NCBI GenBank assembly: GCA_964342185.1
Contig: CAYFER010000002.1
Coordinates: 92,946-156,945 of the forward strand
Reading direction: 5' to 3'
Source: an uncultured Vicinamibacteraceae bacterium
GTDB lineage: Bacteria; Acidobacteriota; Vicinamibacteria; Vicinamibacterales; UBA8438
Length of the DNA stretch: 64,000 bases
Both the position numbers and the translations under genes were made by a program. The notes under the pieces are model-generated. The model saw only the letters and a program-made list of their open reading frames with translations, was not told where the DNA came from and made no database searches. The first letter of the stretch is position 1. The number at the start of each line of letters is the position of its first letter. Of the stretch, positions 1 to 64,000 are shown one piece after another.

Positions 1-40
1 AGGGCGGTTCAAGGATCAGACAGACTACACGGAGATAGAT

Positions 41-83
41 AAAACAAGGGGCCGACTGCCATCCAAAGACAGTACGGCCCCTT
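41..83 (-). terminator. Putative intrinsic terminator downstream of the TPR lipoprotein gene
   Basis: 9-bp GC-rich stem aaggggccg (46-54) / cggcccctt (75-83). On the minus strand it is followed by GTTTTATCTATC. It lies just after the stop of the 108..1094 gene. Confidence 0.6.
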
Positions 84-107
84 CGAAAACCTCGTTGGTG
101 GATGCTG

Positions 108-1094
108 CTATGCTCCAGCGGTGGCGGCGGCGGCTCTTTGCTCCTGCTGAATCGCCTCAGCCGTGGCACGGAGTTCATCCGCCTCAGCGATCAATTCAGT
201 CTGGAGATCGAGATCCTCCGTATCGTTCGCCTGCATCCTCAACAGAATGTTCTTATAAATAAGAGCATCAACATAGCGTTCGTTCAATGCCAACGCACGA
301 TCACTCGCATCCAACCCAGCCAATACATACTCTCTCTTTTGATCGACAGTAATTCTGAAATCCCTAAACGCTTTTTCCCAATAGAATGTAGAAATCGTGT
401 AGTACGCCTCAGGGTTGTCCGGATCCTGGCGAGCACGTTCCTCTAGCGCTTCGATTGTAAGATCAAATTCTCCGGCACGATTGTAAAAACCGGCCAACTG
501 AAGGTAGACGACAGGATCATCAGCTCTAAATTGCTGAACTGTCTGATAGATAAACTCGGCATCCTCAAACAGGCCGGCTTCCTCATAGAGTTGGGCTAAA
601 CGGAAGTAATTATCAGGATTTTCAGGATCGCTCGTAATCATATCTCGCAATATTGGCTCAGTTGCACCAGGGTCATTGCCCTTATCCGGCCCGTACGCGG
701 CCACGAGATACTGCATTGAAAGCAATCTCAATGACGGATCTGGAATTTCGTTTATCGCCAAGTTGTAATACCTGATTGCCTCGTCCAAATTGTGCACGTT
801 CTCTGCATCAGTACCACCCGGCTTGAACTTACTGTCATACGAGTTTGCTATGTAGAAATAAGCGGGCGTGAGGTTCTGCGCAAGTTCACTCTCCCCACCG
901 GCTTCAATTACGGCGAGAATTTCTTCATAGAGTTCTATCGCTTCGTCGTAAAAGCCTCTCGAATACGCAAGGTTGGCATCCTTGAACATTCTAACGGCAC
1001 CAAGTTCGTCAAAGAACGTGCAGCCAGACAACGAGACTGCCGTCAAGACAACTATGATTACTCTGAAAAGGCTTCGTTGTTTAAGCATGTCCAC
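108..1094 (-). CDS. TPR-repeat lipoprotein, last gene of the TonB-ExbBD operon
   Basis: N-terminal signal peptide with lipobox (LSGC). Repeated TPR-like A/Y/F-rich helical motifs. Co-directional and tightly spaced after the two exbD genes. Confidence 0.7.
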   Translation of the reverse strand: MDMLKQRSLFRVIIVVLTAVSLSGCTFFDELGAVRMFKDANLAYSRGFYDEAIELYEEILAVIEAGGESELAQNLTPAYFYIANSYDSKFKPGGTDAENVHNLDEAIRYYNLAINEIPDPSLRLLSMQYLVAAYGPDKGNDPGATEPILRDMITSDPENPDNYFRLAQLYEEAGLFEDAEFIYQTVQQFRADDPVVYLQLAGFYNRAGEFDLTIEALEERARQDPDNPEAYYTISTFYWEKAFRDFRITVDQKREYVLAGLDASDRALALNERYVDALIYKNILLRMQANDTEDLDLQTELIAEADELRATAEAIQQEQRAAAATAGA

Positions 1095-1148
1095 CCCTAT
1101 AACGAGTCTAAAAACTCCATTCGAAAAACCGATACCTACCTTATTAAG

Positions 1149-1613
1149 CTACAGTCCGCTTGCGCCACCGGCACGTCGCATGGCTTCAGTAACGATACCA
1201 ACCTTCGTGACCCCAGCACCCTTTGCAGCGTCAACAACATCAATGATGTCGCCATAGGTGAGTGTGCCCGCTCCCGCTATAAACATTGTCTTCTCGCGTC
1301 GATCCTCAAAAATGTCTCGCAAGCGATTTTCCAATTGCGGAAGTGAAACATCCTGATTGTTGATCGATATCCGACGGTCAGCGGTATATTCCAGCATGAT
1401 CTGGCTGGAATCGGTAGCCGCCTGGGTGGACCCCTGAGTCTCTAGAGGCAAATTGATATCCATACCCCGCTGGCCCAACGGAAGGGCAGCCAAGAAGATA
1501 ACAATTAGTACCAACAGGACGTCAATGAACGGTGTGATATTGATTTCGGCATTCTCTTCAGGCTTTGTCCCCGCGACAACATCCGCCGCACCATGATGTT
1601 TCTTCTTAGCCAT
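1149..1613 (-). CDS. exbD: Biopolymer transport protein ExbD/TolR (copy 2)
   Basis: EINITPFIDVLLVLIVIFL single-TM motif typical of ExbD/TolR. The size (154 aa) and operon context fit. Confidence 0.85.
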   Translation of the reverse strand: MAKKKHHGAADVVAGTKPEENAEINITPFIDVLLVLIVIFLAALPLGQRGMDINLPLETQGSTQAATDSSQIMLEYTADRRISINNQDVSLPQLENRLRDIFEDRREKTMFIAGAGTLTYGDIIDVVDAAKGAGVTKVGIVTEAMRRAGGASGL

Positions 1614-1629
1614 GCACTATTCCCCTAAA

Positions 1630-2052
1630 TCAGCCGGAACCGCCAGGACGCTCAGCGATTAGCCCGATATTCTCGATTCCCGCCCGTTGTAGTTGGTCAA
1701 ACACATTCATGATCCCAGAGTACGGCGCACCAACATCTGCTTTGATTAACACGAGCCGCTCAAACTTCCGATCAAGTGCGGTCTGTATGGCCGTAAGAAG
1801 CTGTCGCTCTTCGGTGGGGATATTGTCTACGTAATATCGTCCCCCTGAGTCGACGTGTACAACAGTGTCGTTATCATTGTCGGTTCGCTCTTCAGTATTA
1901 GTCGCTTCAGGTAATCTCACAAGGACACCCGCCTGCAAGAGCGGGGCAATCAGCATAACGATGATCAGCAAAACCAACATCACGTCCGCGAGGGGCGTAA
2001 TGTTAATCTCTGCATTCAACCCACCACTCTTTTTACCGACGCTCACTCCCAT
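1630..2052 (-). CDS. exbD: Biopolymer transport protein ExbD/TolR (copy 1)
   Basis: EINITPLADVMLVLLIIVM motif, 140 aa, directly downstream of exbB. Confidence 0.85.
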   Translation of the reverse strand: MGVSVGKKSGGLNAEINITPLADVMLVLLIIVMLIAPLLQAGVLVRLPEATNTEERTDNDNDTVVHVDSGGRYYVDNIPTEERQLLTAIQTALDRKFERLVLIKADVGAPYSGIMNVFDQLQRAGIENIGLIAERPGGSG

Positions 2053-2174
2053 AGGGAAATCCTCCTTAATTCAACGCTTTACCCGAAACACTGGACTGCT
2101 TAGCAGGGGACCAACCGGATACAGCATCGGTTGACCCAGCTAGACCCCATACCAGAACGGAGCCTGTGCCTTGG

Positions 2175-2840
2175 TTACTTCCTGATGAAGTAATCCATCA
2201 ATTCGGACGACGAGTTGTCCATTTCGACGGTGAAGTATTCGAGCCTACCGGTGAGGTAGTTGTAGAACCACACCGCCGGAATCGCCACAAATAGTCCAAT
2301 AGCAGTACCAACCAACGCTTCAGAAATACCACCAGACACCGCACCGAGACCGCCGGAACCAGTTGTCGCAATACCCTGGAACGCGTTAATAACACCCAAC
2401 GTCGTCGCCAACAGACCGACGAACACTGCAGTCGATCCGATTGTCGCCAGGACAGCCATCCCCTTCTTGAGGTCAGCTGCTACCAATACCGATGCACGCT
2501 GAATAGCTCGGCGAACACCATCCACGACATCGTCCTTGTCTAGGTTAACACCACTGTCCTGCTGGAACTGATATTCCTGCAGACCAGCCTGGACCACCTT
2601 TGCCAAGTGGCTGTACTTATAATTTTTTGACCCCGATACGGCAATGGCGTCCTTCATTTTGCCATCCTTGAGGTGCTTAGCCACTTGAGGCGCAAATGTT
2701 TTAGACTGTTTTCCCGCTTGCGAAAACGTGAAGAGTCTTTCAAAAAAGACACCGACCGACCACATCGACATGATAGCCAGAACGCCCATCAATGCCTTAA
2801 CCGACCAACCCATTTGTTCCCAAAGTTCAAGTAAATCCAT
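2175..2840 (-). CDS. exbB: MotA/TolQ/ExbB proton-channel protein
   Basis: 221 aa, three TM segments. The C-terminal GLLATTLGVINAF ... ALVGTAIGLFVAIPA motif is characteristic of ExbB/TolQ. Confidence 0.85.
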   Translation of the reverse strand: MDLLELWEQMGWSVKALMGVLAIMSMWSVGVFFERLFTFSQAGKQSKTFAPQVAKHLKDGKMKDAIAVSGSKNYKYSHLAKVVQAGLQEYQFQQDSGVNLDKDDVVDGVRRAIQRASVLVAADLKKGMAVLATIGSTAVFVGLLATTLGVINAFQGIATTGSGGLGAVSGGISEALVGTAIGLFVAIPAVWFYNYLTGRLEYFTVEMDNSSSELMDYFIRK

Positions 2841-2909
2841 CTAGTCCTCCTCGACTCCTAAGCTAATTTCACAAAGCACGAGCACCAAAGTGGCCCCGGG
2901 CTTGGTGCC

Positions 2910-3611
2910 CTACTGCATAGTGAAGTTCACCGTCACCGTCATAATGACCGGCACGGGAACACCATTCAGCAATGTTGGCGTGTACACCCACTGCTGAACG
3001 GCCGCGATCGCCGCATCGTCTAGAAGCGGCACTGAACGTAAGACCTTAACATCGGTAACATTGCCAGCCGGGCCAATCACCGCTTCAAGAATAACCACAC
3101 CCTGAACACGAGCTGCCTGCGCAACCGGCGGATAAACTGGCGGCACATCGGTTACCTTGGCCGGTGGCGAAATATTTCCACCGACGCGAACTGGCTCTGG
3201 TGGCGGGGGTGGGGGTGGGGGCGCTGAGGGCAACCCACCAATAATTCCACCAACAACTCCACCGACGGCACCACCTTCTACTCCACTCACCTCAGCCGGA
3301 TTAAATTCTGGCTCAGGCGCAATGACTTCAGGAGCAACAATCGGTGCCGCGTTCGGGTTAACTTCGACCACCGGTGCCGGAGCCGCTTCCGCGGGTCGTG
3401 GCGGTGGTGGTGGCGGTGGTGGCGGCGGCGGTGGCGGTGGCGCTGCTACAAACGCCATCATCGTCGCAGGAGTCGGAAGTGAGTCGGTAGCCAACAGGGG
3501 AACAATCACGACCGCAGCAATTGCTGCTACGTGCGCAACGATCGATAGTGGCACCGTATACCATTTCTGCGTTCCCACCTTAATGGAGGGATTCGCAATT
3601 TCACCAAACAT
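2910..3611 (-). CDS. tonB: Energy transducer TonB
   Basis: N-terminal TM anchor, long Pro-rich spacer (P14 and P8 runs), and a C-terminal TonB domain (PPVYPPVAQAARVQGVVILEAVIGPAGNV...). The track ORF extends to 3704 from a TTG. I prefer the ATG at 3611 (MFGEIANPS...), so the start is uncertain. Confidence 0.8.
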   Translation of the reverse strand: MFGEIANPSIKVGTQKWYTVPLSIVAHVAAIAAVVIVPLLATDSLPTPATMMAFVAAPPPPPPPPPPPPPPRPAEAAPAPVVEVNPNAAPIVAPEVIAPEPEFNPAEVSGVEGGAVGGVVGGIIGGLPSAPPPPPPPPEPVRVGGNISPPAKVTDVPPVYPPVAQAARVQGVVILEAVIGPAGNVTDVKVLRSVPLLDDAAIAAVQQWVYTPTLLNGVPVPVIMTVTVNFTMQ

Positions 3612-3740
3612 TTGACCGGCCACGGACAACCTCCTCACCCAATCATTCAAACCGGGCGCTGCCTTAGAGGCGTAGATTATATGTATGCGTCCAAACGCTG
3701 TCAACGAACAGAATAATACCTATATTGCAGTTCGTTTCAA

Positions 3741-3780
3741 CAATTAAAAATCTTCGGACAATCGCCTCAGAATGAAGATT
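3741..3780 (-). terminator. Putative intrinsic terminator after hppA
   Basis: 7-bp stem aatcttc (3749-3755) / gaagatt (3774-3780). On the minus strand it is followed by TTTTAATTGTTG. Confidence 0.45.
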
Positions 3781-3830
3781 CAGACTCCAGATATTTTTTC
3801 GATGCAATTGGCGCTCATACTTGATGCATT

Positions 3831-5939
3831 TTATTGCATCCACGCAACGACGAGCGGAGCGAAAATAACCGCCACAACACTCATTAATTTGATCAGAATA
3901 TTCAGACTCGGACCAGAAGTATCCTTAAATGGATCTCCAACGGTATCACCAATTACTGAAGCTTTATGGGCTTCCGAACCCTTGCCACCATGCTCACCCG
4001 ATTCAATGAACTTCTTAGCATTATCCCAAACACCGCCGGCATTGGCCATCATCAGAGCCATCAAGACACCAGTCACCAGCGCGCCAGCCAAGAGACCGCC
4101 CAAACCAGACACGCCAAGTAAATACCCGGTCAGAACCGGGGCCGACACCGCTAACAGACCCGGGAGGATCATCTCTCGAATAGCTGCCTTAGTCGAAATC
4201 GCGACACACCGCGCCGAATCAGGCTCCGCCTTTCCTTCGATAAGTCCTTCAATCTCACGGAACTGTCTTCGAACCTCTTCGATCATCTTGGCTGCAGAAC
4301 GACCAACTGCGTTCATAGTCAATGCCGCAAAGATGAATGGCAACATCCCGCCGATTAGCATCCCGATGAGCACATTTGGGTTATTAAGTCCCAGGTCAAG
4401 TAATCGATTATCAAAAACCTGCTCTCCGCCAGCCGCCTCAATCGCGTCAGCAGCTTTTGTTCTAAAGGTGCTAAACAGAGCCAACGCCGTTAGCGCTGCT
4501 GATCCAATGGCGAATCCTTTACCCATGGCGGCCGTGGTATTGCCTACGGCGTCGAGTGCGTCCGTCCGCTGCCTGACATACGACTCACACTTACTCATTT
4601 CAGCAATTCCGCCGGCGTTGTCAGCAACAGGGCCATAAGCGTCCACACCCAAACTGATACCAAGAGTCGAAAGCATGCCGACAGCCGCAATCGCAATGCC
4701 GTAAAGCTCGGCAAAGGCATAGCTGAAATAGATTGCCACCGCGATCACAAGGATCGGGAGACCGCACGACATCATCCCGACGCCGAGACCGGCGATGATA
4801 TTTGTTGCGGGGCCAGTTTCAGACTGTTGTGCGATATGGTGAGCGGGTGGCTTGTCCATGCCCGTGTAGTACTCCGTCAATCGGCCAATCGCAACGCCAG
4901 AGCCGAGCCCTAACAGGACACACCAGAGCACCTGCAACGGCAAATGCAACATGTACACGAGTCCATAGGCCGCCACCAGAACGATGGCCGACGCCACCAA
5001 TAAGCCGCGCTCCAAGGCGCTCCCGATTTTAGACTCATCGTCAGTGCTTACCGTGAAAGTGCCCAACATGGAAGCTATGATGCCAACACCTGCCAGAAGA
5101 ATTGGAAAAATTACGAGCGACCGCTGAAGAGAATCAAAACCTGATGCATCGATTCCCCAAAGCGCCGCAGCGGCAGTCGCACTCAATGCCCAAGCAAGCG
5201 CAATGGACGAAATGATGCTGCCGACATACGACTCAAATAGATCGGCGCCCATGCCAGCGACATCGCCGACGTTATCACCCACACTGTCAGCAATTGTCGC
5301 AGGATTTCGAGGGTCATCTTCCGGGATTCCAGCTTCGACCTTACCTGAAAGATCGCCAGCAACATCAGCAGCCTTCGTGTAAATTCCACCACCAACTCTG
5401 GCAAATAAGGCAATCGACGACGCTCCAAGAGAAAATCCGAATAACTGTTCAATAGCGATCGGCCCGTTCCCGCTTAAACCTCCAAACACGTAATAAAGAA
5501 TCGCGACACCAGATGTTCCAAGAGCAACTACAGTCAGACCCATTACGGCACCACTTGAGAATGCAACCCTCAACGCAGGAGCGAGACCAGTGGTGGCTGC
5601 GAACGTCGTTCGGACAGCCGCACCGGTAGCGGTGCGCATACCCACCCAGCCAGCAACAGCTGACAATGACGAGCCAATAAGAAAGCTCACACCGGTCAGA
5701 AGCGCATTTTCTGGTAGAAATAGGACGAGGATCACAAACATCAATCCTACAAACCCGGCCAGCACGGTGTACTCCGTACGGAGAAAAGCCATAGCTCCGG
5801 AACGGATCAACGCGGAGATGCGTTGCATCACCTCAGTTCCGGGATCACGACTGTTAATAGTTCGAATCAAAATAAAGGCAAAGACCGCCGCCGCTAAAGG
5901 CGCGCCCCATCCGAGTGCGAAGTACAGTTGCTGCTCCAT
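3831..5939 (-). CDS. hppA: Membrane-bound pyrophosphate-energised cation pump (M-PPase)
   Basis: 702 aa with about 16 TM segments. Conserved M-PPase motifs are present: [64 protein letters not shown]. Confidence 0.95.
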
Positions 5940-6047
5940 TCACTCCCCTATTGTTTTATGGTTGACTGTTTTTCGTCGGCAAGAAACCCTTCAAACTACC
6001 AGCTCAGTTTTCTCACTGTCAAGATATATCTATGCCCCGCCCACTGT

Positions 6048-6665
6048 CTATTCAGACTCCGACCCAGTCGGTTTCGTCTGCCGAGCCTTGAGATTAGTCG
6101 ACAGCGCCATACCCCCCGTCAGAAAAATCTGAATGCCATCCTGGACTGAAAGGTCAGGATACGAAACGACATCGTCCGGATAAATGTGAATGTCCCCAAA
6201 ATAAATGTGATTAGTGGGCACATACACAGAAACTAAATTTTCCGGTCCGTCTCCCCGGTCCATAACAAACCGTTTTGTCAGAAAACCCAAGACCAAACCA
6301 CGTCTCGGGTCATCGAGTAACACAACCTGCTTAAAACCCATCTGATTGTCCGAAGAGAACGCCGCAACCAACTGCTTTACTGGCCCGTACACAGCCCGAA
6401 AAACAGGCAACTTGAGAAGATACGCTTCACACCGTTGAAGGACACGGCCTCCGAGAACATTAGTCGCGATTACACCTACCAGCGTAATGACCGCAAGTAG
6501 AGTGACTAAACCAAGACCGGGAATCTCTTGCCCTAGCCAACGAGCGTACACAGGGCCCATCACTCCATCAATTACCTGAAAGAGCCACACGAACGCTGCA
6601 ACACTAATGATCAGAGGGACGGTAACGACAAGCCCCGTCACCAAACTGCGCCGAAGCCACTGCAT
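6048..6665 (-). CDS. DUF502-family membrane protein
   Basis: 205 aa, two N-terminal TM helices (LVTGLVVTVPLIISVAAFVW...), and a PVFRAVYGPVKQL motif resembling DUF502/YitT-unrelated conserved membrane proteins. Confidence 0.6.
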   Translation of the reverse strand: MQWLRRSLVTGLVVTVPLIISVAAFVWLFQVIDGVMGPVYARWLGQEIPGLGLVTLLAVITLVGVIATNVLGGRVLQRCEAYLLKLPVFRAVYGPVKQLVAAFSSDNQMGFKQVVLLDDPRRGLVLGFLTKRFVMDRGDGPENLVSVYVPTNHIYFGDIHIYPDDVVSYPDLSVQDGIQIFLTGGMALSTNLKARQTKPTGSESE

Positions 6666-6708
6666 TGCGCCTCACCTTTTTAACAGAAACTGGCCAAAAA
6701 TCCACACT

Positions 6709-7560
6709 CTAGTCGATCAGCAGAAAAAATATACATCCAGCTAAACCAAACCGATAGGCAGCAAACCCATCCAAAGAATGATTTTCAAGGTATCGGATGA
6801 AATACTTTACGGTAACGTAGCCGACACTGGCCGACGTGATGATTCCAATCGCACACAAACCGAACAATTCAGTAGGCACGTTGGTACCCACCAACTCGAT
6901 GCCCTGTCGCCCAGCAGCACCAAAGATTGCCGGAATACTAATTAGAAAAGCGAGTCGGGCTGCACTGTCTCTCCGAATACCCAATAGCATGGCAAGAGTG
7001 ATCACTGCGCCAGATCGGGAAACTCCTGGGATCAAAGCTAAGGCTTGAACCAAACCAAGAGCTAACACTTCTAGAACTGTTAAGGGCACTTCGGTTCTGT
7101 CCGCCGGTTTCAGCCGCTCCGCCATCACCATCAACACAGCACCCGCTGCAAGTGCAGTTGCCGCAACACCGACGGTCCGAAAATGTTCGGTGATGAAGTC
7201 ACCAAAAAAAACTCCTACAAACACGATGGGTAAAGTCGCTAGAATGATATTTCTCGCCATCCTTGAATTTTCATCTGACACGCCTTGCAGAAATCGAGGA
7301 ACAGATTTGACCATGATTACGATATCTCGTCTAAAAAACATCACCACGGCAATTAGAGTGCCGACGTGACACGCTACATCGAATGCCAAATTGAATTCGC
7401 CGGCGTCCCATCCGAAAACTGAACGCGCAAGAATCAGGTGTGCAGAGCTAGAAATAGGCAGAAACTCGGTCAACCCTTGTATGACCCCGAGCAGCGCAGC
7501 CTCAAACGTTGTCACATTCGTTGGTAGCAGATCGTCAAGACACCCTCGCTTTTCGGCCAT
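6709..7560 (-). CDS. uppP: Undecaprenyl-diphosphate phosphatase
   Basis: GLTEFLPISSSAHL and PGVSRSG motifs typical of BacA/UppP, 283 aa polytopic protein. The start overlaps the secF 3' end by 26 nt. Confidence 0.9.
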   Translation of the reverse strand: MAEKRGCLDDLLPTNVTTFEAALLGVIQGLTEFLPISSSAHLILARSVFGWDAGEFNLAFDVACHVGTLIAVVMFFRRDIVIMVKSVPRFLQGVSDENSRMARNIILATLPIVFVGVFFGDFITEHFRTVGVAATALAAGAVLMVMAERLKPADRTEVPLTVLEVLALGLVQALALIPGVSRSGAVITLAMLLGIRRDSAARLAFLISIPAIFGAAGRQGIELVGTNVPTELFGLCAIGIITSASVGYVTVKYFIRYLENHSLDGFAAYRFGLAGCIFFLLID

Positions 7561-8566
7561 GCCGTTTCGAGCGTTGTGCTCGCTGAGGACGACGTGACCC
7601 AGAACGAGGCGACTCCTGGGAACGCTTAGGTTCGCGATCCTGAACTGCCGAAGACGGGCTTCGTGCCGCCGCTCGCCTTTGAGTTATCGCGATAGCGGTT
7701 GACGTCGCTATGAAGATCGTAGAGTAGGTCCCACTAAAAACACCAATCAGCATCGTAATGGAAAAACCCCGAAGCACTTCCCCTCCGAAAAGAGACAGCG
7801 CTAACACAGCAAATCCTGTAGTTCCCGAGGTGATAATCGTGCGTGCAAGCGTCTGGTTAATGCTCTTGTTAACCAAGTGGTCGAATTTATCTCGTCGCAT
7901 CAACCGCAGATTCTCTCGAACTCGGTCGAACACTACGATTGAGTCATTGACCGAGTAACCGGTGATCGTCAGCATCGCTGCGACCACGTTCAATGACAGA
8001 TCGATTCCAAACAACGTTAACAATGACAAAGTGATGAGGATGTCATGAACCACCGCCACAATCGCCCCGACGCCGAAGCTAAAGCGAAATCGCAGGCCCA
8101 CATAAATTAAAATACCGGCCATCGCAAAAACGAAAGCACTAATCCCGCGCTGCTGGAGTTCCTGACCGATTACGGGTCCTACAAGGTCCCTCGAAACCAC
8201 CTCGAATGCACCAAGTCCGCTCGCCTCTAAGGTTTCAAGTACCTGCTCCGCACCTTGTTCAAGACTTGCTCCTTGCTCGGGACCCGCTTGAGGTAAGCGA
8301 ATCAAAACGCCACCACCAGAATCACCATATTGCTGCACTACTTTTTCATCGATAGCAGCTAGCGCGTCCCGGACCGACTCTTCGGTCATGGGTTGCTCAA
8401 ACTCCAGAACGACTAAAGTCCCACCAGAAAAATCGATACCAAGCGGAAGGCCTCCGCGGGTCACTATCGTAACGATGCCAATGACTATGATGACCATCGA
8501 CAGAGCTACCGCGTACCAGCGTTTCCCGATAAAATCGAACTTAGGTTCCTGTGAAAACAATGCCAT
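7535..8566 (-). CDS. secF: Protein translocase subunit SecF
   Basis: SecF motifs (GIDFSGGT, TITGYSVNDSIVVFDRVRE), six TM segments, downstream of secD. Carries an unusual roughly 45-aa Arg/Ser/Pro-rich C-terminal tail. Confidence 0.9.
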   Translation of the reverse strand: MALFSQEPKFDFIGKRWYAVALSMVIIVIGIVTIVTRGGLPLGIDFSGGTLVVLEFEQPMTEESVRDALAAIDEKVVQQYGDSGGGVLIRLPQAGPEQGASLEQGAEQVLETLEASGLGAFEVVSRDLVGPVIGQELQQRGISAFVFAMAGILIYVGLRFRFSFGVGAIVAVVHDILITLSLLTLFGIDLSLNVVAAMLTITGYSVNDSIVVFDRVRENLRLMRRDKFDHLVNKSINQTLARTIITSGTTGFAVLALSLFGGEVLRGFSITMLIGVFSGTYSTIFIATSTAIAITQRRAAARSPSSAVQDREPKRSQESPRSGSRRPQRAQRSKRHGRKARVS

Positions 8567-8578
8567 CTAAGAATCCAT

Positions 8579-10144
8579 CTAAATGCTTAATGTGGCGGCA
8601 CGTCGACGTGATAAAACTGCCTCAAACAACGTTCGTGACACAAATACTGCCGTAAAAACATTTGAGACCAGCCCAATAGCCAAAGTTGTCGCAAAACCGC
8701 GGATCGGCCCTGAACCAAATTGAAAAAGGAAAGCTGCCGCAATTAAAGAGGCTATGTGAGTATCCAAAATCGTTAGAAACACCCGGTCAAATCCTGCGCT
8801 AACAGCCGCCTTGACCCCCTTCTCAGCACGCAGTTCTTCTTTGATCCGCTCAAAAATAAGGACGTTTGAATCCACTCCGATACCAATGGTTAAGATTAAT
8901 CCCGCAATTCCAGGCAATGTTAAAACAGCCCCAAGGTAGGCCATGAATCCCATTAGAATCAGGAGATTCATCCCAACAGCAACGACCGCGTTGATACCAG
9001 ACAACCGGTAATACACAAGCATGAAGATTGCGACCACGACTAGTCCTGACACCGAAGCGATGACCCCAGCTCGTACAGAGTCGGCTCCGAGGGTCGGGCC
9101 AATTGTTCGCTCTTCAAGATACGTAAGCGAAGCAGGGAGAGCTCCCGAACGAAGAACAAGACCGAGGTCGGCGGCTTCCTGTTGAGTAAACACCCCACTA
9201 ATTTGGCCTTCGTCAGTGATCCGACCTTCAATCGTTGGAGCTGTTTCCACGCGTCCATCAAGAAGAATGGCCAAACTACGTCCGATATTCTGACCAGTGA
9301 CCTCACCAAATTTTCGAGCTCCCTCCCGATTGAGCGAAAAACTCACGGCAGGTTGATTGAATTCATCTAACGTAGGCCGTGCATTCCTGAGATCTCGTCC
9401 AGTTACTGCGGCCACCCTTCGCACTAGGTAATAAACAGTCTCTGGCGCCCCACCAGTAAGCATATTTGACGCGCCCGTTACCACTTCCATGTCTGGCGGA
9501 AGTACACCATTCCGCGTCTGTAGAAGCATTTCTTGGCTAGCTGCAGGCCCATCCTCAACGATCTTGAGCTCCAACAACGCTGTAGACCGAATAATCTCCT
9601 TTGCTCGAGCTACATCAGACACTCCCGGCAATTGGACCAAAATTTGGTCGCCGCCAACAGAATACGGTGCAACAATCGGTTCCGCTACTCCCAGTTCATT
9701 TACGCGACGTTCAATAGTCTGAAGCGCCTGACGTACTGATTCATCACGAAGAGAACTCTCAACCGGCGCCCGCATCCGATAAGTGTACGACCCGCTCACA
9801 CCAGGTTCGCGTTCGTACGAAAGGGATAATTGATCTTCGGCCATCTGACGAAATTCGGCGTCTCTCTCGGGTGGTACGCCCTCTATTTGAATTGTCACCG
9901 GGTCAACCGCAACCACTGACGTAAGTTCAATACCCTGCAGGCTCAATTGCTCACTGAGCTGTTCGGCAGCAGTCTCTGTTTCGAGTTGGAGGGCATCATC
10001 AGTTTGAACCCGTAACACCATGTGCACTCCGCCTTCAAGGTCAAGGCCCAAGCGAATCTGCTCTTCTGGCGGATAGACTGCCAAGACCGACAACGCAGTA
10101 ACTGCGACAATAGCTAAGAGCTTCCATTGCAGGTTTTTCGTCAT
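8579..10144 (-). CDS. secD: Protein translocase subunit SecD
   Basis: 521 aa. Motifs LGLDLEGGVHMVL, large periplasmic domain, and TIGIGVDSNVLIFERIKEE. Confidence 0.92.
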   Translation of the reverse strand: MTKNLQWKLLAIVAVTALSVLAVYPPEEQIRLGLDLEGGVHMVLRVQTDDALQLETETAAEQLSEQLSLQGIELTSVVAVDPVTIQIEGVPPERDAEFRQMAEDQLSLSYEREPGVSGSYTYRMRAPVESSLRDESVRQALQTIERRVNELGVAEPIVAPYSVGGDQILVQLPGVSDVARAKEIIRSTALLELKIVEDGPAASQEMLLQTRNGVLPPDMEVVTGASNMLTGGAPETVYYLVRRVAAVTGRDLRNARPTLDEFNQPAVSFSLNREGARKFGEVTGQNIGRSLAILLDGRVETAPTIEGRITDEGQISGVFTQQEAADLGLVLRSGALPASLTYLEERTIGPTLGADSVRAGVIASVSGLVVVAIFMLVYYRLSGINAVVAVGMNLLILMGFMAYLGAVLTLPGIAGLILTIGIGVDSNVLIFERIKEELRAEKGVKAAVSAGFDRVFLTILDTHIASLIAAAFLFQFGSGPIRGFATTLAIGLVSNVFTAVFVSRTLFEAVLSRRRAATLSI

Positions 10145-10173
10145 AATCTCAGTCCAAAAACAATAATTTACTT

Positions 10174-10506
10174 CTAGGCACTACCAGATTCCGATACTAC
10201 CGGGTCCTGTCCCTGGTAGCCACCAACCGCCGACCGCGCCACCTCAATTCGAACTTTTTCCGCCACCTGAATCTGGACAGATTTTTCATTCAGCTTCGCG
10301 ATCGAGCCGTAAATGCCACTCGTTGTCACGATCTTATCGCCAACTTTGAGTGCGTCCTGGAAATCTTGAACTTTCTTCTGCCGCCGCCTCATCGGAAGCA
10401 AGATGATGAAGTAAAAGATCGCAAGAATCATTGCGAAAGGCAAAAACTGAACGAGAAGACTAGGCTGACCTGGCGAAGGCTGGGCCATTGCGACGATCAA
10501 GTCCAT
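10174..10506 (-). CDS. yajC: Preprotein translocase subunit YajC
   Basis: Single TM (ILAIFYFIILLPMRRRQKK) followed by a VGDKIVTTSGIYG motif. The track ORF starts at a TTG (10548). ATG at 10506 or 10488 is more likely, so the start is uncertain. Confidence 0.8.
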   Translation of the reverse strand: MDLIVAMAQPSPGQPSLLVQFLPFAMILAIFYFIILLPMRRRQKKVQDFQDALKVGDKIVTTSGIYGSIAKLNEKSVQIQVAEKVRIEVARSAVGGYQGQDPVVSESGSA

Positions 10507-10623
10507 GTTGTCTAGTAACACTGATTCTGCTCCACAAGTCCAGCCCAAACTATCAATGTCTCAGCCGGCACCACAGGAGAAATTGGTCGACTGGCGGTGA
10601 AGTAAGTCGATGATTTCATTGGT

Positions 10624-11787
<1,164 letters not shown>

Positions 11788-11842
11788 TTACTGTCCCAAT
11801 GACCGTTCTTTCAGTTGTGCAACAAGGATGGATCTATAAGAC

Positions 11843-13003
11843 ATGGTCATGAAACGCGTTAGGGTGGGCATCATCTACGGGGGGCGGTCCAATGAACACG
11901 AAGTGTCATTGGCATCAGCTGCCGCAGTAATCAGCAATCTTGATCCGGACCAGTATGAAATTTTTCCTATTTATATCCATCCTGATGGTCGCTGGTCACT
12001 CGCCAAACACCCACCCACAAGCAGTTCCGCGGCTCAAATTATTGATCAATCTAAGTCTCGCCCAGCCAGTGCTTCAATAAAACTCAAACAAACTCTACAA
12101 CTAGTATCACACCCGAGCGACAAAACACTCATAGCGATAGAACAACAAAATGACAACCCGCTATCTGAAATTGTTGACAGTTTAACCCTTGATGTTTTGT
12201 TTCCCGTTTTACACGGCAAACATGGAGAGGACGGAACATTGCAAGGATTGCTTGAACTAGCAAACTTGCCGTACGTTGGAGCTGGTGTTTTTTCATCTGC
12301 CGCGGCCATGGACAAAACTGCAGCCAAGGTCTTGTTTAAAGGATCTGGACTCCCTGTTGTTGATTATTGTGTCGTTTCAAAAAAAGACTGGGACTTGAGA
12401 CGCTCGACGACACTCGCCTCACTTGTCCAGCAGTTGAATTTTCCGATGTTCGTTAAACCTGCAAATCTAGGATCCAGTATCGGAATTAGCAAGGCCACTC
12501 AAATGGACGAACTGGAAACGTCTATTGATTTGGCACGTATGTTCGACCATAAGGTTCTTGTGGAAGTGGCGGTCCCCGAAGCCCGTGAACTTGAATGCGC
12601 CGTCTTGGGCAACGACGAGCCAGTCGTGTCACTACCGGGGGAAATTGTGTCCACTGGTCAATTTTACGATTACGCTGCCAAGTATCTTGACGCCGACTCC
12701 AAACTGATCATCCCCGCGTCGTTAACGGAAGAACAAACTAGTCGAATCAAGAAACTGGCCATCACTGCATTTCAAGCCATTGATTGCGCTGGTATGGCAC
12801 GAGTTGATTTTCTGATGGACGGAACTAATGGCCAACTGTTCCTCAACGAGATCAATACGATTCCTGGTTTCACGACAATCAGTATGTACCCGAAACTGTG
12901 GGAAGCTTCTGGCCTAAGTTATTCATCGCTCTTGGATCAACTAATTGAACTTGCTTTCGACCGACATGCGAGTAAGCAATCACTCAAGACAAGCCAAGAC
13001 TAG
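11843..13003 (+). CDS. ddl: D-alanine--D-alanine ligase
   Basis: GIIYGGRSNEHEVSLASA N-terminus, an ATP-grasp core, and a C-terminal LNEINTIPGFT motif. Confidence 0.92.
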   Translation: MVMKRVRVGIIYGGRSNEHEVSLASAAAVISNLDPDQYEIFPIYIHPDGRWSLAKHPPTSSSAAQIIDQSKSRPASASIKLKQTLQLVSHPSDKTLIAIEQQNDNPLSEIVDSLTLDVLFPVLHGKHGEDGTLQGLLELANLPYVGAGVFSSAAAMDKTAAKVLFKGSGLPVVDYCVVSKKDWDLRRSTTLASLVQQLNFPMFVKPANLGSSIGISKATQMDELETSIDLARMFDHKVLVEVAVPEARELECAVLGNDEPVVSLPGEIVSTGQFYDYAAKYLDADSKLIIPASLTEEQTSRIKKLAITAFQAIDCAGMARVDFLMDGTNGQLFLNEINTIPGFTTISMYPKLWEASGLSYSSLLDQLIELAFDRHASKQSLKTSQD

Positions 13004-13183
13004 TGCCACCGGCCGTATCAATCGAATGATTCACGTTAAATAAGTAAGACTCACTGAGACCTTACCCGTAATCAAGAATTTAACCGGATGTGTTTCGATC
13101 AAAAATACACAGTTTTGCGCCCGTGTATCGATTCATTCGCATAACTTGCTTACAAACTTTTTGACTTTTCATTTATTTTGTGC

Positions 13184-13213
13184 TTGACACGCTTATCTTC
13201 TCATCCGTAATCT
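13184..13213 (+). promoter_or_regulatory. Candidate sigma70-type promoter for the first lysine-rich micro-gene
   Basis: TTGACA (13184-13189), 18-nt spacer, TAATCT (13208-13213), within an AT-rich region about 105 nt upstream of the ATG at 13317. Confidence 0.4.
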
Positions 13214-13316
13214 ACATCTAGTATGAGGGTGGACGGCTCAGCCCACCTATTGTTGTAACACCTAGATGAGCGCAGGATGGGAACCTAGCTGAGCAGCCAC
13301 ATTCCAAGGAGGAAGA

Positions 13317-13454
13317 ATGGCGAAGAAGAAGGCAGCGAAGAAAAAGGCCGCGAAGAAAAAGGCCACGAAGAAAAAGGTAGCCAAGAAAAAGGCCACCAAG
13401 AAAAAGGCCACGAAGAAAAAGGCCGCAAAGAAAAAGGGCGCTAAAAAACGCTAA
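13317..13454 (+). CDS. Small polycationic protein (45 aa) made of nine xAKKK pentapeptide repeats; histone H1-like / nucleoid-associated type
   Basis: ATG at 13317 is preceded by the SD AAGGAGG (13306-13312). Translation is MAKKKAAKKKAAKKKATKKKVAKKKATKKKATKKKAAKKKGAKKR, with TAA at 13452-13454. An intrinsic terminator follows on the same strand. The gene is below the ORF-track size cut-off. Confidence 0.75.
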   Translation: MAKKKAAKKKAAKKKATKKKVAKKKATKKKATKKKAAKKKGAKKR

Positions 13455-13474
13455 ATCGAACCTGCCAATGGTTC

Positions 13475-13513
13475 CCGGGATGGACACCGTCGTGTGGACA
13501 TCCCGTTTTTTTT
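13475..13513 (+). terminator. Intrinsic terminator of the first micro-gene
   Basis: Imperfect hairpin cgggatg...catcccg followed by T8 (13506-13513). Confidence 0.7.
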
Positions 13514-13659
13514 GTCTTTCCGGGTTGTGACCCGGAAAACGCTGTCGCTAGGGTCAGGTTCTCTTACGCAGACTATCGCATTGGCCTGCGTTCGTCAGAA
13601 TCTTGGTTCCCCTAATTTAGGTGGCAGCTAGCTCAACACGAAGGGGGGGAGAACCCAAA

Positions 13660-13782
13660 ATGGCAAAGAAAAAGGCCGCGAAGAAAAAGGCCGCGAAGAA
13701 AAAGGTAGCCAAGAAAAAGGCCACCAAGAAAAAAGCCACGAAGAAAAAGGTAGCCAAGAAAAAGGGCGCCAAAAAGCGCTAG
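13660..13782 (+). CDS. Small polycationic protein (40 aa), paralog of 13317..13454 with eight xAKKK repeats
   Basis: ATG at 13660 is preceded by a purine-rich AAGGGGGGGAGAA. Translation is MAKKKAAKKKAAKKKVAKKKATKKKATKKKVAKKKGAKKR, with TAG at 13780-13782. A hairpin plus a G9-TAA-C7-T5 terminator lie immediately downstream. Confidence 0.72.
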   Translation: MAKKKAAKKKAAKKKVAKKKATKKKATKKKVAKKKGAKKR

Positions 13783-13801
13783 ATTCGGTCTTCGAATCGA
13801 A

Positions 13802-13825
13802 GGGGGGGGGTAACCCCCCCTTTTT
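13802..13825 (+). terminator. Intrinsic terminator of the second micro-gene
   Basis: G9 (13802-13810) / C7 (13814-20) stem with a TAA loop, followed by TTTTT. Confidence 0.7.
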
Positions 13826-13878
13826 CTTGTTGGGTTCCAAAAAACGAAGCCATTGGGCAGGGTCGATAATGGTTGTGC

Positions 13879-16110
13879 CTACAAAGGAGACACACCGTCC
13901 CAAACTAAAACCCTTCTGATCACATCACCCGGCCTGAGTTGATCAACAACATCCATACCGTCTACAACACGCGCAAAAGCCGTGTAACGTCCATCAAGAT
14001 CTGGCTGCGGCGAATGCGTTATAAAAAACTGACTGCCTCCAGTGTCCTGCCAATCGCGTGCAATACCTACGGTCCCTCTTAAATATGGAAGCTGGTTAAG
14101 CTCGTCCCTTAATGTGTAACCAGGTCCACCCTCACTGTCCGCCCTTGGGTCACCCCCTTGTACGACATAATTTGGAACAACCCGATGGAATGACAGACCG
14201 TCGTAAAACCCAAGACGTGCCAGAGTCATGAAGTTGTCGCAGGTCAAAGGCGCATCGATTACATTCAGTTCCATTTCAATTGTGCCATAGTCAGTCTCGA
14301 CGTAGACGTGTGGAGAAACGGTCGGTCTTACCAAAGCTGGCGCTTCAAAATTAACACTTCTCCTGCCGGGAGCCGGACGAATTGACCCGCTGTGCGTGAC
14401 ACCAGGTATCAGAGTATCCAAGCCCTCCGCTGCCCTAATCCGAGTTGCCCAATCGGGATCACTTAACGCTTCGGTTAGTATCCTCTGCGCCGTCGGACCA
14501 CCAATTGTCGCAAGAACGTCAAGGATAGCCGAGCGGGCCAGATAACTGGGCTCGTCTCGCGAAATCTCGAATGCTTGAACCAGTGCCGACACCATCTCAA
14601 CATCACTCAAGCTAGAAGCGCCTTTATTTCTATTTGCACCTAAAAGATTAGCGGCTGTCTTACGGATAACCACGTCTTCATGTTTAAGATGATCCAGTAA
14701 AATCCTTTCAACATCCGGTAATTGCTGTTTAAACATCGACTGCAGAACATATGGAATCACCCGTGTGTCCTCATCCTTTAGTAGCAGTTCCAACTGGTGA
14801 GTCGCCGCCTCAACGTCTGTAAACGCCAACCCTTCAGCTAAGGCCACGCGAACACGCCAATTCGAGTCTCGGCCAAGCCCTGATAACACCAGCATAAAAG
14901 TGTCTGGGTCTGTTCTAGCCAAGGCCTTGAGCGCCGCTGCCCGCATCGGCGGCCATGGGTCCGTCATTAACTCAATGAACACGTCGGTTGCTCCGGCCGA
15001 ATGGTGATACTGAAGAGCTACAAGTGTGGCCAGTCGTAAAGTCGGCGACAAGTCCAAATCGATTGCAAACTCTCGGAGTTCCTTCCCAATACGTGGGTCC
15101 TCCAGCTTGGATAGTGCTTGAATGGCAGTTGCGATAACCTTTTCGTCACGGCGGTTCAAATCCAAGAGGGCCAGCAATGCATCGGCAGCAGCGGTTGAGT
15201 TGGCATGACCGACCTTCCCTAAGCCTTCCGCCGCAAAAGCTACACCAACACTTCCTTGAACACCGGCCAAAGTCACAAGAGCCTCAAGCGCCCTCGGATC
15301 GCCGGTGCTTTGTAAGGCATACGCAACCGGCCACCACCACAAAATTGGCTGGCCATTTGGCTGCAGTACGGCCTCGGCCAAAGATTCATACGCTCCGAGG
15401 GTCCCTAATGCATATAGTGCAAGTCGAAAGGCTTCTACCTCTGCGGATAAAGGATATGAAAGGTCATCCGGGTCTAGATCATACGCAGTAGTAATATGAG
15501 AACTAATAAGGCGGCCAATAGCTGGTCCAGCATCAGTAGCACCGATTCGGCCCAACGCTTCGGCCGCCCGACCCTGAACAATCGGTTCAAAATCTTCGAG
15601 GGCCTCTAGAAGGGCTGAGGTGGCCTGAATATCCCCAATCAGGCCCAACGCAAATGCGGACATTTGTCTGACTTCAACCTGAGGGTCTTTCAGCGAAGAA
15701 ATCAGTGGCTTAACCGCCTCTTGAAGACCAAGTCGACCCAAGGCGAGTGCCGCTCTTCGTCTAATTTGAGGCTCACTATCTGACAGCAACAATACCAAGT
15801 CCGGTTCCATTGGAACGCCTTGCACTACCGCCTCAAGACTCTCCATCGCATCGTCTGAACTGGTTAAATCTGATGTATCTCTAATTAACCGTTGATCTTC
15901 GAGCCGAAGGATCCAACTAATTTTTTCGTCAAACGTAGGCAGTGTGGGAACAACTACAGTTGGGGTACGAGCGCAGCCGATAGCAGTGCCAATTCCGCAG
16001 AAGGAAACAAGAAGCACAAACAGCTGCAACTTCCGATCTTCACGTGATGGTAACGTCCGAAAATCAAACATGCGGGCGGCGGGCATCATAGCATGCAAAG
16101 TTCTCTGCAT
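13879..16110 (-). CDS. HEAT-repeat protein fused to a C-terminal cyclophilin-type peptidyl-prolyl cis-trans isomerase (probable lipoprotein)
   Basis: N-terminal signal/lipobox (FCGIGTAIGC). There are many HEAT/PBS-lyase-like repeats (RRRAALALGRLG, VRQMSAFALGLIG, RAAEALGRIG ...). The C-terminal roughly 165 aa is a clear cyclophilin (FHRVVPNYVVQGGDP ... GGSQFFIT). The start could be 16089 or 16071. Confidence 0.85.
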   Translation of the reverse strand: MQRTLHAMMPAARMFDFRTLPSREDRKLQLFVLLVSFCGIGTAIGCARTPTVVVPTLPTFDEKISWILRLEDQRLIRDTSDLTSSDDAMESLEAVVQGVPMEPDLVLLLSDSEPQIRRRAALALGRLGLQEAVKPLISSLKDPQVEVRQMSAFALGLIGDIQATSALLEALEDFEPIVQGRAAEALGRIGATDAGPAIGRLISSHITTAYDLDPDDLSYPLSAEVEAFRLALYALGTLGAYESLAEAVLQPNGQPILWWWPVAYALQSTGDPRALEALVTLAGVQGSVGVAFAAEGLGKVGHANSTAAADALLALLDLNRRDEKVIATAIQALSKLEDPRIGKELREFAIDLDLSPTLRLATLVALQYHHSAGATDVFIELMTDPWPPMRAAALKALARTDPDTFMLVLSGLGRDSNWRVRVALAEGLAFTDVEAATHQLELLLKDEDTRVIPYVLQSMFKQQLPDVERILLDHLKHEDVVIRKTAANLLGANRNKGASSLSDVEMVSALVQAFEISRDEPSYLARSAILDVLATIGGPTAQRILTEALSDPDWATRIRAAEGLDTLIPGVTHSGSIRPAPGRRSVNFEAPALVRPTVSPHVYVETDYGTIEMELNVIDAPLTCDNFMTLARLGFYDGLSFHRVVPNYVVQGGDPRADSEGGPGYTLRDELNQLPYLRGTVGIARDWQDTGGSQFFITHSPQPDLDGRYTAFARVVDGMDVVDQLRPGDVIRRVLVWDGVSPL

Positions 16111-16136
16111 CGGAGACTGCTATACTGCGAAGTATA

Positions 16137-16781
16137 TTGGACTTCCGCCACATCGCAATCGAGGGTCCGATAGGTGTCGGCAAGACGACGCTCGCTCAGC
16201 ACCTCGGCGCTCGACTGAACGCGACTGTGATTCTTGACGAGACCGACAATCCATTTGTGGCCGATCTGTATAACGGCCGTTCTGGAGCCGCGTTTCAGAG
16301 TCAATTGTTTTCCGTGCTTAATAGACATCGTCAACAGTCTTCACTTCGCCAGACGGATCTATTTAATCAACTTATCATCTGCGACTACCTATTCGACAAG
16401 GACAAGGTTTATGCATACCTAAACCTCGACGACAACGAACTATTCATTTATCAACGTCTATACGATCTTCTGGCGGCCGATCTGAAAGCCCCAGACCTCG
16501 TCGTCTATCTTCAAACTCCTACTAACGTGCTCCACCAGCGTGCTCGAGTCTATAGGCGTTCCAACACTGATATGCCCGTTCCAGACGATCACTATTTGAG
16601 TGAACTCAATGAAGCCTATACCCACTTCTTCTATCACTACACCGCAACACCACTACTCGTTGTCGAAACGTCAGAATTGAACCTCAAGTGGACAGATAAA
16701 GAACTCGATGAACTTGTCAAACAGATAAAGGACATGGGCGGTGGTACCAGGTACTACGTTCCACAAATAGGTAAGGTTTGA
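16137..16781 (+). CDS. Deoxynucleoside kinase (dCK/dGK family)
   Basis: P-loop IAIEGPIGVGKTTLA, 214 aa, dNK-like DRY/ERS-type core. TTG start. Confidence 0.75.
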   Translation: MDFRHIAIEGPIGVGKTTLAQHLGARLNATVILDETDNPFVADLYNGRSGAAFQSQLFSVLNRHRQQSSLRQTDLFNQLIICDYLFDKDKVYAYLNLDDNELFIYQRLYDLLAADLKAPDLVVYLQTPTNVLHQRARVYRRSNTDMPVPDDHYLSELNEAYTHFFYHYTATPLLVVETSELNLKWTDKELDELVKQIKDMGGGTRYYVPQIGKV

Positions 16782-16784
16782 TGG

Positions 16785-17681
16785 ATGGCTTGGTTTAAGA
16801 AGGCACGTCGCCCGATAGCGTCAACGGCTGTTCCAAAACATATGCCGGCAGGACTGTGGATTAAGTGCCCGAGTTGTGGAAAAGTTCTTTATGAAAAAGA
16901 CCTTGTAAAGAATCTCCGCGTCTGCTCCAAATGCGGTCACCATTTGCAGCTGACTGCGACCCAACGACTTGATTCACTTCTAGACGAAGCTAGTTGGACC
17001 GAATTCGATCGGGAACTTCGATCAACCGATCCGTTGAATTTTCATGATACGAAGCCCTACAAATCTCGATTGACGTCAAGTGAAGCGAAAGTCGGCACCC
17101 AAGAAGCGGCCATAGCGGCCGTCGGAAAATTAGACGGAATCAGCATATCGATTGTAGCAATGGAATACGGCTTCATTGGCGGGAGTATGGGAATTGTAGT
17201 CGGAGAGAAAATCACTCGCGCAATCGAACGTGCACTCGAACACAAAATACCGCTTGTTATCGTAAGTTGTTCTGGCGGCGCCCGGATGATGGAAGGAACA
17301 CTTTCTTTAATGCAGATGGCGAAAATCAGCGCCGCGTTAGCTAGGTTGGACCGCGCCGCCCTGCCCTACGTAGCGATACTCACAGACCCGACAACCGGAG
17401 GCGTCACAGCCAGCTTCGCTATGCTCGCTGACCTTAGTGTTGCCGAACCTAACGCCCTTATCGGCTTTGCCGGACCACGAGTTATCGAACAAACAATTCG
17501 CCAGAGACTTCCATCAGGATTTCAGCGGAGTGAGTTTCTTCTCAAACACGGAATGTTAGATATCGTGGTTCACCGCAGCGAGTTAAAAAGCACGGTGGCT
17601 CGAATCCTCCGTCTTTTGACTAATCAATCCGCGTCTACGACGCCGATTGATCAACCAGAAAATTCGGACGCTGCTCTATGA
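16785..17681 (+). CDS. accD: Acetyl-CoA carboxylase carboxyltransferase subunit beta
   Basis: N-terminal Zn ribbon CPSCGKVLY...CSKCGHH, followed by a carboxyltransferase domain (GGSMG, SGGARMMEG). Confidence 0.95.
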   Translation: MAWFKKARRPIASTAVPKHMPAGLWIKCPSCGKVLYEKDLVKNLRVCSKCGHHLQLTATQRLDSLLDEASWTEFDRELRSTDPLNFHDTKPYKSRLTSSEAKVGTQEAAIAAVGKLDGISISIVAMEYGFIGGSMGIVVGEKITRAIERALEHKIPLVIVSCSGGARMMEGTLSLMQMAKISAALARLDRAALPYVAILTDPTTGGVTASFAMLADLSVAEPNALIGFAGPRVIEQTIRQRLPSGFQRSEFLLKHGMLDIVVHRSELKSTVARILRLLTNQSASTTPIDQPENSDAAL

Positions 17682-18997
17682 GCGGTTCGGAAGCTCTCGA
17701 TTACTTGTTCAGCCTAGAACAACACGGTATCAAGCTCGGGCTTGAAAATATTCATACACTGTGTGCTGCCCTTGGCCATCCAGAAAAAACTTTTAAGTCG
17801 GTAATTGTGGCTGGGACTAATGGCAAAGGCTCGGTCGCTGCAATCATCGAAAAGGCACTGCGAGCCAACGATCTGCAGACAGGCCGATACACGTCACCGC
17901 ATCTCGTCCGTCTTGAAGAACGTTTTTGTGTCAATGGAGAACAGATTACACACTCAGTTTTTTCAGACCTTATCCGTGAAATCAAAGAAGTTATTACCAA
18001 CCTTCGAAAATCAGGACAACTTCAGACACCACCGACCTTTTTTGAAGTGACTACCGCAATAGCGTTTACTTGGTTTGCACGATCCGATGTCAAAGTTGCC
18101 GTGTTGGAGGTCGGTATGGGGGGACAATTTGACGCGACTAATGTTGTGACGCCAATCGGCGCGGTAATAACAGAAGTCGATCTTGATCACCAGCAATTCT
18201 TAGGGCAAACGCTATCAGAAATAGCCTTTGAAAAATCAGGTGTGATCAAGCCAGGCATTGTAGTCGTCACTGCTGACACCAAGCCGCCCGTACTAGAAGT
18301 GTTCCGACGTGTTTGTCGCGAGCGTGAGGCACGCCTCATTGAATGTCCGAAACAAGTCACAACGGATGTCAAGATAGAGAACAATTACACCAAACTGAAA
18401 TTAACAACGCCCCGGGCAACATACGGACCACTAAAGTTGTCACTCCAAGGTCGCCACCAAGTTCATAATGCCTGTTCCGCGGTGCGGTTATTAGAAGAAC
18501 TCAATGACATTTTACCCATCTCGTATTCCTCCATTAAAGCCGCCTTGACAACCACCTGCTGGCCAGGACGCCTGCAACTACTGGAGGTTGGTCCTCGACG
18601 CCATATACTTTTGGATGCGGCGCACAATCCAGCCGCCGCTTCGGCACTGGCCTCCTACCTAACTGAAATGTATCCTCAACGATTACCCCTCATGTTCGCA
18701 GCGTCCAGAGACAAAGACGTCAATGGAATTATCCAGATTCTGCTACCCCACATTACAAAGGTTATATGCGTGCAACTAAAGACCAAACGTACTTGGTCTG
18801 CGACCGAACTAAATGCAAGTATTTCAGCAAACCACCCGGGCATAGTAACGACAACAAGTGACTCTCCTCAAGCAGCCTTGGAGACGGCTTGGCTGGAGCA
18901 AGAAATCGCAGTTGCCGCCGGGTCAGTTTACCTCGTAGGTGAGATAACCCAACTTCTCAACCCTGCTATGAATACGGCAGAGGGTCGACCGCGGTAG
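17678..18997 (+). CDS. folC: Bifunctional folylpolyglutamate synthase / dihydrofolate synthase
   Basis: Mur-ligase fold with VAGTNGKGS P-loop. accD-folC synteny with a 4-nt overlap (ATGA). Confidence 0.9.
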   Translation: MSGSEALDYLFSLEQHGIKLGLENIHTLCAALGHPEKTFKSVIVAGTNGKGSVAAIIEKALRANDLQTGRYTSPHLVRLEERFCVNGEQITHSVFSDLIREIKEVITNLRKSGQLQTPPTFFEVTTAIAFTWFARSDVKVAVLEVGMGGQFDATNVVTPIGAVITEVDLDHQQFLGQTLSEIAFEKSGVIKPGIVVVTADTKPPVLEVFRRVCREREARLIECPKQVTTDVKIENNYTKLKLTTPRATYGPLKLSLQGRHQVHNACSAVRLLEELNDILPISYSSIKAALTTTCWPGRLQLLEVGPRRHILLDAAHNPAAASALASYLTEMYPQRLPLMFAASRDKDVNGIIQILLPHITKVICVQLKTKRTWSATELNASISANHPGIVTTTSDSPQAALETAWLEQEIAVAAGSVYLVGEITQLLNPAMNTAEGRPR

Positions 18998-18998
18998 T

Positions 18999-21314
18999 AT
19001 GTTCTTGGTGATTCGAAATGCATTCGTTCTCGTGACACTTCTGGCCTTCCAGATCGTGCTGCCAGCTAGTTCAAATGCACAGCTGTTTCCCGAACTTCCT
19101 TTCGACTCACGTCAGTTTACTTTTGAGATCCTCGGGGAAAATCATTTGCGCCTCACCGGAGAAGTCGAGCTTGAAGGTGAAGGCTGGCAGTTTTATGCAG
19201 ACCAAGTTGATTTCTTCGCAGACGAGAAGCGTCTGGACGCAGTAGGTAATGTCGTCTACGTAGCCGAGGGCGCACGGTTGGCCGCTGAACGAGCTGAAAT
19301 TAACACCGAAGATCTTACCGGGATCTTCTATGAGGCCACTGGTTCCATAAACATGGGTGACGAAGTCGAACGAAGCATGTTTGGTTCACAAGAACCAGAC
19401 ATGTATTTCTATGGCCAGACTATTGAAAAGATTGATCCGAGAACCTACCGGCTTTCGCAAGGCGGTTTTACGAGCTGTGTGCAACCCACGCCTCGCTGGG
19501 AACTGATCTCAAACGAATTCACGATAAACCTAGATGACTATGCCCTACTGCGAAATACGGTACTTAAAGTCAAAGGCGTCCCGGTCTTCTACCTCCCGGT
19601 AATGTACTACCCTATTCAGGAAGATGGTCGTGCTACAGGGTTTCTCATGCCCACCTATGGAGCTTCCACATTTCGAGGTACAAGCTTAAGTAACGCCTTC
19701 TTTTGGGCTATGGGCCGAAGCCAAGATGCCACCTTTTTTCATGACTGGTTTACCAGTCGTGGGCAGGGTACCGGTGCTGAATACCGACACATAGGATCCC
19801 AAGGTTCCGGTGGAAACTTTCGCGCCTACTTCCTCAATGAAACAGAAAGCACGTTCTCACAAAATGGCTTCGACTTTTCTCTTCCAGCGCGTCGTAGTTA
19901 CGAGTTGCGTGGAGATTTGCGACAACCAATCACATCAAACATCACCGCCAGGGGAAACATTGACTTTTTCTCTGATGTAACCGTTCAGCAGATGTATCAC
20001 ACGAACATATTCGACGCGTCCAATCGGCAGCGCAACTTGAATGGAAACATTTCTGGGACGTGGGGTGCATATCGACTCAGTGGAACTTTCGATGCGAATG
20101 AAACGTTCTTCGGCGATCATTCGGCAACACTCTGGGGTAACGGACCAAGTATCAGTTTCGGTCAAGGTCAACGTGCGATTCCCGGCACCCCCTTTTATTA
20201 CTCTTTTGATAGCCAGTACGTAAAACTGCTGCGACGGACCACCTTCGATCCAGGTGGCGACGAAACTCAATTAAACGCCGGGCTGCAACGGGTCGACGTG
20301 AACCCAACCCTGCAAATTCCGTTCACCCGATGGCCGTTTCTCACAATTAATTCAGGAATCTCGTTTCGATCAACTTACTGGACAGAAAGCATTGACACTG
20401 CAACCGACGAACAGATTCCCACTGGTATCGGTAGAAATTTCTTCGAGTTGCAGTCGCAGATTACAGGACCAAGCTTTGTCAGAATATGGGACACTCCAAA
20501 CAGCGGTTACTCAGAACGTATCAAGCACGTTATCGAACCCTACATGACGCTACGTCGACTAACCGCAGTCAATAATTTCGATCGGATTATTCAGAATGAA
20601 GGTATCGACTCGATTCTGGGAGGTACAGAAATTACTTATGGCTTGAACAACCGTATCTATGCCCGTCTTTCGGGTGGAGCAAATGCTGGTGTAGCACGTG
20701 AAATACTGAATGTCGCCTTGACGCAAACTTACTATACGAATGACCGAGCAGCCCAATTCGATCGCGCTTTCTCAACCAGCTTCAATGACACACCACCATC
20801 CAATTTTTCGCCTATCGCGCTAATGGTTCGCACGGAACCAACAAACGACCTCAGTGCATCTTTACGGACCGAATATGACACTCAGTTTGGATCAATCAGA
20901 ACGATCGGTGCGGACGGGAGCTATGACTTCAAGGGACTATTGCAAGCCACCGCGGGTTGGAGTCAACGTCGTTTTATCGAAGATTTACCTGGATTCGATA
21001 ATCCTAATCAACTTGACCACTTTCTCAATGTATTTACGCGCCTGCAAAACCGTGAAAACACTCTCGGCGGCGCGTACCAATTCAACTATGACCTTCTCAG
21101 GAGTCGGTTTCTCCAACAACGTCTGATCGTCTACTACAATGCACAATGCTGTGGAGTCGGCATTGAGTATCAAACATTCAATTTCGCAGGACTTGGTATT
21201 CGAACGCCTATCCCCCAAGATCGTCGCTTGAATTTGTCGTTTACGCTGGCTGGCCTAGGCACGTTTGCCAACGTTTTAGGTGCCTTTGGTGGAGGCGGAG
21301 GAATATATCAGTGA
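18999..21314 (+). CDS. lptD: LPS-assembly outer-membrane protein LptD
   Basis: 771 aa, signal peptide, N-terminal OstA-like domain, and a large beta-barrel with alternating aromatic pattern and a terminal aromatic-rich strand. Confidence 0.85.
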   Translation: MFLVIRNAFVLVTLLAFQIVLPASSNAQLFPELPFDSRQFTFEILGENHLRLTGEVELEGEGWQFYADQVDFFADEKRLDAVGNVVYVAEGARLAAERAEINTEDLTGIFYEATGSINMGDEVERSMFGSQEPDMYFYGQTIEKIDPRTYRLSQGGFTSCVQPTPRWELISNEFTINLDDYALLRNTVLKVKGVPVFYLPVMYYPIQEDGRATGFLMPTYGASTFRGTSLSNAFFWAMGRSQDATFFHDWFTSRGQGTGAEYRHIGSQGSGGNFRAYFLNETESTFSQNGFDFSLPARRSYELRGDLRQPITSNITARGNIDFFSDVTVQQMYHTNIFDASNRQRNLNGNISGTWGAYRLSGTFDANETFFGDHSATLWGNGPSISFGQGQRAIPGTPFYYSFDSQYVKLLRRTTFDPGGDETQLNAGLQRVDVNPTLQIPFTRWPFLTINSGISFRSTYWTESIDTATDEQIPTGIGRNFFELQSQITGPSFVRIWDTPNSGYSERIKHVIEPYMTLRRLTAVNNFDRIIQNEGIDSILGGTEITYGLNNRIYARLSGGANAGVAREILNVALTQTYYTNDRAAQFDRAFSTSFNDTPPSNFSPIALMVRTEPTNDLSASLRTEYDTQFGSIRTIGADGSYDFKGLLQATAGWSQRRFIEDLPGFDNPNQLDHFLNVFTRLQNRENTLGGAYQFNYDLLRSRFLQQRLIVYYNAQCCGVGIEYQTFNFAGLGIRTPIPQDRRLNLSFTLAGLGTFANVLGAFGGGGGIYQ

Positions 21315-22378
21315 AAGGTTTAATTCTCAGTGGGGGTAAAGGTACACGCTTACGCCCGTTGACATATACCAGTGCGAAACAACTGGTGCCTATAGCGAAC
21401 AAACCAATTCTCTTTTACGGAATTGAAGCGCTAGCGGCTGCTGGCATCAATGACATCGGTATCGTCGTAGGTGACACCAAATCAGAGATTCATAAAGCCG
21501 TTGGAGATGGCTCCCAGTGGGATATCTCGGTGACTTTTATAGAACAAGACGCTCCAAGGGGACTAGCCCACGCGGTGCTGATCAGTGAATCGTTCCTCGG
21601 CGACCAACCCTTCGTGATGTATCTTGGCGATAACCTTCTAGCAAGCGGCATCAAACCACTGGTCGAGCAGTTCTCCACAAAGCGGCCGGCCGCACAGATT
21701 TTATTAACCCAAGTCCCTGATCCGCAGCGCTTCGGCGTCGCCGAACTCGATGGTAATACGGTGGTGCGACTGGTTGAAAAGCCAGAGAAACCAAAAAGCG
21801 ACCTCGCGCTGGTTGGAGTCTATTTGTTTGGACCGGAAATCTTTGAATCGGTAAAACGTATTAAGCCCAGTCTACGTAACGAACTTGAAATCACTGACGC
21901 GATTCAGGACCTTATTGACCACAGGAAAGTAGTTCGGCCGCATATCGTTGAGGGGTGGTGGAAGGACACGGGCAAGCTGGAGGATATATTGGAAGCCAAC
22001 CGTCTTATCTTGGAGACTCTATCTAGACAGATCGACGGTGACGTTGGTCCAGAATGTGAAATCGAAGGCAAAATCGTCGTTGAACCGGGAGCAGTAATCC
22101 GACACTCGGTAATTCGAGGACCAGCGATTATCGGCACCAATACACGCATTGAACACGCCTATATCGGACCATTCACCTCAATTATGAATAATGTGGAGAT
22201 CCGGGGGTCAGAACTCGAACATTCCATCGTGCTGGAAGGTAGCTCTCTGACCGACCTCAGTAACCGCGTGGCCGACAGTCTTATCGGGCGTAATGTCCGA
22301 ATCTACCGGCAGCCAGTCAAACCATCAGCCTACCGTTTTATGCTTGGCGACAACTCTGAAGTCGGCATTCAATGGTGA
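21311..22378 (+). CDS. rfbA: Glucose-1-phosphate thymidylyltransferase, long form (nucleotidyltransferase + left-handed beta-helix)
   Basis: LILSGGKGTRLRPLTYTSAKQLVP signature, 355 aa with a C-terminal hexapeptide-repeat region. The GTG start overlaps the lptD stop (GTGA). Confidence 0.85.
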   Translation: MKGLILSGGKGTRLRPLTYTSAKQLVPIANKPILFYGIEALAAAGINDIGIVVGDTKSEIHKAVGDGSQWDISVTFIEQDAPRGLAHAVLISESFLGDQPFVMYLGDNLLASGIKPLVEQFSTKRPAAQILLTQVPDPQRFGVAELDGNTVVRLVEKPEKPKSDLALVGVYLFGPEIFESVKRIKPSLRNELEITDAIQDLIDHRKVVRPHIVEGWWKDTGKLEDILEANRLILETLSRQIDGDVGPECEIEGKIVVEPGAVIRHSVIRGPAIIGTNTRIEHAYIGPFTSIMNNVEIRGSELEHSIVLEGSSLTDLSNRVADSLIGRNVRIYRQPVKPSAYRFMLGDNSEVGIQW

Positions 22379-22411
22379 CCAGTGCACTAGTTTAAGAGAA
22401 AGAGGACAGTT

Positions 22412-22909
22412 GTGACCGAACCTGCGTCGTACACCAAGACCGAAGGTAAGACACCAATAATTGAAGGTGTCAAAACAAAGCTGCTCCGTTTAGTACCAGA
22501 TGAGAGAGGTTGGCTCATGGAGATCCTTCGAAACGACGACGATTTTTTTGAAAAGTTCGGGCAAGTGTATGTCTCAGCCACATACCCCGGAGTTGTTAAA
22601 GCCTGGCACTATCACAAACATCAGATTGACAACTTTGCATGCGTTACAGGAATGGTGAAGTTGGTCTTAGTCGATACTCGAAAAGGTTCGACCACAGAAG
22701 GTATCGTTAACGAGTTCTTTCTGGGAACCCAAAAACCGATGTTAGTCCAAGTACCTAACCTCGTTTATCACGGTTGGAAATGTATCAGCTCCGAGGCTTC
22801 CGCAGTAGTTAACGTTCCGACCGAGCTCTATCACTATGATGATCCGGACGAATACCGGTTGGAAGCTCACGGAACACTGCCTTACGACTGGGCCCGAAAA
22901 GATGGTTAA
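22412..22909 (+). CDS. Small cupin related to dTDP-4-dehydrorhamnose 3,5-epimerase (RmlC-like)
   Basis: 165 aa cupin with a WHYHKHQ motif, sitting between the rmlA-like and rmlB genes. GTG start. Confidence 0.65.
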   Translation: MTEPASYTKTEGKTPIIEGVKTKLLRLVPDERGWLMEILRNDDDFFEKFGQVYVSATYPGVVKAWHYHKHQIDNFACVTGMVKLVLVDTRKGSTTEGIVNEFFLGTQKPMLVQVPNLVYHGWKCISSEASAVVNVPTELYHYDDPDEYRLEAHGTLPYDWARKDG

Positions 22910-23915
22910 TGTCCTTGTTACGGGTGGAGCTGGTTTTATCGGCAGTAACTTCGTCAGCTACGCCCTGAAGGTTCATCCAGACTGGCAAATTACGACCCTC
23001 GACAAACTCACCTACGCCGGCCGGCATGAAAATCTTCAGGAACACGATGGTAACCCGCGCCATAAGTTCGTAAAGGGAGACGTAGCAGACCAAGCGCTTG
23101 CACAGGAATTGGTCAAGAATGCAGACATCGTTGTACATTTTGCTGCCGAGACGCATGTGGACCGTTCGATTCAAAGTGCTGGTAACTTTGTGACTACCGA
23201 CGTCTACGGCACCTTTGTTCTACTCGATGCGGCGCGAACTTCGTCTCGACTACAGAAGTTCATTCAGATCTCCACCGATGAAGTCTATGGTAGCGTAGCG
23301 GAAGGATCGTCAACTGAACGTGATGAGCTCCTTCCCAGAAACCCTTATGCAGCCACCAAAGCTGGCGCAGACCGTCTCGCGTACAGTTATTGGTCGACCT
23401 ACAATGTGCCAGTTATCATTACTCGCGCCTCAAACAACTACGGACCCAAGCAGTTCCCAGAGAAAATCATTCCTCTTTTCAGCACGAACGCCATGGACAA
23501 CCAGTCTTTGCCTTTGTACGGAGACGGTCAAAATGTTCGCGACTGGCTCCATGTAGATGACCACTGTCGCGCACTCGACCTTTTACTGGAACACGGAGAA
23601 CCTGGCGAGGTATACAACATCGGCGGAGAAAACGAGGTTACCAACGCGACATTAACGCATCGAATTCTTGAGATCCTCGATCGCCCGGCATCACTCATTA
23701 AACCTGTCGACGACCGCCCTGGACATGACCGTCGGTACTCACTTAATACGACCAAACTTCGCGGACTTGGTTGGAAACCGAATGTGCCCTTTGATGATGG
23801 CCTTGTTTCAGTAGTGAACTGGTACCAGTCCAATGAATGGTGGTGGCGGCCAATTAAGCACACCGACGAAAGTTATCGGTCTTACTACCAAAAACAATAT
23901 GGCCAACAACTATGA
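22902..23915 (+). CDS. rfbB: dTDP-glucose 4,6-dehydratase
   Basis: VLVTGGAGFIGSNF Rossmann motif, a YAATKAGAD catalytic YxxxK, and DRRYSLNTTKL near the C-terminus. I prefer the ATG at 22902 (overlap ATGGTTAA with the upstream stop) over the track start at 22836. Confidence 0.9.
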   Translation: MVNVLVTGGAGFIGSNFVSYALKVHPDWQITTLDKLTYAGRHENLQEHDGNPRHKFVKGDVADQALAQELVKNADIVVHFAAETHVDRSIQSAGNFVTTDVYGTFVLLDAARTSSRLQKFIQISTDEVYGSVAEGSSTERDELLPRNPYAATKAGADRLAYSYWSTYNVPVIITRASNNYGPKQFPEKIIPLFSTNAMDNQSLPLYGDGQNVRDWLHVDDHCRALDLLLEHGEPGEVYNIGGENEVTNATLTHRILEILDRPASLIKPVDDRPGHDRRYSLNTTKLRGLGWKPNVPFDDGLVSVVNWYQSNEWWWRPIKHTDESYRSYYQKQYGQQL

Positions 23916-24904
23916 TCTGGAAACAGTTGGACGACAGCACGAGTGTTTTCCGCGACCCACCAGCTGTTCTGGTAACCGGAGCGGCCGGGTTTGTTGGCCG
24001 TCATCTCCTTGAAGCTCTGGCGGCAAAGAATTTTAGGATCGCCGCGTGGCGGCGCCCATCAAGTGCTCCGCCAGACACAGACCGAGACACGGCGAGGTCT
24101 ATCCGTTGGCAAGAGATCGACCTTCTTAAGTATGAGATCGTCAGAAAGACTATTCTCGAGCTCAAGCCCACGAGAATTTACCATTGCGCAGGTGCCGCCA
24201 GCGTTCACAATTCGTGGGATCGCACACTTAACTCTTTAGAAGGAAACATTCTGGCTACAAACAACCTTTTGAAGGCGGTTTCATCAACTGGAATCCAATG
24301 CAGAATCCTAATAACAGGGTCTGCGCTCGTCTACCGACCGGCAGATCAATCAATCGATGAAAATGCGCCAGTCGGGCCAGTTAGTCCTTACGGTCTGTCC
24401 AAACTCGGACAAGAGATGCTCGCCCAGCAGTATGTAGAAGATGGCCTTCAAATCTTGTTGCCCCGTTCATTCACACATATTGGACCTGGTCAATCGGTGT
24501 CCTACGCCGCGTCAAGTTTCGCTCAACAAATTGCCCGTATCGAAAAAAAAAAAGCCCCGCCGATTATTAAAGTAGGAGCCCTTGATGCCAAACGTGACCT
24601 TACGGACGTTCGCGATACCGTTCGAGCCTACATGAGGTTAATGGAACACGGTAAATCGGGTCGCCCGTACAACGTTTGTTCAGGAATGGCATACCCAATG
24701 CGAGACGTGCTTCGCCACCTCATCGATTTGGCCAAAGTGCCCGTGACTGTCACAGTGGACGAATCGAGACTCCGACCAAGCGATAACCCATTACTGCTTG
24801 GTAACCGCTCAAGAATCAAGAACGAAATAGGCTGGAATCCACAGATTTCACTAGAAACGACATTGCAGGATTTGCTCCAATACTGGCGGAATTTTGACCA
24901 CTAA
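23912..24904 (+). CDS. Extended-SDR NAD-dependent epimerase/dehydratase (probable 4-keto-6-deoxy sugar reductase or epimerase)
   Basis: VLVTGAAGFVGRHL Rossmann motif, YGLSKLGQE (YxxxK), 330 aa. ATGA overlap with rfbB. Confidence 0.75.
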   Translation: MIWKQLDDSTSVFRDPPAVLVTGAAGFVGRHLLEALAAKNFRIAAWRRPSSAPPDTDRDTARSIRWQEIDLLKYEIVRKTILELKPTRIYHCAGAASVHNSWDRTLNSLEGNILATNNLLKAVSSTGIQCRILITGSALVYRPADQSIDENAPVGPVSPYGLSKLGQEMLAQQYVEDGLQILLPRSFTHIGPGQSVSYAASSFAQQIARIEKKKAPPIIKVGALDAKRDLTDVRDTVRAYMRLMEHGKSGRPYNVCSGMAYPMRDVLRHLIDLAKVPVTVTVDESRLRPSDNPLLLGNRSRIKNEIGWNPQISLETTLQDLLQYWRNFDH

Positions 24905-24954
24905 ACCACCACAGAAGGCCTTTCCTGACACGATGTAACCAAGTTCGTAACAAT

Positions 24955-25254
24955 ATGAGAATAAAAAGCGAATCAGGTGCCCTGATGGCTCCGACCGTGC
25001 CCGGCATCACATCTCATCCAACAAAGATTGAAAGAACGATAAAAGCCATCAGCGATCACGGGGCTAACTATGTAAGCGGGTCAGTTGTGCATCTCGAAGG
25101 TGGAGCACGAAAGCACTTCATGGACTTTCTTTAAAAAGCATTTCCACGTCTTGTCGAAGGTTATGGACGACTCTACGCAGGAAAATATGCCACTAGTGTC
25201 TACCAACGTCAAGTCACGAACATATTGAAAGCGCTCAAGGAACGCTCTGACTAA
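24955..25254 (+). pseudogene. 3' remnant of a radical-SAM (SplB / Rv2578c-like) gene with an in-frame TAA
   Basis: One frame reads ...SGALMAPTVPGITSHPTKIERTIKAISDHGANYVSGSVVHLEGGARKHFMDFL*KAFPRLVEGYGRLYAGKYATSVYQRQVTNILKALKERSD*. The internal stop is at 25132-25134 and the terminal stop at 25252-25254. It resembles only the C-terminal third of that family. No CxxxCxxC-containing N-terminus is present. Confidence 0.6.
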
Positions 25255-26230
25255 GCACTACCCGGAATCCGATAAATGAACGTCGCGCGCCTGGGTCGGC
25301 CCCACCGCGGATAGCGGCACGAACGTTTCTCGAGGAATCACTATATGAACCACCACGCATAACCCAGAGCGCATCCTGGGAAAGTGCAGTGAGGTCATCG
25401 CTCGGAGGGGATGAATAGGGTTGATATGCACTGCTAGTCAACTCCCAGACATTACCACTCATATCGAATAAGCCGAATGGGCACTCGGGACAATTGAAAC
25501 TGCCAACCGGAGCAGAATCAGCGGCATCAAAATTAGCCCGGTCTCGCCTCGGGGTATCTCCCCAAGGAAAGATGCGTCCATCCGAACCCCGTGCCGCCTT
25601 CTCCCATTCTGCTTCCGTCGGTAAGCTGACATGCCAACCATTTTCTATTAATGCTCTTAGAACATTAGGCGTCGTTGGCGACCCTAACAGACTGCTCTCA
25701 AGCCATCGACAGTAAGCTAGAGCGTCCGGCCACGAAATATGAGTCACGGGATGATTGGCCGGTCTCGCTAGTGATCCGTCATCGACACGGAATCCAGTTG
25801 CTTCGACAAACATATTAAACTGCGCAACAGTAACTTCGTACCGGCCAATGTAGTAGGTTGGAAGATGTACTAACTCCCGACCACCCGACGGTACCCAACG
25901 CTCGTTGTCAAAAAGCATTTGATCGTGGTTGGGGTCACTGCCCATCAGGAACGGCCCGGCGGGAACCTCAACAAAACCCAAAAGTTCTTCATCCGGAAGA
26001 AACCAAGAATCTGGTCGGAAACCTTCAAGTTCGGACAAATCAACCCTCACCGTCGAATTGGAACTTGACGACGTGACAAGTAGCGCCGGCCGTTGAGTGT
26101 AGAGCCACGCTGACACGACGCAAATGAGTAGGATAATTACTATGCCACCGACTGGTCCACGACCGACCGCCGCGTCTGAGACATTAGAAGCCAAGTGCAG
26201 CCCCTGCCCCAGGAATCCCATCACAGGCAA
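25235..26230 (-). CDS. Membrane-anchored FGE-sulfatase (SUMF1/formylglycine-generating-enzyme-like) domain protein
   Basis: N-terminal TM (GGIVIILLICVVSAWLY). The FGE-domain hallmarks are YYIGRYEVTVAQF, HPVTHISWPDALAYCRWL, LPTEAEWEKAARG, GNVWELT, RGGSY and IGFRVV. Confidence 0.85.
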   Translation of the reverse strand: MPVMGFLGQGLHLASNVSDAAVGRGPVGGIVIILLICVVSAWLYTQRPALLVTSSSSNSTVRVDLSELEGFRPDSWFLPDEELLGFVEVPAGPFLMGSDPNHDQMLFDNERWVPSGGRELVHLPTYYIGRYEVTVAQFNMFVEATGFRVDDGSLARPANHPVTHISWPDALAYCRWLESSLLGSPTTPNVLRALIENGWHVSLPTEAEWEKAARGSDGRIFPWGDTPRRDRANFDAADSAPVGSFNCPECPFGLFDMSGNVWELTSSAYQPYSSPPSDDLTALSQDALWVMRGGSYSDSSRNVRAAIRGGADPGARRSFIGFRVVLSQSVP

Positions 26231-27827
26231 ATAACCACCGATGCTCGCACGCTCGAGCGTAGAGATCCGACTCTGACATCTCCATCAAATTACCGCCGCC
26301 CTCGCGGAGTAAGAGTCGGAGATCAAGCGGCCTTGGATTAGCTTGCTCAATCCGGCCGGGTGTCAACACATTTAGACAGCCAGCTGTAAAACGGAGTTCA
26401 CAGGCTCTCGAAAAATAACGAAGTGCTTGATCGGTATCCGCCTCGACCACATTTCCTTCGGTATAATGTTGACCCAGTTGATTACAGGCCCATCCAGAGT
26501 TATCACTGCAGTACGAAGATTCAATTTGCAGTAATCGATCGCACGCCCCACGGCGCCCATCGGCACACGCCTGCTCCCAGAAGGGAATCGTGTCACCACG
26601 GTGCCTCCCGTCAGTTGAACCTTGTAGCGTCATCACGCCAAAGAACAGAATCCAAATCGCCATATACAAAAGATTTGCTCGTTCAGGTGTCCACATAATC
26701 TGCAAGCGACTGAGACCACTCCGGGCACTAAGACTTCTAACTAATCCGTCAATCCCTTTGACACTCAAATTAAGTAAAGGGACACACAACAACTTGTCAT
26801 AGAAAGTCGGTATGCCGATAGCACCGAGCAAAGTATAAAGACCAAACACACCAACGCCGTATAAAACACCGAAGAGAACCTTCCCAATCTGTGTGCGTGG
26901 CGAAGTTGATGGGTCAGTGACCAGTAAATGAAGACCAAGAAATACCGCCGTTGGAATCTCAGAATCGATGAAATACGGAGTTCCCGTTAGCGTCGAGTAC
27001 AAGGCGCTAGAACCAAACAGAACTATTGCTGCCGACCCAGCCACTAGGGTAATCGAGAAAAAATACATGACCACCAAGCCAATCAAGAACAAGAACAGGT
27101 AGATCTGAGGTGCAAGGCTCAAAGTCGTGGCGATCTCTTGGCCAAAAGTAAGACTCGTCGTATCAGTAGCAACAAGAATGAGAGAGAAGATGGCGAGCGA
27201 AAATGCCGAAGGGTTAAAGATGTGGACACGCCGACCATCACGATTCCAACGCACATACTCCTTCCCTAAGAATCCAATGGCGATCATCACAAATTGCAGA
27301 TAAAACCAGTCATCTCTGAACCAGAGAAACAGATTGGTACTGAAGATAATCGGGAAAGGACCAAATCCAAGAACATAGGTCTTCCGCCGCGACCACGACA
27401 GCAGCATGTCAAACGCATAGGCAAACAAAAGCTGTGCTACCAACAACCACGTATGGTCATAGACCGGGCGCCAGTAATAACCCCAGTAGGCAAACACCAT
27501 CGCCTGTACGGCGGCCTGAATGTAATGCTGTGATCTCAACTCGACTGTTAAAGTTTTTGGGGCTGCCGTCCGTTTTACCTCTAAGTAGAGCAAGACCTGC
27601 CACACAGCGATCATTACGGCTGCTGACCAAATGGATCGACTGAGGATCGGGTTCTGACTGATTCGAGGAACTAGGGAAACCCCGAAAAGAGCAACCGGCA
27701 ACCAGATTGAGACCCACAAATTCCAAACAACGGACAGATCACTCTCTCGTAGAGCTGATCGGTTCCGATCCTTGGTTTGCGTACGATGTTGCTTCTGTCT
27801 GCGCTGTCGTTTTCCAGCTGTCATCAC
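26184..27827 (-). CDS. Polytopic membrane protein (RnfD/NqrB-like motifs) with a C-terminal Cys-rich Sel1-like repeat domain; function unknown
   Basis: About 10 predicted TM segments. Motifs HIFNPSAF and LLVTDPSTSPRTQIGKVLFG are reminiscent of the RnfD/NqrB superfamily. The C-terminal roughly 150 aa contains four Cx7C pairs. The gene overlaps the downstream FGE gene by 47 nt. Confidence 0.6.
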   Translation of the reverse strand: MMTAGKRQRRQKQHRTQTKDRNRSALRESDLSVVWNLWVSIWLPVALFGVSLVPRISQNPILSRSIWSAAVMIAVWQVLLYLEVKRTAAPKTLTVELRSQHYIQAAVQAMVFAYWGYYWRPVYDHTWLLVAQLLFAYAFDMLLSWSRRKTYVLGFGPFPIIFSTNLFLWFRDDWFYLQFVMIAIGFLGKEYVRWNRDGRRVHIFNPSAFSLAIFSLILVATDTTSLTFGQEIATTLSLAPQIYLFLFLIGLVVMYFFSITLVAGSAAIVLFGSSALYSTLTGTPYFIDSEIPTAVFLGLHLLVTDPSTSPRTQIGKVLFGVLYGVGVFGLYTLLGAIGIPTFYDKLLCVPLLNLSVKGIDGLVRSLSARSGLSRLQIMWTPERANLLYMAIWILFFGVMTLQGSTDGRHRGDTIPFWEQACADGRRGACDRLLQIESSYCSDNSGWACNQLGQHYTEGNVVEADTDQALRYFSRACELRFTAGCLNVLTPGRIEQANPRPLDLRLLLREGGGNLMEMSESDLYARACEHRWLFACDGIPGAGAALGF

Positions 27828-27992
27828 AACCGGTCCGAGAAAGCTGAGTGGTTGCAGTGTAGTGCTACGTCTAGTGCAAATTCTTAGACTGTGAATCCTT
27901 ACGGAATCCGCATACCTGAGTAACCCAAGGTAAGGAAGCCATTGATTTCGTATAAGCCGTTGGACGCCAGAATTCGCCCAACCACAATCTGC

Positions 27993-28838
27993 CTAAGTCG
28001 ATCCAAGTAACCGCTCAATCCGCTCCTTAGTTGGCGGATGGGTACTAAAAAGCGCCATCAAGCCTCGACCTGAAAACGGTTTCATTATGAACATATGCGC
28101 GGTAGCTGGATTGGCCTCCATCGGAATTCGGCGGGCTGCCGCTTCAATCTTTTTTAGAGCATCAGCAAGGCCGTACGGACTTCCAACAATTTCAGCCGCA
28201 CCTCGGTCAGCAGCAAACTCCCGCGACCTCGAAATAGCAGCCTGAATGAGCATCGCTGACAGCGGCGCAAAAATCATCATTCCGATCAGTGCAACCGGGT
28301 TCGAACCACCACGTTCATCTCTTCCCCCAAAACCACCAAAAATTGCTGCAAACTGGGCCCACCTAGCGATCATCATCACGGTTGCGGCAACTGTGGCTGC
28401 AATCGAGCTAATCAATATGTCCCGATTTTTCACGTGAGCGAGCTCATGTGCAATAACACCTTCAAGCTCACGCTCATCTAGAACCTGAAGGATTCCTTCA
28501 GTCGCAGCAACTGCCGCATTTCTTGGATTCCGACCCGTGGCGAACGCGTTGGGCGATTTATCAGGAATTACAAAAACGCGTGGCATCGGCAAACCGGCCC
28601 GTTCAGACAATCGCTTGGTGAGTTGGTGTAATGGATGCTCCGGACCGACTGCGGCTGCTCGATACATTTTCAAGACAACCTTGTCAGAAAACCAATACGA
28701 TCCAAAGTTCATCACCACCGCCAACCCAAAAGCCATCAGCAAGCCACTTTGACCGCCAAGCAACTCGCCTATCATCAGTAAAAGGCCACTAAGTAAACCT
28801 AGAAGAAACACCGTCTTGACTGTGTTTTCCATACTCAA
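27993..28838 (-). CDS. htpX: Zinc metalloprotease HtpX (peptidase M48)
   Basis: HELAHVKNRD zinc motif, four TM segments, 281 aa. The C-terminal FSTHPPTKERI is typical of HtpX. Confidence 0.92.
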   Translation of the reverse strand: MSMENTVKTVFLLGLLSGLLLMIGELLGGQSGLLMAFGLAVVMNFGSYWFSDKVVLKMYRAAAVGPEHPLHQLTKRLSERAGLPMPRVFVIPDKSPNAFATGRNPRNAAVAATEGILQVLDERELEGVIAHELAHVKNRDILISSIAATVAATVMMIARWAQFAAIFGGFGGRDERGGSNPVALIGMMIFAPLSAMLIQAAISRSREFAADRGAAEIVGSPYGLADALKKIEAAARRIPMEANPATAHMFIMKPFSGRGLMALFSTHPPTKERIERLLGST

Positions 28839-28868
28839 ATTTCCTATCTTTCCATTGTATCAGCCCGC

Positions 28869-30014
28869 TCACTTCATCTCTCGCACTCGATCTACTAATC
28901 CGGCTACCATCGCGGCACGCCATGGAAGTTCAGCGATTTCAACATGCTCATGAAGTGCGTGAGCCCCGGCTCCAACAGCCCCTAGACCGTCGAGCGTCGG
29001 AATACCAAGCGAAGCAGTTAAATTTCCGTCCGAGGCTCCTCCAGTAGGTCCCTCACCTAATTCATAACCAAGTTCCGCCGCCACAGCTTTCGCCAGTTCG
29101 TAGAGCGCTAATACCTCCTCCGTTCGTTCGAATGGAGGACGCGAAAAGCCACCAGTTAACTGAACCGATGTGCCTGGAATCGAAGGTTTAAGACCATTGA
29201 GCGTCTTCTCAACAGTTAGGCAATCCTCAGCAGACTCAACGCGAACATCAATGAAACAACGGGCCTGCTCAGCTACTACGTTTGGAACGCTTCCGCCCTC
29301 CACCAAGCCCACGTTGACCAAAATGCCAGCTTCACGCAGTGGTTCCAAAGCAACAACCTGACGCGCCAACTCATGAATGGCACTTGCACCATTCTGCGGT
29401 TCAATACCGGCATGCGCTGAAACACCTTCTACTTTTAGTTCAAACTCGCCAACACCCTTCCGTGCGGTCTTCGCAGCTCCTCCGGGCAGTGATGGTTCCA
29501 AAACTAGAACCGCATTGCTGCGACCCGCCTCCATCTCAATAAGCTCACTCGATGTCACGCTACCGCGCTCCTCGTCGGAAGTCAGTAATACAACAACGCG
29601 TTGTCCGAACAGAGCGCCCTGCGCTTTAAGCGCGCGAATCGCAAGGATCGCAATCGCGATACCCGCCTTCATGTCATATACCCCGGGTCCATAGAGGCGT
29701 CCTTGGTGTTTATAGACCGGCATCCGGTCAGTTTGGCCAGTGGGCCACACCGTGTCGAAGTGACCAAGTAGCAAAACTTGTGGTGAACCATTTCCAAAAG
29801 TGGCTCGGATATGATTACCGGCTGAATCTTGAGCAATCTGATCAACTTCGGCGCCAATACTTTCAAAAAGGCTGACAAGTTCAACTCCGCACCTGTCGAC
29901 TGCCACTTTGTCAGGCGTGGGCGATTCCAATCGAGCCAACGAAACCGTAGTGTCAATGAGCCAAGATCGCTCTGACACACAAAACTCAAGGGCTTTATTC
30001 AAATTGAATGTCAT
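28869..30014 (-). CDS. M20-family metallopeptidase (carboxypeptidase G2 / glutamate carboxypeptidase-like)
   Basis: LLLGHFDTVWP, GPGVYDMKAG and TSDEERGS metal-ligand motifs of M20/M25/M40 enzymes, 381 aa. Confidence 0.8.
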   Translation of the reverse strand: MTFNLNKALEFCVSERSWLIDTTVSLARLESPTPDKVAVDRCGVELVSLFESIGAEVDQIAQDSAGNHIRATFGNGSPQVLLLGHFDTVWPTGQTDRMPVYKHQGRLYGPGVYDMKAGIAIAILAIRALKAQGALFGQRVVVLLTSDEERGSVTSSELIEMEAGRSNAVLVLEPSLPGGAAKTARKGVGEFELKVEGVSAHAGIEPQNGASAIHELARQVVALEPLREAGILVNVGLVEGGSVPNVVAEQARCFIDVRVESAEDCLTVEKTLNGLKPSIPGTSVQLTGGFSRPPFERTEEVLALYELAKAVAAELGYELGEGPTGGASDGNLTASLGIPTLDGLGAVGAGAHALHEHVEIAELPWRAAMVAGLVDRVREMK

Positions 30015-30066
30015 AACACTGGTCTTCCAACTTGCGAAGGCACCGCTAGCTCCTCATAATTGACAC

Positions 30067-30594
30067 ATGACTCATGGTCACCTGACCGTCACAGTAGCTC
30101 TTTTCTTCAGTGCGTCTCTCATCGCCACTTCACCGAAACTTCCTCGCCCAGCTACGATTGTCAATGCAAAGGCGATGGCGCTATCGGCACAAGTCCAGAT
30201 TTCGGCAGCAACAAATATTCCCGTTGAACCACCGACCGAAGAAACGCTGGGCGTTCCAATCTTTCCCAATGCGGTGTATCTAACCAGTTATGACGCCGGG
30301 CAGGATCAGACGTACCACCTTTTCGGAACAAATTCCCCCTTCGAGGAAATGGTTCGCTATTACACCGTTGTACTAGACGAGCGAGGTGATTCTGTTTTCA
30401 CCGCCCCCCCTGTTCACATCTTTGAAACCGGCCGCTTTCGGGAAGAAAGTATGGCCTTTCAACCGAGTGTCACCATCAAGGACTACAGCTGGAACGGCTC
30501 TGAAGGGTATCTAGACCCAAAACCCAACGGAGATCAAAGATATCGGACGGTCATTCAAATCGTTCCGGCCCCTATAGATCCAACATCGCGCTAG
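30067..30594 (+). CDS. Hypothetical exported protein
   Basis: ORF of 175 aa with a hydrophobic N-terminal signal-like segment. I recognise no family. Confidence 0.4.
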   Translation: MTHGHLTVTVALFFSASLIATSPKLPRPATIVNAKAMALSAQVQISAATNIPVEPPTEETLGVPIFPNAVYLTSYDAGQDQTYHLFGTNSPFEEMVRYYTVVLDERGDSVFTAPPVHIFETGRFREESMAFQPSVTIKDYSWNGSEGYLDPKPNGDQRYRTVIQIVPAPIDPTSR

Positions 30595-30605
30595 AAACGG
30601 CCCGG

Positions 30606-32315
<1,710 letters not shown>

Positions 32316-32417
32316 TCACTCGCCTTCTCTTTACGAAATATATCATGGCCGTTCGGTACTTCGCGGCACCAAAGGGCTAGAACGGAGCTAAGGGATTCTC
32401 TATAGTAAAATTGTTAC

Positions 32418-32870
32418 ATGCGTATCGCGCTCGGATCGGATCACGCTGGTGTTGAACTTAAAGCGCTGATCGTGCGGGAACTCGATGATCGCGAATTCGA
32501 TTGTCACGACTTTGGACCCTCTACTGATTCTCCGGTCGACTACCCTGACTATGCTGCTCGTGTGGCCGAAAGCGTCTCTTCCGGACAATTCGACAGAGGC
32601 ATTCTGATCTGCGGAACAGGAGTTGGTATGGCGATTGCCGCAAATAAGGTGCCGGGTGTCAGGGCTGCACAAGTTAATAATAGTGATGGCGCTCGCCTCA
32701 GTCGCGAGCATAATAACGCCAATATACTCACCCTGGGAGCTCGTTATACTTCTGTTGCTGAGGCATTAAAAATAGTGAACGCGTTTTTGGAGACACCTTT
32801 TAGTGGCGGTCGACACCAGCGCCGAATAGACAAAATCATGGCGCTCGAGCAAGGTGACATATCTCCGTAA
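32418..32870 (+). CDS. rpiB: Ribose-5-phosphate isomerase B
   Basis: MRIALGSDHAGVELK, ILICGTGVGMAIAANK and HNNANILTLGAR motifs, 150 aa. Confidence 0.92.
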   Translation: MRIALGSDHAGVELKALIVRELDDREFDCHDFGPSTDSPVDYPDYAARVAESVSSGQFDRGILICGTGVGMAIAANKVPGVRAAQVNNSDGARLSREHNNANILTLGARYTSVAEALKIVNAFLETPFSGGRHQRRIDKIMALEQGDISP

Positions 32871-32924
32871 GACAACTCCGGCCGCAACACTTAATTTAGG
32901 ATATAAACTCCAGAGACAACTCAT

Positions 32925-34208
32925 ATGATGAGCACGGTTGACATAAAACTCTCCGATAGTTTGATGCGCGAGATTTCCGATATCGACCAAGAAATTGCTC
33001 GGGTCGTTCAAGAAGAAGTCGACCGTCAGAACAATGGCCTTGAACTAATAGCCTCTGAAAATTTTGTGAGCGCGGCCGTTCTTAGAGTCATGGGTTCGGT
33101 GCTAACAAATAAGTATGCCGAAGGGTACCCGGGACGTCGCTATTACGGCGGGTGCGAGAACGTCGACGTCGCCGAAGAACTTGCGATCGAGCGCGCCAAG
33201 AATCTGTTTAAGGCTGAACACGCCAACGTTCAACCGCATTCGGGTGCCCAAGCAAACATGGCGGTCTATTTCGCCCATCTCAAACCTGGAGACACCGTGT
33301 TAGGTATGAACCTAGCGCACGGCGGGCATCTGACCCACGGACATCCGCTGAACTTCTCCGGTCAACTCTATGAAATTGTGCCCTACGGTGTCCGCCAAGA
33401 GGATGAAAGAATTGACTATGAAGAGTTAAATCGCCTAGCGCGGGAATATCGTCCGAAACTTATCGTTGTTGGAGCAAGTGCGTATCCCCGTTTAATTGAT
33501 TTTGAACGAATTCGCAATGTGGCCGATGAGGTTGGGGCCGCGATGATGACGGACATGGCCCACATCGCAGGTCTAGTAGCAGCCGGTATTCATCCTAGTC
33601 CTGTTCCTCATTCAGACTTTGTCACTTCGACTACTCACAAGACACTTCGTGGTCCGAGAGGAGGTTTAGTGCTTTGCCGTGGCGAACATACTAAGAACCT
33701 CAATCGCTCTCTGTTCCCTGGTGTGCAAGGGGGCCCACTGATGCACATAATCGCAGCTAAAGCGGTGTGTTTTAAAGAGGCGAGTGACCCCGGATTTGCG
33801 GAATATCAAAAACGTGTAGTGGCTAACGCCAAGCGCTTGGCGGGTTCTTTAGCATCTTCTGGTTTCAGACTTGTGAGCGGAGGGACTGACAATCATCTGT
33901 TGCTCGTTGATGTCTTCTGCAAAGGCTTAACGGGAAAGGTGTCCGAAGAAGCCCTTGGACGAGCTGGGATAACTGTCAACAAAAACGCGATTCCATTTGA
34001 TGAAAACCCTCCGATGATCGCTAGTGGTATCAGGCTCGGCACCCCGGCAGTAACAACACGGGGCATGGGCAAACCAGAAATGGATAAAATCGGAGAGCTC
34101 ATCACTCGAGTTTTGGCTGCACCAGACGATGATCAAGTAGCAACTTCCGTCCGGTCTGAAATTAGAACCTTGTGTCAAGAGTTTCCACTGTACCCCGATC
34201 TTTCGTAA
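32925..34208 (+). CDS. glyA: Serine hydroxymethyltransferase
   Basis: LELIASENF, the PLP-lysine block [14 protein letters not shown], 427 aa. Confidence 0.97.
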
Positions 34209-34295
34209 CAAACCCGAAGCCAAATACGAAGGTGTCCAACTGGCGGACCGAGAAATACACCGTGGAAGGAGAATAATCAGCCGCAACAAACGGCT

Positions 34296-36293
34296 ATGAA
34301 TAGCGAAAGTAACACGCCAGCTGAAAGGCTAGCGACGATATTCGGAAACGACGGACCTCTCGCCGAGACGCTGCCGGCATTCGAACCACGTCCCGGCCAA
34401 CACCAAATGGCGACAGCAGTGGCTGATGTGTTTGAAAGCGGCGGTGTCTTACTCGCCCAAGCAGGAACTGGTACCGGAAAAACCCTCGCCTACCTAGTTC
34501 CTGCGGTATTAAGTGGCAAGCGAGTTCTGATCTCAACCGGCACTAAGAACCTTCAAGATCAGATTTATTACAAGGACCTTCCCACTCTTCGAGATGCCTT
34601 AGGTAATTCTTTCACGACCACTTACATGAAGGGCCGGGCAAACTACTTATGTTTACATCGATTCAGTGACATTCACGATAGTTCAGAATCTCGACCGCCG
34701 GTAGAGCGTGCCTACCTTGAAGTTGTTGGCCAATGGGCAGGACAGACCGATACGGGAGACCGCGCAGAATTGGAAGAGTTACCAGACGACGTTCCACTCT
34801 GGAATGAAATTTCAGCAACGTCGGAAAATTGTATTGGATCGGACTGTCCAGACTACGACCAATGTTTTATTACCCGGATGCGACAACGTGCGAGCGAATC
34901 GGATATCGTCATCGTCAACCACCACCTCTTTTGCGCCGATGCCGCCGTCCGGAAAAGTGCTTACGGGGAAGTAATTCCGAGCTGCAGTTACACCGTGATC
35001 GATGAAGCTCATCAACTCGAAGACGTAACCACCCAGTATTTCGGTGTCGTTGTAAGCAACTTTCGACTAGAAACACTAATCAACGACGTAAACCGTTTTC
35101 TTTTGTCGTTACCTGAAAACAACGCCCAAGCCAAGAATGAAATCCAGACGACAATCAATAAAACTAAAGACTTGGCAAAGAAGTTCTTTTCGTCGCTGAT
35201 ACTCCTAGACACGAGAACAGACCGAAGTCGGATCACAGCTAATACGCTCTCACCCATCGACGACTCAGCGCGTCAACTGATTGCTTCACTCGGGACATTA
35301 CACTCTGAGCTCAAGCAGACTACCGAACAATCTGAGGATCTTGTCGATCTAACGCATCGCATAGACGATCTACGTGCCCAGTTAGAATTTCTCTTAGATG
35401 CAACCGACCCAGACTATGTATATTTTCTTGAGATCAGAGGTAACGGCGTCTTCCTTCGTGCATCGCCAATCGATGTGTCGTCAATCGTTAGCGAAATCTT
35501 AATACAACGATACGAAGGAATCGTTTTAACCTCCGCAACATTAGCGGTAGATGAATCATTTGACTACATTCGAGGTCGACTTGGAATTATAGATTCGTTC
35601 GAAATTAACCTGCCTTCCGAGTTCGACTTTCGCCAGCAATCTGTGTTGTACCTACCAACTGAAATGCCAGACCCGAGGACTGAACGGTTTCCCTTATTTG
35701 TAGCTGATGAACTCAAGCGACTTCTAGACGTAACGAAAGGACGCGCCTTTATCTTATTCACGAGTTACTCTAATCTCTATGCCGTACAGAATCACCTTAG
35801 CGGCAAGTGTCCTTATCCCCTATTAACTCAGGGTTCGGCACCGCGGACAGCGCTACTCCGAGAGTTCCGTAACACACCCAACGCAGTCCTACTCGCAACC
35901 TCGAGTTTTTGGCAAGGGGTCGACGTGGTCGGCGAAACTCTTAGTTGCGTCGTTATTGACAAGCTGCCATTCGCGTCACCGGGAGATCCTATTGTCGCGG
36001 CCAGAATGGAAGCTATCGAAACACAAGGTGGCAATGCATTTAATGACTACCAATTACCTTTGGCCATTCTGACTCTGCTGCAAGGTTTCGGTAGACTAAT
36101 CCGCCATCGCCACGACAGAGGCATTCTGGCGTTACTTGACCCCCGTATAAAGACTAAAACGTATGGTCGGCGTTTCCTTGCCAGTCTACCTCCGTCACCC
36201 ATTACACACGACTTGGAAACAGTCAAAGCTTTCTTTAATGGCGACGACAAACAGTTTGAGACAATAACTGACGGCAGAGGAAGTCTGCGGTAG
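34296..36293 (+). CDS. dinG: DinG/XPD-family ATP-dependent DNA helicase (Fe-S type)
   Basis: Walker A AGTGTGKT, DEAH box (VIDEAHQLED), and a Cys cluster (CLHRF..., CIGSDCPDYDQC) in the position of the XPD/DinG 4Fe-4S domain. Confidence 0.85.
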   Translation: MNSESNTPAERLATIFGNDGPLAETLPAFEPRPGQHQMATAVADVFESGGVLLAQAGTGTGKTLAYLVPAVLSGKRVLISTGTKNLQDQIYYKDLPTLRDALGNSFTTTYMKGRANYLCLHRFSDIHDSSESRPPVERAYLEVVGQWAGQTDTGDRAELEELPDDVPLWNEISATSENCIGSDCPDYDQCFITRMRQRASESDIVIVNHHLFCADAAVRKSAYGEVIPSCSYTVIDEAHQLEDVTTQYFGVVVSNFRLETLINDVNRFLLSLPENNAQAKNEIQTTINKTKDLAKKFFSSLILLDTRTDRSRITANTLSPIDDSARQLIASLGTLHSELKQTTEQSEDLVDLTHRIDDLRAQLEFLLDATDPDYVYFLEIRGNGVFLRASPIDVSSIVSEILIQRYEGIVLTSATLAVDESFDYIRGRLGIIDSFEINLPSEFDFRQQSVLYLPTEMPDPRTERFPLFVADELKRLLDVTKGRAFILFTSYSNLYAVQNHLSGKCPYPLLTQGSAPRTALLREFRNTPNAVLLATSSFWQGVDVVGETLSCVVIDKLPFASPGDPIVAARMEAIETQGGNAFNDYQLPLAILTLLQGFGRLIRHRHDRGILALLDPRIKTKTYGRRFLASLPPSPITHDLETVKAFFNGDDKQFETITDGRGSLR

Positions 36294-36303
36294 ACTGAAA
36301 CAA

Positions 36304-37254
36304 ATGTTTTACGCACGTGTCTTGGCTGTCGTTGGCATCCTGACCATTTCTATGGACCCCACAATCTCCCAAACCAGCGGCACTGTTCAAGGCGTTGTTG
36401 TTGACGCCCAAGGCCAACCGATCAATGAAGCAATGATTTCTATCAATAACCTTCAAGGTGCTGATACCGCAGAGACCCAGACATCCGCCGATGGTCATTT
36501 TAGCTACAGCAGTGTAATCCCAGGTGTCTACACCATAACCGCATCGAAAAACGAGTTAGGTGGTGAAGTATTCAGGATTCGGGTCCGAGAGAATCGCACG
36601 GTTTCGGTAAATTTTGAACTCACACCTGGCCAACGCGTAGCAGCGTATCTCGGCGAAGCCGGCCAACGAGAAGCCTTATCACGTAACTTCGCGGCTGGCA
36701 TTGAGGCAAGTCGATCGGGAGATTATGAAATCTCTGTTGAAAGCTTTCTCAACACCCTTAAACTCAGCCCAACCTGTCTTGAATGTCATTTTAATCTCGC
36801 GATTTCATACACAGAATTGGGCCGTTTCACTGCTGCTGAATCTGAATTTCGTGAAGTTCTTAACCTCCGGCCTGACTATGCAGCTGCCTACTACGGTCTT
36901 TCCAGCATCTATACTCGACTTGGCCGCGATGCCGAAGCCGCTGAAGCGAGAAGTGAAGCCAATCGTCTGGCCCTTGAGCGAGTCGCGATCGGCCGCGCCC
37001 AAGCTGAGGACGCCGTCTCAAGGGGGCTGAGCTTTTTCAACGCCGGTAACATCAGTGACGCTATCACCAGATTCGAAGCTGCGGTTCAATTAGATTCCAG
37101 CTTTAGTACCGCCTACTATTGGCTGGGGGTTTCACTAGAAGAAATGAGGCGAAACGGTCCGGCCAGATTAGCACTCCAGCGATATCTCCAACTTGCAGCG
37201 GATGGCGATTTTGCAGCTGAGACTAGACAACGTCTCGAAAACCTAGGTCCTTAA
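36304..37254 (+). CDS. Secreted CarboxypepD_reg-like domain + TPR-repeat protein
   Basis: Signal peptide, an N-terminal GTVQGVVVDAQGQPI...ADGHFSY...PGVYTITASK beta-sandwich motif, then several TPR units (YYGLSSIY..., YYWLGVSLEE...). Confidence 0.65.
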   Translation: MFYARVLAVVGILTISMDPTISQTSGTVQGVVVDAQGQPINEAMISINNLQGADTAETQTSADGHFSYSSVIPGVYTITASKNELGGEVFRIRVRENRTVSVNFELTPGQRVAAYLGEAGQREALSRNFAAGIEASRSGDYEISVESFLNTLKLSPTCLECHFNLAISYTELGRFTAAESEFREVLNLRPDYAAAYYGLSSIYTRLGRDAEAAEARSEANRLALERVAIGRAQAEDAVSRGLSFFNAGNISDAITRFEAAVQLDSSFSTAYYWLGVSLEEMRRNGPARLALQRYLQLAADGDFAAETRQRLENLGP

Positions 37255-37259
37255 TTGTT

Positions 37260-37985
37260 GTGCTCCCTACTAAGAACTTAACCGACACCATCGCCGTTAA
37301 TGTAGCGCGCGTTAAGGAGCGTGTCGCTCACGCGGCCGCTAAAGTCAATCGTGACGCTACGAACATTACAGTCGTTGCGGTGTCCAAGAAATTCGGACCA
37401 GAAAGAGTCACAGCTGTCATCTCAGCTGGCCTGACAAACTTGGGAGAGAATCGAGTTCAGGAAGCAATCCAAAAAATAGATGCCGTGGATCCTATCGGTC
37501 ATTTGGGTCTCACATGGCACTTGGTGGGTCACCTACAATCAAACAAAGTCCGGAAGGCTGTAAATAGTTTTTCCTGGATCCATTCAGTTGACAGCATTGA
37601 ACTCCTGCAACAACTTGAAGATGCAGCACACCTCGCAGGAACTCGACCGAATCTCCTAATCCAAGTAGCCCTTGCGGACGAAGCCACTAAGCATGGAGCA
37701 TCGATTGATCAAACACGCAGGATTCTTGAGGTAGCAAAGGACTGTGCTTCGGTCAAAGTCCGTGGACTTATGACATTGCCACCGTTCTCAGAAAATACCG
37801 AAACAACCAGAATCTTCTTTCGCCGGCTTCACCAACTTCGTGACCAGCTTGTGCAAGACGGTATCAGTCCGATGTTATTGGAAGAATTGTCAATGGGTAT
37901 GAGCAAAGACCTTGAAGTCGCAGTTGAAGAAGGCGCCACAATTGTTCGAGTCGGCACGGCTATCTTCGGATTACGACCTAGATAA
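37260..37985 (+). CDS. yggS: YggS-family pyridoxal-phosphate homeostasis protein
   Basis: VVAVSKKF (PLP lysine), GENRVQE, WHLVGHLQSNK, and SMGMSKDLEVAVEEGATIVRVGTAIFG. GTG start. Confidence 0.9.
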   Translation: MLPTKNLTDTIAVNVARVKERVAHAAAKVNRDATNITVVAVSKKFGPERVTAVISAGLTNLGENRVQEAIQKIDAVDPIGHLGLTWHLVGHLQSNKVRKAVNSFSWIHSVDSIELLQQLEDAAHLAGTRPNLLIQVALADEATKHGASIDQTRRILEVAKDCASVKVRGLMTLPPFSENTETTRIFFRRLHQLRDQLVQDGISPMLLEELSMGMSKDLEVAVEEGATIVRVGTAIFGLRPR

Positions 37986-37994
37986 AACATCTGT

Positions 37995-38693
37995 TCAACC
38001 CAATTGGTGGAACATTCGATTCCACCGAGTGCCGCTGAAGAAATTTATGATTGTGGAGCCAAGTCGCCGGATTGTTGCTCGTAGACCAGTCTGTTCAATC
38101 AGTGGTTGATTTCCCTTGTACGACCAATAAATCATCATAGCCTTACCCTTGATATAACTTGCTGGCAACGGGCCCCAGAATCGACTGTCCTCAGAATTGT
38201 CTCGATTATCACCCATCATGAAATAGTGATTCTGGGGAATGGTGATGGGGCCATAATTGTCACGCCTGTCCAGCACAACCGCCCCAGATTCCAATGCCGG
38301 CAACTGGTCTCCCAAGTACGGTTCCTCGAGTCTCACACCATCAATGTATACCTGCTTTCGACGAACCTCAAAATTCTCACCCGGAAGACCGATAACGCGC
38401 TTTATGAAGTCCCGCTCGGGTTCCTGCGGGTACTTAAAAACCAAAATGTCCCCACGCTGGACATCCGCTTCTGGCAGTAGCACTCGCTCAAAATCAGTCA
38501 CGACCGGCCCAAAAACGAATTTGTTTACTAACAAATGGTCCCCGATAAGCAAATTTTGCTCCATAGAACCCGTAGGGATCTTAAAGGCCTGCACAACCCA
38601 CGTTCGAATAAACAATGCCAGAATCACGGCGATGACAATTGACTCAAAATACTCTCGAATTGTAGATTTTCTAGACCGGTCGGCTGAACTCAT
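37995..38693 (-). CDS. lepB: Signal peptidase I
   Basis: [10 protein letters not shown] (catalytic Ser), [18 protein letters not shown] and [14 protein letters not shown] motifs. I prefer the ATG at 38693, which overlaps the lepA stop (ATGA), over the track start at 38831. Confidence 0.9.
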
Positions 38694-40498
38694 GATTCTG
38701 TTCCAATCTTGAGTACCGCCAAAAAAGCCTCTTGCGGAATTTCTACTCGACCAACCCGCTTCATCCGCCGTTTCCCTTCCTTCTGTTTTTCCAGTAGCTT
38801 TCGCTTTCGAGTGATGTCTCCTCCATAACACTTCGCGAGCACATTCTTACGAAGTGCGCGGACCGTCTCACGTGCAATGATTCGAGTACCGACAGCAGCC
38901 TGGATCGCCACATCAAAAAGCTGACGGGGAATTAACTCACGCATCTTGGTAGCTAAAATTCGTCCACGCTGAAACGCCATGTCTCGATGAACAATGACCG
39001 ACAAGGCATCGACGGGTTCACCATTTACCAAAAGATCAAGTCTCACGAGAGGGGATTCCCAATACCCAGTCACTTGGTAGTCGAGCGAAGCATAGCCTCT
39101 CGAGACTGTCTTAAGTCGATCATAGAAGTCGAGGACAACTTCGTTAAATGGCATCTCATAAGAAATCATGACCCGATTAGATGCATGATATTCCAAAGTC
39201 TTCTGAACCCCTCGTTTCTCCTGACACAGAGTCAAAATAGCTCCAACATAGTCCACTGGAGTGAGTATCATGGCGGTAATCACGGGCTCTTCAACTTTGG
39301 CAATCTTACCAGCGTCCGGAAGCTTTGCCGGACTATCAATCTCGGTCACCTCACCGTCCGTTGTTGTTAACCGATACAACACCCCTGGGGCAGTGGTCAC
39401 AAGAGCCATATCAAATTCTCGCTCAAGCCGCTCTTGAACAACCTCCATGTGCAACAACCCTAGGAAGCCGCAACGGAACCCGAATCCGAGCGCACCGGAA
39501 GTCTCAGGTTCAAAGAAAAATGAAGAATCATTTAATCTGAGTTTCTCCAAGGCTTCACGTAGTTCCGGATACTGGTGACTCTCAACCGGATATAGACCAG
39601 CAAAAACCATCGGCTTCAATTCCATGAACCCAGCCAGCGGTTCCGCTGTCGGACGCGTGCTTTCCGTAACCGTGTCACCGATCTTTGCGTCACCTACGTT
39701 CTTAATACCAACTATGACGAAACCCACCTCACCCACACCGATGGATTCCATGGAAACTGGTTTAGGTGAAAACACCCCAACCTGTTCGACCTCGTAATCC
39801 CGTGCAGAAGCCATAAATCGAACTCTCATTTTCTGGCGAATTTCGCCATCAATAACGCGAACCAGAACCACAACTCCTCGATACTCGTCGTACCAAGAAT
39901 CAAAAATCAATGCTTTAAGAGGACTTCGTGGTTCACCCGTAGGTGGAGGCACACGACTGACGATCGCTTCCAAAATATCGTCAACCCCTTTTCCTTCTTT
40001 TGCACTAGCGTGGATCGTGACTGATGAATCAAGGCCAACAAGATCCTCAATCTGCAGGGACACTTCCTCAATCTGCGCGCCCGGCAGGTCTATCTTGTTG
40101 ATGACCGGAATGATCTCTAGGTTGCCATCAACCGCAAGGTAAGCATTCGCAACAGTCTGTGCCTCGACACCTTGGGAAGCGTCTACAAGTAGCAGGGCAC
40201 CTTCACAAGCAGATAGTGACCGAGTGACCTCATACGAGAAGTCTACGTGTCCAGGAGTATCGATTAGATTCAGTATATAAGTTTGACTGTCACGGGCTGT
40301 GTAAGAAAGCCGGACCGTCTGCGCCTTGATCGTTATTCCCCGTTCGCGCTCAAGATCCATGCTGTCAAGTACCTGAGCCTCCATCTCACGAGGTCTCAAC
40401 GCTCCAGTCGCTTCTAACAGCCGATCGGCAAGCGTGGATTTGCCATGATCGATGTGCGCAATAATGGAGAAATTTCTTATGCGACGATGTTCCATCAA
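38690..40498 (-). CDS. lepA: Elongation factor 4
   Basis: [20 protein letters not shown], the G-domain motifs, a LepA-specific C-terminal domain, 602 aa. Confidence 0.97.
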
Positions 40499-40536
40499 CT
40501 ATTCAGCAAGGATTCTCGCCGATTCGATCTCTACAA

Positions 40537-41691
40537 TTACCGGCGGTCAAGTTGAACATAAGCCTGAGGATACTCCAGACCAATGTACTCGGCGCGCGGT
40601 CGAATTAAGCGATTGTTGGAATATTGTTCCAAGACATGAGCGGTCCACCCTGACACCCGACTCACTGCAAATAGCGGCGTGAACAAAGCAATAGGAATGC
40701 CAAGTAAATAATAAGTCGACGCCGAATAAAAATCGACGTTTGCATCAAGCTGTTTTTCAGTTTTCATAACAGCTTCGATGCGTTGTGATATTTCAAACCA
40801 ACGATTATTCCCAGTCCTCTCCCCCACTTCTCGCGACATACGACGAAGATGGGTAGCCCGTGGGTCTTCGGTTCGATAAACACGATGTCCAAATCCAGGT
40901 ACCTTTTCCTTTTTCTTCAATTTTTCACGAATCAATTCGTCAACACGGTCGTTGTCAGCGGCCTCACCAATCCCCAGTAACATCTGCATGACAGCGGCGT
41001 TAGCACCACCATGTAAAGGACCTTTCAGCGCTCCAACACCCGCAACAATCGACGAATACAAATCGCTTAGTGTGGCGGCCGTGACCCGGCCAGCGAACGT
41101 CGAGGCATTCAACTCGTGGTCAGCATGAAGAATCAACGCAACATCCAAGGCCCGAGCCTCTACGGCGGTAGGCCGCGTTCCATTCAGCATCAATAAAAAG
41201 TTTGCTGCGTGACCTATTACGGGATCCGGTTCCACCATGTTGGCACCAGCTGACAAACGGCCATAGGTTGCAACTAGACTGCCCATTCTTGCTGTAAGTC
41301 GAACAGCCTGCCGATACCTAGATTCGGAAGAATCATCTTCGGCTTCTCCGTCAAAATGAGACAGTGCCGACACTAGTGTTCGCAGTCCTCCCATGGCGTC
41401 AGTGCTCATGTCGATCGGAAGCGATCGCATCAACCGAATGATTCCGTCAGGGAGCAACCGCGCCGCGGCCAACTGTGATTGCAGATCGCCAAGTTCTCCA
41501 CGAGTAGGAAGACGGCGATGCCACAGGAGAAAACAGACTTCCTCAAAGGTCGCGTGTTGAGCTAATTCGTGAATGTCGTAGCCACAATAAGCGAGCACTC
41601 CCTTAGCACCGTCGATATCACAAATCGTTGAAGATGTTGCCACAACACCTTCAAGTCCAGCCGTCGGTGGAGAAGTGTTTATGGTTGTCAT
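40537..41691 (-). CDS. gltA: Citrate synthase (about 380-aa type; could be 2-methylcitrate synthase)
   Basis: Conserved HADHE, GPLHGGAN, PGFGHRVY and DFYS motifs. Confidence 0.88.
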   Translation of the reverse strand: MTTINTSPPTAGLEGVVATSSTICDIDGAKGVLAYCGYDIHELAQHATFEEVCFLLWHRRLPTRGELGDLQSQLAAARLLPDGIIRLMRSLPIDMSTDAMGGLRTLVSALSHFDGEAEDDSSESRYRQAVRLTARMGSLVATYGRLSAGANMVEPDPVIGHAANFLLMLNGTRPTAVEARALDVALILHADHELNASTFAGRVTAATLSDLYSSIVAGVGALKGPLHGGANAAVMQMLLGIGEAADNDRVDELIREKLKKKEKVPGFGHRVYRTEDPRATHLRRMSREVGERTGNNRWFEISQRIEAVMKTEKQLDANVDFYSASTYYLLGIPIALFTPLFAVSRVSGWTAHVLEQYSNNRLIRPRAEYIGLEYPQAYVQLDRR

Positions 41692-41807
41692 ATTTTTAAC
41701 CGGCCACCAGAACTCAAACCTATAATGTCGGCACCAAATTCAACGACGTAGTCTATCGCAAGAAACCCGGTATCGAGACAACAGAAATTCAGTAAAAGAT
41801 GTTGAAA

Positions 41808-43331
41808 TCATTCCCCAGTAATCAGTAGTCGAGCAGAAACGTTACGCTTGAAAACTTGCTGTAAAAGTGACTTCAAGCCGATGTAAAGAAATCCTGACTG
41901 GAAGAGTATGAGAAATGGCAGTGTCATCAAGAGCCCATGCGAAACCGCATAGACGATACCCGCCGTGAAATATAGCCCTAAACAGACCTCGACGATAGGT
42001 TGTGCAACAGCAACCTGACGATATCCCTTGGTTAACCACTCATCGCCTTGACCTATAACTCCATATTTTGGGGTTCGTCTAAAAGTTGTCTTTCTCTCCA
42101 TCCAAGTGCCGACTACAGCCAGAGTGTTGTTTACGGACAGACCAATACCAATCGCCATAGCCGCAGGTATGTAGCGCATCTGCGCCACCCAATCGTCCCG
42201 AACCACCTGCTGGCTCACCGCGTAAAAATTAACAATTGACAGAGTGGCAGCACAAAAAATCGGCACGTCAATCAATAGAACCGATGGAGCTGAAATCATA
42301 TTTCGCACAACTAGGGCCGGAACCATAACAAGTGACAAAATTAGCATTAGAGGATGGTTTAAGTTCGCAGTCAGATGAAAAAAAGCTTCTAACTTAACGC
42401 GACTCGGGATGCGAGCACGCAACAACTTCGGCAAGAGCTTGAAACCCGTTTGGATTGACCCTCTCGCCCATCGATGCTGCTGTGTCTTGAAACCCGACAT
42501 CTCAACAGGAACCTCGGCTGGTGCAACTAAGTCTTGCAAGAACACAAAACGCCAACCAGCGAGTTGAGCCCGATAGCTCAAGTCGAGATCCTCAGTCAGC
42601 GTGTCAGACTGCCACCCACCCGCTGAATCGATCGCCTCGCGACGCCAAACTCCGGCGGTCCCATTGAAATTAAAGAATAGACCGCCGCGATTTCTCGCAC
42701 CGTGTTCCAAAATAAAATGGGCATCAAGAAACATTGCCTGCACACGAGTAAGGAGTGAGTAGTCCCGATTCAAGTGACCCCATCTTCCTTGGACCATACC
42801 AACCCTCGGGTCGTGAAAAGGCACCAAAACCCGCGAGAGAAAATCTGGTGGCGGAACAAAATCAGCGTCGAAAATTGCAATTAATTCGCCGCGGGCTTTC
42901 GTTAGCCCCTCCGCCAAAGCACCAGCCTTAAATCCTTCTCGATTGTTACGATGAAGATAGTGGATATCAAGGCCCCGAAGACTAGCTCGAACAACTGCGT
43001 TTTGAGCAATCTCCTGGGTCTCATCGGTAGAGTCATCGAGCACCTGCACCTCAAAACAGTCTCTTGGATAGTTCAAATTGGCAACCGCATTGACAAGGCG
43101 GTCGACCACATATTTTTCATTGTAGACGGGAAGCTGAACCGTTACAAAAGGGACTTTCTGGCGTCTGGTCGACTTCTCAAACAACACAACATCCTCACCT
43201 ATGTCTCCTGCAACCGATTGCCGGTGTTTTATGTAAAGATACACAAGGTAACAGCGATGCAAACCAAACAGACTCAGACAGACAAGAACGACAAAATAGA
43301 GGCCGAGTAGCAAAGATACGAATGAAGTCAT
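41808..43331 (-). CDS. Integral-membrane processive family-2 glycosyltransferase (cellulose-synthase/CslA-like)
   Basis: N-terminal TM, GT2 core with the VQVLDDSTD, FDADF and TEDLDLS aspartates, a QxxRW motif (QQHRWARG), and multiple C-terminal TM helices. Confidence 0.8.
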   Translation of the reverse strand: MTSFVSLLLGLYFVVLVCLSLFGLHRCYLVYLYIKHRQSVAGDIGEDVVLFEKSTRRQKVPFVTVQLPVYNEKYVVDRLVNAVANLNYPRDCFEVQVLDDSTDETQEIAQNAVVRASLRGLDIHYLHRNNREGFKAGALAEGLTKARGELIAIFDADFVPPPDFLSRVLVPFHDPRVGMVQGRWGHLNRDYSLLTRVQAMFLDAHFILEHGARNRGGLFFNFNGTAGVWRREAIDSAGGWQSDTLTEDLDLSYRAQLAGWRFVFLQDLVAPAEVPVEMSGFKTQQHRWARGSIQTGFKLLPKLLRARIPSRVKLEAFFHLTANLNHPLMLILSLVMVPALVVRNMISAPSVLLIDVPIFCAATLSIVNFYAVSQQVVRDDWVAQMRYIPAAMAIGIGLSVNNTLAVVGTWMERKTTFRRTPKYGVIGQGDEWLTKGYRQVAVAQPIVEVCLGLYFTAGIVYAVSHGLLMTLPFLILFQSGFLYIGLKSLLQQVFKRNVSARLLITGE

Positions 43332-43445
43332 CGGCGGAACGTGAATGGATGAGTGGCGGTTACGATTCTTAGCTCAAGTTACATTTCGGTGGTCCACAAG
43401 TCAAACAGGCTAAATTAAACTGATAATAAACTTCAGCCTCATCGA

Positions 43446-44222
43446 ATGAATCAACAATCATTGCGGAAAATTCTTGAACGAGTCGAAAACCGCGAGGTCA
43501 GCATTGACCAAGCACAAGACGAACTCGTCAATGTTCTAAAACACCAACCTTTCGAAGATATAGGCTTTGCCAGAATCGATCATCACCGCTCACTCCGCAC
43601 TGGCATGCCAGAAGTGATCTATGGAGCTGGAAAAACACCGCACCAAGTAGCGGTGATCGCTGAGCGCCTTGTTGCGGCGGGACAAATACTGCTAGTTACA
43701 CGGACAGACGAACCTACGTATGAGGCTGTAAAACGGGTTGTCCCCAATTCTAAGTTTCATTCGCAAGCTCGAATAATCACTTTGGAAGACTCAACACCGC
43801 AAACCGGAAAAGGCGTAGTCCTAGTAGTTGCAGCCGGCACTTCAGACCTCCAAGTTGCTGAAGAAGCTAGAGTGTCGTCTGAAACGTTAGGAAATCACAC
43901 CGATTCTTTATACGACGTCGGAGTAGCAGGAATACATCGACTCTTAGCGGAACAAACGCGGCTTGAAGCTGCCCGAGTCATCGTAGCAGTAGCTGGGATG
44001 GAGGGCGCATTACCAAGCGTTATTGGAGGACTCGTCAGCATTCCGGTGGTAGCAGTTCCTACAAGCGTTGGGTATGGTGCCAATTTTGGTGGGCTGACTG
44101 CACTTCTTGGCATGTTGAACAGCTGCTCGTCTGGTGTAGCAGTCGTTAACATAGACAACGGGTTCGGTGGTGCAGCTATGGCAAGCATCATCAACCACTT
44201 AGACTCAGGAGGGGAGTCATGA
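43446..44222 (+). CDS. larB: LarB-like (AIR-carboxylase-related) nickel-pincer cofactor biosynthesis protein
   Basis: 258 aa. A PurE-like domain (VVLVVAAGTSDLQVAEEA ... AVAGMEGALPSV) is preceded by the characteristic LarB N-terminal helical extension. Confidence 0.75.
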   Translation: MNQQSLRKILERVENREVSIDQAQDELVNVLKHQPFEDIGFARIDHHRSLRTGMPEVIYGAGKTPHQVAVIAERLVAAGQILLVTRTDEPTYEAVKRVVPNSKFHSQARIITLEDSTPQTGKGVVLVVAAGTSDLQVAEEARVSSETLGNHTDSLYDVGVAGIHRLLAEQTRLEAARVIVAVAGMEGALPSVIGGLVSIPVVAVPTSVGYGANFGGLTALLGMLNSCSSGVAVVNIDNGFGGAAMASIINHLDSGGES

Positions 44223-46714
44223 CCGAAGAAACGCTCCGGTTACTAGAGTTTGACCGGATCGTTGAAGCAGTAAGAAGCTTTGCCCAAACCCCCTTGGGCA
44301 AGGAAAAACTCGATACATTACATCCACTCACGGACCCCGGAAGTGTCCGAGTTGCTCTCGCTCAAACTACCGAAGGTGTCCGGTATCTGAAAGCCGACAA
44401 TCGGTTCTCCCTCAAAGCAACTGCTGAAATAGACAAGGCGCTGACAGCACTAGCAGTGGAAGGACGTGCTCTCGAACCAAAGAAATTATTGGCGATAGTA
44501 GAGCTACTTACATCAGTTACTGTAGTTCGCCGCGCCATTACTCAAGCTTCAGGTGGCCCTTTTCCCTCACTCCAAGCTGTGCTGGATGGATGTCAGTCGT
44601 TCAAACAAGAAATTTCACAAATTGTTGAAAAAGTCGATCCCGCCTACGGCGTCCTAGACAATGCATCGAAACAACTTAAGGGAATCCGAGACCGACTACG
44701 AAGACAACGCGATCGTTTACGAGGAATCCTGAATTCCTATCTGAAAAACAAAGAGACCAGTCAGTATCTGCAAGAGCAAGTAATTACAGAACGAAATGGC
44801 CGTTACGTCCTCGTACTAAAGTCCGAACACAAACACTCAATTCCGGGCATTGTGCACGCTAGTTCAGGAAGTGGTGCAAGCCTCTTTCTGGAACCACTGA
44901 GCACTGTCGATATAAATAATGAAATCGTTGCCATTGAACAGACAGAACACGTTGAAATTCAAAGAATTCTTCTTGAGTTGGCAAATAACTTACGTAAGAG
45001 AGCGGTCGATCTTAGGACCACATTGACAGCTGCAGCCGAAATCGATTTTATTCAAGCACGCTCATCGTTCTCTCTACTACTGGACGGCGTCGAGCCATCA
45101 CTCTGCTCGGCAAGTCAAATTAAGTACCTCAAGGCCCGCCATCCCCTTCTGATTCCAGAGGTACAAGCCCGTTTGCAACCGATAGATCAAAGACCCGCCG
45201 GCAAACCAGTTCCTAACGATGTAGTAATTGACCCGCCGAACAACACCCTCGTGATTACGGGTCCCAACACGGGCGGAAAAACGGTCGCACTCAAGACCGC
45301 CGGACTGCTTGCATTAATGGCTCAAGCCGGACTACACATTCCTGCCGATCACGGTTCAATGACACCCGTATTTCGAACGGTTTTCTCAGACATCGGTGAC
45401 GAGCAATCAATTTCTGACAGCTTGTCGACGTTCTCCGCTCACATAACCAACATCATCTCTCTAGATAGGCGGCTAAAATTACCTGCACTAGTCTTACTTG
45501 ACGAAATCGGAACAGGCACAGACCCAATAGAAGGTGGTGCACTTGCCACGGCCATTGTCGATCACTTTCGGCAACGTGGCACATTAATTATTGTCACAAC
45601 ACACAACGATGCCTTGAAATCCTATGCTTCGACAACACCAAGTGTCGTCTGTAGCGGCATGGGTTTCAATGCTGAGACTTACGCACCAACATATCAACTT
45701 CTCTACGGCTCTCCAGGACGGAGTCTCGGTCTTGAGATCGCTGCGCGCCTAGGTATGCCTGAGTCAATTATCGATGCGGCAAAACGGAAACGGGGCTACA
45801 GAGAAACTCAACTTGCCGAACAGCTTACGAAGGTCGACGAAAATCTGCAACAAATCGAAACAGAACGAAAGCAGTTGTTCAAAGAACGGCAGCAGCTGAC
45901 GACCACGCGTGATCAACTGATTTCGGATCGTCGAGCTCAGGAAATGCGCGAGGCCAGCTTCAAGGAACGAATGGCTTCACGTCTGAATATTCATGTGCGA
46001 GAGGCGCGTACGGAAATTGACGCAATTGTTCATGACCTTAAATCAAAAGCGTCCGAACTCGCACGTGCCAGAACCCAAACACCTTCTGGCGACCAGACCG
46101 GTCTTTCAACCGGAGACGCCGGACAATTACGAACTACCGCCACTCGTGCCATCAGTCGCATTGCAGCGAAAGCTACAACTTTTGCGGACTTAGGAGAGTT
46201 CAGCGATGATAGCCACACATCTGAAGCGGGAAAGTTTTTTACATGTGCGAAACCGCCTGAGATTGGAGAAATCGTGATCGTAGACGTTCTCGGGATCAAA
46301 GGGCGTATGCTAAGCCTAAACAATGGCCAGGCTGAGGTTGACGTGCTGGGTAAACGCCTTCAAGTTAAAGTCCAGGAACTTCGCCCCGTGAACCAAGAGG
46401 AAGCCGCTTCGACATCTCCAGATACGCCAACTGGCGGTGTGACTGTCATCGCCAACACAATTCAAGGAGACCTCAGCGACCTTAATGTAATTGGCTGTAA
46501 CGTTGAAGAGGCACAAGAAACAATTGAAAAACATCTTGACCGAGCAATACTCCAAGAGCAGCAACGAATTCGCATAATCCATGGCCACGGAACAGGTCGA
46601 CTTAGGCGTTCAATTGGAGATCTACTGAAAAGACATCCCCAAGTTGTTCGGTTTACGCCAGCACCACCAGAACAAGGCGGAAGTGCCGTCACCCTGGTGG
46701 ACCTTAAGGATTAA
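44219..46714 (+). CDS. mutS2: Endonuclease MutS2 (MutS domain + C-terminal Smr)
   Basis: ITGPNTGGKT Walker A, DEIGTGTDP, coiled-coil middle, and a C-terminal Smr domain (IIHGHGTGRLRRSI), 831 aa. ATGA overlap with larB. Confidence 0.92.
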   Translation: MTEETLRLLEFDRIVEAVRSFAQTPLGKEKLDTLHPLTDPGSVRVALAQTTEGVRYLKADNRFSLKATAEIDKALTALAVEGRALEPKKLLAIVELLTSVTVVRRAITQASGGPFPSLQAVLDGCQSFKQEISQIVEKVDPAYGVLDNASKQLKGIRDRLRRQRDRLRGILNSYLKNKETSQYLQEQVITERNGRYVLVLKSEHKHSIPGIVHASSGSGASLFLEPLSTVDINNEIVAIEQTEHVEIQRILLELANNLRKRAVDLRTTLTAAAEIDFIQARSSFSLLLDGVEPSLCSASQIKYLKARHPLLIPEVQARLQPIDQRPAGKPVPNDVVIDPPNNTLVITGPNTGGKTVALKTAGLLALMAQAGLHIPADHGSMTPVFRTVFSDIGDEQSISDSLSTFSAHITNIISLDRRLKLPALVLLDEIGTGTDPIEGGALATAIVDHFRQRGTLIIVTTHNDALKSYASTTPSVVCSGMGFNAETYAPTYQLLYGSPGRSLGLEIAARLGMPESIIDAAKRKRGYRETQLAEQLTKVDENLQQIETERKQLFKERQQLTTTRDQLISDRRAQEMREASFKERMASRLNIHVREARTEIDAIVHDLKSKASELARARTQTPSGDQTGLSTGDAGQLRTTATRAISRIAAKATTFADLGEFSDDSHTSEAGKFFTCAKPPEIGEIVIVDVLGIKGRMLSLNNGQAEVDVLGKRLQVKVQELRPVNQEEAASTSPDTPTGGVTVIANTIQGDLSDLNVIGCNVEEAQETIEKHLDRAILQEQQRIRIIHGHGTGRLRRSIGDLLKRHPQVVRFTPAPPEQGGSAVTLVDLKD

Positions 46715-46716
46715 AG

Positions 46717-48489
46717 GTGGGACGATTTCCACAGGGGTTTGTCGACGATCTTAAGTTACAAGCGGACATAGTGCAGGTGATCCAAGAATATGTTCCACTA
46801 AAAAAATCAGGGGCAACCTTTAAAGGACTTTGCCCATTTCATAATGAGAAAACACCGTCATTCAATGTTAACGGTGATAAGGGTTTCTTTCACTGTTTCG
46901 GCTGCGGAATAGGCGGTGACGTCGTCAAATTTATCGAACTCCAAGAGAAACTCAACTTTCCAGAAGCAGTCCGTCAACTTGCACAACGGTTCAGTGTTGA
47001 AATTCCTGAACCAGCTGATTTAGAACACGATATTGCTGCGGAAGCACGTCGAGAAATTTTGCTTACTCTTCATGACTCGGCAGCAAGTTATTTTCAAGAA
47101 CAACTCAACGCGCCTTCTGGTCGGTATGCACGACGTGTGCTCGAGCAGAGAGAGATCACACCAGAGACCATAAAACGTCTGGGGCTAGGGTATGCTCCTC
47201 AACAGCGGGAAGCGTTGACGAATCGGCTACTTGCTGCGGGTCATCAACCAGACCTAATTTTGGCAAGCGGTTTGGCTATTCAAAGAGAAGGAAACAAGTT
47301 AATCGATCGGTTTCGCAATAGACTCATGATTCCCATCTGTCGGACTAGCGGTTCGGTAATTGCATTTGGTGGTAGAGCTCTAGAAAGCGGACAACAGCCC
47401 AAATATGTTAATTCTCCAGAGACTGAACTCTACACGAAAGGCCGTACGCTCTATGGCCTGCATCTGACGAAGGACGCGATTCGACGCCTTGGATACTCTG
47501 TGATGGTAGAAGGCTATTTTGATTTTGCACAAGCAATGCAAGCTGGAGTAGCACCATTAGTCGCCACCTGCGGCACAGCAGTAACCAACCACCAGACGCG
47601 ACTACTTAAGCGATTTACTCCAAAGGTAATCCTAAGCTTCGACTCAGACACGGCCGGCCAAAATGCTTCGACTCGTTCGGGAGAACTATTAGTCTCAGAA
47701 GGACTTCAGGTCAATGTAGCTGTTTTGGACAAAGGCGAAGACCCAGATACAAGTGTGCGGCATAGAGGTCCGGCACATTACATAAAGCAGTTAAAAGAAT
47801 CCACACCGTACCTTGAGTTTGTCTTAGACCGGGCCTCTAATCGTTACGATTTTTCAAGCGATCAGCAAAGACGTGCATTTCTCACAGAAATGCTTAGTAT
47901 TGCAGCCAAGATTCCAGATGCTGCATCCCGGGACCAGTTTGCGGATAAACTGGCACACAAGGCGCGAGTCTTAGAAGACGTCGTTCGAACCGAGATTCGA
48001 CGAGCCGCGGTGGCACGACGAACGAAACTTACCGTAGAGACTCCTGACTCGGTGACTAGGATAACGCCGGCAGAACGTGGAATCCTCTGGGCGATAATGT
48101 GCAACACTTCGGAAGCACAAGAAGTAATTGCAGAATTGGATCCTGAGGATTTCGACGGTTTGACAACATCGCCGATCTTGCAGGTCGCGAAAACCTTAGT
48201 CGACTGGCCTGTCAACTCGATCAATCAGGCTCTACTCGACAGAGTAACTGACGAACAAGCCGCACTTACCAGTCGAATCGCCTCTGAACCTGAAGCACCA
48301 GCGCGGATATATGATTGTGCAATTGAATTAAAACGACTTCGCTTGGAACGAGAACGACACACGCTCCAGAGTGAAATCGACCGGAGGCAATTAAAAATAA
48401 CAGCAGAGCAATCTGAAGACGAACTTGTAAACGACTTACTTAAGCGTAAACACGACTTATTGCAGCGCATTGCAGCGTTAGAAGAGTAG
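46717..48489 (+). CDS. dnaG: DNA primase
   Basis: Zinc-binding CPFHNEKTPSFNV...FHCFGCG and a TOPRIM domain (MVEGYFD). GTG start 2 nt after the mutS2 stop. Confidence 0.95.
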   Translation: MGRFPQGFVDDLKLQADIVQVIQEYVPLKKSGATFKGLCPFHNEKTPSFNVNGDKGFFHCFGCGIGGDVVKFIELQEKLNFPEAVRQLAQRFSVEIPEPADLEHDIAAEARREILLTLHDSAASYFQEQLNAPSGRYARRVLEQREITPETIKRLGLGYAPQQREALTNRLLAAGHQPDLILASGLAIQREGNKLIDRFRNRLMIPICRTSGSVIAFGGRALESGQQPKYVNSPETELYTKGRTLYGLHLTKDAIRRLGYSVMVEGYFDFAQAMQAGVAPLVATCGTAVTNHQTRLLKRFTPKVILSFDSDTAGQNASTRSGELLVSEGLQVNVAVLDKGEDPDTSVRHRGPAHYIKQLKESTPYLEFVLDRASNRYDFSSDQQRRAFLTEMLSIAAKIPDAASRDQFADKLAHKARVLEDVVRTEIRRAAVARRTKLTVETPDSVTRITPAERGILWAIMCNTSEAQEVIAELDPEDFDGLTTSPILQVAKTLVDWPVNSINQALLDRVTDEQAALTSRIASEPEAPARIYDCAIELKRLRLERERHTLQSEIDRRQLKITAEQSEDELVNDLLKRKHDLLQRIAALEE

Positions 48490-48564
48490 AATAATCGACT
48501 AGCACTCGGCTCTAACTGGCCTTCTTCGCGTTATTTGACGGTCTAACGATTTAGGGAGAACACC

Positions 48565-50268
48565 TTGTCGCTTGAAGAGAAATACGACGAGATTCGCCAA
48601 CTAATAATCATCGGCAAGGAAAAGGGTTATCTACTGTACGAAGAAGTGAACGATGCTCTTCCAACAGACCTCACCTCTTCCGAAGACCTCGAAGATCTCT
48701 TTGGTTTACTAGGCACTACCGGTATTGAAATCGTCGACTCAGAAGACCAATATCGAGAAGAAAAGCTTCTTGACAGAACTGTTAAAGAAAAAAACACTGC
48801 TGAAACCGAAGTTGTACCGGCTGCCATCGATAAAACAAACGATCCGGTAAAGATGTATCTGAGAGAAATGGGTACTGTCCCACTCCTTAACCGTGAGGGT
48901 GAGGTAGAAATCGCCAAGCGGATTGAACGAGGCAAACTGGCTGCACTAAAATCGATTTCCCGAGTGCCGGCTGTCTCAAAGGTGATCATCCGGCTAGGAG
49001 AACAACTTGAAACTGGCGAGCGAACAATTCGAGAGCTTGTCACATTTAAGGACGATGAATTAACTGATAGCCGGATCGCCGACCGAACAAGGCAAATTCT
49101 TCGGCAGATCGATACCATTCAAAAAAAGCGAATAGAAGTTGACAGGAAAACAATCAAACTCAATACCATTTCAAAACGAGACCGGAGAAGATACCGGCGA
49201 GCATGGTGGCGTGTAGGGCGGACACGGATTGAACTCTCTCAACTAATTCGGCAGATCGAGTTCACTGATCCAGTCAAACGTAACCTAACCAATGTGATCA
49301 AGAAATCAGTGGAACGTATGAAGCGTATCCAACACGAGATCGATTTTTTGAATCGTAAAGTCAAGGACAAAACACAACTGAGGAAAGTAAAGGGCGAAGA
49401 ACAAAAGAATTTGATAAGACGGCTCCGTGAACAACGAAGGGAACTGCGAGTTCGAGTAGACGATCTGGAAACAACACCCGAGAAACTAGACCATACCCTT
49501 TCAGTTGTGATGCGGGGAGAGCTGGAAGCCGAGGACGCAAAACAGGAATTGGTCGAGGCCAACCTTCGATTAGTCGTTTCTATTGCAAAGAAATACACCA
49601 ACCGCGGGTTGCAATTCCTTGACCTTATTCAGGAAGGGAACATCGGCCTAATGAAGGCCGTCGATAAATTTGAATATCGCCGGGGTTACAAGTTCTCTAC
49701 CTATGCTACTTGGTGGATTCGGCAAGCGATCACCCGCGCAATAGCAGATCAAGCAAGAACCATCCGTATTCCGGTTCACATGATTGAAACGATTAACAAG
49801 CTAATCCGAACATCACGGTCATTAGTCCAAGAGTATGGACGCGAACCAACTTCCGAAGAAATCGCCGAGCGGATGGATATTCCCGTCATAAAAGTTCGAA
49901 AGGTTTTGAAGATTGCCCAAGAGCCGATCTCCCTAGAAACACCTATCGGTGATGAGGAAGACAGCCACTTGGGCGATTTTATTGAGGACAAGCAAGTTAT
50001 ATCGCCTGCAGAAACCGTTATCAGCTTAAGCCTAAAAGAACAGACTGACTCAATCTTGAAAACGTTGACACCACGGGAAGAGAAAGTGATCAAGATGCGG
50101 TTCGGAGTCGGAGAGAGAAGCGAGCATACCTTAGAAGAAGTAGGTCAGAATTTTGCGGTGACACGTGAACGAATCCGTCAGATCGAGGCCAAAGCCCTAC
50201 GAAAACTCCGACATCCCTCACGAAGCCGAAAACTGCGAGCTTTTCTCGACGATGGACCTAGCGGGTAG
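48565..50268 (+). CDS. rpoD: Primary RNA polymerase sigma factor (sigma-70)
   Basis: Regions 1.1 to 4.2 are recognisable ([68 protein letters not shown]). TTG start with an upstream AGGGAG. Confidence 0.96.
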
Positions 50269-50271
50269 TCA

Positions 50272-50347
50272 GGGCCCATAGCTCAGCGGTCAGAGCCGCC
50301 GGCTCATAACCGGCTTGTCCCAGGTTCGAATCCTGGTGGGCCCACCA
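50272..50347 (+). tRNA. tRNA with anticodon CAT (elongator Met, or Ile2 if lysidine-modified), CCA encoded
   Basis: Manual cloverleaf: acceptor GGGCCCA/TGGGCCC, D stem GCTC/GAGC, anticodon stem GCCGG/CCGGC with loop CTCATAA, T stem CCAGG/CCTGG with loop TTCGAAT, discriminator A, then CCA. The G1:C72 pair excludes an initiator. Confidence 0.93.
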
Positions 50348-50561
50348 TTTCTTGTTATGTTTATCTTCCTTCAAAAATTAGAATCACAACTTCGATTCAC
50401 CCAGGCTCAACCTGATTAGACGAGTCTCACGTGCCATCATCCTCAAGCAAGATCGTGCTAGTATCTGATTTTGAATGATTGCCCGCTTGCTAGCACTCTA
50501 TCGTGTGACTCAACACAGAACCTCAGGCTGCCGAGTCACCCAGGCCTCACAAACCACAGCG

Positions 50562-50586
50562 CCCCGTTTATCCGGGGATTTTTTTT
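50562..50586 (+). terminator. Putative intrinsic terminator upstream of the zinc-ribbon gene
   Basis: Stem ccccg (50562-66) / cgggg (50573-77), loop tttatc, then A + T8 (50579-86). Confidence 0.5.
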
Positions 50587-50605
50587 GCCCATCAGGACAA
50601 ACACG

Positions 50606-51328
50606 ATGCTACCCGAGCTCGAATATTTAATCCGGCTTCAACAACTTGAAAGTAGATCCACAGAGACTCGTGAGCAGATCGATAATATTCCAGTAAAACT
50701 CGAACACTTAGAACTACAGATTGCAGAACGCGTTAAGGAAGTTGAAAATGTAAATCAAACCTTAGAAAAACATCGAAACTCACGGGTTGCTTTGGAGAAG
50801 GACGTTGCCGAAATACAGAGTCGACTTAGCCGATTCAAAGAACAACTCATGGCAGTTAAAACCAACAAAGAATACCAAGCGATGCAAACAGAAATTTCGA
50901 ATGGCGAAGAAGAGATGAAGCGCTTGGAAGACAAACTGCTTGAAAGAATGCTTGAAGGTGACGATCTGAATGGAAATTTAGAACAAGCGGAACAACTATT
51001 AGTAAAAGAACGAAATATTGTCGAGACTGAACGGTCACGTATCGAAAAAGAACAGATTGAACTAGAGCAACAGATCAGAGTAGTTCAGGTCGAACGAAAC
51101 GAACTCGTTTCCCAGTTACCTACCCAAACCGTTGACCTGTTCGAGATGCTGGCACAAGGCCGCAAAGGCATTGCAGTAGTTGAGGCTGCCAATGGTCGAT
51201 GTAACTCTTGCCAAGTAAGGCTACGGCCGCAACTTTTCAATAGCGTTCGCTCCAATAACGCGCTTATTCAATGCGAGAGTTGTCAGCGTATTCTGTATTT
51301 CGTTGAACCTCCTGACGAAACGGAATAA
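50606..51328 (+). CDS. Coiled-coil zinc-ribbon protein (COG1579 / DUF164, HP0958-like)
   Basis: Long heptad-rich coiled coil ending in a CxxC...CxxC ribbon (CNSCQVRL...CESCQRILY). I prefer the ATG at 50606 to the track TTG start at 50471, which would read through the terminator. Confidence 0.8.
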   Translation: MLPELEYLIRLQQLESRSTETREQIDNIPVKLEHLELQIAERVKEVENVNQTLEKHRNSRVALEKDVAEIQSRLSRFKEQLMAVKTNKEYQAMQTEISNGEEEMKRLEDKLLERMLEGDDLNGNLEQAEQLLVKERNIVETERSRIEKEQIELEQQIRVVQVERNELVSQLPTQTVDLFEMLAQGRKGIAVVEAANGRCNSCQVRLRPQLFNSVRSNNALIQCESCQRILYFVEPPDETE

Positions 51329-52176
51329 TGGTACAAGCCACCGTAATTGCGTACATCGATGGAGGCGCGAGGGGAAATCCAGGGCCTGCAGGATATGGCG
51401 TTAGAGTCGAAACATCCGATGGCACATTGATCGAAGAACTGCACGGCTCGATTGGTGTGGCCACCAACAATGTCGCGGAATACAGTGCTTTGGTCGCCGC
51501 ACTTACGTATCTTGATCAACAGGGTTTTCAAGACGTAACCATCAAGTCTGACTCCCAGCTACTAACCAAACAAATGCTTGGAGAGTACCGGGTTAGGAGT
51601 CCAGGCATATCCCCACTTCATCGAGAGGCATCGGCCCTAGTCCAACGTTTGGGTAATGTCCGATTCGAACATATCCCGCGTAACATGAATGCTGAAGCTG
51701 ACCGCTTAGCCAATGTTGCGATGGATGTCAGCGCGGCTAGCCAATATCCAGTCCACCAAGCAGGCGTAGCCGCGACAGTAGGAACCCTTCAAGAAAGCTC
51801 TATCCTATCAATTGGCATCGATATGGAATCAATCAACCGCGTGAACAATCTGTTACAAAAATATGGCGAACGATTTCTTAACCGCATTTTCACCGAACAT
51901 GAAGTTGACTATTCCCTACGGCGAAAATTTCCAGCTCAACATCTGGCCGCACGTTTCTGCGCAAAAGAAGCCACTATGAAGGCACTGGGAACAGGACGAT
52001 CGTTAGGCGTGCTCTGGACAAGTATAGAAGTTATAAGAGTCTCAGGACCTCCTCGACTCAGGTTATACAGCGGCGCAGAAAAACGGTTCCAAGAATTAGG
52101 AGCTGAACGCTCACTGCTGACAATAACTCATACCGGCGATTTAGCGTTTGCCCAAGTGCTGTTATTGAAGGCGTAG
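51328..52176 (+). CDS. Fusion protein: N-terminal RNase HI + C-terminal holo-[acyl-carrier-protein] synthase (AcpS)
   Basis: Residues about 1-135 have the RNase H DEDD pattern (AYIDGGARGNPGPAGYG, TNNVAEYSAL, IKSDSQLL, NAEADRLAN). Residues about 160-282 are AcpS-like (IGIDMESINRV..., GERFLNRIFTEHE, LAARFCAKEATMKALG, LTITHTGDLAFAQVLL). It is a single uninterrupted ORF. Its start overlaps the upstream stop (TAATG). Confidence 0.85.
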   Translation: MVQATVIAYIDGGARGNPGPAGYGVRVETSDGTLIEELHGSIGVATNNVAEYSALVAALTYLDQQGFQDVTIKSDSQLLTKQMLGEYRVRSPGISPLHREASALVQRLGNVRFEHIPRNMNAEADRLANVAMDVSAASQYPVHQAGVAATVGTLQESSILSIGIDMESINRVNNLLQKYGERFLNRIFTEHEVDYSLRRKFPAQHLAARFCAKEATMKALGTGRSLGVLWTSIEVIRVSGPPRLRLYSGAEKRFQELGAERSLLTITHTGDLAFAQVLLLKA

Positions 52177-52211
52177 TTCTCACTATTGTCAACGGGTGTT
52201 CTATCACAACA

Positions 52212-53486
52212 CTACTTGCCAGATCGCGGCAGGAAGGCTGGCGTGTCAAGAGACGTGTCTAATTCTAGAACCTCACTAGGGTCATCGTCGTTGCTCTTTT
52301 TGTCGAGTGTGGACACTTCCTCAACATTAGAATTTTCAGAAGGCAAACGTCGAATAATGGCAATATCATCACCCACCGCTTGTGCCATCGGCGTTTCTGA
52401 TTGCAATTCAGCATAGTTCCGTAAATCAACCGGTGTTGCATCTGGCGGTAAAGCTAATTTCGAATCTGACGGTGGCAAGCCAAATCCTGTTGCAATAACG
52501 GTAATTTTTACCCGGCCCTTCATAGAAGGATCAATCACCGCACCAAAGATAATATTGGCTTCATCATCGGCGGCTTCGGAGATTATCGTTGTTGCTTCGC
52601 TGACTTCAGCAAGGGATAAATCTGGTCCAGCCGTAACATTGACGATCACGCCTCGAGCTCCCTCAACTGCTGCTTCTTCTAGCAACGGGCTGGACACGGC
52701 TCGGTTAGCGGCATCTATTGCTCGCTTTTCACCTTCACCAATCCCAGTGCCCATTATGGCCAAGCCCATTCCCGACATGATTGTTGTCACATCTGCAAAA
52801 TCTAAATTGATCAAACCAGGCATGATAATCAGGTCAGAGATTCCTTGTATCGCCTGATGAAGAACGTCGTCTGCACGAGCAAACGCATCTGGAACACTTG
52901 TTGTTGAATCGATCGTTGCGAGTAAGCGTTCATTGGGAATCGTGATTACTGTGTCTACAGATTCCTGTAGCTCCTCAAGACCACGGTTTGCTTGTGACTC
53001 ACGCCGCTTCCCTTCAAAAGCAAAAGGTTTAGTTACCACCGCTACCGTCAGAGCACCAAGTTCGCTCGCCAAATTGGCTATCACTGGTGCCGCGCCCGTA
53101 CCTGTTCCGCCACCTAACCCAGCCGTGACGAAGACCATGTCAGCTCCGTCAAGAGCCCCGATTAGCTGTTCGGTATCTTCAAGAGCGGCCTGGCGGCCGA
53201 CCGTCGGATCAGCTCCCGCACCAAGACCTTTAGTGAGCTTCGCACCAAGCTGCAGCCGTACCGGTGCAGAGGCTTGTGCCAAAGCCTGAGCATCAGTATT
53301 AGCAACGATAAAATCGATGCCTTCAAGACCGGCCGCCACCATCGAATTGACGGCATTACTTCCACCACCACCGACTCCAATCACTTTAATGCTAGCTCCT
53401 GGTTTGAAGTCACTGTCCAGTGTAAGCCTCAGTTCTGGTTCTTCTTCAGAACGAAAATCATTACTCTGACTTGGTAAGTCTGGCAT
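52212..53486 (-). CDS. ftsZ: Cell division GTPase FtsZ
   Basis: [15 protein letters not shown], the [11 protein letters not shown] tubulin signature, and a C-terminal conserved peptide (LDTPAFLPR). Confidence 0.97.
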
Positions 53487-53664
53487 GCCTCACTTCTCCT
53501 CTCTACCAGTGGCTTGTGCTGGTTAAACCGATACCGAACACTAGCCAGGGCACCCTGTCTAAGCCAGTTTCGACTTCGCAAGCGATACACAAGATGTGCA
53601 TTTTCAACATGTTTGAATTAAGTATTAACTCCTCATGACCCATTGCTAACAGCATCCGAAATCG

Positions 53665-54897
53665 TCACGAAGAAGACTCCTTGAACAACGATGCCAACCT
53701 AGCTGTAAACCGACCCCAAAAGGGAGACCGATTAGGTTGAACAACTTGATGGCGCCAGGCATACATTACTAGGCCGACTGACGTAGCAAACGCCGGAGTG
53801 TTCACATGATCGTTTAAACGGCCAAGCCCCTCAGGGTGTCCGCGCCGAACCGGTGAATCGAAAATCTGTTCAGCGATTTCTGGTATGCCATCCAACATAC
53901 TAGCGCCGCCCGTCAGAACGATCCCAGAATTCAAAGCCCGTTCATAACCAGCTTTGTTAATCTCATCCCATAGTTTTTGAAAGATTTCCTCAGCACGAGG
54001 TTGAATACACTCTGAAAGTGTTCGTTTTAACATCACCCTCGGTTCGCGTCCGCCGACACTAGCCACCTCAACTGTTTCGTCTTCACTGACCAACGCCGTC
54101 ATTGCACAACCAGACCGTCGTTTTGTTTTCTCCGCCTCAGGAATTGGGGTCCTCAATCCAATCGCAATGTCCTCGGTAAAATGGTCTCCACCCAGTGGGA
54201 CCGTATCTGTGTGCCAAAGACTGCCCTTTTCGAAGATCGAAAACTTCGTTGTCCCTCCGCCGATATCTACAAGTGCAACACCCAAGTCCTTCTCGTCTGG
54301 ACTCAACGCCGCTTCTGCAGCCCCTAACTGCTCCAGCACGGTATCCACCACCCCCACACCGGCTTTATTGACACAGTTCACCACATTCTGGCTGGTCGAC
54401 ATACTTCCAGTAACTACGTGAACATTGACTTCAAGACGGGCTCCAGTCATACCAACCGGGGCTCCTATACCGTCTTGCTCGTCAACGACAAAATCCTGTG
54501 GAAGGACATGAACTATCTCTCGGCCACTCGGTAAGTTCACTGTCTTGGCTGCATCGATTGCCCGTCCTACATCTTCTTTGGTAATTTCGCGGTTGCTACC
54601 AGCTACTGCTACAACTCCTCGACTGTTAAACGCTTTGACGTGCGCACCTGATAGCCCTAGGTGAACGAAGCCGATTTCAACACCAGCCGTTAACTCAGCT
54701 TCATCAATTGCTTTCTTAATCGACTCCCTCGCGGCATCCATTTTGACGATAGCCCCAGCCCGAATTCCTTCAGCATCTGCGAGGCCGACACCGACGATGT
54801 CAAGACGATCGTCGTCAGGAACTGGCTCCCCAACAATTGCGGAAATTCGGGAAGTCCCGACGTCAAGACCGACGATAAATTTTTCTCTACGCGGCAC
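53665..54897 (-). CDS. ftsA: Cell division protein FtsA
   Basis: Actin-fold motifs (VGLDVGTSRISAIV, VDIGGGTT, GIVLTGGAS), 410 aa, located between ftsQ and ftsZ. Confidence 0.93.
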   Translation of the reverse strand: MPRREKFIVGLDVGTSRISAIVGEPVPDDDRLDIVGVGLADAEGIRAGAIVKMDAARESIKKAIDEAELTAGVEIGFVHLGLSGAHVKAFNSRGVVAVAGSNREITKEDVGRAIDAAKTVNLPSGREIVHVLPQDFVVDEQDGIGAPVGMTGARLEVNVHVVTGSMSTSQNVVNCVNKAGVGVVDTVLEQLGAAEAALSPDEKDLGVALVDIGGGTTKFSIFEKGSLWHTDTVPLGGDHFTEDIAIGLRTPIPEAEKTKRRSGCAMTALVSEDETVEVASVGGREPRVMLKRTLSECIQPRAEEIFQKLWDEINKAGYERALNSGIVLTGGASMLDGIPEIAEQIFDSPVRRGHPEGLGRLNDHVNTPAFATSVGLVMYAWRHQVVQPNRSPFWGRFTARLASLFKESSS

Positions 54898-54915
54898 ACA
54901 TCCTCCGATAACTGG

Positions 54916-55776
54916 TCACTGAATCTCGACCTTCCTCGAATTACTCGACATAACCAGCTGCGCAGATTCGAAACCGGGTTCCGCGGGCCCAAGAAAAAGT
55001 CTTCGATCAAATCGAAAATCGATGTAGTCAATGTCTAAGACATGGCTACGAAGTGCCGGTAACAAATCAAGGTATTCTTGAAGTCGTTCGGCAAACTTCT
55101 CTTCTCCTAGGTATATCAGCGTTGGACTATCGTTCAGTAAAACAATGGCATTGTGGGGATCTGATACGTCGACCTGTGACACTTGTGACAATAGCTTGGG
55201 GTAAGGTTGTATTGAGAAAATCAGCTTCGAGGCAAGCTGTGCACGAATCTCGTCGACACCCCTCCCCGAACCGAGCAACAGACCATCAATGATCGGTAGA
55301 TTGTGATCTGTCAGAGGTGCACCATGCTCAGCAATAACAGCCCCGCCACTATCTATAAGATAGAGGCGACCGCCCAACCTCGCTAAACCGACCGGGCTTC
55401 TTTCTTCTACGGTAACCTCTATCGTCGACGGTAAAATTCGTCTTAGCGTGGCAGTTTTTACCCAGCCAGAAGCCATCAAGTGCTGGCGATAAATGTCCAA
55501 ATCTGCGGTCAGGATGTTTTGGTCTTCTAGCGGACCAAGAAGAGCCTGGATTTCACCTTGTGAAACATGGGTGTGACCTCTCACTGTAATTCTGTCGACC
55601 TGGAAAACTCCAGTGCTCCTAAACACACTTGGGAGAAAAAATGAGGTCAGTGCGACGCCGCTAATCAATACAATCCACAGGAATAGTCGTAATACTGTAA
55701 GCGCCGGCCGGTGTCGTCTGGACGGCTTCACATGCGCTCGGTGAAAGCGTCGATCAGTGCGTGCTTGAACTACCAT
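54916..55776 (-). CDS. ftsQ: Cell division protein FtsQ
   Basis: Single TM followed by POTRA-like and FtsQ domains. Position fits between murC and ftsA. I prefer the ATG at 55776 (TAATG overlap with the murC stop) over the GTG at 55797. Confidence 0.8.
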   Translation of the reverse strand: MVVQARTDRRFHRAHVKPSRRHRPALTVLRLFLWIVLISGVALTSFFLPSVFRSTGVFQVDRITVRGHTHVSQGEIQALLGPLEDQNILTADLDIYRQHLMASGWVKTATLRRILPSTIEVTVEERSPVGLARLGGRLYLIDSGGAVIAEHGAPLTDHNLPIIDGLLLGSGRGVDEIRAQLASKLIFSIQPYPKLLSQVSQVDVSDPHNAIVLLNDSPTLIYLGEEKFAERLQEYLDLLPALRSHVLDIDYIDFRFDRRLFLGPAEPGFESAQLVMSSNSRKVEIQ

Positions 55777-57182
55777 TAAACAGCGCTCCCAACACACCGG
55801 GTGCGCAGAACTTCGGTTATTCGTGGTGGCAACATCCCAATCGATCCTGCTCCGAGTGTGACCACAACATCTCCTGACCGCGCATCCCTAGTAACAATCT
55901 CAACCGCTTCATCTAATGTTTTAGCGAGGCTCACGGGAACGTTTCCATACTTTGCAACTGCTTGAGCTACATCCACTGAGTTCGCACCAGAAATTGGTAG
56001 CTCGTGTGCTGCATACACCTCGGTTAGAATCACGTCGTCAGCCTTGGCTAACACCTCCCCAAAACGGTCTAGCAGACGATGTGTTCGACTGTATCGATGT
56101 GGTTGGAAAACAACGCGAAGTCGATGTGGCGCACGTAATCGAACGGTTTCAAGAACTGCCTCGATCTCGGTTGGATGATGTGCATAGTCATCAATGACGA
56201 CGATACCGCCAACATCTCCACAAACCTGTAACCGCCGCTCGGCTCCTGAAAACGTTTTCAGCGCACTTGACAGACAATCATGCGGTATCATCAACTCACT
56301 TCCTACAGCAATAGCTGCCAGTGCATTCTCAACATTGTGCCGCCCCGGCGAGATCGTGCTAATCGCAATATGGTCGACCTTGACATCATCACGATTTATA
56401 ACAACTCTGAAGTCGGAACGAGACGGCCCAAGCTTCACGTCAACCGCTCGAATGTCCGCTGACGTTTCATCGATGCCATAGGTCACGATACGTCCCTCAA
56501 CCGTAGACAGTACGCTTCGCAGCCGAGAATCGTCGACGCAACCGAAAATACAACCCCGCTCGGCCACACTCTGCGCAAATGTTCCAAACGATCTCTCTAA
56601 ATCTTTGATATTGCTATATGCATCTAGATGTTCATCATCAATATTGGTTAACACTGCCATTTCAGGAGAGAGTTCAAGGAATGACCGATCGCTTTCATCG
56701 GCCTCGACAATCATCAAATCGCCTCCACCAAATCTGGTATTACTTCCTAAACTACTTACCCGGCCACCAATGATTGCTGTTGGATCCAATCCTGCATTTT
56801 CAAGCACTACAGTCACCATAGCGGTCGTGGTAGTTTTGCCGTGAGAACCAACGACTGCCACAGTTCGCTTGAGTCTGGTTAGTTCAGCGAGCATCACACC
56901 ACGTGAAACTGTAGGAATTCCCCGCTCAGCCGCTGCCAGTCTCTCCGGGTTGTTAGCAGGGATAGCCGCAGACACCACCACCAGATCCGCCGCGGACACA
57001 TACCGGGCATCATGACCCCTGGAACAGTGAACTCCTAGACTCCCAAGACGTTCCGTAGCTGGTGACGATGACAAATCAGAGCCAGTAACCACGTACCCTA
57101 GCCTCAACAGGAGTTCAGCAATGCCACTCATGCCAGACCCACCGACGCCTACAAGATGCACTTGTTTAATATTCTTGAGCAC
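55776..57182 (-). CDS. murC: UDP-N-acetylmuramate--L-alanine ligase
   Basis: VHLVGVGGSGMSGIA, GSHGKTTTT and DDYAHHP motifs. Confidence 0.95.
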   Translation of the reverse strand: MLKNIKQVHLVGVGGSGMSGIAELLLRLGYVVTGSDLSSSPATERLGSLGVHCSRGHDARYVSAADLVVVSAAIPANNPERLAAAERGIPTVSRGVMLAELTRLKRTVAVVGSHGKTTTTAMVTVVLENAGLDPTAIIGGRVSSLGSNTRFGGGDLMIVEADESDRSFLELSPEMAVLTNIDDEHLDAYSNIKDLERSFGTFAQSVAERGCIFGCVDDSRLRSVLSTVEGRIVTYGIDETSADIRAVDVKLGPSRSDFRVVINRDDVKVDHIAISTISPGRHNVENALAAIAVGSELMIPHDCLSSALKTFSGAERRLQVCGDVGGIVVIDDYAHHPTEIEAVLETVRLRAPHRLRVVFQPHRYSRTHRLLDRFGEVLAKADDVILTEVYAAHELPISGANSVDVAQAVAKYGNVPVSLAKTLDEAVEIVTRDARSGDVVVTLGAGSIGMLPPRITEVLRTRCVGSAV

Positions 57183-57203
57183 GCTCGGTTTATTAGTCAG
57201 AGT

Positions 57204-58307
57204 TCAATTCTCCCGACCCAAAATTAGATGCTCCATTCGATCGACAATCTGAGCTGCGGCTTCAGGTGCGGCAAGGCAGAATGCAGAGCCAGCCAGACTC
57301 AAGCGACGATCGTTATCTACAACCAGATCTATCAGACGTTCCGCTAATATCTCTGGAGTCAAATCGGTTGGATCGATCACCTCTGCCGCCCCGTTCTTTT
57401 TGAACACCTCGGCATTACGTCGCTGGTGGTCATTGGCGGCGGCGGGATAGGGAACAAGGATTGACGGACGTCCGGCCGCTGCCAACTCAGCCAAAGTTGT
57501 AGCGCCGGCACGGCAGACCACGACATCTGCCTCAGACATCTCAGAATCCATATTGTTAAGAAACGGTTCGACCCGAACGTCAATTCCAACCGATTGGTAG
57601 GCACTGGCCACCATCTCAAAGTCGTCTTGGCCAGTTTGATGCGTCACACGGATCACGCCAATTGACTTCACGAGACTCGAAACTGCTTCAATCATGGCAA
57701 CATTGATCGCATGAGCACCCTGAGATCCGCCGATGACTAGAATCCGTGGTTCAGACACGGTCCTCCGAGGTGGTGCCGACTCAAAAAATCCCGGGCGCAC
57801 TGGATTACCGCTGACAAAACCCTTGTGCCCAAAACAACTCAACGTGTCTTGGTACGAAACGGCGGCAGCTCGCACAACCGCACCCAAGAGACGATTCGTA
57901 ACACCTGGAACCGCATTCTGTTCAAGAATGAGCGTTGCAATCCGCTTTGTGGCAGCCAACAAGACAACCGGCCCCGAACTGTATCCGCCCAGTCCAACAA
58001 CCAAATCAGGTTGGTAGCGACGTAACAGAACTCTCGCATCAAGAAACGCAGCCGGCAATGTTGTCACGCCCTTTAACACCGCGAACGGAGAGCGCCCCAC
58101 AAGGCCGACTGCCCGAACTCGTTCAAATGAAAAGCCTTCCCTTGAGAGTACTTGCATCTCTAGAACACGTCCGGCTCCTACAAACGTCACTTCTGACATC
58201 GGATTTCGACGTTTCAATTCCCTAGCCACCGTAATACCCGGAAATAAGTGGCCACCGGTTCCCCCACCGGCAAACAACACGTTCAAACGTCGTTCCGTAA
58301 CGGCCAA
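57204..58307 (-). CDS. murG: Undecaprenyldiphospho-muramoylpentapeptide beta-N-acetylglucosaminyltransferase
   Basis: FAGGGTGGHLFPG and the GT28 C-terminal domain (CRAGATTLAELAAAGRPSILVP). Confidence 0.95.
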   Translation of the reverse strand: MAVTERRLNVLFAGGGTGGHLFPGITVARELKRRNPMSEVTFVGAGRVLEMQVLSREGFSFERVRAVGLVGRSPFAVLKGVTTLPAAFLDARVLLRRYQPDLVVGLGGYSSGPVVLLAATKRIATLILEQNAVPGVTNRLLGAVVRAAAVSYQDTLSCFGHKGFVSGNPVRPGFFESAPPRRTVSEPRILVIGGSQGAHAINVAMIEAVSSLVKSIGVIRVTHQTGQDDFEMVASAYQSVGIDVRVEPFLNNMDSEMSEADVVVCRAGATTLAELAAAGRPSILVPYPAAANDHQRRNAEVFKKNGAAEVIDPTDLTPEILAERLIDLVVDNDRRLSLAGSAFCLAAPEAAAQIVDRMEHLILGREN

Positions 58308-58346
58308 AATTTAAAACCTTCTTCTCGAATATCAGTTGCCGAGTCC

Positions 58347-59450
58347 TCATACCCTCGCCGAGGCTTGCTGGGAAATGTTCAGTAATACTCCCATCGCCAA
58401 AAGACTGACCAACATAGAGGATCCACCCGCACTGACAAACGGCAATGGATACCCTGTCGTCGGCATCAGACTTAGAACCACGCTGATATTCATGAATGCC
58501 TGAAGCGAGACCATCATGGTCAGCCCGAGAGCCAGCAATGATCCGAATCGGTCGGGTGCCAACATAGACACCCGCAATCCACGACACGCTATAACTAAGA
58601 AACATACTAAAAAGAACGATGCACCAACCAACCCTGTCTCCTCTGCAATAACGGCATAGATGAAATCTGTGTGAGGATCAGGAAGATAGAAAAGTTTTTG
58701 AACGCCCGCCATAATCCCTTGGCCGAAGACTCCACCCGTACCGACCGCAATCAACGACTGAATGATCTGAAACCCAGATCCCAGAGGGTCAGCCCATGGA
58801 TCGAGAAACGTCACTAGTCGCTCACGGCGATAGGGCGCCCATACCAGCACAAGATAGAGCAGCGGACCAAAGATTACCGCCAACCCCACTATGTAGCGAT
58901 AACTGAGTCCGGCCGTGAAAACCATCGCGGCGACAATCAACACCACCATTGCCGCTGTGCCATAGTCTGGTTGCAGAACAGTCAGAACCCCGATTGCGCC
59001 GACCACAATAGCAATTGGCAGCAAAGAATAAGAAACCTCGTCAATCCGTTTCATTCGGTGTTCAAGTACCGCGGCCGTAAACACAATAACTGCCACCTTG
59101 GCCAATTCTGAAGGCTGCACTCCAATACCACCGATCGCGAACCAACGTTGTGCACCATTAATCTCAGGCCCCACCAACTTAACCGCACAAAGTGCCGCTA
59201 ACGAACAACCGAGTAATGTCCAGACAACAATCGGCTGTTTCAAATATCGGTAGTCAATACGCATTGCAGCCAACAGCAGACATAGTCCCAAGATCACCCA
59301 GGCGACTTGCCTGAACAGGTAATAGTACGGCTGCTCAAATCGGTCCAGTGCCAAGGCGTTCGAGGCGCTGAATACCATCACCACACTGCTACAAACCAGC
59401 AGCAGAACTGGTAAAAACAACCACTTGTCCGATTTCAGTTTTCGCGCCAT
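58347..59450 (-). CDS. ftsW: SEDS-family peptidoglycan polymerase FtsW
   Basis: 10-TM SEDS protein with QPSELAK, PDPHTDFIY and PFVSAGGSS motifs, in the dcw context. Confidence 0.92.
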   Translation of the reverse strand: MARKLKSDKWLFLPVLLLVCSSVVMVFSASNALALDRFEQPYYYLFRQVAWVILGLCLLLAAMRIDYRYLKQPIVVWTLLGCSLAALCAVKLVGPEINGAQRWFAIGGIGVQPSELAKVAVIVFTAAVLEHRMKRIDEVSYSLLPIAIVVGAIGVLTVLQPDYGTAAMVVLIVAAMVFTAGLSYRYIVGLAVIFGPLLYLVLVWAPYRRERLVTFLDPWADPLGSGFQIIQSLIAVGTGGVFGQGIMAGVQKLFYLPDPHTDFIYAVIAEETGLVGASFFLVCFLVIACRGLRVSMLAPDRFGSLLALGLTMMVSLQAFMNISVVLSLMPTTGYPLPFVSAGGSSMLVSLLAMGVLLNISQQASARV

Positions 59451-59527
59451 ACTCTGCGTTCACTTGGACCAACAATTAGCTGGAGGCTAAAGCTTTTAAG
59501 CCGCCAAACCGAAACAACGGTTGCAGA

Positions 59528-59653
59528 TGAGTCGTCAGCAGTCATCAGCTAGCGCCTTGGGTGAAGACACTTGCCTCGCAGACCGGGGCAGCCTGCGTTC
59601 CCAGCGGCTTGCTCTCCATCGCACTCGCCAAGCTGATGACTGCTGACGACTCA
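59528..59653. repeat. Perfect 23-bp inverted repeat flanking an 80-bp spacer in the murD-ftsW intergenic region
   Basis: tgagtcgtcagcagtcatcagct (59528-59550) is the exact reverse complement of agctgatgactgctgacgactca (59631-59653). Confidence 0.9.
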
Positions 59654-59662
59654 CCGTACAAT

Positions 59663-61024
59663 CTAATTTTCCTTAACTTGAAGACGACCAACCTCTGCTT
59701 TGAATGCCCTCCCTCGCTCTGCATAGTCAGTAAACATGTCAAGACTGGCACACGCTGGTGCCAACAAAACCGTTCCTGATGGCCGCGCAACATCGAATGC
59801 CAGACGCACGGCATCGGCCAAATCATTTGCCTCCTCTAGTTCGATTAATCCGCCAAAAGCCTCTCTCAGCTGTGACCGGGATTCACCGATAGCGATCAAC
59901 GCCTTTACTCTGGTCTTTAGAACTGGCCTAAGGTCCTTCAAGTCACCGCCTTTGAACCGTCCGCCCATAATTACGACAAGGTCGTGGTCAAAACACTCCA
60001 TCGCAGCACGCGCCGATAAAATGTTCGTTGCCTTCGAGTCGTTAATAAACTGAACGCCAGCAACTTCGCCCACTGGCTCCAAGCTGTGAGCCAATCCGGT
60101 GAAAGACTCAACCGCTGCACACATTCCACGAGCCGAAATTCCCACGAAGGTGCCGACCGCCGCCGCCGCTAACACGTCACTCAGATGGTGCCGACCGGGC
60201 ACTCGAACTGCTGAAACCGGTAGAAGCACACGGTCACCAGACCCTGTTCGATGCGCGACAACATCGCCCGCTACTACGACTCCTTCAGCGAGCGATTGGC
60301 TCACGGCAAACATCAAACGCTTTGCTCGACTACGGCGGGCAACTTCAAGAACATGTGGATCGTCAGCGTTGATTACAATCGCGTCCGAACTCGTCTGATT
60401 CGCAAAGATTCTGGCTTTTGCATCAACGTACTCTTCGTAATTCGCATGACGGTCCAAGTGATCAGGAGACAAATTCAGAAGAACCGAAATCCATGGGCGA
60501 AACGTTTCCGTCAACTCCAATTGAAAGCTACTGGCCTCGACTACATGAATTAGGTCCGGTGATGACATTTCGACCTGGCTACTCAATGGGGGACCGAGAT
60601 TTCCGCCGACAAGCGCACGGCGACCATCGGCTTCTAACATGCGCCCCGTGAGAACAGTTGTTGTTGACTTCCCTTTTGTACCAGTCACCGCAACGACTCG
60701 ACCGCGCAACCACCGCGCAGCCAGCTCGATCTCGCTAATAACAGGAGTGCCCTGACGGCGAACGCGATCAATCGCCAAGAGTTTTGGCGATACTCCTGGA
60801 CTCAGAACGATCAACTCAGCACGCTGTAACGTCTCTTGGCGATGGCCGCCTAGTTCCAAAGTAATGCCAGATTTCCTTATCCGGTTCGCTCCAGCGATCG
60901 AGTCTTTAACATCAGTCAGAATGACTCGAGCGCCGCGTCGTACCAGCAGTTCAGCTGCGGCAACACCACTGTGGGCAGCTCCGACAACTACGACACGAAG
61001 TCCGTTAACTGAGTAATCACTCAT
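59663..61024 (-). CDS. murD: UDP-N-acetylmuramoylalanine--D-glutamate ligase
   Basis: VVVVGAAHSGVAAA Rossmann-like N-terminus, GTKGKSTT P-loop, and a Mur-ligase C-terminal domain. Confidence 0.93.
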   Translation of the reverse strand: MSDYSVNGLRVVVVGAAHSGVAAAELLVRRGARVILTDVKDSIAGANRIRKSGITLELGGHRQETLQRAELIVLSPGVSPKLLAIDRVRRQGTPVISEIELAARWLRGRVVAVTGTKGKSTTTVLTGRMLEADGRRALVGGNLGPPLSSQVEMSSPDLIHVVEASSFQLELTETFRPWISVLLNLSPDHLDRHANYEEYVDAKARIFANQTSSDAIVINADDPHVLEVARRSRAKRLMFAVSQSLAEGVVVAGDVVAHRTGSGDRVLLPVSAVRVPGRHHLSDVLAAAAVGTFVGISARGMCAAVESFTGLAHSLEPVGEVAGVQFINDSKATNILSARAAMECFDHDLVVIMGGRFKGGDLKDLRPVLKTRVKALIAIGESRSQLREAFGGLIELEEANDLADAVRLAFDVARPSGTVLLAPACASLDMFTDYAERGRAFKAEVGRLQVKEN

Positions 61025-61042
61025 ACTTACATTCCGTTTTGA

Positions 61043-62137
61043 TCAGCGAAGCTTCAACGTTGTCAAGCTAAACAATGCAAATACAATTGCCACGATCAAA
61101 AACCGAGTTATGACTTTAGGTTCGCTCCAGCCGATTAATTCGCAATGGTGATGCAACGGAGCCATCCGAAACACTCGTCGACCAGTCAATTTAAAGGCTC
61201 CAACCTGAACAATCACGGAAAGTGCCTCAAGAACAAAAACTGCTCCGACAATCGGTAAAAGCAACTCTTGCTTGATTAACAGCGCTACCGTTCCAAGAGC
61301 ACCCCCAAGCGCCAAAGAACCAACATCTCCCATAAACACATCGGCCGGGTAGGAGTTGTACCAAAGAAAACCAAGACCAGCACCAACCAGCGACCCGCAA
61401 AAAATCGTTAGCTCCGCTGCTGGTGAAAAACGTACGAGGAGTAGGTACTCCGCAAACACTGCGTGACCGGTAACGTAAGCCAAAGCCGTAAAAGCCACCG
61501 CCGCAACCGTAAAAATACTGATGGCAAGACCATCCAAGCCATCGGTCAGATTTACCGAGTTGGACGCTCCAACCAGTACAAGTATCGCGAAGGGAACATA
61601 AAGCCATCCCAAATCTGGCATCAAACCCTTGAAGAAAGGAAAGATTAACTGAGTGTTATACAGCCCACTCTCGCTAAGGGCCAATAGAGACAAACCGACA
61701 GCCGCAGATACGACACATTGCCAGAACAGTTTGTAGAGAGGGCGTAACCCGTGGTGGGATTTGTGAACCACTTTTAAGTAGTCGTCGGCGAAACCAATCA
61801 GTCCGAATGCAATTGTAGAAACTATGGCCACCCACACGTACTTGTTGCGGAGGTCTACCCAAAGTAATGTTGGAGTAATCGCCGCAAAAAGAATTAACAA
61901 GCCACCCATCGTCGGAGTTCCGGCCTTGGGCTCGTGCGTCTCAGGTCCGTCCCCACGAACAATCTGGCCGATTTGAAGACGTCGTAACAACCGAATAACC
62001 CACGGGCCGACAACAATGGAAAATAGAAACGCTGTAATGCTTGCCGCTGCTGTTCGGAACGTAATGTATTGGGTGACATTTAGTAGGGACAGGTCCTTAT
62101 GAAGTGGATAAAGTAAGTGATACAGCATCACCCACAC
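61043..62137 (-). CDS. mraY: Phospho-N-acetylmuramoyl-pentapeptide transferase
   Basis: KAGTPTMGG, NLTDGLDGLA, FMGDVGSLALGG and PLHHHCE motifs. Confidence 0.96.
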   Translation of the reverse strand: MWVMLYHLLYPLHKDLSLLNVTQYITFRTAAASITAFLFSIVVGPWVIRLLRRLQIGQIVRGDGPETHEPKAGTPTMGGLLILFAAITPTLLWVDLRNKYVWVAIVSTIAFGLIGFADDYLKVVHKSHHGLRPLYKLFWQCVVSAAVGLSLLALSESGLYNTQLIFPFFKGLMPDLGWLYVPFAILVLVGASNSVNLTDGLDGLAISIFTVAAVAFTALAYVTGHAVFAEYLLLVRFSPAAELTIFCGSLVGAGLGFLWYNSYPADVFMGDVGSLALGGALGTVALLIKQELLLPIVGAVFVLEALSVIVQVGAFKLTGRRVFRMAPLHHHCELIGWSEPKVITRFLIVAIVFALFSLTTLKLR

Positions 62138-63552
62138 TCCAACGTTAGGCGGTCTACAATTCGGTCAATGCCGATTCCGCGAGACCCCTTGACCAACACC
62201 AAATCACCGGATTGAATCAGTCCACCAATATGATTAGCTGCCTCCGCACTTGTGCTATACCTCAGGACGGAAGCACTGGGAAGTCCAGCTGCTATGGCCG
62301 CGTCAGCCAACGCATGTATAGGCTTTCCACCCACAACGAGTAAAATGTCAAATCTTCCAGAGACAACAAGGCGTCCACAATACCGATGTAACGCTTCTGA
62401 ACGCTCACCCAATTCGAGCATCTCTCCTAATACCGCTATCCGCCGACCACTGACCCGACTTTGTCCGACTGCAAACAGAACCCGTTCCAACGCCAAGGGA
62501 CTCGAATTGTATGAATCGTCAACGACTGTAATGTTTCCTAGACGGACAACTTGACCACGGTGGGGTTGTGCTTCGAAGCGCTTTACTCGGTCAAGGACCG
62601 TCTCCAGGGGAAGCTGAAACTGCAGCGCGACCGCAATTGCCGCCAAAACATTCGCGACACTGCCTTCGCCAAGCAACGGTGTCCGCAATGTGTGTGTACC
62701 TTGAACCGTTTCGACTTGAGCTTCCATTCCGTCTAAACCGAGGAAGCGTAGGCCCGTTGCTTGAATATTTGCGGGCACATCAACTCCGAATGTTGTGACC
62801 TCACCGGGAAAACTCTTGATGCGACTCATTACACGCGGGTCAGCAGCATTTACGATCAGATGGTGTTTCTCGGTAGCTCCTTCTAAAATTTCAGCTTTCG
62901 CGTCAGCAATCGCTTCAATCGACGAAAAGAACTGCGAATGAACCTCGGCTACGTTGGTCCACACTCGAATTTCAGGTTCCGCAATTTCAACAAGAGTTCG
63001 AATTTCCCCTGCGTGGTTCATGCCAAGTTCCACGACTGCTATTTCTGGTCGCCGGCGAAGCTCAAGTAGAGACAGTGGCAAACCTATGTGGTTATTTAGA
63101 TTTCCTTTCGTCCGACTCACGTCGAAACCATCCGTCAACACCGCCGCCATTAATTCCTTTGTGGTCGTTTTACCCACACTCCCAGTTATTGCCACGACGC
63201 GTGTACCCGAAGCTCGCCGTACAAAACGACCCATTAGCTGTAATGCACGCACTGAATCCGGCACTACGATCACAAAAGGTTTCTCTTCCTCCGATACCGC
63301 CGTATCCTGAAACTCCAGAATCGACTTATCGCTTACGATTAGCCCAGCTGCGCCTTTACTTACGGCCTCCCGAATAAAGTGGTGTCCGTCAAATCGCTGC
63401 CCACGAATTGCCACAAACAAATCACCGCTGCCAACACGCCGACTATCGATTACCACGCCACGAACTTCGACATATCGGTGTCCGACCATTAACTGGCCTC
63501 CGACAACCTCACTCAATTCCCCAGAGCGAAGAACAACTGGCGGCACCGTCAT
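62128..63552 (-). CDS. murF: UDP-N-acetylmuramoyl-tripeptide--D-alanyl-D-alanine ligase
   Basis: ITGSVGKTTTKE P-loop, VVELGMNHAGEI and DDSYNSSP motifs. Confidence 0.93.
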   Translation of the reverse strand: MTVPPVVLRSGELSEVVGGQLMVGHRYVEVRGVVIDSRRVGSGDLFVAIRGQRFDGHHFIREAVSKGAAGLIVSDKSILEFQDTAVSEEEKPFVIVVPDSVRALQLMGRFVRRASGTRVVAITGSVGKTTTKELMAAVLTDGFDVSRTKGNLNNHIGLPLSLLELRRRPEIAVVELGMNHAGEIRTLVEIAEPEIRVWTNVAEVHSQFFSSIEAIADAKAEILEGATEKHHLIVNAADPRVMSRIKSFPGEVTTFGVDVPANIQATGLRFLGLDGMEAQVETVQGTHTLRTPLLGEGSVANVLAAIAVALQFQLPLETVLDRVKRFEAQPHRGQVVRLGNITVVDDSYNSSPLALERVLFAVGQSRVSGRRIAVLGEMLELGERSEALHRYCGRLVVSGRFDILLVVGGKPIHALADAAIAAGLPSASVLRYSTSAEAANHIGGLIQSGDLVLVKGSRGIGIDRIVDRLTLECG

Positions 63553-63559
63553 CGACCTC

Positions 63560-64000
63560 TCATCCCACTCGCGAGTGAGACCGGCGACGGATCAACGCAT
63601 TACGTGCGACGGTCACATCTTCGAAAGGCACAATTGATGTTCCAATGACTTGATAACGTTCGTGGCCCTTACCTGCAACCACCACCAAATCGCCTGATCT
63701 GGCACTGCCAATCGCACCAACAATTGCTTGCTCTCGGTCGAATTCCACCTCCCACGGTGTATCGTCCTCAACTAAACCGCGCTCTATATCCTTAATAATT
63801 GACTCAGGATCCTCTGAGCGTGGGTTGTCGGAAGTTAGAATCACGCGGTCGCTTAACCGTGCGGCGACAGCCCCCATCAACGGTCGCTTCGTTGTGTCTC
63901 GGTCGCCACCACATCCAAAAACAGTTATCAGCCGCCCCTTCGCGAATTGACGCGCCGTCTCGAGTAAACCTTTCAGAGCATCATCTGTATGGGCAAAATC
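63560..64000 (-). CDS. murE: UDP-N-acetylmuramoyl-L-alanyl-D-glutamate--2,6-diaminopimelate ligase, C-terminal part (truncated by window edge)
   Basis: The reading frame is open to the window end. My translation of 63881-64000 gives [43 protein letters not shown], which continues into the track ORF. The TTG shown as M in the track is an internal Leu. Confidence 0.9.
   Translation of the reverse strand, partial: [146 protein letters not shown]

What the first reader, a model, noticed from the sequence alone, without database searches (positions are those of the whole stretch)
13184..13825. Two tandem micro-genes, missing from the ORF track, encoding pure (A/T/V)AKKK pentapeptide-repeat polycations
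On the plus strand, 13317-13454 (45 aa) and 13660-13782 (40 aa) translate to M-AKKK-(xAKKK)n-GAKKR, which is about 60% Lys/Arg. Each gene has its own purine-rich SD, and each has its own hairpin plus T-tract terminator on the plus strand. A good TTGACA-18-TAATCT promoter precedes the first gene. The ORF track reports only the antisense shadows (LFLRGLFL... at 13218..13487 and 13628..13903). The composition resembles eukaryotic linker-histone C-terminal tails, chlamydial Hc1/Hc2 and AlgP-type KPAA repeats. That suggests abundant nucleoid- or RNA/ribosome-condensing proteins. Two independently terminated paralogs in tandem, each with a roughly 100-150 nt leader, is an unusual arrangement and is easily missed by annotation pipelines.
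Basis: partly seen in the sequence, partly recalled or inferred. Interest (0 to 1): 0.6.

Follow-up and report, generated by a model that had tools for sequence, protein, structure and literature searches.

The report
Tandem poly-lysine micro-protein genes
Two tiny neighbouring genes in a marine Acidobacteria-like genome encode 45- and 40-residue chains made almost entirely of Ala-Lys-Lys-Lys repeats. They are real, conserved genes with an unusually conserved upstream RNA leader, and most likely act as protamine-like coats for DNA, RNA or polyphosphate, a class that standard homology tools cannot see.

Summary
On the plus strand, 13317-13454 (45 aa) and 13660-13782 (40 aa) encode M-AKKK-(xAKKK)n-GAKKR, 60% Lys/Arg, about +27 and +24 charge. 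Each has a Shine-Dalgarno site, a small hairpin after the stop codon, and a GC hairpin followed by a T-run.

Comparative data support plus-strand coding:
- 25 distinct orthologue or paralogue sequences from about 12 syntenic marine lineages lie between ddl and a HEAT-cyclophilin gene. One is labelled Vicinamibacterales.
- All keep the ATG, the SD site, the MAKK start and a basic (G/S)A(K/R)KR end.
- Indels of 15, 12 and 3 nt are all in frame.
- Among close relatives, 9 of 10 (K1) and 12 of 16 (K2) variable sites fall at third codon positions.

The unexpected result is that the K1 promoter and its roughly 100-nt leader are 86-90% identical where the neighbouring genes are 67-72% identical. This leader matches no Rfam family.

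Stand-alone poly-AKKK micro-ORFs with SD sites and terminators are also common in other metagenomes and in phage contigs.

Function was not tested. The best reading is non-specific polyanion-binding polycations resembling the histone H1 tail, Hc2 or AlgP, with leader-controlled translation. They are not members of those families by profile. I rate this a new variant of a known kind, of moderate-to-high interest.

The parts
13150..13183 (+). Conserved A/T-rich stretch upstream of the promoter (AAACTTTTTGACTTTTC.TTTATTTTGTGC). Possibly a UP-element-like region.
   Evidence: Nearly invariant in relatives whose other intergenic DNA cannot be aligned. Variable-site density over 13150-13214 is 0.03, against 0.17-0.33 in the flanks.
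13184..13213 (+). Predicted sigma-70-type promoter of K1: -35 TTGACA (13184-13189), 18-nt spacer, -10 TAATCT (13208-13213).
   Evidence: Read directly. Kept in all 11 distinct leaders, with one base changed in the L179 -10 (TAATCG). Not flagged by the consensus scan because the -10 matches only 3 of 6 positions. The transcription start was not mapped.
13215..13316 (+). K1 leader (5' UTR, about 97-102 nt), highly conserved. Candidate elements: hairpin 13227-13232/13243-13248; helix GCUCAGC 13236-13242 with GCUGAGC 13288-13294; SD/AUG hairpin 13296-13321.
   Evidence: Promoter plus leader is 86-90% nt identical to loci whose ddl and PPIase genes are 67-72% identical. One variable site in 102 among close relatives. 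Covariance model R1 hits only this position and L179. No Rfam match. The structure is compatible (97.8% of cells paired) but has only one compensatory change.
13223..13258 (+). Possible leaderless-type upstream ORF inside the leader (MRVDGSAHLLL*).
   Evidence: 10-11 codons in 8 of 9 lineages and 20 codons in L219. The window has an in-frame 3-nt insertion and a TGA-to-TAA change. The peptide sequence is not conserved. Weak evidence.
13306..13312 (+). Shine-Dalgarno site of K1 (AAGGAGG), 4 nt before the ATG.
   Evidence: Read directly. Kept in all 11 leaders; one (L224) reads GAGGAGG.
13317..13454 (+). K1 coding sequence: 45 aa, M-AKKK-(xAKKK)7-GAKKR, charge +27.
   Evidence: The exact protein is called on 24 or more public contigs. 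9 of 10 variable sites are at third positions and synonymous. Orthologues of 22-45 aa keep the start, the end and the frame.
13458..13513 (+). K1 3' end: hairpin after the stop codon (13458-13474), then an intrinsic terminator hairpin (13476-13505) and T8 (13506-13513).
   Evidence: Fold of -23.9 kcal/mol, z = -3.0. Variable-site density 0.036 among close relatives.
13514..13659 (+). K2 leader and inter-gene spacer. Contains the hairpin at 13516-13539 and the SD site GGGGGGGAG (13643-13651). No recognisable promoter.
   Evidence: The last roughly 30 nt (CTCAACACGAAGGGGGGGAGAACCC.AAATG) are conserved in L224 and partly in L179. Variable-site density 0.067.
13660..13782 (+). K2 coding sequence: 40 aa, same repeat architecture, charge +24.
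   Evidence: Relatives have K2 of 23, 34, 40, 45 or 54 aa. 12 of 16 variable sites are at third positions.
13782..13829 (.). K2 3' end: hairpin after the stop codon (13782-13798), then an A-tract, G9/C7 hairpin and T-tract terminator (13799-13829). Probably bidirectional and shared with the convergent HEAT-cyclophilin gene.
   Evidence: Scanner hit. Fold of -28.1 kcal/mol, z = -3.4. The same two-hairpin layout, with different first-hairpin sequences, appears in 6 of the 7 relative 3' ends folded (all but L224 K2), z from -2.8 to -7.1.

Best explanation
K1 and K2 are genuine, translated plus-strand micro-genes. They encode intrinsically disordered polycations of 45 and 40 aa, 60% Lys/Arg, with no globular domain.

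Most likely role: bulk, sequence-non-specific counter-ions and condensers of cellular polyanions (DNA, RNA or ribosomes, or polyphosphate). This would work the way the histone H1 C-terminal tail, chlamydial Hc2 and Pseudomonas AlgP work.

Proposed expression:
- K1 is transcribed from a strong, conserved TTGACA-18-TAATCT promoter.
- Its translation is governed by a conserved leader of about 100 nt. The 3' end of the leader folds the SD site and AUG into a hairpin (GCCA..UUCC-AAGGA-GGAA..UGGC).
- The adjoining GCUGAGC pairs with GCUCAGC further upstream.
- I infer that this leader sets the dosage of a potentially toxic polycation. It may do so through feedback by the peptide itself, by sensing the cation/polyanion state, or through translation of a 10-codon upstream ORF that covers one strand of the helix.

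K2 is a paralogue made by tandem duplication. Recombination between the 15-nt repeats changes the repeat number and collapses the pair back to one gene.

Shown: gene reality, strand, frame, conservation, repeat dynamics and leader conservation.

Inferred: the binding partners, abundance, the leader mechanism and how K2 is transcribed.
For: Coding on the plus strand:
- An ATG with an SD site 4-8 nt upstream, and terminators in the plus orientation.
- The exact proteins are called in public assemblies.
- 25 distinct nucleotide versions of 22-54 aa all start MAKK and end (G/S)A(K/R)KR, with K+R between 0.56 and 0.65.
- Indels of 15, 12 and 3 nt are always in frame. Examples: L219 vs L220 (+3 nt), L179 K2 with AKKK 4-mers, and L228 MAKKKAKKTAKRKAAKKGAKKR, where the DNA repeat has decayed but the basic character is kept.
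- Synonymous to non-synonymous changes are 9:1 in K1 and 10:4 in K2.

Vertical, core-like gene: it sits in the same slot between ddl and the HEAT-cyclophilin gene in lineages down to 54% PPIase identity, including a MAG labelled Vicinamibacterales.

Bulk-charge function rather than a precise fit: L221, L222 and L223 have identical flanks but encode 40, 45 and 35 aa, and K2 is 40, 45 or 54 aa in close relatives.

Regulatory leader:
- Promoter plus leader is 86-90% identical against 67-72% for neighbouring coding sequences.
- Variable-site density is 0.01 in the leader against 0.17-0.33 in the flanks.
- The SD/AUG hairpin is predicted in every lineage.
- The long-range helix is 97% paired, with one C-G to U-A compensation.

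The class is real. Of 48 distinct stand-alone poly-AKKK ORFs from other metagenomes, 37 have an SD site (control 16/240) and 28 have a terminator-like site (control 14/240).

Precedents:
- Hc2 varies from 165 to 237 aa through its number of lysine-rich pentamers (PMC2848022).
- The translation of Hc1 is tightly repressed by an sRNA (PMC3469542).
- AlgP is an H1-like protein that acts on polyphosphate granules (PMC9239181).
Against: - There are no expression, proteomic or binding data of any kind. The function rests on composition alone.
- Third-position variation is also largely silent in one antisense frame (AFFF...), so the substitution pattern alone does not fix the strand. Seven of the 9 third-position changes in K1 would be silent there too (my own reading).
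- Support for the leader structure is weak. Minimum-free-energy z-scores are only -0.1 to -1.6. There is one compensatory pair, and 51 of 500 shuffles do as well.
- One related lineage (L229) lacks the gene at this position altogether, so it may be dispensable or located elsewhere.
- No promoter was found for K2.
Confidence: 0.5

Rival explanations
1. The peptides are lineage-specific ribosomal or ribosome-associated small basic proteins, comparable to bTHX, bS22, bL37 or eL41. The conserved leader would be the autoregulatory binding site, as in ribosomal-protein operons.
For: The size, charge and strong conserved promoter fit. A highly conserved structured leader ahead of a small basic protein is typical of autoregulated ribosomal-protein genes. 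In other lineages, some poly-K micro-ORFs lie next to nadD-like genes.
Against: No NCBIfam or Pfam ribosomal family matches, even at E up to 10, and there is no PDB match. The leader shows no mimicry of E. coli 16S, 23S or 5S rRNA beyond chance: the longest shared word is 8 nt, while shuffles give 8-13. Rapid repeat-number polymorphism among near-identical strains (35, 40 or 45 aa) and loss in L229 argue against a precisely fitted ribosome component.
Confidence: 0.15
2. The polycations are toxic or antimicrobial effectors. One version is a type-I-toxin-like module held silent by its SD-sequestering leader and an antisense RNA. Another is an exported cationic peptide.
For: A long leader that occludes the SD site and AUG is typical of type I toxin mRNAs. 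Tandem copies are common for such loci. Polycationic peptides are generally toxic. Phage contigs also carry 17-23 aa versions.
Against: The gene holds a fixed chromosomal slot between core genes across deep divergence, which points to vertical inheritance and is unlike mobile toxin-antitoxin loci. There is no hydrophobic segment, signal peptide or neighbouring transporter. No conserved antisense promoter was found. The promoter looks strong and constitutive.
Confidence: 0.07
3. The ORFs are regulatory rather than productive. Lys-codon-rich leader peptides would sense Lys-tRNA supply or ribosome stalling and control transcription read-through, as in attenuation.
For: 26 and 23 Lys codons lie directly upstream of hairpin-plus-T terminators. 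AAA-AAG runs are known to be slippery or slow to translate (established knowledge from dnaX-type sites).
Against: Nothing lies downstream to regulate. K2 is followed by a convergent gene, and single-gene lineages end at a bidirectional terminator. The conserved basic C-terminal motif, (G/S)A(K/R)KR, and the maintained charge in L228 despite repeat decay indicate selection on the product.
Confidence: 0.05
4. The region does not code on the plus strand. It would be either a non-coding 15-nt tandem repeat, or one of the antisense ORFs (LFLRGLFL... or AFFF...) would be the real gene.
For: One antisense frame is always open. Most third-position changes are also silent in the AFFF antisense frame (my reading).
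Against: The antisense openness follows from the composition. The antisense ORFs have no conserved start and run into the leader, whose length differs between lineages by amounts that are not multiples of three (102, 99, 98, 92, 91 nt). The promoter, SD sites, ATG, stop codons and terminators are all oriented for the plus strand and are conserved. Indels of 3 and 12 nt preserve the plus frame.
Confidence: 0.03

Closest known systems
Chlamydial histone H1-like protein Hc2 (HctB; Pfam PF07382)
   Same: Both are built from Lys/Ala-rich pentamer repeats. In both, the repeat number varies between strains (PMC2848022). Both are polycations expected to bind nucleic acid non-specifically. The related Hc1 is under tight post-transcriptional control (PMC3469542).
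   Different: Hc2 is 165-237 aa with a mosaic repeat structure, and it is a developmental late protein. K1 and K2 are 22-54 aa and contain only repeats. The profile match is far below threshold (7.3 and 9.3 bits against 40). They come from a different phylum, and they carry a conserved cis leader rather than a known trans-acting sRNA.
AlgP / AlgR3 and the Burkholderiales H1-like proteins (NCBIfam NF038053, e.g. BpH1)
   Same: Both are Lys/Ala-rich, low-complexity bacterial polycations. AlgP acts on polyphosphate granules (PMC9239181), which gives a non-DNA polyanion target.
   Different: Those proteins are about 200-350 aa, use KPAA/AAKP-type repeats containing proline, and have extra N-terminal regions. 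There is no proline here. The profile score is 8.7 bits against a cut-off of 80.
C-terminal domain of eukaryotic linker histone H1, and protamine-like sperm nuclear basic proteins
   Same: The composition is similar (Lys, Ala, Thr, Val), as are the disorder and the charge density. Function in these proteins depends on bulk charge more than on exact sequence.
   Different: There is no winged-helix globular domain, no S/TPKK motifs, a strictly pentameric repeat, a bacterial origin and a 4-5 kDa size. The similarity is almost certainly convergent.
Lys-rich C-terminal tails of actinobacterial HU (HupB/MDP1, HupS) and PHA-granule proteins such as PhaF
   Same: AKKA/PAKKA-type repeats that add non-specific DNA affinity (established knowledge).
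   Different: Those are tails fused to a folded domain. Here the tail is the entire protein.
Very small basic ribosomal proteins (bTHX, bS22, bL37, eL41)
   Same: Similar size (20-45 aa) and very high pI. Genes of this kind are easily missed in annotation.
   Different: Those proteins are not repeats, have fixed lengths and have defined rRNA pockets. No profile match was found, and the length here is polymorphic.

Membership tests
Pfam PF07382 HC2 (histone H1-like nucleoprotein Hc2) | Profile match at or above the gathering score (40 bits) | tested here: not met
   7.3 bits (E = 6.3) and 9.3 bits (E = 1.5)
Pfam PF07382 HC2 (histone H1-like nucleoprotein Hc2) | Lys-rich pentamer repeats whose number varies between strains | tested here: met
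   xAKKK units with indels in 15-nt steps. K1 is 35, 40 or 45 aa with identical flanks, and K2 is 40, 45 or 54 aa. Compare PMC2848022.
Pfam PF07382 HC2 (histone H1-like nucleoprotein Hc2) | DNA/RNA binding and nucleoid condensation | not testable with these tools
   Requires gel-shift assays or expression experiments.
NCBIfam NF038053 hist_H1_lk_Burk (Burkholderiales H1-like DNA-binding protein) | Profile match at or above the curated cut-off (80 bits) | tested here: not met
   8.7 and 8.6 bits, E about 2
AlgP-type KPAA-repeat proteins | Pro-containing KPAA/AAKP tetrapeptide repeats in a protein of about 35 kDa | tested here: not met
   No proline is present. The unit is a pentamer and the products are 4.4-4.95 kDa.
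Eukaryotic linker histone H1 | Central winged-helix globular domain flanked by basic tails | tested here: not met
   The whole 40-45 aa consists of repeats. There is no Pfam linker-histone hit.
Small bacterial ribosomal proteins (bS22, bL37, bTHX) | Match to the NCBIfam or Pfam family model, or to a solved ribosome chain | tested here: not met
   No such family at E up to 10. No PDB chain at E up to 10.
Small bacterial ribosomal proteins (bS22, bL37, bTHX) | Physical presence in purified ribosomes | not testable with these tools
   Requires ribosome purification with mass spectrometry or cryo-EM.
Autoregulated ribosomal-protein leader (rRNA mimic) | The leader resembles the protein's rRNA binding site | tested here: not met
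   The longest word shared with E. coli 16S, 23S or 5S rRNA is 8 nt. Shuffled leaders give 8-13 nt. Only E. coli rRNA was tested.
Known RNA families (Rfam 15) | Covariance-model match in the leaders | tested here: not met
   No hit in either leader at E up to 10. The only hits are weak matches to the terminator hairpins.
Amino-acid attenuator leader peptide | A regulated gene or genes downstream of the terminator | tested here: not met
   K2, and the single gene in other lineages, is followed by a convergent gene.
Type I toxin-antitoxin | A small hydrophobic or membrane toxin plus an overlapping antisense RNA | tested here: not met
   The peptide has no hydrophobic stretch. No antisense promoter was detected. 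The locus is syntenic and core-like. The absence of an antisense RNA was not tested experimentally.
Rho-independent terminator | A GC-rich hairpin immediately followed by a U-tract, downstream of the stop codon | tested here: met

The most novel reading that the evidence does not exclude
Stand-alone poly-(xAKKK) micro-proteins may be a widespread, unannotated class of 'bacterial protamines'. They would be abundant 2-7 kDa polycations that organise the nucleoid, RNA or polyphosphate in many bacterial lineages and some phages. In this Vicinamibacterales-like lineage, their dosage would be set by a new cis-regulatory RNA. That RNA is the invariant leader of about 100 nt, in which translation of a leaderless 10-codon upstream ORF, or binding of the polycation itself, toggles a long-range helix next to an SD/AUG-sequestering hairpin.
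Probability: 0.2. Interest if true: 0.8.

Novelty: new variant of a known kind. Interest (0 to 1): 0.55.

Why it matters
Bacterial chromatin research centres on folded nucleoid proteins such as HU, H-NS, Fis, Dps and, more recently, true histones. Lys/Ala-repeat polycations are known only as tails or as proteins of 15-35 kDa in a few pathogens.

This study finds a repeat-only version of 22-54 aa that:
- is conserved in a fixed genomic slot across a marine acidobacterial clade;
- has a promoter and leader more conserved than the neighbouring essential genes;
- has more than 100 unrelated stand-alone counterparts in soil, sediment, freshwater and phage contigs.

These proteins are invisible to HMM and BLAST tools because of composition filters, and to tryptic proteomics. 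An abundant cellular component could therefore have been missed systematically.

If the peptides are abundant, they would change estimates of the cellular counter-ion budget and of nucleoid and RNA condensation in uncultured bacteria. They would also supply a new regulatory leader RNA to study. The rapid, always in-frame change in repeat number offers a natural dosage and length series for testing charge-driven condensation.

Tried and rejected
- **Rfam:** a scan of 12500-14500 at E up to 10 returned only spurious hits on the terminator hairpins.
- **Profile and structure searches with the peptides:** Pfam, NCBIfam, PHROGs and PDB gave nothing significant.
- **Word-seeded phmmer against 5.8 billion proteins:** 293 candidates, none significant. 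I attribute this to composition correction. For the same reason I did not spend the 1.84-billion-protein HMMER job or a structure prediction on a pure repeat.
- **Genome-contig scan with Ddl:** it returned only relatives of 52% identity or less from many phyla.
- **Taxonomy:** it came indirectly, from one named homologue labelled Vicinamibacterales.
- **rRNA mimicry by the leader:** rejected.
- **Stem between CATCTAG (13215-13221) and CTAGATG (13262-13268):** it looked compensatory by eye. It probably lies upstream of the transcription start and is absent in L228, L230 and L179, so I dropped it.
- **My first register for the GGGUGG hairpin:** it was wrong and was corrected.
- **Covariance model of the leader:** searched against 99 other loci that carry poly-K ORFs. 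Only L179 hit, so the leader is lineage-specific and not a general poly-K leader.
- **Literature:** eight searches found no paper describing stand-alone AKKK micro-proteins.
- **Attenuator, type I toxin and antisense-gene readings:** considered and rejected. The reasons are given under the rival explanations.
Full report
**1. What is in the sequence**

The plus strand carries two small ORFs:
- K1, 13317-13454: MAKKKAAKKKAAKKKATKKKVAKKKATKKKATKKKAAKKKGAKKR, 45 aa.
- K2, 13660-13782: MAKKKAAKKKAAKKKVAKKKATKKKATKKKVAKKKGAKKR, 40 aa.

They are 60% Lys/Arg, with pI about 11.8, masses of 4950 and 4422 Da, and net charges of about +27 and +24. The DNA pattern for three consecutive AKKK-x units occurs only in these two genes in the 64-kb window. 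None is expected in shuffles.

Each ATG follows a purine-rich SD site: AAGGAGG at 13306-13312 and GGGGGGGAG at 13643-13651.

Each stop codon is followed by a small hairpin and then a GC-rich hairpin with a T-run:
- K1: 13458-13474, then 13476-13505 and T8. Fold energy is -23.9 kcal/mol, z = -3.0.
- K2: 13782-13798, then 13799-13824 and a T-tract. Fold energy is -28.1 kcal/mol, z = -3.4.

The K2 terminator has an A-tract on its 5' side and faces the convergent 743-aa HEAT-repeat/cyclophilin gene (13879-16110, minus strand). It probably terminates both genes.

The consensus scanner does not report it because the -10 matches TATAAT at only 3 of 6 positions. I found no promoter for K2.

**2. Which strand and frame**

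The 89- and 91-aa antisense ORFs are shadows. In all 25 distinct versions of these genes the codon-aligned antisense frame has no stops, because Lys, Ala, Thr, Val and Gly codons cannot yield an antisense stop codon.

Evidence for plus-strand coding:
- (a) The exact 45-aa and 40-aa products are called as genes on many public marine contigs from Tara, JGI and ENA, and on an NCBI MAG.
- (b) Among ten close relatives (90-100% nt identity), 9 of the 10 variable sites in K1 are third-codon positions and all 9 are synonymous. In K2, 12 of 16 are third positions, with 10 synonymous and 4 non-synonymous changes.
- (c) Across about 12 syntenic lineages the products are 22-54 aa. All start MAKK and end in a basic (G/S)A(K/R)KR motif: GAKKR in 24 of the 25, SARKR in L006 K2.
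- (d) Length differences of 15, 12 and 3 nt are all in frame. In L228 the DNA repeat has decayed (MAKKKAKKTAKRKAAKKGAKKR) but the charge is kept.
- (e) The leader through which the antisense ORF would run differs in length between lineages by amounts that are not multiples of three.

One caveat applies. AAA/AAG wobble changes are also silent in one antisense frame (AFFF...). The substitution pattern therefore supports the strand call but does not prove it. The oriented signals (promoter, SD site, ATG, stop codon, terminators) settle the question.

**3. Context and organism**

The gene order is bacA-secF-secD-yajC-tgt on the minus strand, then ddl, K1 and K2 on the plus strand. The convergent HEAT-cyclophilin gene follows, then dNK, accD, folC and lptD.

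Homologues of the HEAT-cyclophilin protein at 54-72% identity lie in the same arrangement on long marine contigs. NCBI labels one of them (L230, 54% identity) as a Vicinamibacterales MAG, and it carries a 45-aa K gene with the same leader. The best Ddl matches in GTDB genomes are Acidobacteriota and Chloroflexota at 52% identity or less. The window is therefore most likely from a marine Acidobacteriota lineage of the Vicinamibacteria type. This is an inference.

**4. The tandem pair is dynamic**

- L179 and L224 have K1 plus K2 (30 + 23 aa and 29 + 34 aa).
- L219-L223, L225-L228 and L230 have a single gene. It combines the K1-type promoter and leader with a 3' end of the K2 layout (a post-stop hairpin, then an A-tract, GC hairpin and T-tract terminator). 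In L219-L223 the first-hairpin sequence, ATTCGG..TCGAATCGAA, is also the same as that of K2.
- L229 has no gene in this slot; ddl and the PPIase gene are 18 nt apart.
- L221, L222 and L223 have identical flanks but encode 40, 45 and 35 aa.
- K2 is 40, 45 or 54 aa among close relatives.

Slippage or recombination among the 15-nt units therefore changes the repeat number quickly, and it can fuse or duplicate the genes. Selection acts on frame, ends and charge, not on exact length. That pattern fits a bulk-charge function better than a precisely fitted structural role.

**5. The leader**

This is the most unusual feature. From the A/T-rich region at 13150 through the promoter to the K1 ATG, the sequence is 86-90% identical to loci whose ddl and PPIase genes are only 67-72% identical at the nucleotide level. 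The rest of the intergenic DNA in those loci cannot be aligned.

Variable-site density among seven close relatives:

| Segment | Density |
|---|---|
| Flanks | 0.17-0.33 |
| Promoter | 0.03 |
| Leader 1 | 0.01 |
| K1 | 0.058 |
| K1 3' UTR | 0.036 |
| Leader 2 | 0.067 |
| K2 | 0.13 |

The leader matches no Rfam family. A covariance model built from 11 leaders finds it only here and in L179 among 100 sources, including 99 loci with other poly-K ORFs.

Candidate structure:
- a hairpin, GGGUGG/CCACCU;
- a 7-bp helix between GCUCAGC (13236-13242) and GCUGAGC (13288-13294), either long-range or a pseudoknot;
- an invariant hairpin enclosing the SD site and the start codon (GCCA..UUCC-AAGGA-GGAA..UGGC, 13296-13321).

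The model is compatible with all the sequences (97.8% of cells paired). It has only one compensatory change (C-G to U-A in L179), and 51 of 500 shuffles do as well. Single-sequence folding energies are unremarkable, with z from -0.1 to -1.6. The conservation is solid, but the structure is a hypothesis.

The leader shows no similarity to E. coli rRNA beyond chance.

**6. The 3' ends**

The arrangement of a post-stop hairpin followed by an A-tract, GC hairpin and U-tract recurs in 6 of the 7 relative 3' ends folded (all but L224 K2). The first hairpin differs in sequence among L225, L228, L230 and L179. This is structural conservation and points to a stable plus-strand mRNA 3' end.

**7. A wider class**

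- 103 of the 122 matches are complete ORFs of 80 aa or fewer.
- Among 48 distinct peptides, 37 have an SD motif (control 16/240) and 28 have a hairpin plus T-run within 150 nt downstream (control 14/240).
- The commonest is a 17-aa ORF, MAKKKAAKKK[T/S/A]AKKKRH, from many soil samples. It too has its own promoter-like site, a conserved leader of about 75 nt with hairpins, and a terminator.
- Six matches occur in viral contigs. Four are ORFs of 17-23 aa with strong SD sites.

These families have different leaders and contexts, so they may be convergent rather than homologous.

**8. Mechanism**

Shown: these are real, conserved, plus-strand micro-genes for repeat-only polycations, and K1 has a strongly constrained promoter and leader.

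Inferred: the products are abundant, non-specific polyanion binders acting on DNA, RNA or ribosomes, or polyphosphate. They would work like the H1 C-terminal tail, Hc2 or AlgP. Because such polycations are potentially toxic, their synthesis would be limited by the leader, whose 3' hairpin occludes the SD site and AUG. Possible inputs to that control are feedback by the peptide, the cellular cation or polyanion state, or translation of an upstream ORF.

Precedents:
- Hc2 varies in length through its number of Lys-rich pentamers (PMC2848022).
- Hc1 translation is repressed by an sRNA (PMC3469542).
- AlgP acts on polyphosphate granules (PMC9239181).

Rival explanations (ribosomal protein, toxin or antimicrobial peptide, attenuator peptide, non-coding or antisense) are listed with their evidence. 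None is excluded experimentally.

**9. Comparison with known families and novelty**

By profile the peptides belong to neither HC2 (7-9 bits against 40) nor the Burkholderiales H1-like family (8.7 bits against 80). They lack the proline of AlgP repeats and the globular domain of H1.

They work like those proteins in composition and repeat dynamics, but they are a distinct form: a micro-protein made only of repeats, with its own conserved leader RNA. Eight literature searches found no description of such stand-alone AKKK micro-proteins.

This is a new variant of a known kind. Interest is 0.55, because function and expression remain untested.

Noticed in passing
window 13223-13258: An upstream ORF lies inside the K1 leader, starting 9-10 nt after the -10 hexamer and so effectively leaderless. 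It encodes MRVDGSAHLLL in the window and is 10-11 codons in 8 of 9 lineages. L179 reads MRVERLGYWL, and L219 has lost the stop and runs to 20 codons. The window has an in-frame 3-nt insertion and a TGA-to-TAA change. The upstream ORF covers the GCUCAGC strand of the candidate helix.
   Followed up: partly
L113 5569-5622 (+), L132 4156-4209 (+) and about 50 other soil loci among L102-L214: A 17-aa ORF, MAKKKAAKKK[T/S/A]AKKKRH, is very common in soil metagenomes. It has an invariant upstream sequence (attgaaaggggggaattagtcg), a TTGACA-type promoter-like site, a conserved leader of about 75 nt with two hairpins, and a terminator. In L113 it lies between a coaBC-like and a suhB-like ORF.
   Followed up: partly
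L093, L094, L096, L097 (IMG/VR viral contigs): Phage contigs carry 17-23 aa poly-K ORFs with strong SD sites, for example MAKKKMAKKKTAKKKVAKKAY. L095 and L098 instead have the same motif as the N-terminal tail of larger proteins.
   Followed up: no
L151, L209, L143; L153, L137: In unrelated lineages, poly-K micro-ORFs sit next to a nadD-like gene (FGGTFDPIHxGH) three times and next to a parA/soj-like gene twice. The neighbours were identified only from their N-terminal motifs, not by profile search.
   Followed up: no
L012 (equals window 13288-13837): A 550-nt contig with k-mer coverage of 269 spans from 29 nt upstream of the K1 ATG to just past the K2 terminator. It may be transcript-derived, which would imply K1-K2 co-transcription, or it may be an assembly fragment bounded by repeats. 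The sample type is unknown.
   Followed up: no
L229 5639-5658: A relative with 57% PPIase identity has ddl and the PPIase gene only 18 nt apart, with no K gene in this slot. The gene has either been lost or moved elsewhere.
   Followed up: partly
L108, L205, L216: Some matches are long AKKK N-terminal tails fused to a C-terminal region (..KRKPSAAFMRPM..) that resembles a SWIB/MDM2-type domain. This would be a fused version of the same polycation. The domain assignment is from memory and was not tested.
   Followed up: no
window 13317-13454 and 13660-13782, other plus-strand frames: The two other plus-strand frames of the repeats are almost free of stop codons. As shown by the six-frame translation of the L230 orthologue, one encodes an Arg/Pro/Lys-rich polycation and the other a Glu/Gly-rich polyanion. 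The repeats contain many AAA-AAG junctions, a motif known from dnaX to be prone to frameshifting (established knowledge). Whether frameshift products are made is unknown.
   Followed up: no
window 13516-13539: A conserved hairpin, UUUCCGGGU-UGUG-ACCCGGAAA, lies directly after the K1 terminator T-run (-14.2 kcal/mol, z = -3.2). It is also present in L224. Its role is unknown; it could be a second terminator, a processing site or the 5' end of the K2 leader.
   Followed up: partly

Follow-up and report, generated by a model that had tools for sequence, protein, structure and literature searches.

A conserved overlapping gene pair from an uncultured Vicinamibacteraceae bacterium encodes a putative RnfD/NqrB-like membrane protein with a Sel1-like tail and an FGE-fold partner

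Here we report an overlapping gene pair in a 64,000-nt stretch of DNA (the window) from an uncultured Vicinamibacteraceae bacterium (GCA_964342185.1, CAYFER010000002.1:92946-156945) and a computational analysis of the two encoded proteins, A and B, and their relatives in other genomes. Both open reading frames named in the original prediction are present (547 aa and 331 aa), and the motifs quoted from them are found in the respective frames (HIFNPSAF and LLVTDPSTSPRTQIGKVLFG in A; HPVTHISW, EAEWEKAARG, GNVWELT and RGGSY in B).

26184..27827, minus strand: gene A, open reading frame for a polytopic membrane protein of 547 aa (546 aa with the ATG start at 27824)
25235..26230, minus strand: gene B, open reading frame for a protein of 331 aa with a membrane anchor, a Ser-rich linker and an FGE-fold domain
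26184..26230, minus strand: overlap of A and B, 47 nt if B starts at the TTG, 38 nt if it starts at the ATG (26221) and never less than 11 nt for any possible start

The predicted overlap of 47 nt applies only to the longest reading frame of B, which starts with TTG at 26230; in public gene calls, B begins with the ATG at 26221 and has 328 aa, so that 38 nt are shared with gene A. Some overlap is unavoidable and its length depends on the start, because the last in-frame start candidate upstream of the membrane anchor of B, a TTG at residue 13, still leaves 11 nt in common. A protein identical to the 546-aa form of A is present on public contigs. The neighbours of the pair in the window are rml genes for dTDP-sugars, LptD, an M48 (HtpX-like) peptidase, an M20 peptidase and ThiC; as predicted, no sulfatase was found among them, nor were any Rnf or Nqr partner genes.

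Protein A is predicted to consist of an Arg/Lys-rich cytoplasmic N-terminus, a core of 13 helices and a periplasmic Sel1-like tail, with the following features.

26625..27737, minus strand: RnfD/NqrB-like membrane core, residues 31-401 (AF2, Foldseek, hhalign, and PF03116 in relatives)
27207..27218, minus strand: FNPS motif, residues 204-207, aligned with FNPA of RnfD (N205 and P206 invariant in the family)
27105..27167, minus strand: short periplasmic loop, residues 221-241 (topology and alignment)
26898..26918, minus strand: TDPSTSP motif, residues 304-310 (residue-level alignments to RnfD)
26187..26624, minus strand: Hcp-type Sel1-like repeat tail, residues 402-547 (similarity to HcpC and HcpB, Cys pattern)
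26541-26567, minus strand: Cx7C pair 1, CADGRRGAC, residues 421-429 (sequence)
26484-26510, minus strand: Cx7C pair 2, CSDNSGWAC, residues 440-448 (sequence)
26376-26402, minus strand: Cx7C pair 3, CELRFTAGC, residues 476-484 (sequence)
26223-26249, minus strand: Cx7C pair 4, CEHRWLFAC, residues 527-535 (sequence)

Judged from sequence profiles and a predicted structure, the membrane core of A is a real but distant homologue of RnfD/NqrB, as originally proposed. PF03116 was matched at E <= 0.01 by 24 of 28 diverse relatives of A, and at least one of these (P0123, 28.4 bits) passed the gathering score. For the window protein itself, the profile search that had been suggested returned both PF03116 and Sel1, each under its Pfam gathering score (18.3 bits against 27.7 for PF03116; 24.4 bits against 30.7, E 4e-5, for Sel1, which passed in relatives of A); the RnfD model TIGR01946 scored 15 against a cut-off of 207, and no Pfam or NCBIfam model scored above its curated cut-off on A. 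Alignment of the core with RnfD/NqrB in hhalign gave probabilities of 90.8% and 93.5%. The AF2 model of residues 30-410 (pLDDT 89.5, pTM 0.90) had NqrB and RnfD among its best Foldseek matches, together with Rh glycoproteins and AmtB, all at TM values of 0.40-0.45, which is below 0.5. Sequence similarity to RnfD is confident over about 70 residues only; elsewhere the kinship rests on low-confidence profile alignment and these TM values.

The core appears to be built from a body of about ten RnfD-like helices with two extra helices at the N-terminal and one at the C-terminal end. Since the C-terminus of RnfD is cytoplasmic (PMC9588780), the single additional C-terminal helix would place the tail of A outside, and the charge distribution over the 13 predicted helices (22 K/R inside versus 3 outside) is that of the same topology.

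By its sequence, the tail is an Hcp-type Sel1-like domain, probably locked by disulfides and predicted to be periplasmic. Similarity to HcpC (1ouv; E 1.6e-16) and HcpB (1klx; E 2e-10) bears out this part of the original prediction, as do the four Cx7C pairs, of which the second and third start 36 residues apart; none of the eight Cys varies among 32 homologues (64-91% identity). The pairs stand in the same repeat register as in the Helicobacter proteins, which are soluble and secreted, whereas in the A family a polytopic membrane protein carries two to four such repeats.

The motifs that characterize RnfD/NqrB are partly retained in A, as seen from alignments and conservation within the family. 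Residues N205 and P206 of the FNPS motif are invariant throughout the family, and in a local hhalign alignment FNPS falls on FNPA of RsxD, in a low-confidence stretch; in NqrB, the corresponding riboflavin-site motif reads GxNxxNPA, and N200, N203 and A205 bind riboflavin (PMC10643135). D305 of the TDP motif, which is nearly invariant across the family, aligns with D248 of RnfD and, in RsxD, with the Asp of TDP. Its equivalence to D346 of NqrB, which hydrogen-bonds riboflavin (PMC10643135), is deduced from the ATDP motif that A and NqrB have in common. In RnfD, D248 has been assigned to riboflavin binding and to a postulated Na+ site, the latter together with a conserved Asn (PMC9588780). The two motifs could also persist for structural reasons, as helix caps, instead of for ligand binding.

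Other features of RnfD/NqrB are missing. A loop of 21 aa (residues 221-241) takes the place of the 'five-helix linker' of 50-60 residues that carries the threonine for covalent FMN attachment in RnfD/NqrB (PMC9588780), and neither A nor any of the 132 relatives scanned has the canonical motif D..[ST][GS]A[ST]; the aligned column of A contains Thr/Ser, in a low-confidence stretch and a non-canonical context. The genes of RnfD and NqrB lie in rnfABCDGE or nqrABCDEF operons, unlike that of A with its M48, M20, ThiC and rml neighbours. The 'flavin-type module' of the original prediction is upheld only for the motifs that line a non-covalent riboflavin/Na+ site in NqrB/RnfD; the motif search, the truncated linker and the neighbourhood speak against canonical covalent flavinylation.

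Protein B has the following features.

26102..26158, minus strand: single transmembrane anchor, residues 25-43 (hydropathy 2.42)
25256..25978, minus strand: FGE-sulfatase-fold domain, residues 85-325 (Pfam and alignments), without the catalytic Cys pair
25481..25492, minus strand: CPEC (CxxC), residues 247-250, in the loop right before the GLFDMSGNVWE strand

The FGE-sulfatase domain assigned to B was readily recovered (PF03781, E 1.4e-47; 162.9 bits, gathering score 23.3) and covers profile positions 4-254 of 255. It is preceded by about 84 residues that comprise the anchor and the Ser-rich linker, and the N-terminal 65 residues or so show no conservation among orthologues. The 'full motif set' reported for B marks the fold and does not extend to the catalytic Cys pair. 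In human and actinobacterial FGE, this copper-binding pair is located C-terminal to RGGS; in B, whose only Cys are residues 37, 174, 247 and 250, there is none after RGGS, where the sequence reads SYSDSSRNVRAAIRGG (also given as SYSDSSRNVRAAIRGGADPG), and the pair is missing because no Cys lies beyond residue 250. No DinB-like iron-binding domain as in EgtB was found in B, and with both features absent, no known mechanism would make B an enzyme of the FGE or EgtB type.

The closest solved relatives of B by sequence are ToxD, CalU17, PorK and SUMF2. In the alignments, ToxD, CalU17 and SUMF2 share the FGE fold and likewise lack the Cys pair after RGGS. Each Cys of CPEC shows a conservation of at least 95% in 80 orthologues of B, and the CxxC is specific to the family; the stretch of SUMF2 aligned to this loop contains no Cys. 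PvdO and PorK are periplasmic proteins. Compared with ToxD, CalU17, SUMF2/pFGE, PvdO and PorK/GldK, B differs by its N-terminal anchor, its own CxxC and an obligate RnfD-like partner. NCBIfam equivalog scores of B are far below the cut-offs (GldK 92 versus 350, PvdO 56 versus 500). An assignment to PorK/GldK was rejected (TIGR03525, 91.7 against a cut-off of 350; N-terminus a transmembrane helix; no gld or por genes nearby), as was one to the EgtB/OvoA/SenA synthases, where a DinB-like domain is missing and matches concern only the C-terminal part (EgtB 90 versus 360, SenA 88 versus 420).

The two genes are conserved as a unit, as had been proposed. In 77 of 80 species loci, distributed over Vicinamibacteria, other Acidobacteriota, Gemmatimonadota and Gammaproteobacteria, an orthologue of B is located directly downstream of A on the same strand, with a median gap of -4 nt between the stop of A and the start of B (75 orthologous loci); no other conserved neighbour was found across the 80 loci. 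Two independent fusions of A and B into a single open reading frame (loci L046 and L051) lack the anchor of B and have no hydrophobic segment between Sel1 tail and FGE domain, which, together with the charge distribution of A, places the two domains on the same side of the membrane; both stem from metagenome-assembled genomes, and misassembly is conceivable. In sister clades, whose proteins are about 50% identical to A, no FGE partner was found in the roughly 46 loci where the sequence extends far enough downstream, which indicates a function of the core that is independent of B.

Family A is large, with more than 6000 database matches, 444 representatives at 50% clustering (E < 1e-30) and at least 588 matching stretches among GTDB species genomes. 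Its members are unusually conserved between phyla (59-70% identity), and family B is likewise large and highly conserved. A full-text literature search found no paper on family A.

The pair is a real, self-contained and unstudied module of the inner membrane and periplasm. On balance, we consider it probable that A and B form a dedicated two-protein inner-membrane complex that faces the periplasm, in which charge movement through the core serves B. Protein A, with its 13 helices, would descend from RnfD/NqrB, the subunit that handles ions and flavin; it would have lost the covalent-FMN loop and the Rnf/Nqr partners but kept the central Asn (FNPS) and Asp (TDP) motifs, and its extra C-terminal helix would carry the disulfide-locked Sel1-like adaptor into the periplasm. 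There, the tail would hold the FGE-fold domain of B, which is anchored by its one helix, above the periplasmic face of the core. The core may move charge across or within the membrane, in the form of an ion or of electrons via a non-covalently bound flavin in the FNPS/TDP pocket, and this movement would support or gate the binding or oxidative chemistry of B on a periplasmic or envelope substrate. A precedent is the two-subunit Nqr/Rnf-like complex described below, in which an NqrB/RnfD-like domain without the FMN Thr is paired with an anchored extracytosolic partner (PMC11334425). On the other hand, A has neither a cytoplasmic electron-input domain nor a recognizable second cofactor site, and an electron path from A to the periplasm is therefore not evident.

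A more specific version, in which the pair is a minimal transmembrane redox device linked to the quinone pool, seems unlikely to us. It would make B an FGE-fold dehydrogenase or thiol oxidoreductase like PvdO, acting through its CxxC and wired to the quinones by riboflavin in the FNPS/TDP pocket of A, and it would derive the pair, with equal doubt, from the FMN-to-riboflavin-to-quinone branch of Na+-NQR as a minimal offshoot. The shared motifs include the riboflavin ligands D346, N200, N203 and A205 of NqrB, a subunit that also binds the quinone, at its rim (PMC10643135). A two-subunit Nqr/Rnf-like complex (mSystems 2024) uses an NqrB/RnfD-like domain without the FMN Thr for outward electron transfer; as in the pair, this stand-alone domain is encoded beside an anchored extracytosolic partner (PMC11334425). 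In the published complex, the membrane subunit ends in a cytosolic NAD-binding domain (PF00175) and the partner is flavinylated and NqrC/RnfG-like (PMC11334425), whereas the C-terminal domain of A is a periplasmic Sel1 domain and its partner has an FGE fold; no FMN_bind or NAD-binding domain was found in A or B, for which Pfam returned only Sel1 and PF03116 (A) and FGE-sulfatase (B). PvdO, also of the FGE fold, is a 'periplasmic dihydropyoverdine dehydrogenase' in NCBIfam, and B matches the model at 3e-15. Against these points, any flavin, quinone or haem site of the pair is putative, the conserved CxxC could be merely a structural disulfide, and no ApbE or FMN_bind gene was found in the conserved neighbourhood. 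With the periplasmic FMN loop lost, the gap between a riboflavin on the cytoplasmic side and B would be long. Such a device, if real, would provide the FGE fold with a new, O2-independent electron sink and would mean that Acidobacteriota, Gemmatimonadota and marine Gammaproteobacteria have put the Rnf/Nqr ion/flavin module to a new purpose.

It is quite improbable that A is an ion or small-solute channel, resembling the Amt/Rh/urea-channel fold or the Na+ path of NqrB/RnfD, with B as a non-catalytic periplasmic sensor or gate. The Rh glycoproteins and AmtB among the top Foldseek matches are compatible with a channel, as are the role of NqrB and RnfD as proposed Na+-translocating subunits, the Asp/Asn pair at the postulated Na+ site of RnfD, the relatives of A without B, which point to an autonomous function of A, and the structural or binding role that Cys-less FGE folds, PorK among them, play. 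However, neither the twin-His nor the Phe-gate signature of Amt/Rh was identified in A, the TM values are low, and the very strong conservation of the surface motifs and CxxC of B suggests more than a passive cap.

The pair is not a sulfatase-maturation system: that B genuinely generates formylglycine and that A is an unrelated neighbour, as the strong Pfam match and the public label of its orthologues ('formylglycine-generating enzyme required for sulfatase activity') might suggest, is extremely improbable given the missing catalytic Cys pair, the lack of a sulfatase in the window neighbourhood and in the neighbour clusters that recur across the 80 loci, and the tight synteny and fusions of A and B.

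The comparisons indicate that the RnfD/NqrB module has persisted as a free-standing core outside Rnf and Nqr, and that one clade recruited an FGE-fold partner that is incapable of being an FGE. Working out the function would give a role to two 'conserved hypothetical' proteins that are common in abundant soil and marine bacteria, and would correct routine misannotations, as family A is publicly labelled 'RnfD' and B as above. The pair could also reveal whether the Asn/Asp pocket of RnfD/NqrB works without the rest of the complexes.

The sister clades bear TPR, ankyrin or Sel1 repeats on the A-type core as interchangeable periplasmic adaptor tails. A similar architecture, with a membrane core and an extracytoplasmic solenoid that recruits a partner or substrate, occurs in polytopic membrane enzymes with C-terminal TPR tails, for example TMTC/PMT-type GT-C glycosyltransferases; the fold of A differs, with no glycosyltransferase among its Foldseek matches and no such Pfam family. 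In distant relatives of A, the gene is adjoined by DsbA-like genes.

The RnfD/NqrB-like membrane protein with a Sel1-like tail (A) and the membrane-anchored FGE-fold protein encoded directly downstream of it (B) combine known folds in a new, widely conserved arrangement, and genome comparisons indicate that they form a real, conserved two-gene module. The two genes are located as follows:

26184..27827, minus strand: ORF A, 547 aa
25235..26230, minus strand: ORF B, 331 aa

The anatomy of the pair given in the original prediction was right, and all of the motifs quoted there were found in the sequence. A contains four Cx7C pairs (starting at residues 421, 440, 476 and 527), with 36 residues between the starts of pairs 2 and 3. 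The genes overlap by 47 nt if the longest ORF of B (TTG start) is used and by 38 nt if B starts at the ATG at 26221, as in public gene calls. An overlap caused purely by a mis-called start was ruled out because all in-frame starts of B before the anchor overlap the 3' end of A. The codons of the fourth, invariant Cx7C pair of A (26223-26249) extend into the overlap (26184-26230), and the start of B is therefore a second frame over the conserved C-terminal codons of A.

The A clade has the signature FSTNLFLWFRDDWFY, and its B-type FGE proteins are marked by CPEC. One genome per GTDB species was scanned for A orthologues. The 80 A-orthologue loci listed (59-96% identity) belong to Vicinamibacteria and other Acidobacteriota, Gemmatimonadota, Pseudomonadales/Pseudohongiella and Terriglobia. 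In 77 of them, A was directly followed on the same strand by a B orthologue (48-66% identical); B was missing within 6 kb in two others, and one locus ended at the contig edge. The gap between the stop of A and the start of B had a median of -4 nt, and the B family was as large and as conserved as the A family. Many B-family members lie on contigs whose lengths recur among the A-family matches. Beyond B, no gene family recurred around the pair in the 80 loci listed. At two loci, A and B are fused:

L046:5935-8352, Acidobacteriota: A-B fusion ORF, 805 aa
L051:5743-8355, Gemmatimonadota: A-B fusion ORF, 870 aa

In both fusions the Sel1 tail leads into the FGE domain without an intervening hydrophobic segment, which puts the two in one compartment. 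Both fusions come from metagenome-assembled genomes and may be assembly artefacts. The L051 fusion has lost the fourth Cx7C pair at the junction.

By curated thresholds, A falls outside the RnfD/NqrB family, with E 1.6e-3 and 18.3 bits against Pfam NQR2_RnfD_RnfE (gathering score 27.7) and 15-17 bits against NCBIfam rnfD (cut-offs 200-400). PF03116 was matched at E<=0.01 by 24 of 28 diverse relatives of A (31-72% identical; best 6.8e-7), and its gathering score was passed by one relative. Confident homology to RnfD required profile-profile comparison. Profile searches of the PDB were weak: those with whole-family alignments were swamped by Sel1 matches and recovered RnfD only at E 4e-4 to 0.07, and a core-only profile gave RnfD as the sole match in the whole PDB (E 0.04-0.07). 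The A family profile matched E. coli RsxD with 90.8% probability (E 1.2e-6; A 294-367 on RsxD 278-346), and a local hhalign comparison of 103 A-family cores with 11 RnfD/NqrB sequences from public plasmid records gave 93.5% probability (E 2.4e-7) over 254 aligned columns (A 49-372 on RsxD 4-351).

The two motifs singled out in the original prediction probably correspond to the riboflavin and postulated Na+ site of NqrB/RnfD, as suggested by the alignments of FNPS with FNPA and of TDP. D305 of A (TDPSTSP motif) aligns with D248 of Clostridium tetanomorphum RnfD, which has been assigned with Asn124 to Na+ and riboflavin binding (PMC9588780). NqrB shares this ATDP motif, and mutagenesis primers identify its Asp as D346, which makes two hydrogen bonds to riboflavin; the other riboflavin ligands of NqrB are G198, N200, N203 and A205 of G-x-N-x-x-N-P-A (PMC10643135). 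This motif reads GQNPFNPAM in RsxD and RRVHIFNPS at the corresponding place in A, and local hhalign placed the FNPS of A on the FNPA of RsxD in a low-confidence stretch. The earlier reading of a flavin module thus holds for the match to the riboflavin/Na+ site, and fails for the canonical covalent-flavin site and all respiratory partners, which are lost. The canonical ApbE flavinylation motif was found in none of the sequences in the 132-sequence A family alignment; T224 of A sits in the FMN-threonine column (Thr/Ser), where the alignment has low confidence and the sequence context is non-canonical, and the periplasmic linker that bears this threonine has 21 residues in A versus 50-60 in RnfD/NqrB. 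There are no rnf or nqr genes near A in the window, and a role of A as a subunit of an Rnf/Nqr complex was ruled out, given the missing partner genes and canonical FMN motif. We regard a quinone-linked periplasmic oxidoreductase as an unlikely identity for the pair.

Literature searches for RnfD with Sel1 and formylglycine and for RnfD-like/NqrB-like proteins returned nothing on the A/B pair, only a different Nqr/Rnf-like complex (PMC11334425). The closest published precedent is this two-subunit complex, in which the NqrB/RnfD-like domain has no FMN threonine and the partner is anchored and extracytosolic. It resembles A/B in these two features and differs in its NqrC/RnfG-like flavoprotein and its NAD-binding domain on the cytosolic side, neither of which A/B has.

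AlphaFold2 modelling of A with a first alignment of 32 close homologues reached a pLDDT of 51; with 132 more diverse sequences, residues 30-410 were modelled with a pLDDT of 89.5 and a pTM of 0.90. Foldseek searches of the PDB with this core model returned Rh glycoproteins, NqrB and RnfD as top matches (probability 1.0, E 1.6e-3 to 7e-2, TM 0.40-0.45), and A is a distant RnfD/NqrB homologue of probably the same fold class. The resemblance of NqrB and RnfD to Amt and urea channels was already known (PMC10643135, PMC9588780). That A is a channel and B its regulatory cap seems quite improbable to us.

The AlphaFold2 helices give A 13 membrane spans, and with the N-terminus inside, its loops carry 22 K/R inside versus 3 outside. 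Since both termini of RnfD are cytoplasmic (PMC9588780), the model suggests that A adds two N-terminal helices to a ten-helix body, plus a further C-terminal helix that would take the tail outside. The tail has homologues in the Helicobacter cysteine-rich proteins (HcpC, E 1.6e-16; HcpB, E 2e-10), its eight cysteines are invariant among close homologues, and it is compatible with a periplasmic, disulfide-bonded adaptor. In some more distant family members, longer Sel1 arrays replace the A-type tail, and the extracytoplasmic adaptor of the RnfD-like core appears to be interchangeable. The same core carries TPR tails instead of Sel1 in five relatives (P0144, P0153, P0162, P0191, P0251) and an ankyrin tail in one (P0170).

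B has a full-length FGE-sulfatase domain (E 1.4e-47), and missed the NCBIfam equivalog cut-offs by wide margins. The original prediction described an FGE-like protein with the full motif set; the catalytic Cys pair, which in FGE is located in the stretch after RGGS, is missing, as the only cysteines of B are at 37, 174, 247 and 250, with none after RGGS. A true FGE was ruled out by the lack of this pair, and an EgtB-type enzyme by the lack of a DinB domain and of room for one; that B is a true FGE and A an unrelated neighbour is hardly credible, given the domain match on one side and the missing cysteines and shared loci on the other. The closest solved relatives of B by sequence are ToxD, CalU17, SUMF2/pFGE and PorK, and a literature search on ToxD returned nothing on mechanism. 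Among 80 orthologues, C247-x-x-C250 was at least 95% conserved, and the N-terminal anchor and linker were not conserved.

Alongside what is established (homology and fold of the parts, topology parity, loss of the FGE, EgtB and canonical covalent-FMN features, operon conservation and fusion), we favour a mechanism in which the Sel1 tail would dock the domain of B over the periplasmic face of the A core. The retained Asn/Asp pocket of the core may move an ion, or electrons via a non-covalent flavin, and this movement could support or gate the action of B on an envelope or periplasmic substrate.

An FGE partnership as a trait of the whole A family was ruled out by sister clades without it. A sister clade (signature FSINLFLWFKPDWFY; core about 50% identical to that of A; tails of the Sel1 or TPR type) had no adjacent FGE gene in the 80 metagenome loci listed, about 46 of which have enough downstream sequence to reveal one. 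The sister and distant clades suggest that the conserved invention is the RnfD-like core with a periplasmic solenoid, and that the FGE partner was gained by one clade. The sister clade is only loosely near a protein without Pfam match and a DUF6152 protein: a secreted protein of about 345 aa without Pfam match was present at 24, and a DUF6152 protein at 17, of 75 loci (L090-L169), both in variable orientation. A possibly related protein occurs at 13 A-B clade loci. In a distant clade (P0200, P0274; about 34% identical), an FG-GAP/UnbV_ASPIC (CRTAC1-like) gene abuts upstream, with start and stop sharing a base, and a DsbA-like gene, not an FGE-fold partner, is nearby (L085:4208-7821, L087:4226-8590).

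The neighbours of A/B in the window are rml dTDP-sugar genes, LptD, M48 and M20 peptidases and ThiC; as originally stated, there is no sulfatase among them. Further features of the window are:

27993-28838, minus strand: M48 (HtpX-like) peptidase, upstream of A on the same strand, 165 nt away
28869-30014, minus strand: M20 peptidase, upstream of A on the same strand
30606-32309, minus strand: thiC, with upstream stretch 32310-32900
50272-50344, plus strand: tRNA gene, the sole Rfam match at gathering score in the 64-kb window

The M48/M20 adjacency to A was found neither at L004, the one other locus with upstream genes listed, nor among the recurrent neighbour clusters of A-B loci. PADLOC gave zero matches, and there is therefore no link to a defence system. 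Promoter and terminator scans gave results at chance level. No TPP (THI-box) riboswitch was detected upstream of thiC (no Rfam match at E<=1 in 32200-32900), which may be unusual because bacterial thiC is often under riboswitch control. The window matches marine Vicinamibacteraceae (Acidobacteriota) assemblies, among them Tara Oceans run ERR599156 and locus L005 (96% identity).

What the first reader, a model, noticed from the sequence alone, without database searches (positions are those of the whole stretch)
51328..52176. Single-ORF fusion of RNase HI with holo-ACP synthase (AcpS), downstream of a COG1579 zinc-ribbon gene
The N-terminal half has all four RNase H carboxylates in context (DGG, AEY, SDS, ADRLAN) and resembles the Rv2228c-type RNase HI. 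The C-terminal half is a full AcpS (IGIDMESINRV, FTEHE, AKEATMKALG, ITHTGDLA). In actinobacteria this RNase HI type is fused to a CobC-like acid phosphatase (Rv2228c). As I recall, it also sits next to a COG1579 zinc-ribbon gene, so the zinc-ribbon/RNase H linkage appears to be conserved while the fusion partner is swapped. An RNase H-phosphopantetheinyl transferase fusion links R-loop or primer removal with fatty-acid/ACP activation, and I do not know it to be described. If this is the only acpS in the genome, the fusion would be essential.
Basis: partly seen in the sequence, partly recalled or inferred. Interest (0 to 1): 0.55.

Follow-up and report, generated by a model that had tools for sequence, protein, structure and literature searches.

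The report
RNase HI–AcpS fusion from neighbouring genes
One gene in a soil/marine Acidobacteriota lineage really does encode an RNA:DNA-hybrid nuclease joined to the enzyme that activates acyl carrier protein, but the join arose when two neighbouring housekeeping genes merged, so it is a tidy lineage-specific fusion and probably not a new pathway.

Summary
Window 51328..52176(+) is one uninterrupted 282-aa ORF. It has an N-terminal type 1 RNase H domain closest to the Rv2228c N-domain (45% identity) and a C-terminal AcpS-type phosphopantetheinyl transferase. A 13–41 aa variable linker, predicted with low confidence, joins them. Catalytic residues of both halves are invariant or nearly so in 120 fused homologues, so this is not a frameshift artefact.

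The COG1579/CT398-like zinc-ribbon gene lies immediately upstream, with a TAATG stop/start overlap. That linkage holds in 60 of 72 related loci and is reported for mycobacteria.

The fusion is restricted to one clade of Vicinamibacterales (Acidobacteriota), with 197/200 bootstrap support. Its sister lineage has rnh and acpS as adjacent separate genes. Other relatives have rnh→ ←pgeF acpS→ within about 800 bp. The fusion therefore most likely came from loss of pgeF and then of the rnh stop codon.

The best reading is a bifunctional protein with two autonomous housekeeping activities. No evidence for mechanistic coupling was found. I found no paper describing it, and databases label it incompletely. 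I could not test whether it is the only acpS in the genome. I rate it a new variant of a known kind, of modest interest.

The parts
51328..52176 (+). Fused rnh-acpS gene, 282 aa plus stop
   Evidence: ORF list and sequence; both Pfam domains lie in one frame; 120 fused homologues
51328..51732 (+). Type 1 RNase H domain (residues 1-135). Catalytic D11 (51358-60), E51 (51478-80), D75 (51550-52), D125 (51700-02)
   Evidence: Pfam RVT_3/RNase_H; PDB 3hst, 3u3g, 4e19; Foldseek TM 0.89-0.94 to these; DEDD conserved
51733..51801 (+). Interdomain linker (residues 136-158), variable in length and sequence across the family
   Evidence: Alignment A1; linker 13-41 aa, median 26; AlphaFold pLDDT 44-62 in this stretch
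51802..52173 (+). AcpS-type (group I) 4'-phosphopantetheinyl transferase domain (residues 159-282). D165, E214, K218 and H268 conserved
   Evidence: Pfam ACPS, TIGR00516, TIGR00556; PDB AcpS hits; Foldseek TM 0.84-0.94; residues conserved in 120/120
50606..51328 (+). COG1579/CT398-like coiled-coil plus C4 zinc-ribbon gene (240 aa). Its TAA stop overlaps the fusion's ATG (TAATG)
   Evidence: Pfam Zn_ribbon_9 and CT398_CC; PDB 4ilo, 3na7, 5y05; start inferred from homologues; junction sequence; found upstream of rnh in 60/72 loci
50272..50347 (+). tRNA-Met (CAT) between rpoD and the zinc-ribbon gene
   Evidence: Rfam tRNA 69.5 bits; ARAGORN
50562..50587 (+). Terminator-like hairpin plus T-run, about 20 nt upstream of the zinc-ribbon ATG
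   Evidence: Consensus scan only; function not shown
48565..50268 (+). rpoD (sigma-70), upstream context; dnaG at 46717..48489 precedes it
   Evidence: ORF translations; conserved context with Pfam labels in L080/L081 and across loci
52212..53486 (-). ftsZ, convergent with the fusion; 35 nt separate the two stop codons
   Evidence: Pfam Tubulin and FtsZ_C; coordinates

Best explanation
The gene encodes a bifunctional protein made of two autonomous housekeeping enzymes on a flexible tether. The N-terminal module is a metal-dependent type 1 RNase H of the Rv2228c / Sulfolobus tokodaii / LC11 subfamily, which cuts the RNA strand of RNA:DNA hybrids. The C-terminal module is an AcpS-type phosphopantetheinyl transferase, which moves 4'-phosphopantetheine from CoA onto apo-ACP. 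The fusion arose once, in one clade of Vicinamibacterales. rnh (already coupled to the upstream zinc-ribbon gene) and acpS were close neighbours on the same strand. The opposite-strand pgeF gene between them was lost, which made them adjacent. Loss of the rnh stop codon then joined the two frames. The domains, catalytic residues, fold, phyletic pattern and gene-order series are shown here. Both enzymatic activities, the inherited AcpS homotrimer (which would display three RNase H domains) and the direction adjacent-to-fused are inferred.
For: - Both domains score above curated cut-offs.
- Catalytic residues are conserved in 118-120 of 120 family members.
- AlphaFold gives two confident domains and a low-confidence linker. 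Foldseek matches each half separately to RNase H1 and AcpS structures, and no solved chain spans both.
- The linker varies from 13 to 41 aa with little sequence conservation.
- The fused state is monophyletic in 197/200 bootstraps on the concatenated domains, the adjacent-unfused pair L016/L028 in 194/200, and the two together in 136/200.
- L016 reads TGA-tc-ATG and L028 reads TAG, 16 nt, ATG, so these are clean separate genes.
- About 12 other Vicinamibacterales loci have rnh(+), a Cu-oxidase_4/PgeF gene on the minus strand, then acpS(+) roughly 800-900 bp on.
- Stand-alone AcpS in those relatives scores as high on the fusion-derived AcpS HMM (about 170-200 bits) as the fused copies do (175-226), which fits orthology.
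- In the RnhC precedent the two domains were reported as functionally dissociable in vivo (PMC7466739).
Against: - No biochemical data exist for this protein.
- The trees are neighbour-joining on about 258 columns. Support for adjacent and fused being sisters is only moderate (136/200), and the AcpS domain alone does not recover it (7/200).
- The direction adjacent-to-fused, as opposed to fission of an earlier fusion, is not resolved by the tree.
- The fusion has persisted across sequences down to 53-56% identity, with the linker always kept in frame. That could reflect selection for co-expression or co-assembly and not mere neutrality.
Confidence: 0.8

Rival explanations
1. The fusion is functionally meaningful. 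Tethering RNase HI to trimeric AcpS creates a trivalent RNase H, or couples RNA:DNA-hybrid processing with ACP activation or envelope growth. It would be co-translated with the zinc-ribbon protein, at a locus lying between the dnaG-rpoD and ftsZ/dcw clusters.
For: The fusion is retained in every one of 120 family clusters across 56-100% identity. It shows tight translational coupling to the zinc-ribbon gene (TAATG). E. coli RNase H enzymes have been reported to bind and stimulate LpxA, an acyl-ACP-using enzyme (PMC10326835), which is a loose precedent for a link between RNase H and lipid synthesis.
Against: The sister lineage keeps the genes separate, and wider relatives have an unrelated opposite-strand gene between them. 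There was a single origin in one narrow clade, and no other RNase H-AcpS fusion appears among the top 150 of 1.84 billion representatives. The linker is variable and predicted to be flexible. The E. coli precedent concerns LpxA, not AcpS.
Confidence: 0.12
2. One half is a non-catalytic passenger. For example, the AcpS domain might serve only as an oligomerisation scaffold while another PPTase (a second AcpS or an Sfp type) does the housekeeping job. Alternatively, the RNase H domain might be a nucleic-acid-binding pseudo-enzyme.
For: The rest of the genome could not be searched, so other PPTase and RNase H genes may exist. Two family members carry D125N and one carries D11V.
Against: The Mg-binding and catalytic residues of both domains are conserved in 118-120 of 120 sequences. 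The fused AcpS groups with, and scores like, the stand-alone AcpS of relatives at the same locus. No second stand-alone copy from the six fused reference assemblies appeared among the 80 best genome loci, though that scan was motif-based and capped.
Confidence: 0.05
3. The apparent fusion is an assembly or sequencing artefact, a lost stop codon or a frameshift, and there are really two genes.
For: A few members of the 90% cluster of P0043 appear as split pairs of about 150 aa that diverge by a frameshift after 'EPTIAPP' in the linker.
Against: The identical 282-aa protein occurs on 7 contigs from independent projects. At least 120 clusters from short- and long-read assemblies keep one frame through linkers of different lengths. 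The split pairs are 95-99% identical to fused siblings and look like single-base indel errors.
Confidence: 0.02

Closest known systems
Rv2228c / MSMEG_4305 (RnhC) / SCO2299: bifunctional RNase HI-acid phosphatase (CobC-like) of Actinobacteria
   Same: The N-terminal RNase HI belongs to the same subfamily (45% identity to the 3hst domain). It is the N-terminal module of a two-domain protein. It lies directly downstream of a COG1579/CT398-like zinc-ribbon gene (Rv2229c/MSMEG_4306). In RnhC the two domains were reported as functionally dissociable (PMC7466739).
   Different: The C-terminal partner is an AcpS-type PPTase, not a histidine-phosphatase/CobC domain. The PRK07238 model matches only over positions 4-147 of 378 and scores 138.7 against a cut-off of 326. 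It is an independent fusion event in a different phylum.
Stand-alone AcpS (E. coli, V. cholerae, B. subtilis, S. coelicolor)
   Same: A single domain of about 120 aa with the same fold (TM 0.84-0.94), the same Mg/CoA-binding Asp and Glu, and the conserved His seen in the S. coelicolor enzyme. It appears orthologous to the stand-alone acpS at the same locus in relatives.
   Different: It carries a 135-aa RNase H domain and a linker at its N-terminus.
Fungal type I FAS alpha subunit, C-terminal PPT domain
   Same: An AcpS-type PPTase fused naturally at its N-terminus to other domains (PDB hits 4v58, 2uv8, 2was/2wat). This shows the fold can sit at the C-terminal end of a larger polypeptide.
   Different: There the partner belongs to the same pathway (FAS, with its own ACP). 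Here the partner is an unrelated nucleic-acid enzyme.
Stand-alone archaeal-type or metagenomic RNase H1 (Halobacterium RNase H1 4e19, LC11-RNase H1 3u3g, S. tokodaii RNase HI 2ehg)
   Same: Closest structural matches for the N-terminal half (TM 0.78-0.94, 35-42% identity).
   Different: None of these has a PPTase fused to it.

Membership tests
Type 1 RNase H (RNase HI), Rv2228c/Sto/LC11 subfamily | Profile match above the curated threshold (Pfam RNase_H / RVT_3) | tested here: met
   RVT_3 71.7 bits against 21.6; RNase_H 41.5 against 25.8
Type 1 RNase H (RNase HI), Rv2228c/Sto/LC11 subfamily | Four catalytic carboxylates (D-E-D-D) in their conserved motifs | tested here: met
   D11, E51, D75 and D125 are invariant in A1; 119, 120, 120 and 118 of 120 across the family
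Type 1 RNase H (RNase HI), Rv2228c/Sto/LC11 subfamily | RNase H fold, closest to subfamily members | tested here: met
   AlphaFold core pLDDT above 90; Foldseek 4e19, 3hst, 3u3g at TM 0.89-0.94 against about 0.7 for E. coli RNase HI
Type 1 RNase H (RNase HI), Rv2228c/Sto/LC11 subfamily | Cleavage of the RNA strand of RNA:DNA hybrids | not testable with these tools
   Needs an enzyme assay
AcpS-type (group I) 4'-phosphopantetheinyl transferase | Profile match above the curated threshold | tested here: met
   Pfam ACPS 63 against 25; TIGR00516 acpS 68.6 against 59.8; TIGR00556 84.8 against 45.35
AcpS-type (group I) 4'-phosphopantetheinyl transferase | Mg2+/CoA-binding Asp (IGxD) and Glu/Lys (AKEA..K) residues; single domain of about 120 aa | tested here: met
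   D165, K213, E214 and K218 in 120/120, H268 in 120/120; aligned end to end with E. coli, V. cholerae and S. coelicolor AcpS
AcpS-type (group I) 4'-phosphopantetheinyl transferase | Homotrimer with active sites at subunit interfaces; transfers phosphopantetheine to apo-ACP | not testable with these tools
   Inferred from family membership only
Bifunctional RNase H/acid phosphatase (Rv2228c, NCBIfam NF005567 PRK07238); JGI and Tara label 'probable phosphoglycerate mutase' K15634 | C-terminal histidine-phosphatase (CobC/PGM-like) domain and a full-length model match | tested here: not met
   Only model positions 4-147 of 378 match, scoring 138.7 against cut-off 326; no His_Phos domain in Pfam. 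The database label is a mis-transfer.
COG1579 / CT398-HP0958-MSMEG_4306 coiled-coil zinc-ribbon proteins (upstream gene) | N-terminal coiled-coil hairpin plus C-terminal C4 zinc ribbon | tested here: met
   CT398_CC 35.6 against 27; Zn_ribbon_9 35.8 against 29.1; PDB 4ilo E 9.6e-15, 3na7 6.5e-07, 5y05 4.4e-05. The CdsZ equivalog model is not reached (70.9 against 275).

The most novel reading that the evidence does not exclude
The more interesting signal may be the conserved zinc-ribbon→RNase HI gene pair and not the AcpS join. The pair is translationally coupled here, present in 60 of 72 acidobacterial loci, and also found in mycobacteria, where Rv2229c is reported essential and of unknown function. 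It may form a functional module. The CT398/HP0958-like protein has homologues that bind sigma factor, RNA polymerase and mRNA. It could bring RNase HI to transcription-associated RNA:DNA hybrids. In the fused clade this module would additionally be displayed as a trimer through AcpS.
Probability: 0.15. Interest if true: 0.6.

Novelty: new variant of a known kind. Interest (0 to 1): 0.3.

Why it matters
- **Annotation:** it corrects a large environmental protein family that is currently labelled 'holo-ACP synthase', 'ribonuclease HI' or, wrongly, 'probable phosphoglycerate mutase'.
- **Evolution:** it gives an unusually clean three-state record (separated, adjacent, fused) of how a bifunctional gene forms from neighbouring genes.
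- **RNase HI biology:** this RNase HI subfamily has now been captured into two-domain proteins at least twice, with unrelated partners, while keeping its zinc-ribbon neighbour. That points attention to the unexplained zinc-ribbon/RNase HI partnership.
- **Physiology:** if the fused gene is the only acpS, then an essential lipid-synthesis function in these abundant soil and marine Acidobacteriota is carried on the same polypeptide as RNase HI.

Tried and rejected
- I first guessed the gene between rnh and acpS in relatives was pdxJ, from the classical pdxJ-acpS operon. Pfam shows it is a minus-strand Cu-oxidase_4 (YfiH/PgeF-type) gene.
- Representative-library hits with 2-3 matched stretches (P0163-P0177) looked like possible independent fusions. 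They are tandem RNase H (RVT_3) repeats, some with a SAP domain.
- The first bootstrap script timed out. It was redone with numpy distances.
- Loci matching only one half of the query looked like missing domains. Domain-HMM scanning showed many have the other gene nearby.
- I looked for a named or cultured organism carrying the fusion through P0059. Only metagenome records came back.
- Three literature searches for RNase H with AcpS or PPTase found no description of the fusion.
- Split ~150-aa cluster members were considered as secondary fission. A frameshift within otherwise 95-99% identical sequence points to an assembly error.
- I could not determine whether a second acpS, an Sfp-type PPTase, or rnhA/rnhB exists elsewhere in the genome. 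Only the 64-kb window and ±6-kb loci were accessible.

Full report
**1. Observation**

Window 51328..52176(+) is a single ATG-initiated ORF of 282 codons plus a stop. ATG 51328 is the only in-frame start between the preceding stop and the first conserved domain residue.

Pfam finds RVT_3 (residues 11-130, E 6.5e-20), RNase_H (5-129) and ACPS (161-256, E 3.3e-17), all above their gathering scores. In NCBIfam the N-half is best matched by the N-terminal 147 positions of the bifunctional RNase H/acid phosphatase model PRK07238. The C-half matches holo-ACP synthase models, and TIGR00516 and TIGR00556 are above their cut-offs.

Against solved structures, the N-half is closest to the Rv2228c RNase H domain (3hst, E 1.9e-29, 45% identity), LC11-RNase H1 and Halobacterium RNase H1. 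The C-half is closest to the AcpS of V. cholerae, E. coli and S. coelicolor, and to the PPT domain of fungal FAS.

**2. Not an artefact; both halves are under constraint**

A search of 5.8 billion proteins returned at least 120 clusters at 90% identity, 56-100% identical to the query. All carry both domains in one ORF of 271-310 aa, and some lie on Mb-scale contigs. The identical protein is on 7 contigs from independent sources. Independent gene callers annotate a single gene.

Conservation across the 120 sequences:

| Domain | Residue | Conserved in |
|---|---|---|
| RNase H | D11 | 119/120 |
| RNase H | E51 | 120/120 |
| RNase H | D75 | 120/120 |
| RNase H | D125 | 118/120 |
| AcpS | D165 | 120/120 |
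| AcpS | K213 | 120/120 |
| AcpS | E214 | 120/120 |
| AcpS | K218 | 120/120 |
| AcpS | H268 | 120/120 |

The linker is 13-41 aa (median 26) and poorly conserved. AlphaFold2 gives a mean pLDDT of 86.3 and pTM of 0.72. It predicts two confident domains, and residues of roughly 136-158 fall to pLDDT 44-62. Foldseek matches each half separately, with RNase H1 structures at TM 0.89-0.94 and AcpS structures at TM 0.84-0.94. No solved chain covers both halves.

A few split ~150-aa members of one cluster differ from fused siblings only by a frameshift in the linker. These are probably assembly errors.

**3. Lineage and context**

Reference-genome loci place the window in Vicinamibacteraceae/Vicinamibacterales, Acidobacteriota. 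L001 is 91% identical, and NCBI names related proteins 'holo-ACP synthase [Acidobacteriota bacterium]'.

The conserved context is mutS2-dnaG-rpoD-(tRNA-Met in the window)-zinc-ribbon gene-[rnh-acpS]→ ←ftsZ-ftsA-ftsQ-murC-murG.

The upstream 240-aa gene (50606..51328) has CT398_CC and Zn_ribbon_9 domains. It is homologous to CT398 (E 9.6e-15), HP0958 and MSMEG_4306. Its TAA stop overlaps the fusion's ATG (TAATG).

A zinc-ribbon gene ends within 400 nt upstream of the RNase H gene, on the same strand, in 60 of 72 loci. The exceptions are mostly Acidobacteriaceae. Rv2229c/MSMEG_4306 is a coiled-coil zinc-ribbon protein, reported essential in M. tuberculosis (PMC5947703), and it is described as sharing an operon with Rv2228c (PMC7466739).

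**4. Origin of the fusion**

I scanned the 79 reference loci with domain HMMs derived from the fusion. Three states emerged:

- **Fused:** the window and L001-L006.
- **Adjacent but separate:** L016 (…TGA tc ATG…) and L028 (…TAG, 16 nt, ATG…). In both, AcpS starts directly at its first conserved strand.
- **Separated:** about a dozen Vicinamibacterales loci have rnh(+) and acpS(+) roughly 800-900 bp apart, with a minus-strand Cu-oxidase_4/YfiH-PgeF-type gene between them. Other loci have acpS several kb away or outside the fetched flank.

In a neighbour-joining tree of the RNase H domain, the fused loci form one clade. The adjacent pair is its sister, and the ~800-bp separated loci L007-L009 branch next. 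Bootstrap support on the concatenated domains is 197/200 for the fused clade, 194/200 for the adjacent pair and 136/200 for the two together. The single-domain trees are weaker, and the AcpS domain alone recovers the fused+adjacent grouping in only 7/200.

Downstream content also shrinks stepwise:

| State | Gene order from rnh to ftsZ |
|---|---|
| Separated | rnh→ ←pgeF acpS→ X→ ←B12-binding radical-SAM gene ←ftsZ |
| Adjacent | rnh→ acpS→ ←radical-SAM gene ←ftsZ |
| Fused (L004) | rnh-acpS→ small ORF→ ←ftsZ |
| Fused (window, L001) | rnh-acpS→ ←ftsZ, 35 nt between stop codons |

The most economical history is loss of pgeF, then adjacency, then loss of the rnh stop codon, all within one clade. 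The polarity of the last step is inferred, not shown.

**5. Spread**

An exhaustive HMMER pass over 1.84 billion representatives at 50% identity found only two full-length fused representatives (P0048, P0159) among the top 150. The other multi-stretch hits are tandem RNase H repeats. Very divergent independent fusions that score below about 116 bits would not have been listed, so I cannot fully exclude them.

**6. How it most likely works**

Each domain should retain its own chemistry: two-metal hydrolysis of the RNA strand in RNA:DNA hybrids, and Mg-dependent transfer of phosphopantetheine from CoA to apo-ACP. AcpS enzymes are homotrimers (established knowledge of the family), so the fusion would probably present three RNase H domains on flexible tethers. 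This is inference.

I found nothing that requires cross-talk between the domains:
- the sister lineage keeps them separate;
- the linker is unconstrained;
- in the RnhC precedent the two domains are reported to be functionally dissociable (PMC7466739).

A loose precedent for a link between RNase H and lipid metabolism exists in E. coli, where RnhA and RnhB stimulate LpxA (PMC10326835). It does not involve AcpS.

**7. What remains open**

I could not establish whether the fused gene is the only acpS or PPTase, or the only RNase H, in the genome. The window has no second copy of either domain, and no second AcpS locus from the six fused reference assemblies appeared among the 80 best loci. That scan was motif-based and capped, however. 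The promoter of the operon carrying the zinc-ribbon gene and the fusion is also unlocated. A terminator-like hairpin lies about 20 nt before the zinc-ribbon ATG.

**8. Novelty and score**

No paper in the searchable library describes an RNase H-AcpS fusion. Public annotations are partial or wrong: 'holo-ACP synthase', 'ribonuclease HI' and 'probable phosphoglycerate mutase'.

It is a new domain architecture built from two well-known enzymes. It parallels RnhC-type fusions but arose independently, so I class it as a new variant of a known kind. Fusion of neighbouring housekeeping genes is a common process, and no new mechanism is implied, so the interest is modest (0.3). The clean evolutionary series and the cross-phylum zinc-ribbon/RNase HI linkage are the most useful by-products.

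Noticed in passing
window 50272-50347 (+) and 50348-50605: A tRNA-Met (CAT) gene sits 4 nt after the rpoD stop. About 215 nt with no annotation follow, then a terminator-like hairpin (50562-50577) with a T-run only about 20 nt before the zinc-ribbon ATG. The promoter for the operon carrying the zinc-ribbon gene and the fusion is not evident.
   Followed up: partly
window 50471-50605: The mechanical ORF for the zinc-ribbon gene starts at TTG 50471 (285 aa). Homologues, including L008, begin at MLPELE, which is ATG 50606 (240 aa). The longer start is probably an over-extension.
   Followed up: partly
family annotations (P0012, P0029, P0058, P0062; Tara record of P0001): JGI and Tara label fused family members 'probable phosphoglycerate mutase' (K15634). 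This looks like a transfer from Rv2228c-type RNase H/acid phosphatase proteins, and no histidine-phosphatase domain is present. NCBI labels them only 'holo-ACP synthase'.
   Followed up: yes
P0163-P0177 (representative library hits): These proteins carry two or three tandem RVT_3-type RNase H domains, and some also have an N-terminal SAP domain (P0165, P0170). They are an unrelated multi-RNase H architecture.
   Followed up: partly
L058, L059, L061, L066, L067, L071, L077-L079 (Acidobacteriaceae/Terriglobales): The RNase H genes of this subfamily here have no zinc-ribbon gene upstream. The reading frame stays open for about 55 codons beyond the RNase H domain, and this tail has no Pfam match.
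   Followed up: partly
L026 and L073: These MAGs are labelled Bifidobacteriaceae (L026) and Clostridia (L073), but their RNase H sequences nest among Acidobacteriota sequences, and L026 also shares their rpoD/zinc-ribbon context. This probably reflects mis-binning or mislabelling.
   Followed up: no
L008 8645-10435 (-), L016 6915-8762 (-), L028 7005-8843 (-): A radical-SAM gene of about 600 aa (Radical_SAM_N2 and Radical_SAM domains, weak B12-binding match) lies next to ftsZ in the separated and adjacent loci. It is absent from this position in the window and in L001.
   Followed up: partly
P0136/P0139 and P0141/P0142 (90% cluster of P0043): Split ~150-aa RNase H and AcpS ORFs lie on the same contigs. 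They are 95-99% identical to the fused P0043 and diverge by a frameshift after 'EPTIAPP' in the linker. A single-base indel assembly error is the likely cause, though real strain-level fission is not excluded.
   Followed up: partly
L008 7606-8178 (+), L004 6886-7308 (+), L080 6989-7297 (+): A small ORF with high GC3 and no Pfam match follows acpS in several loci. It is absent from the window.
   Followed up: no
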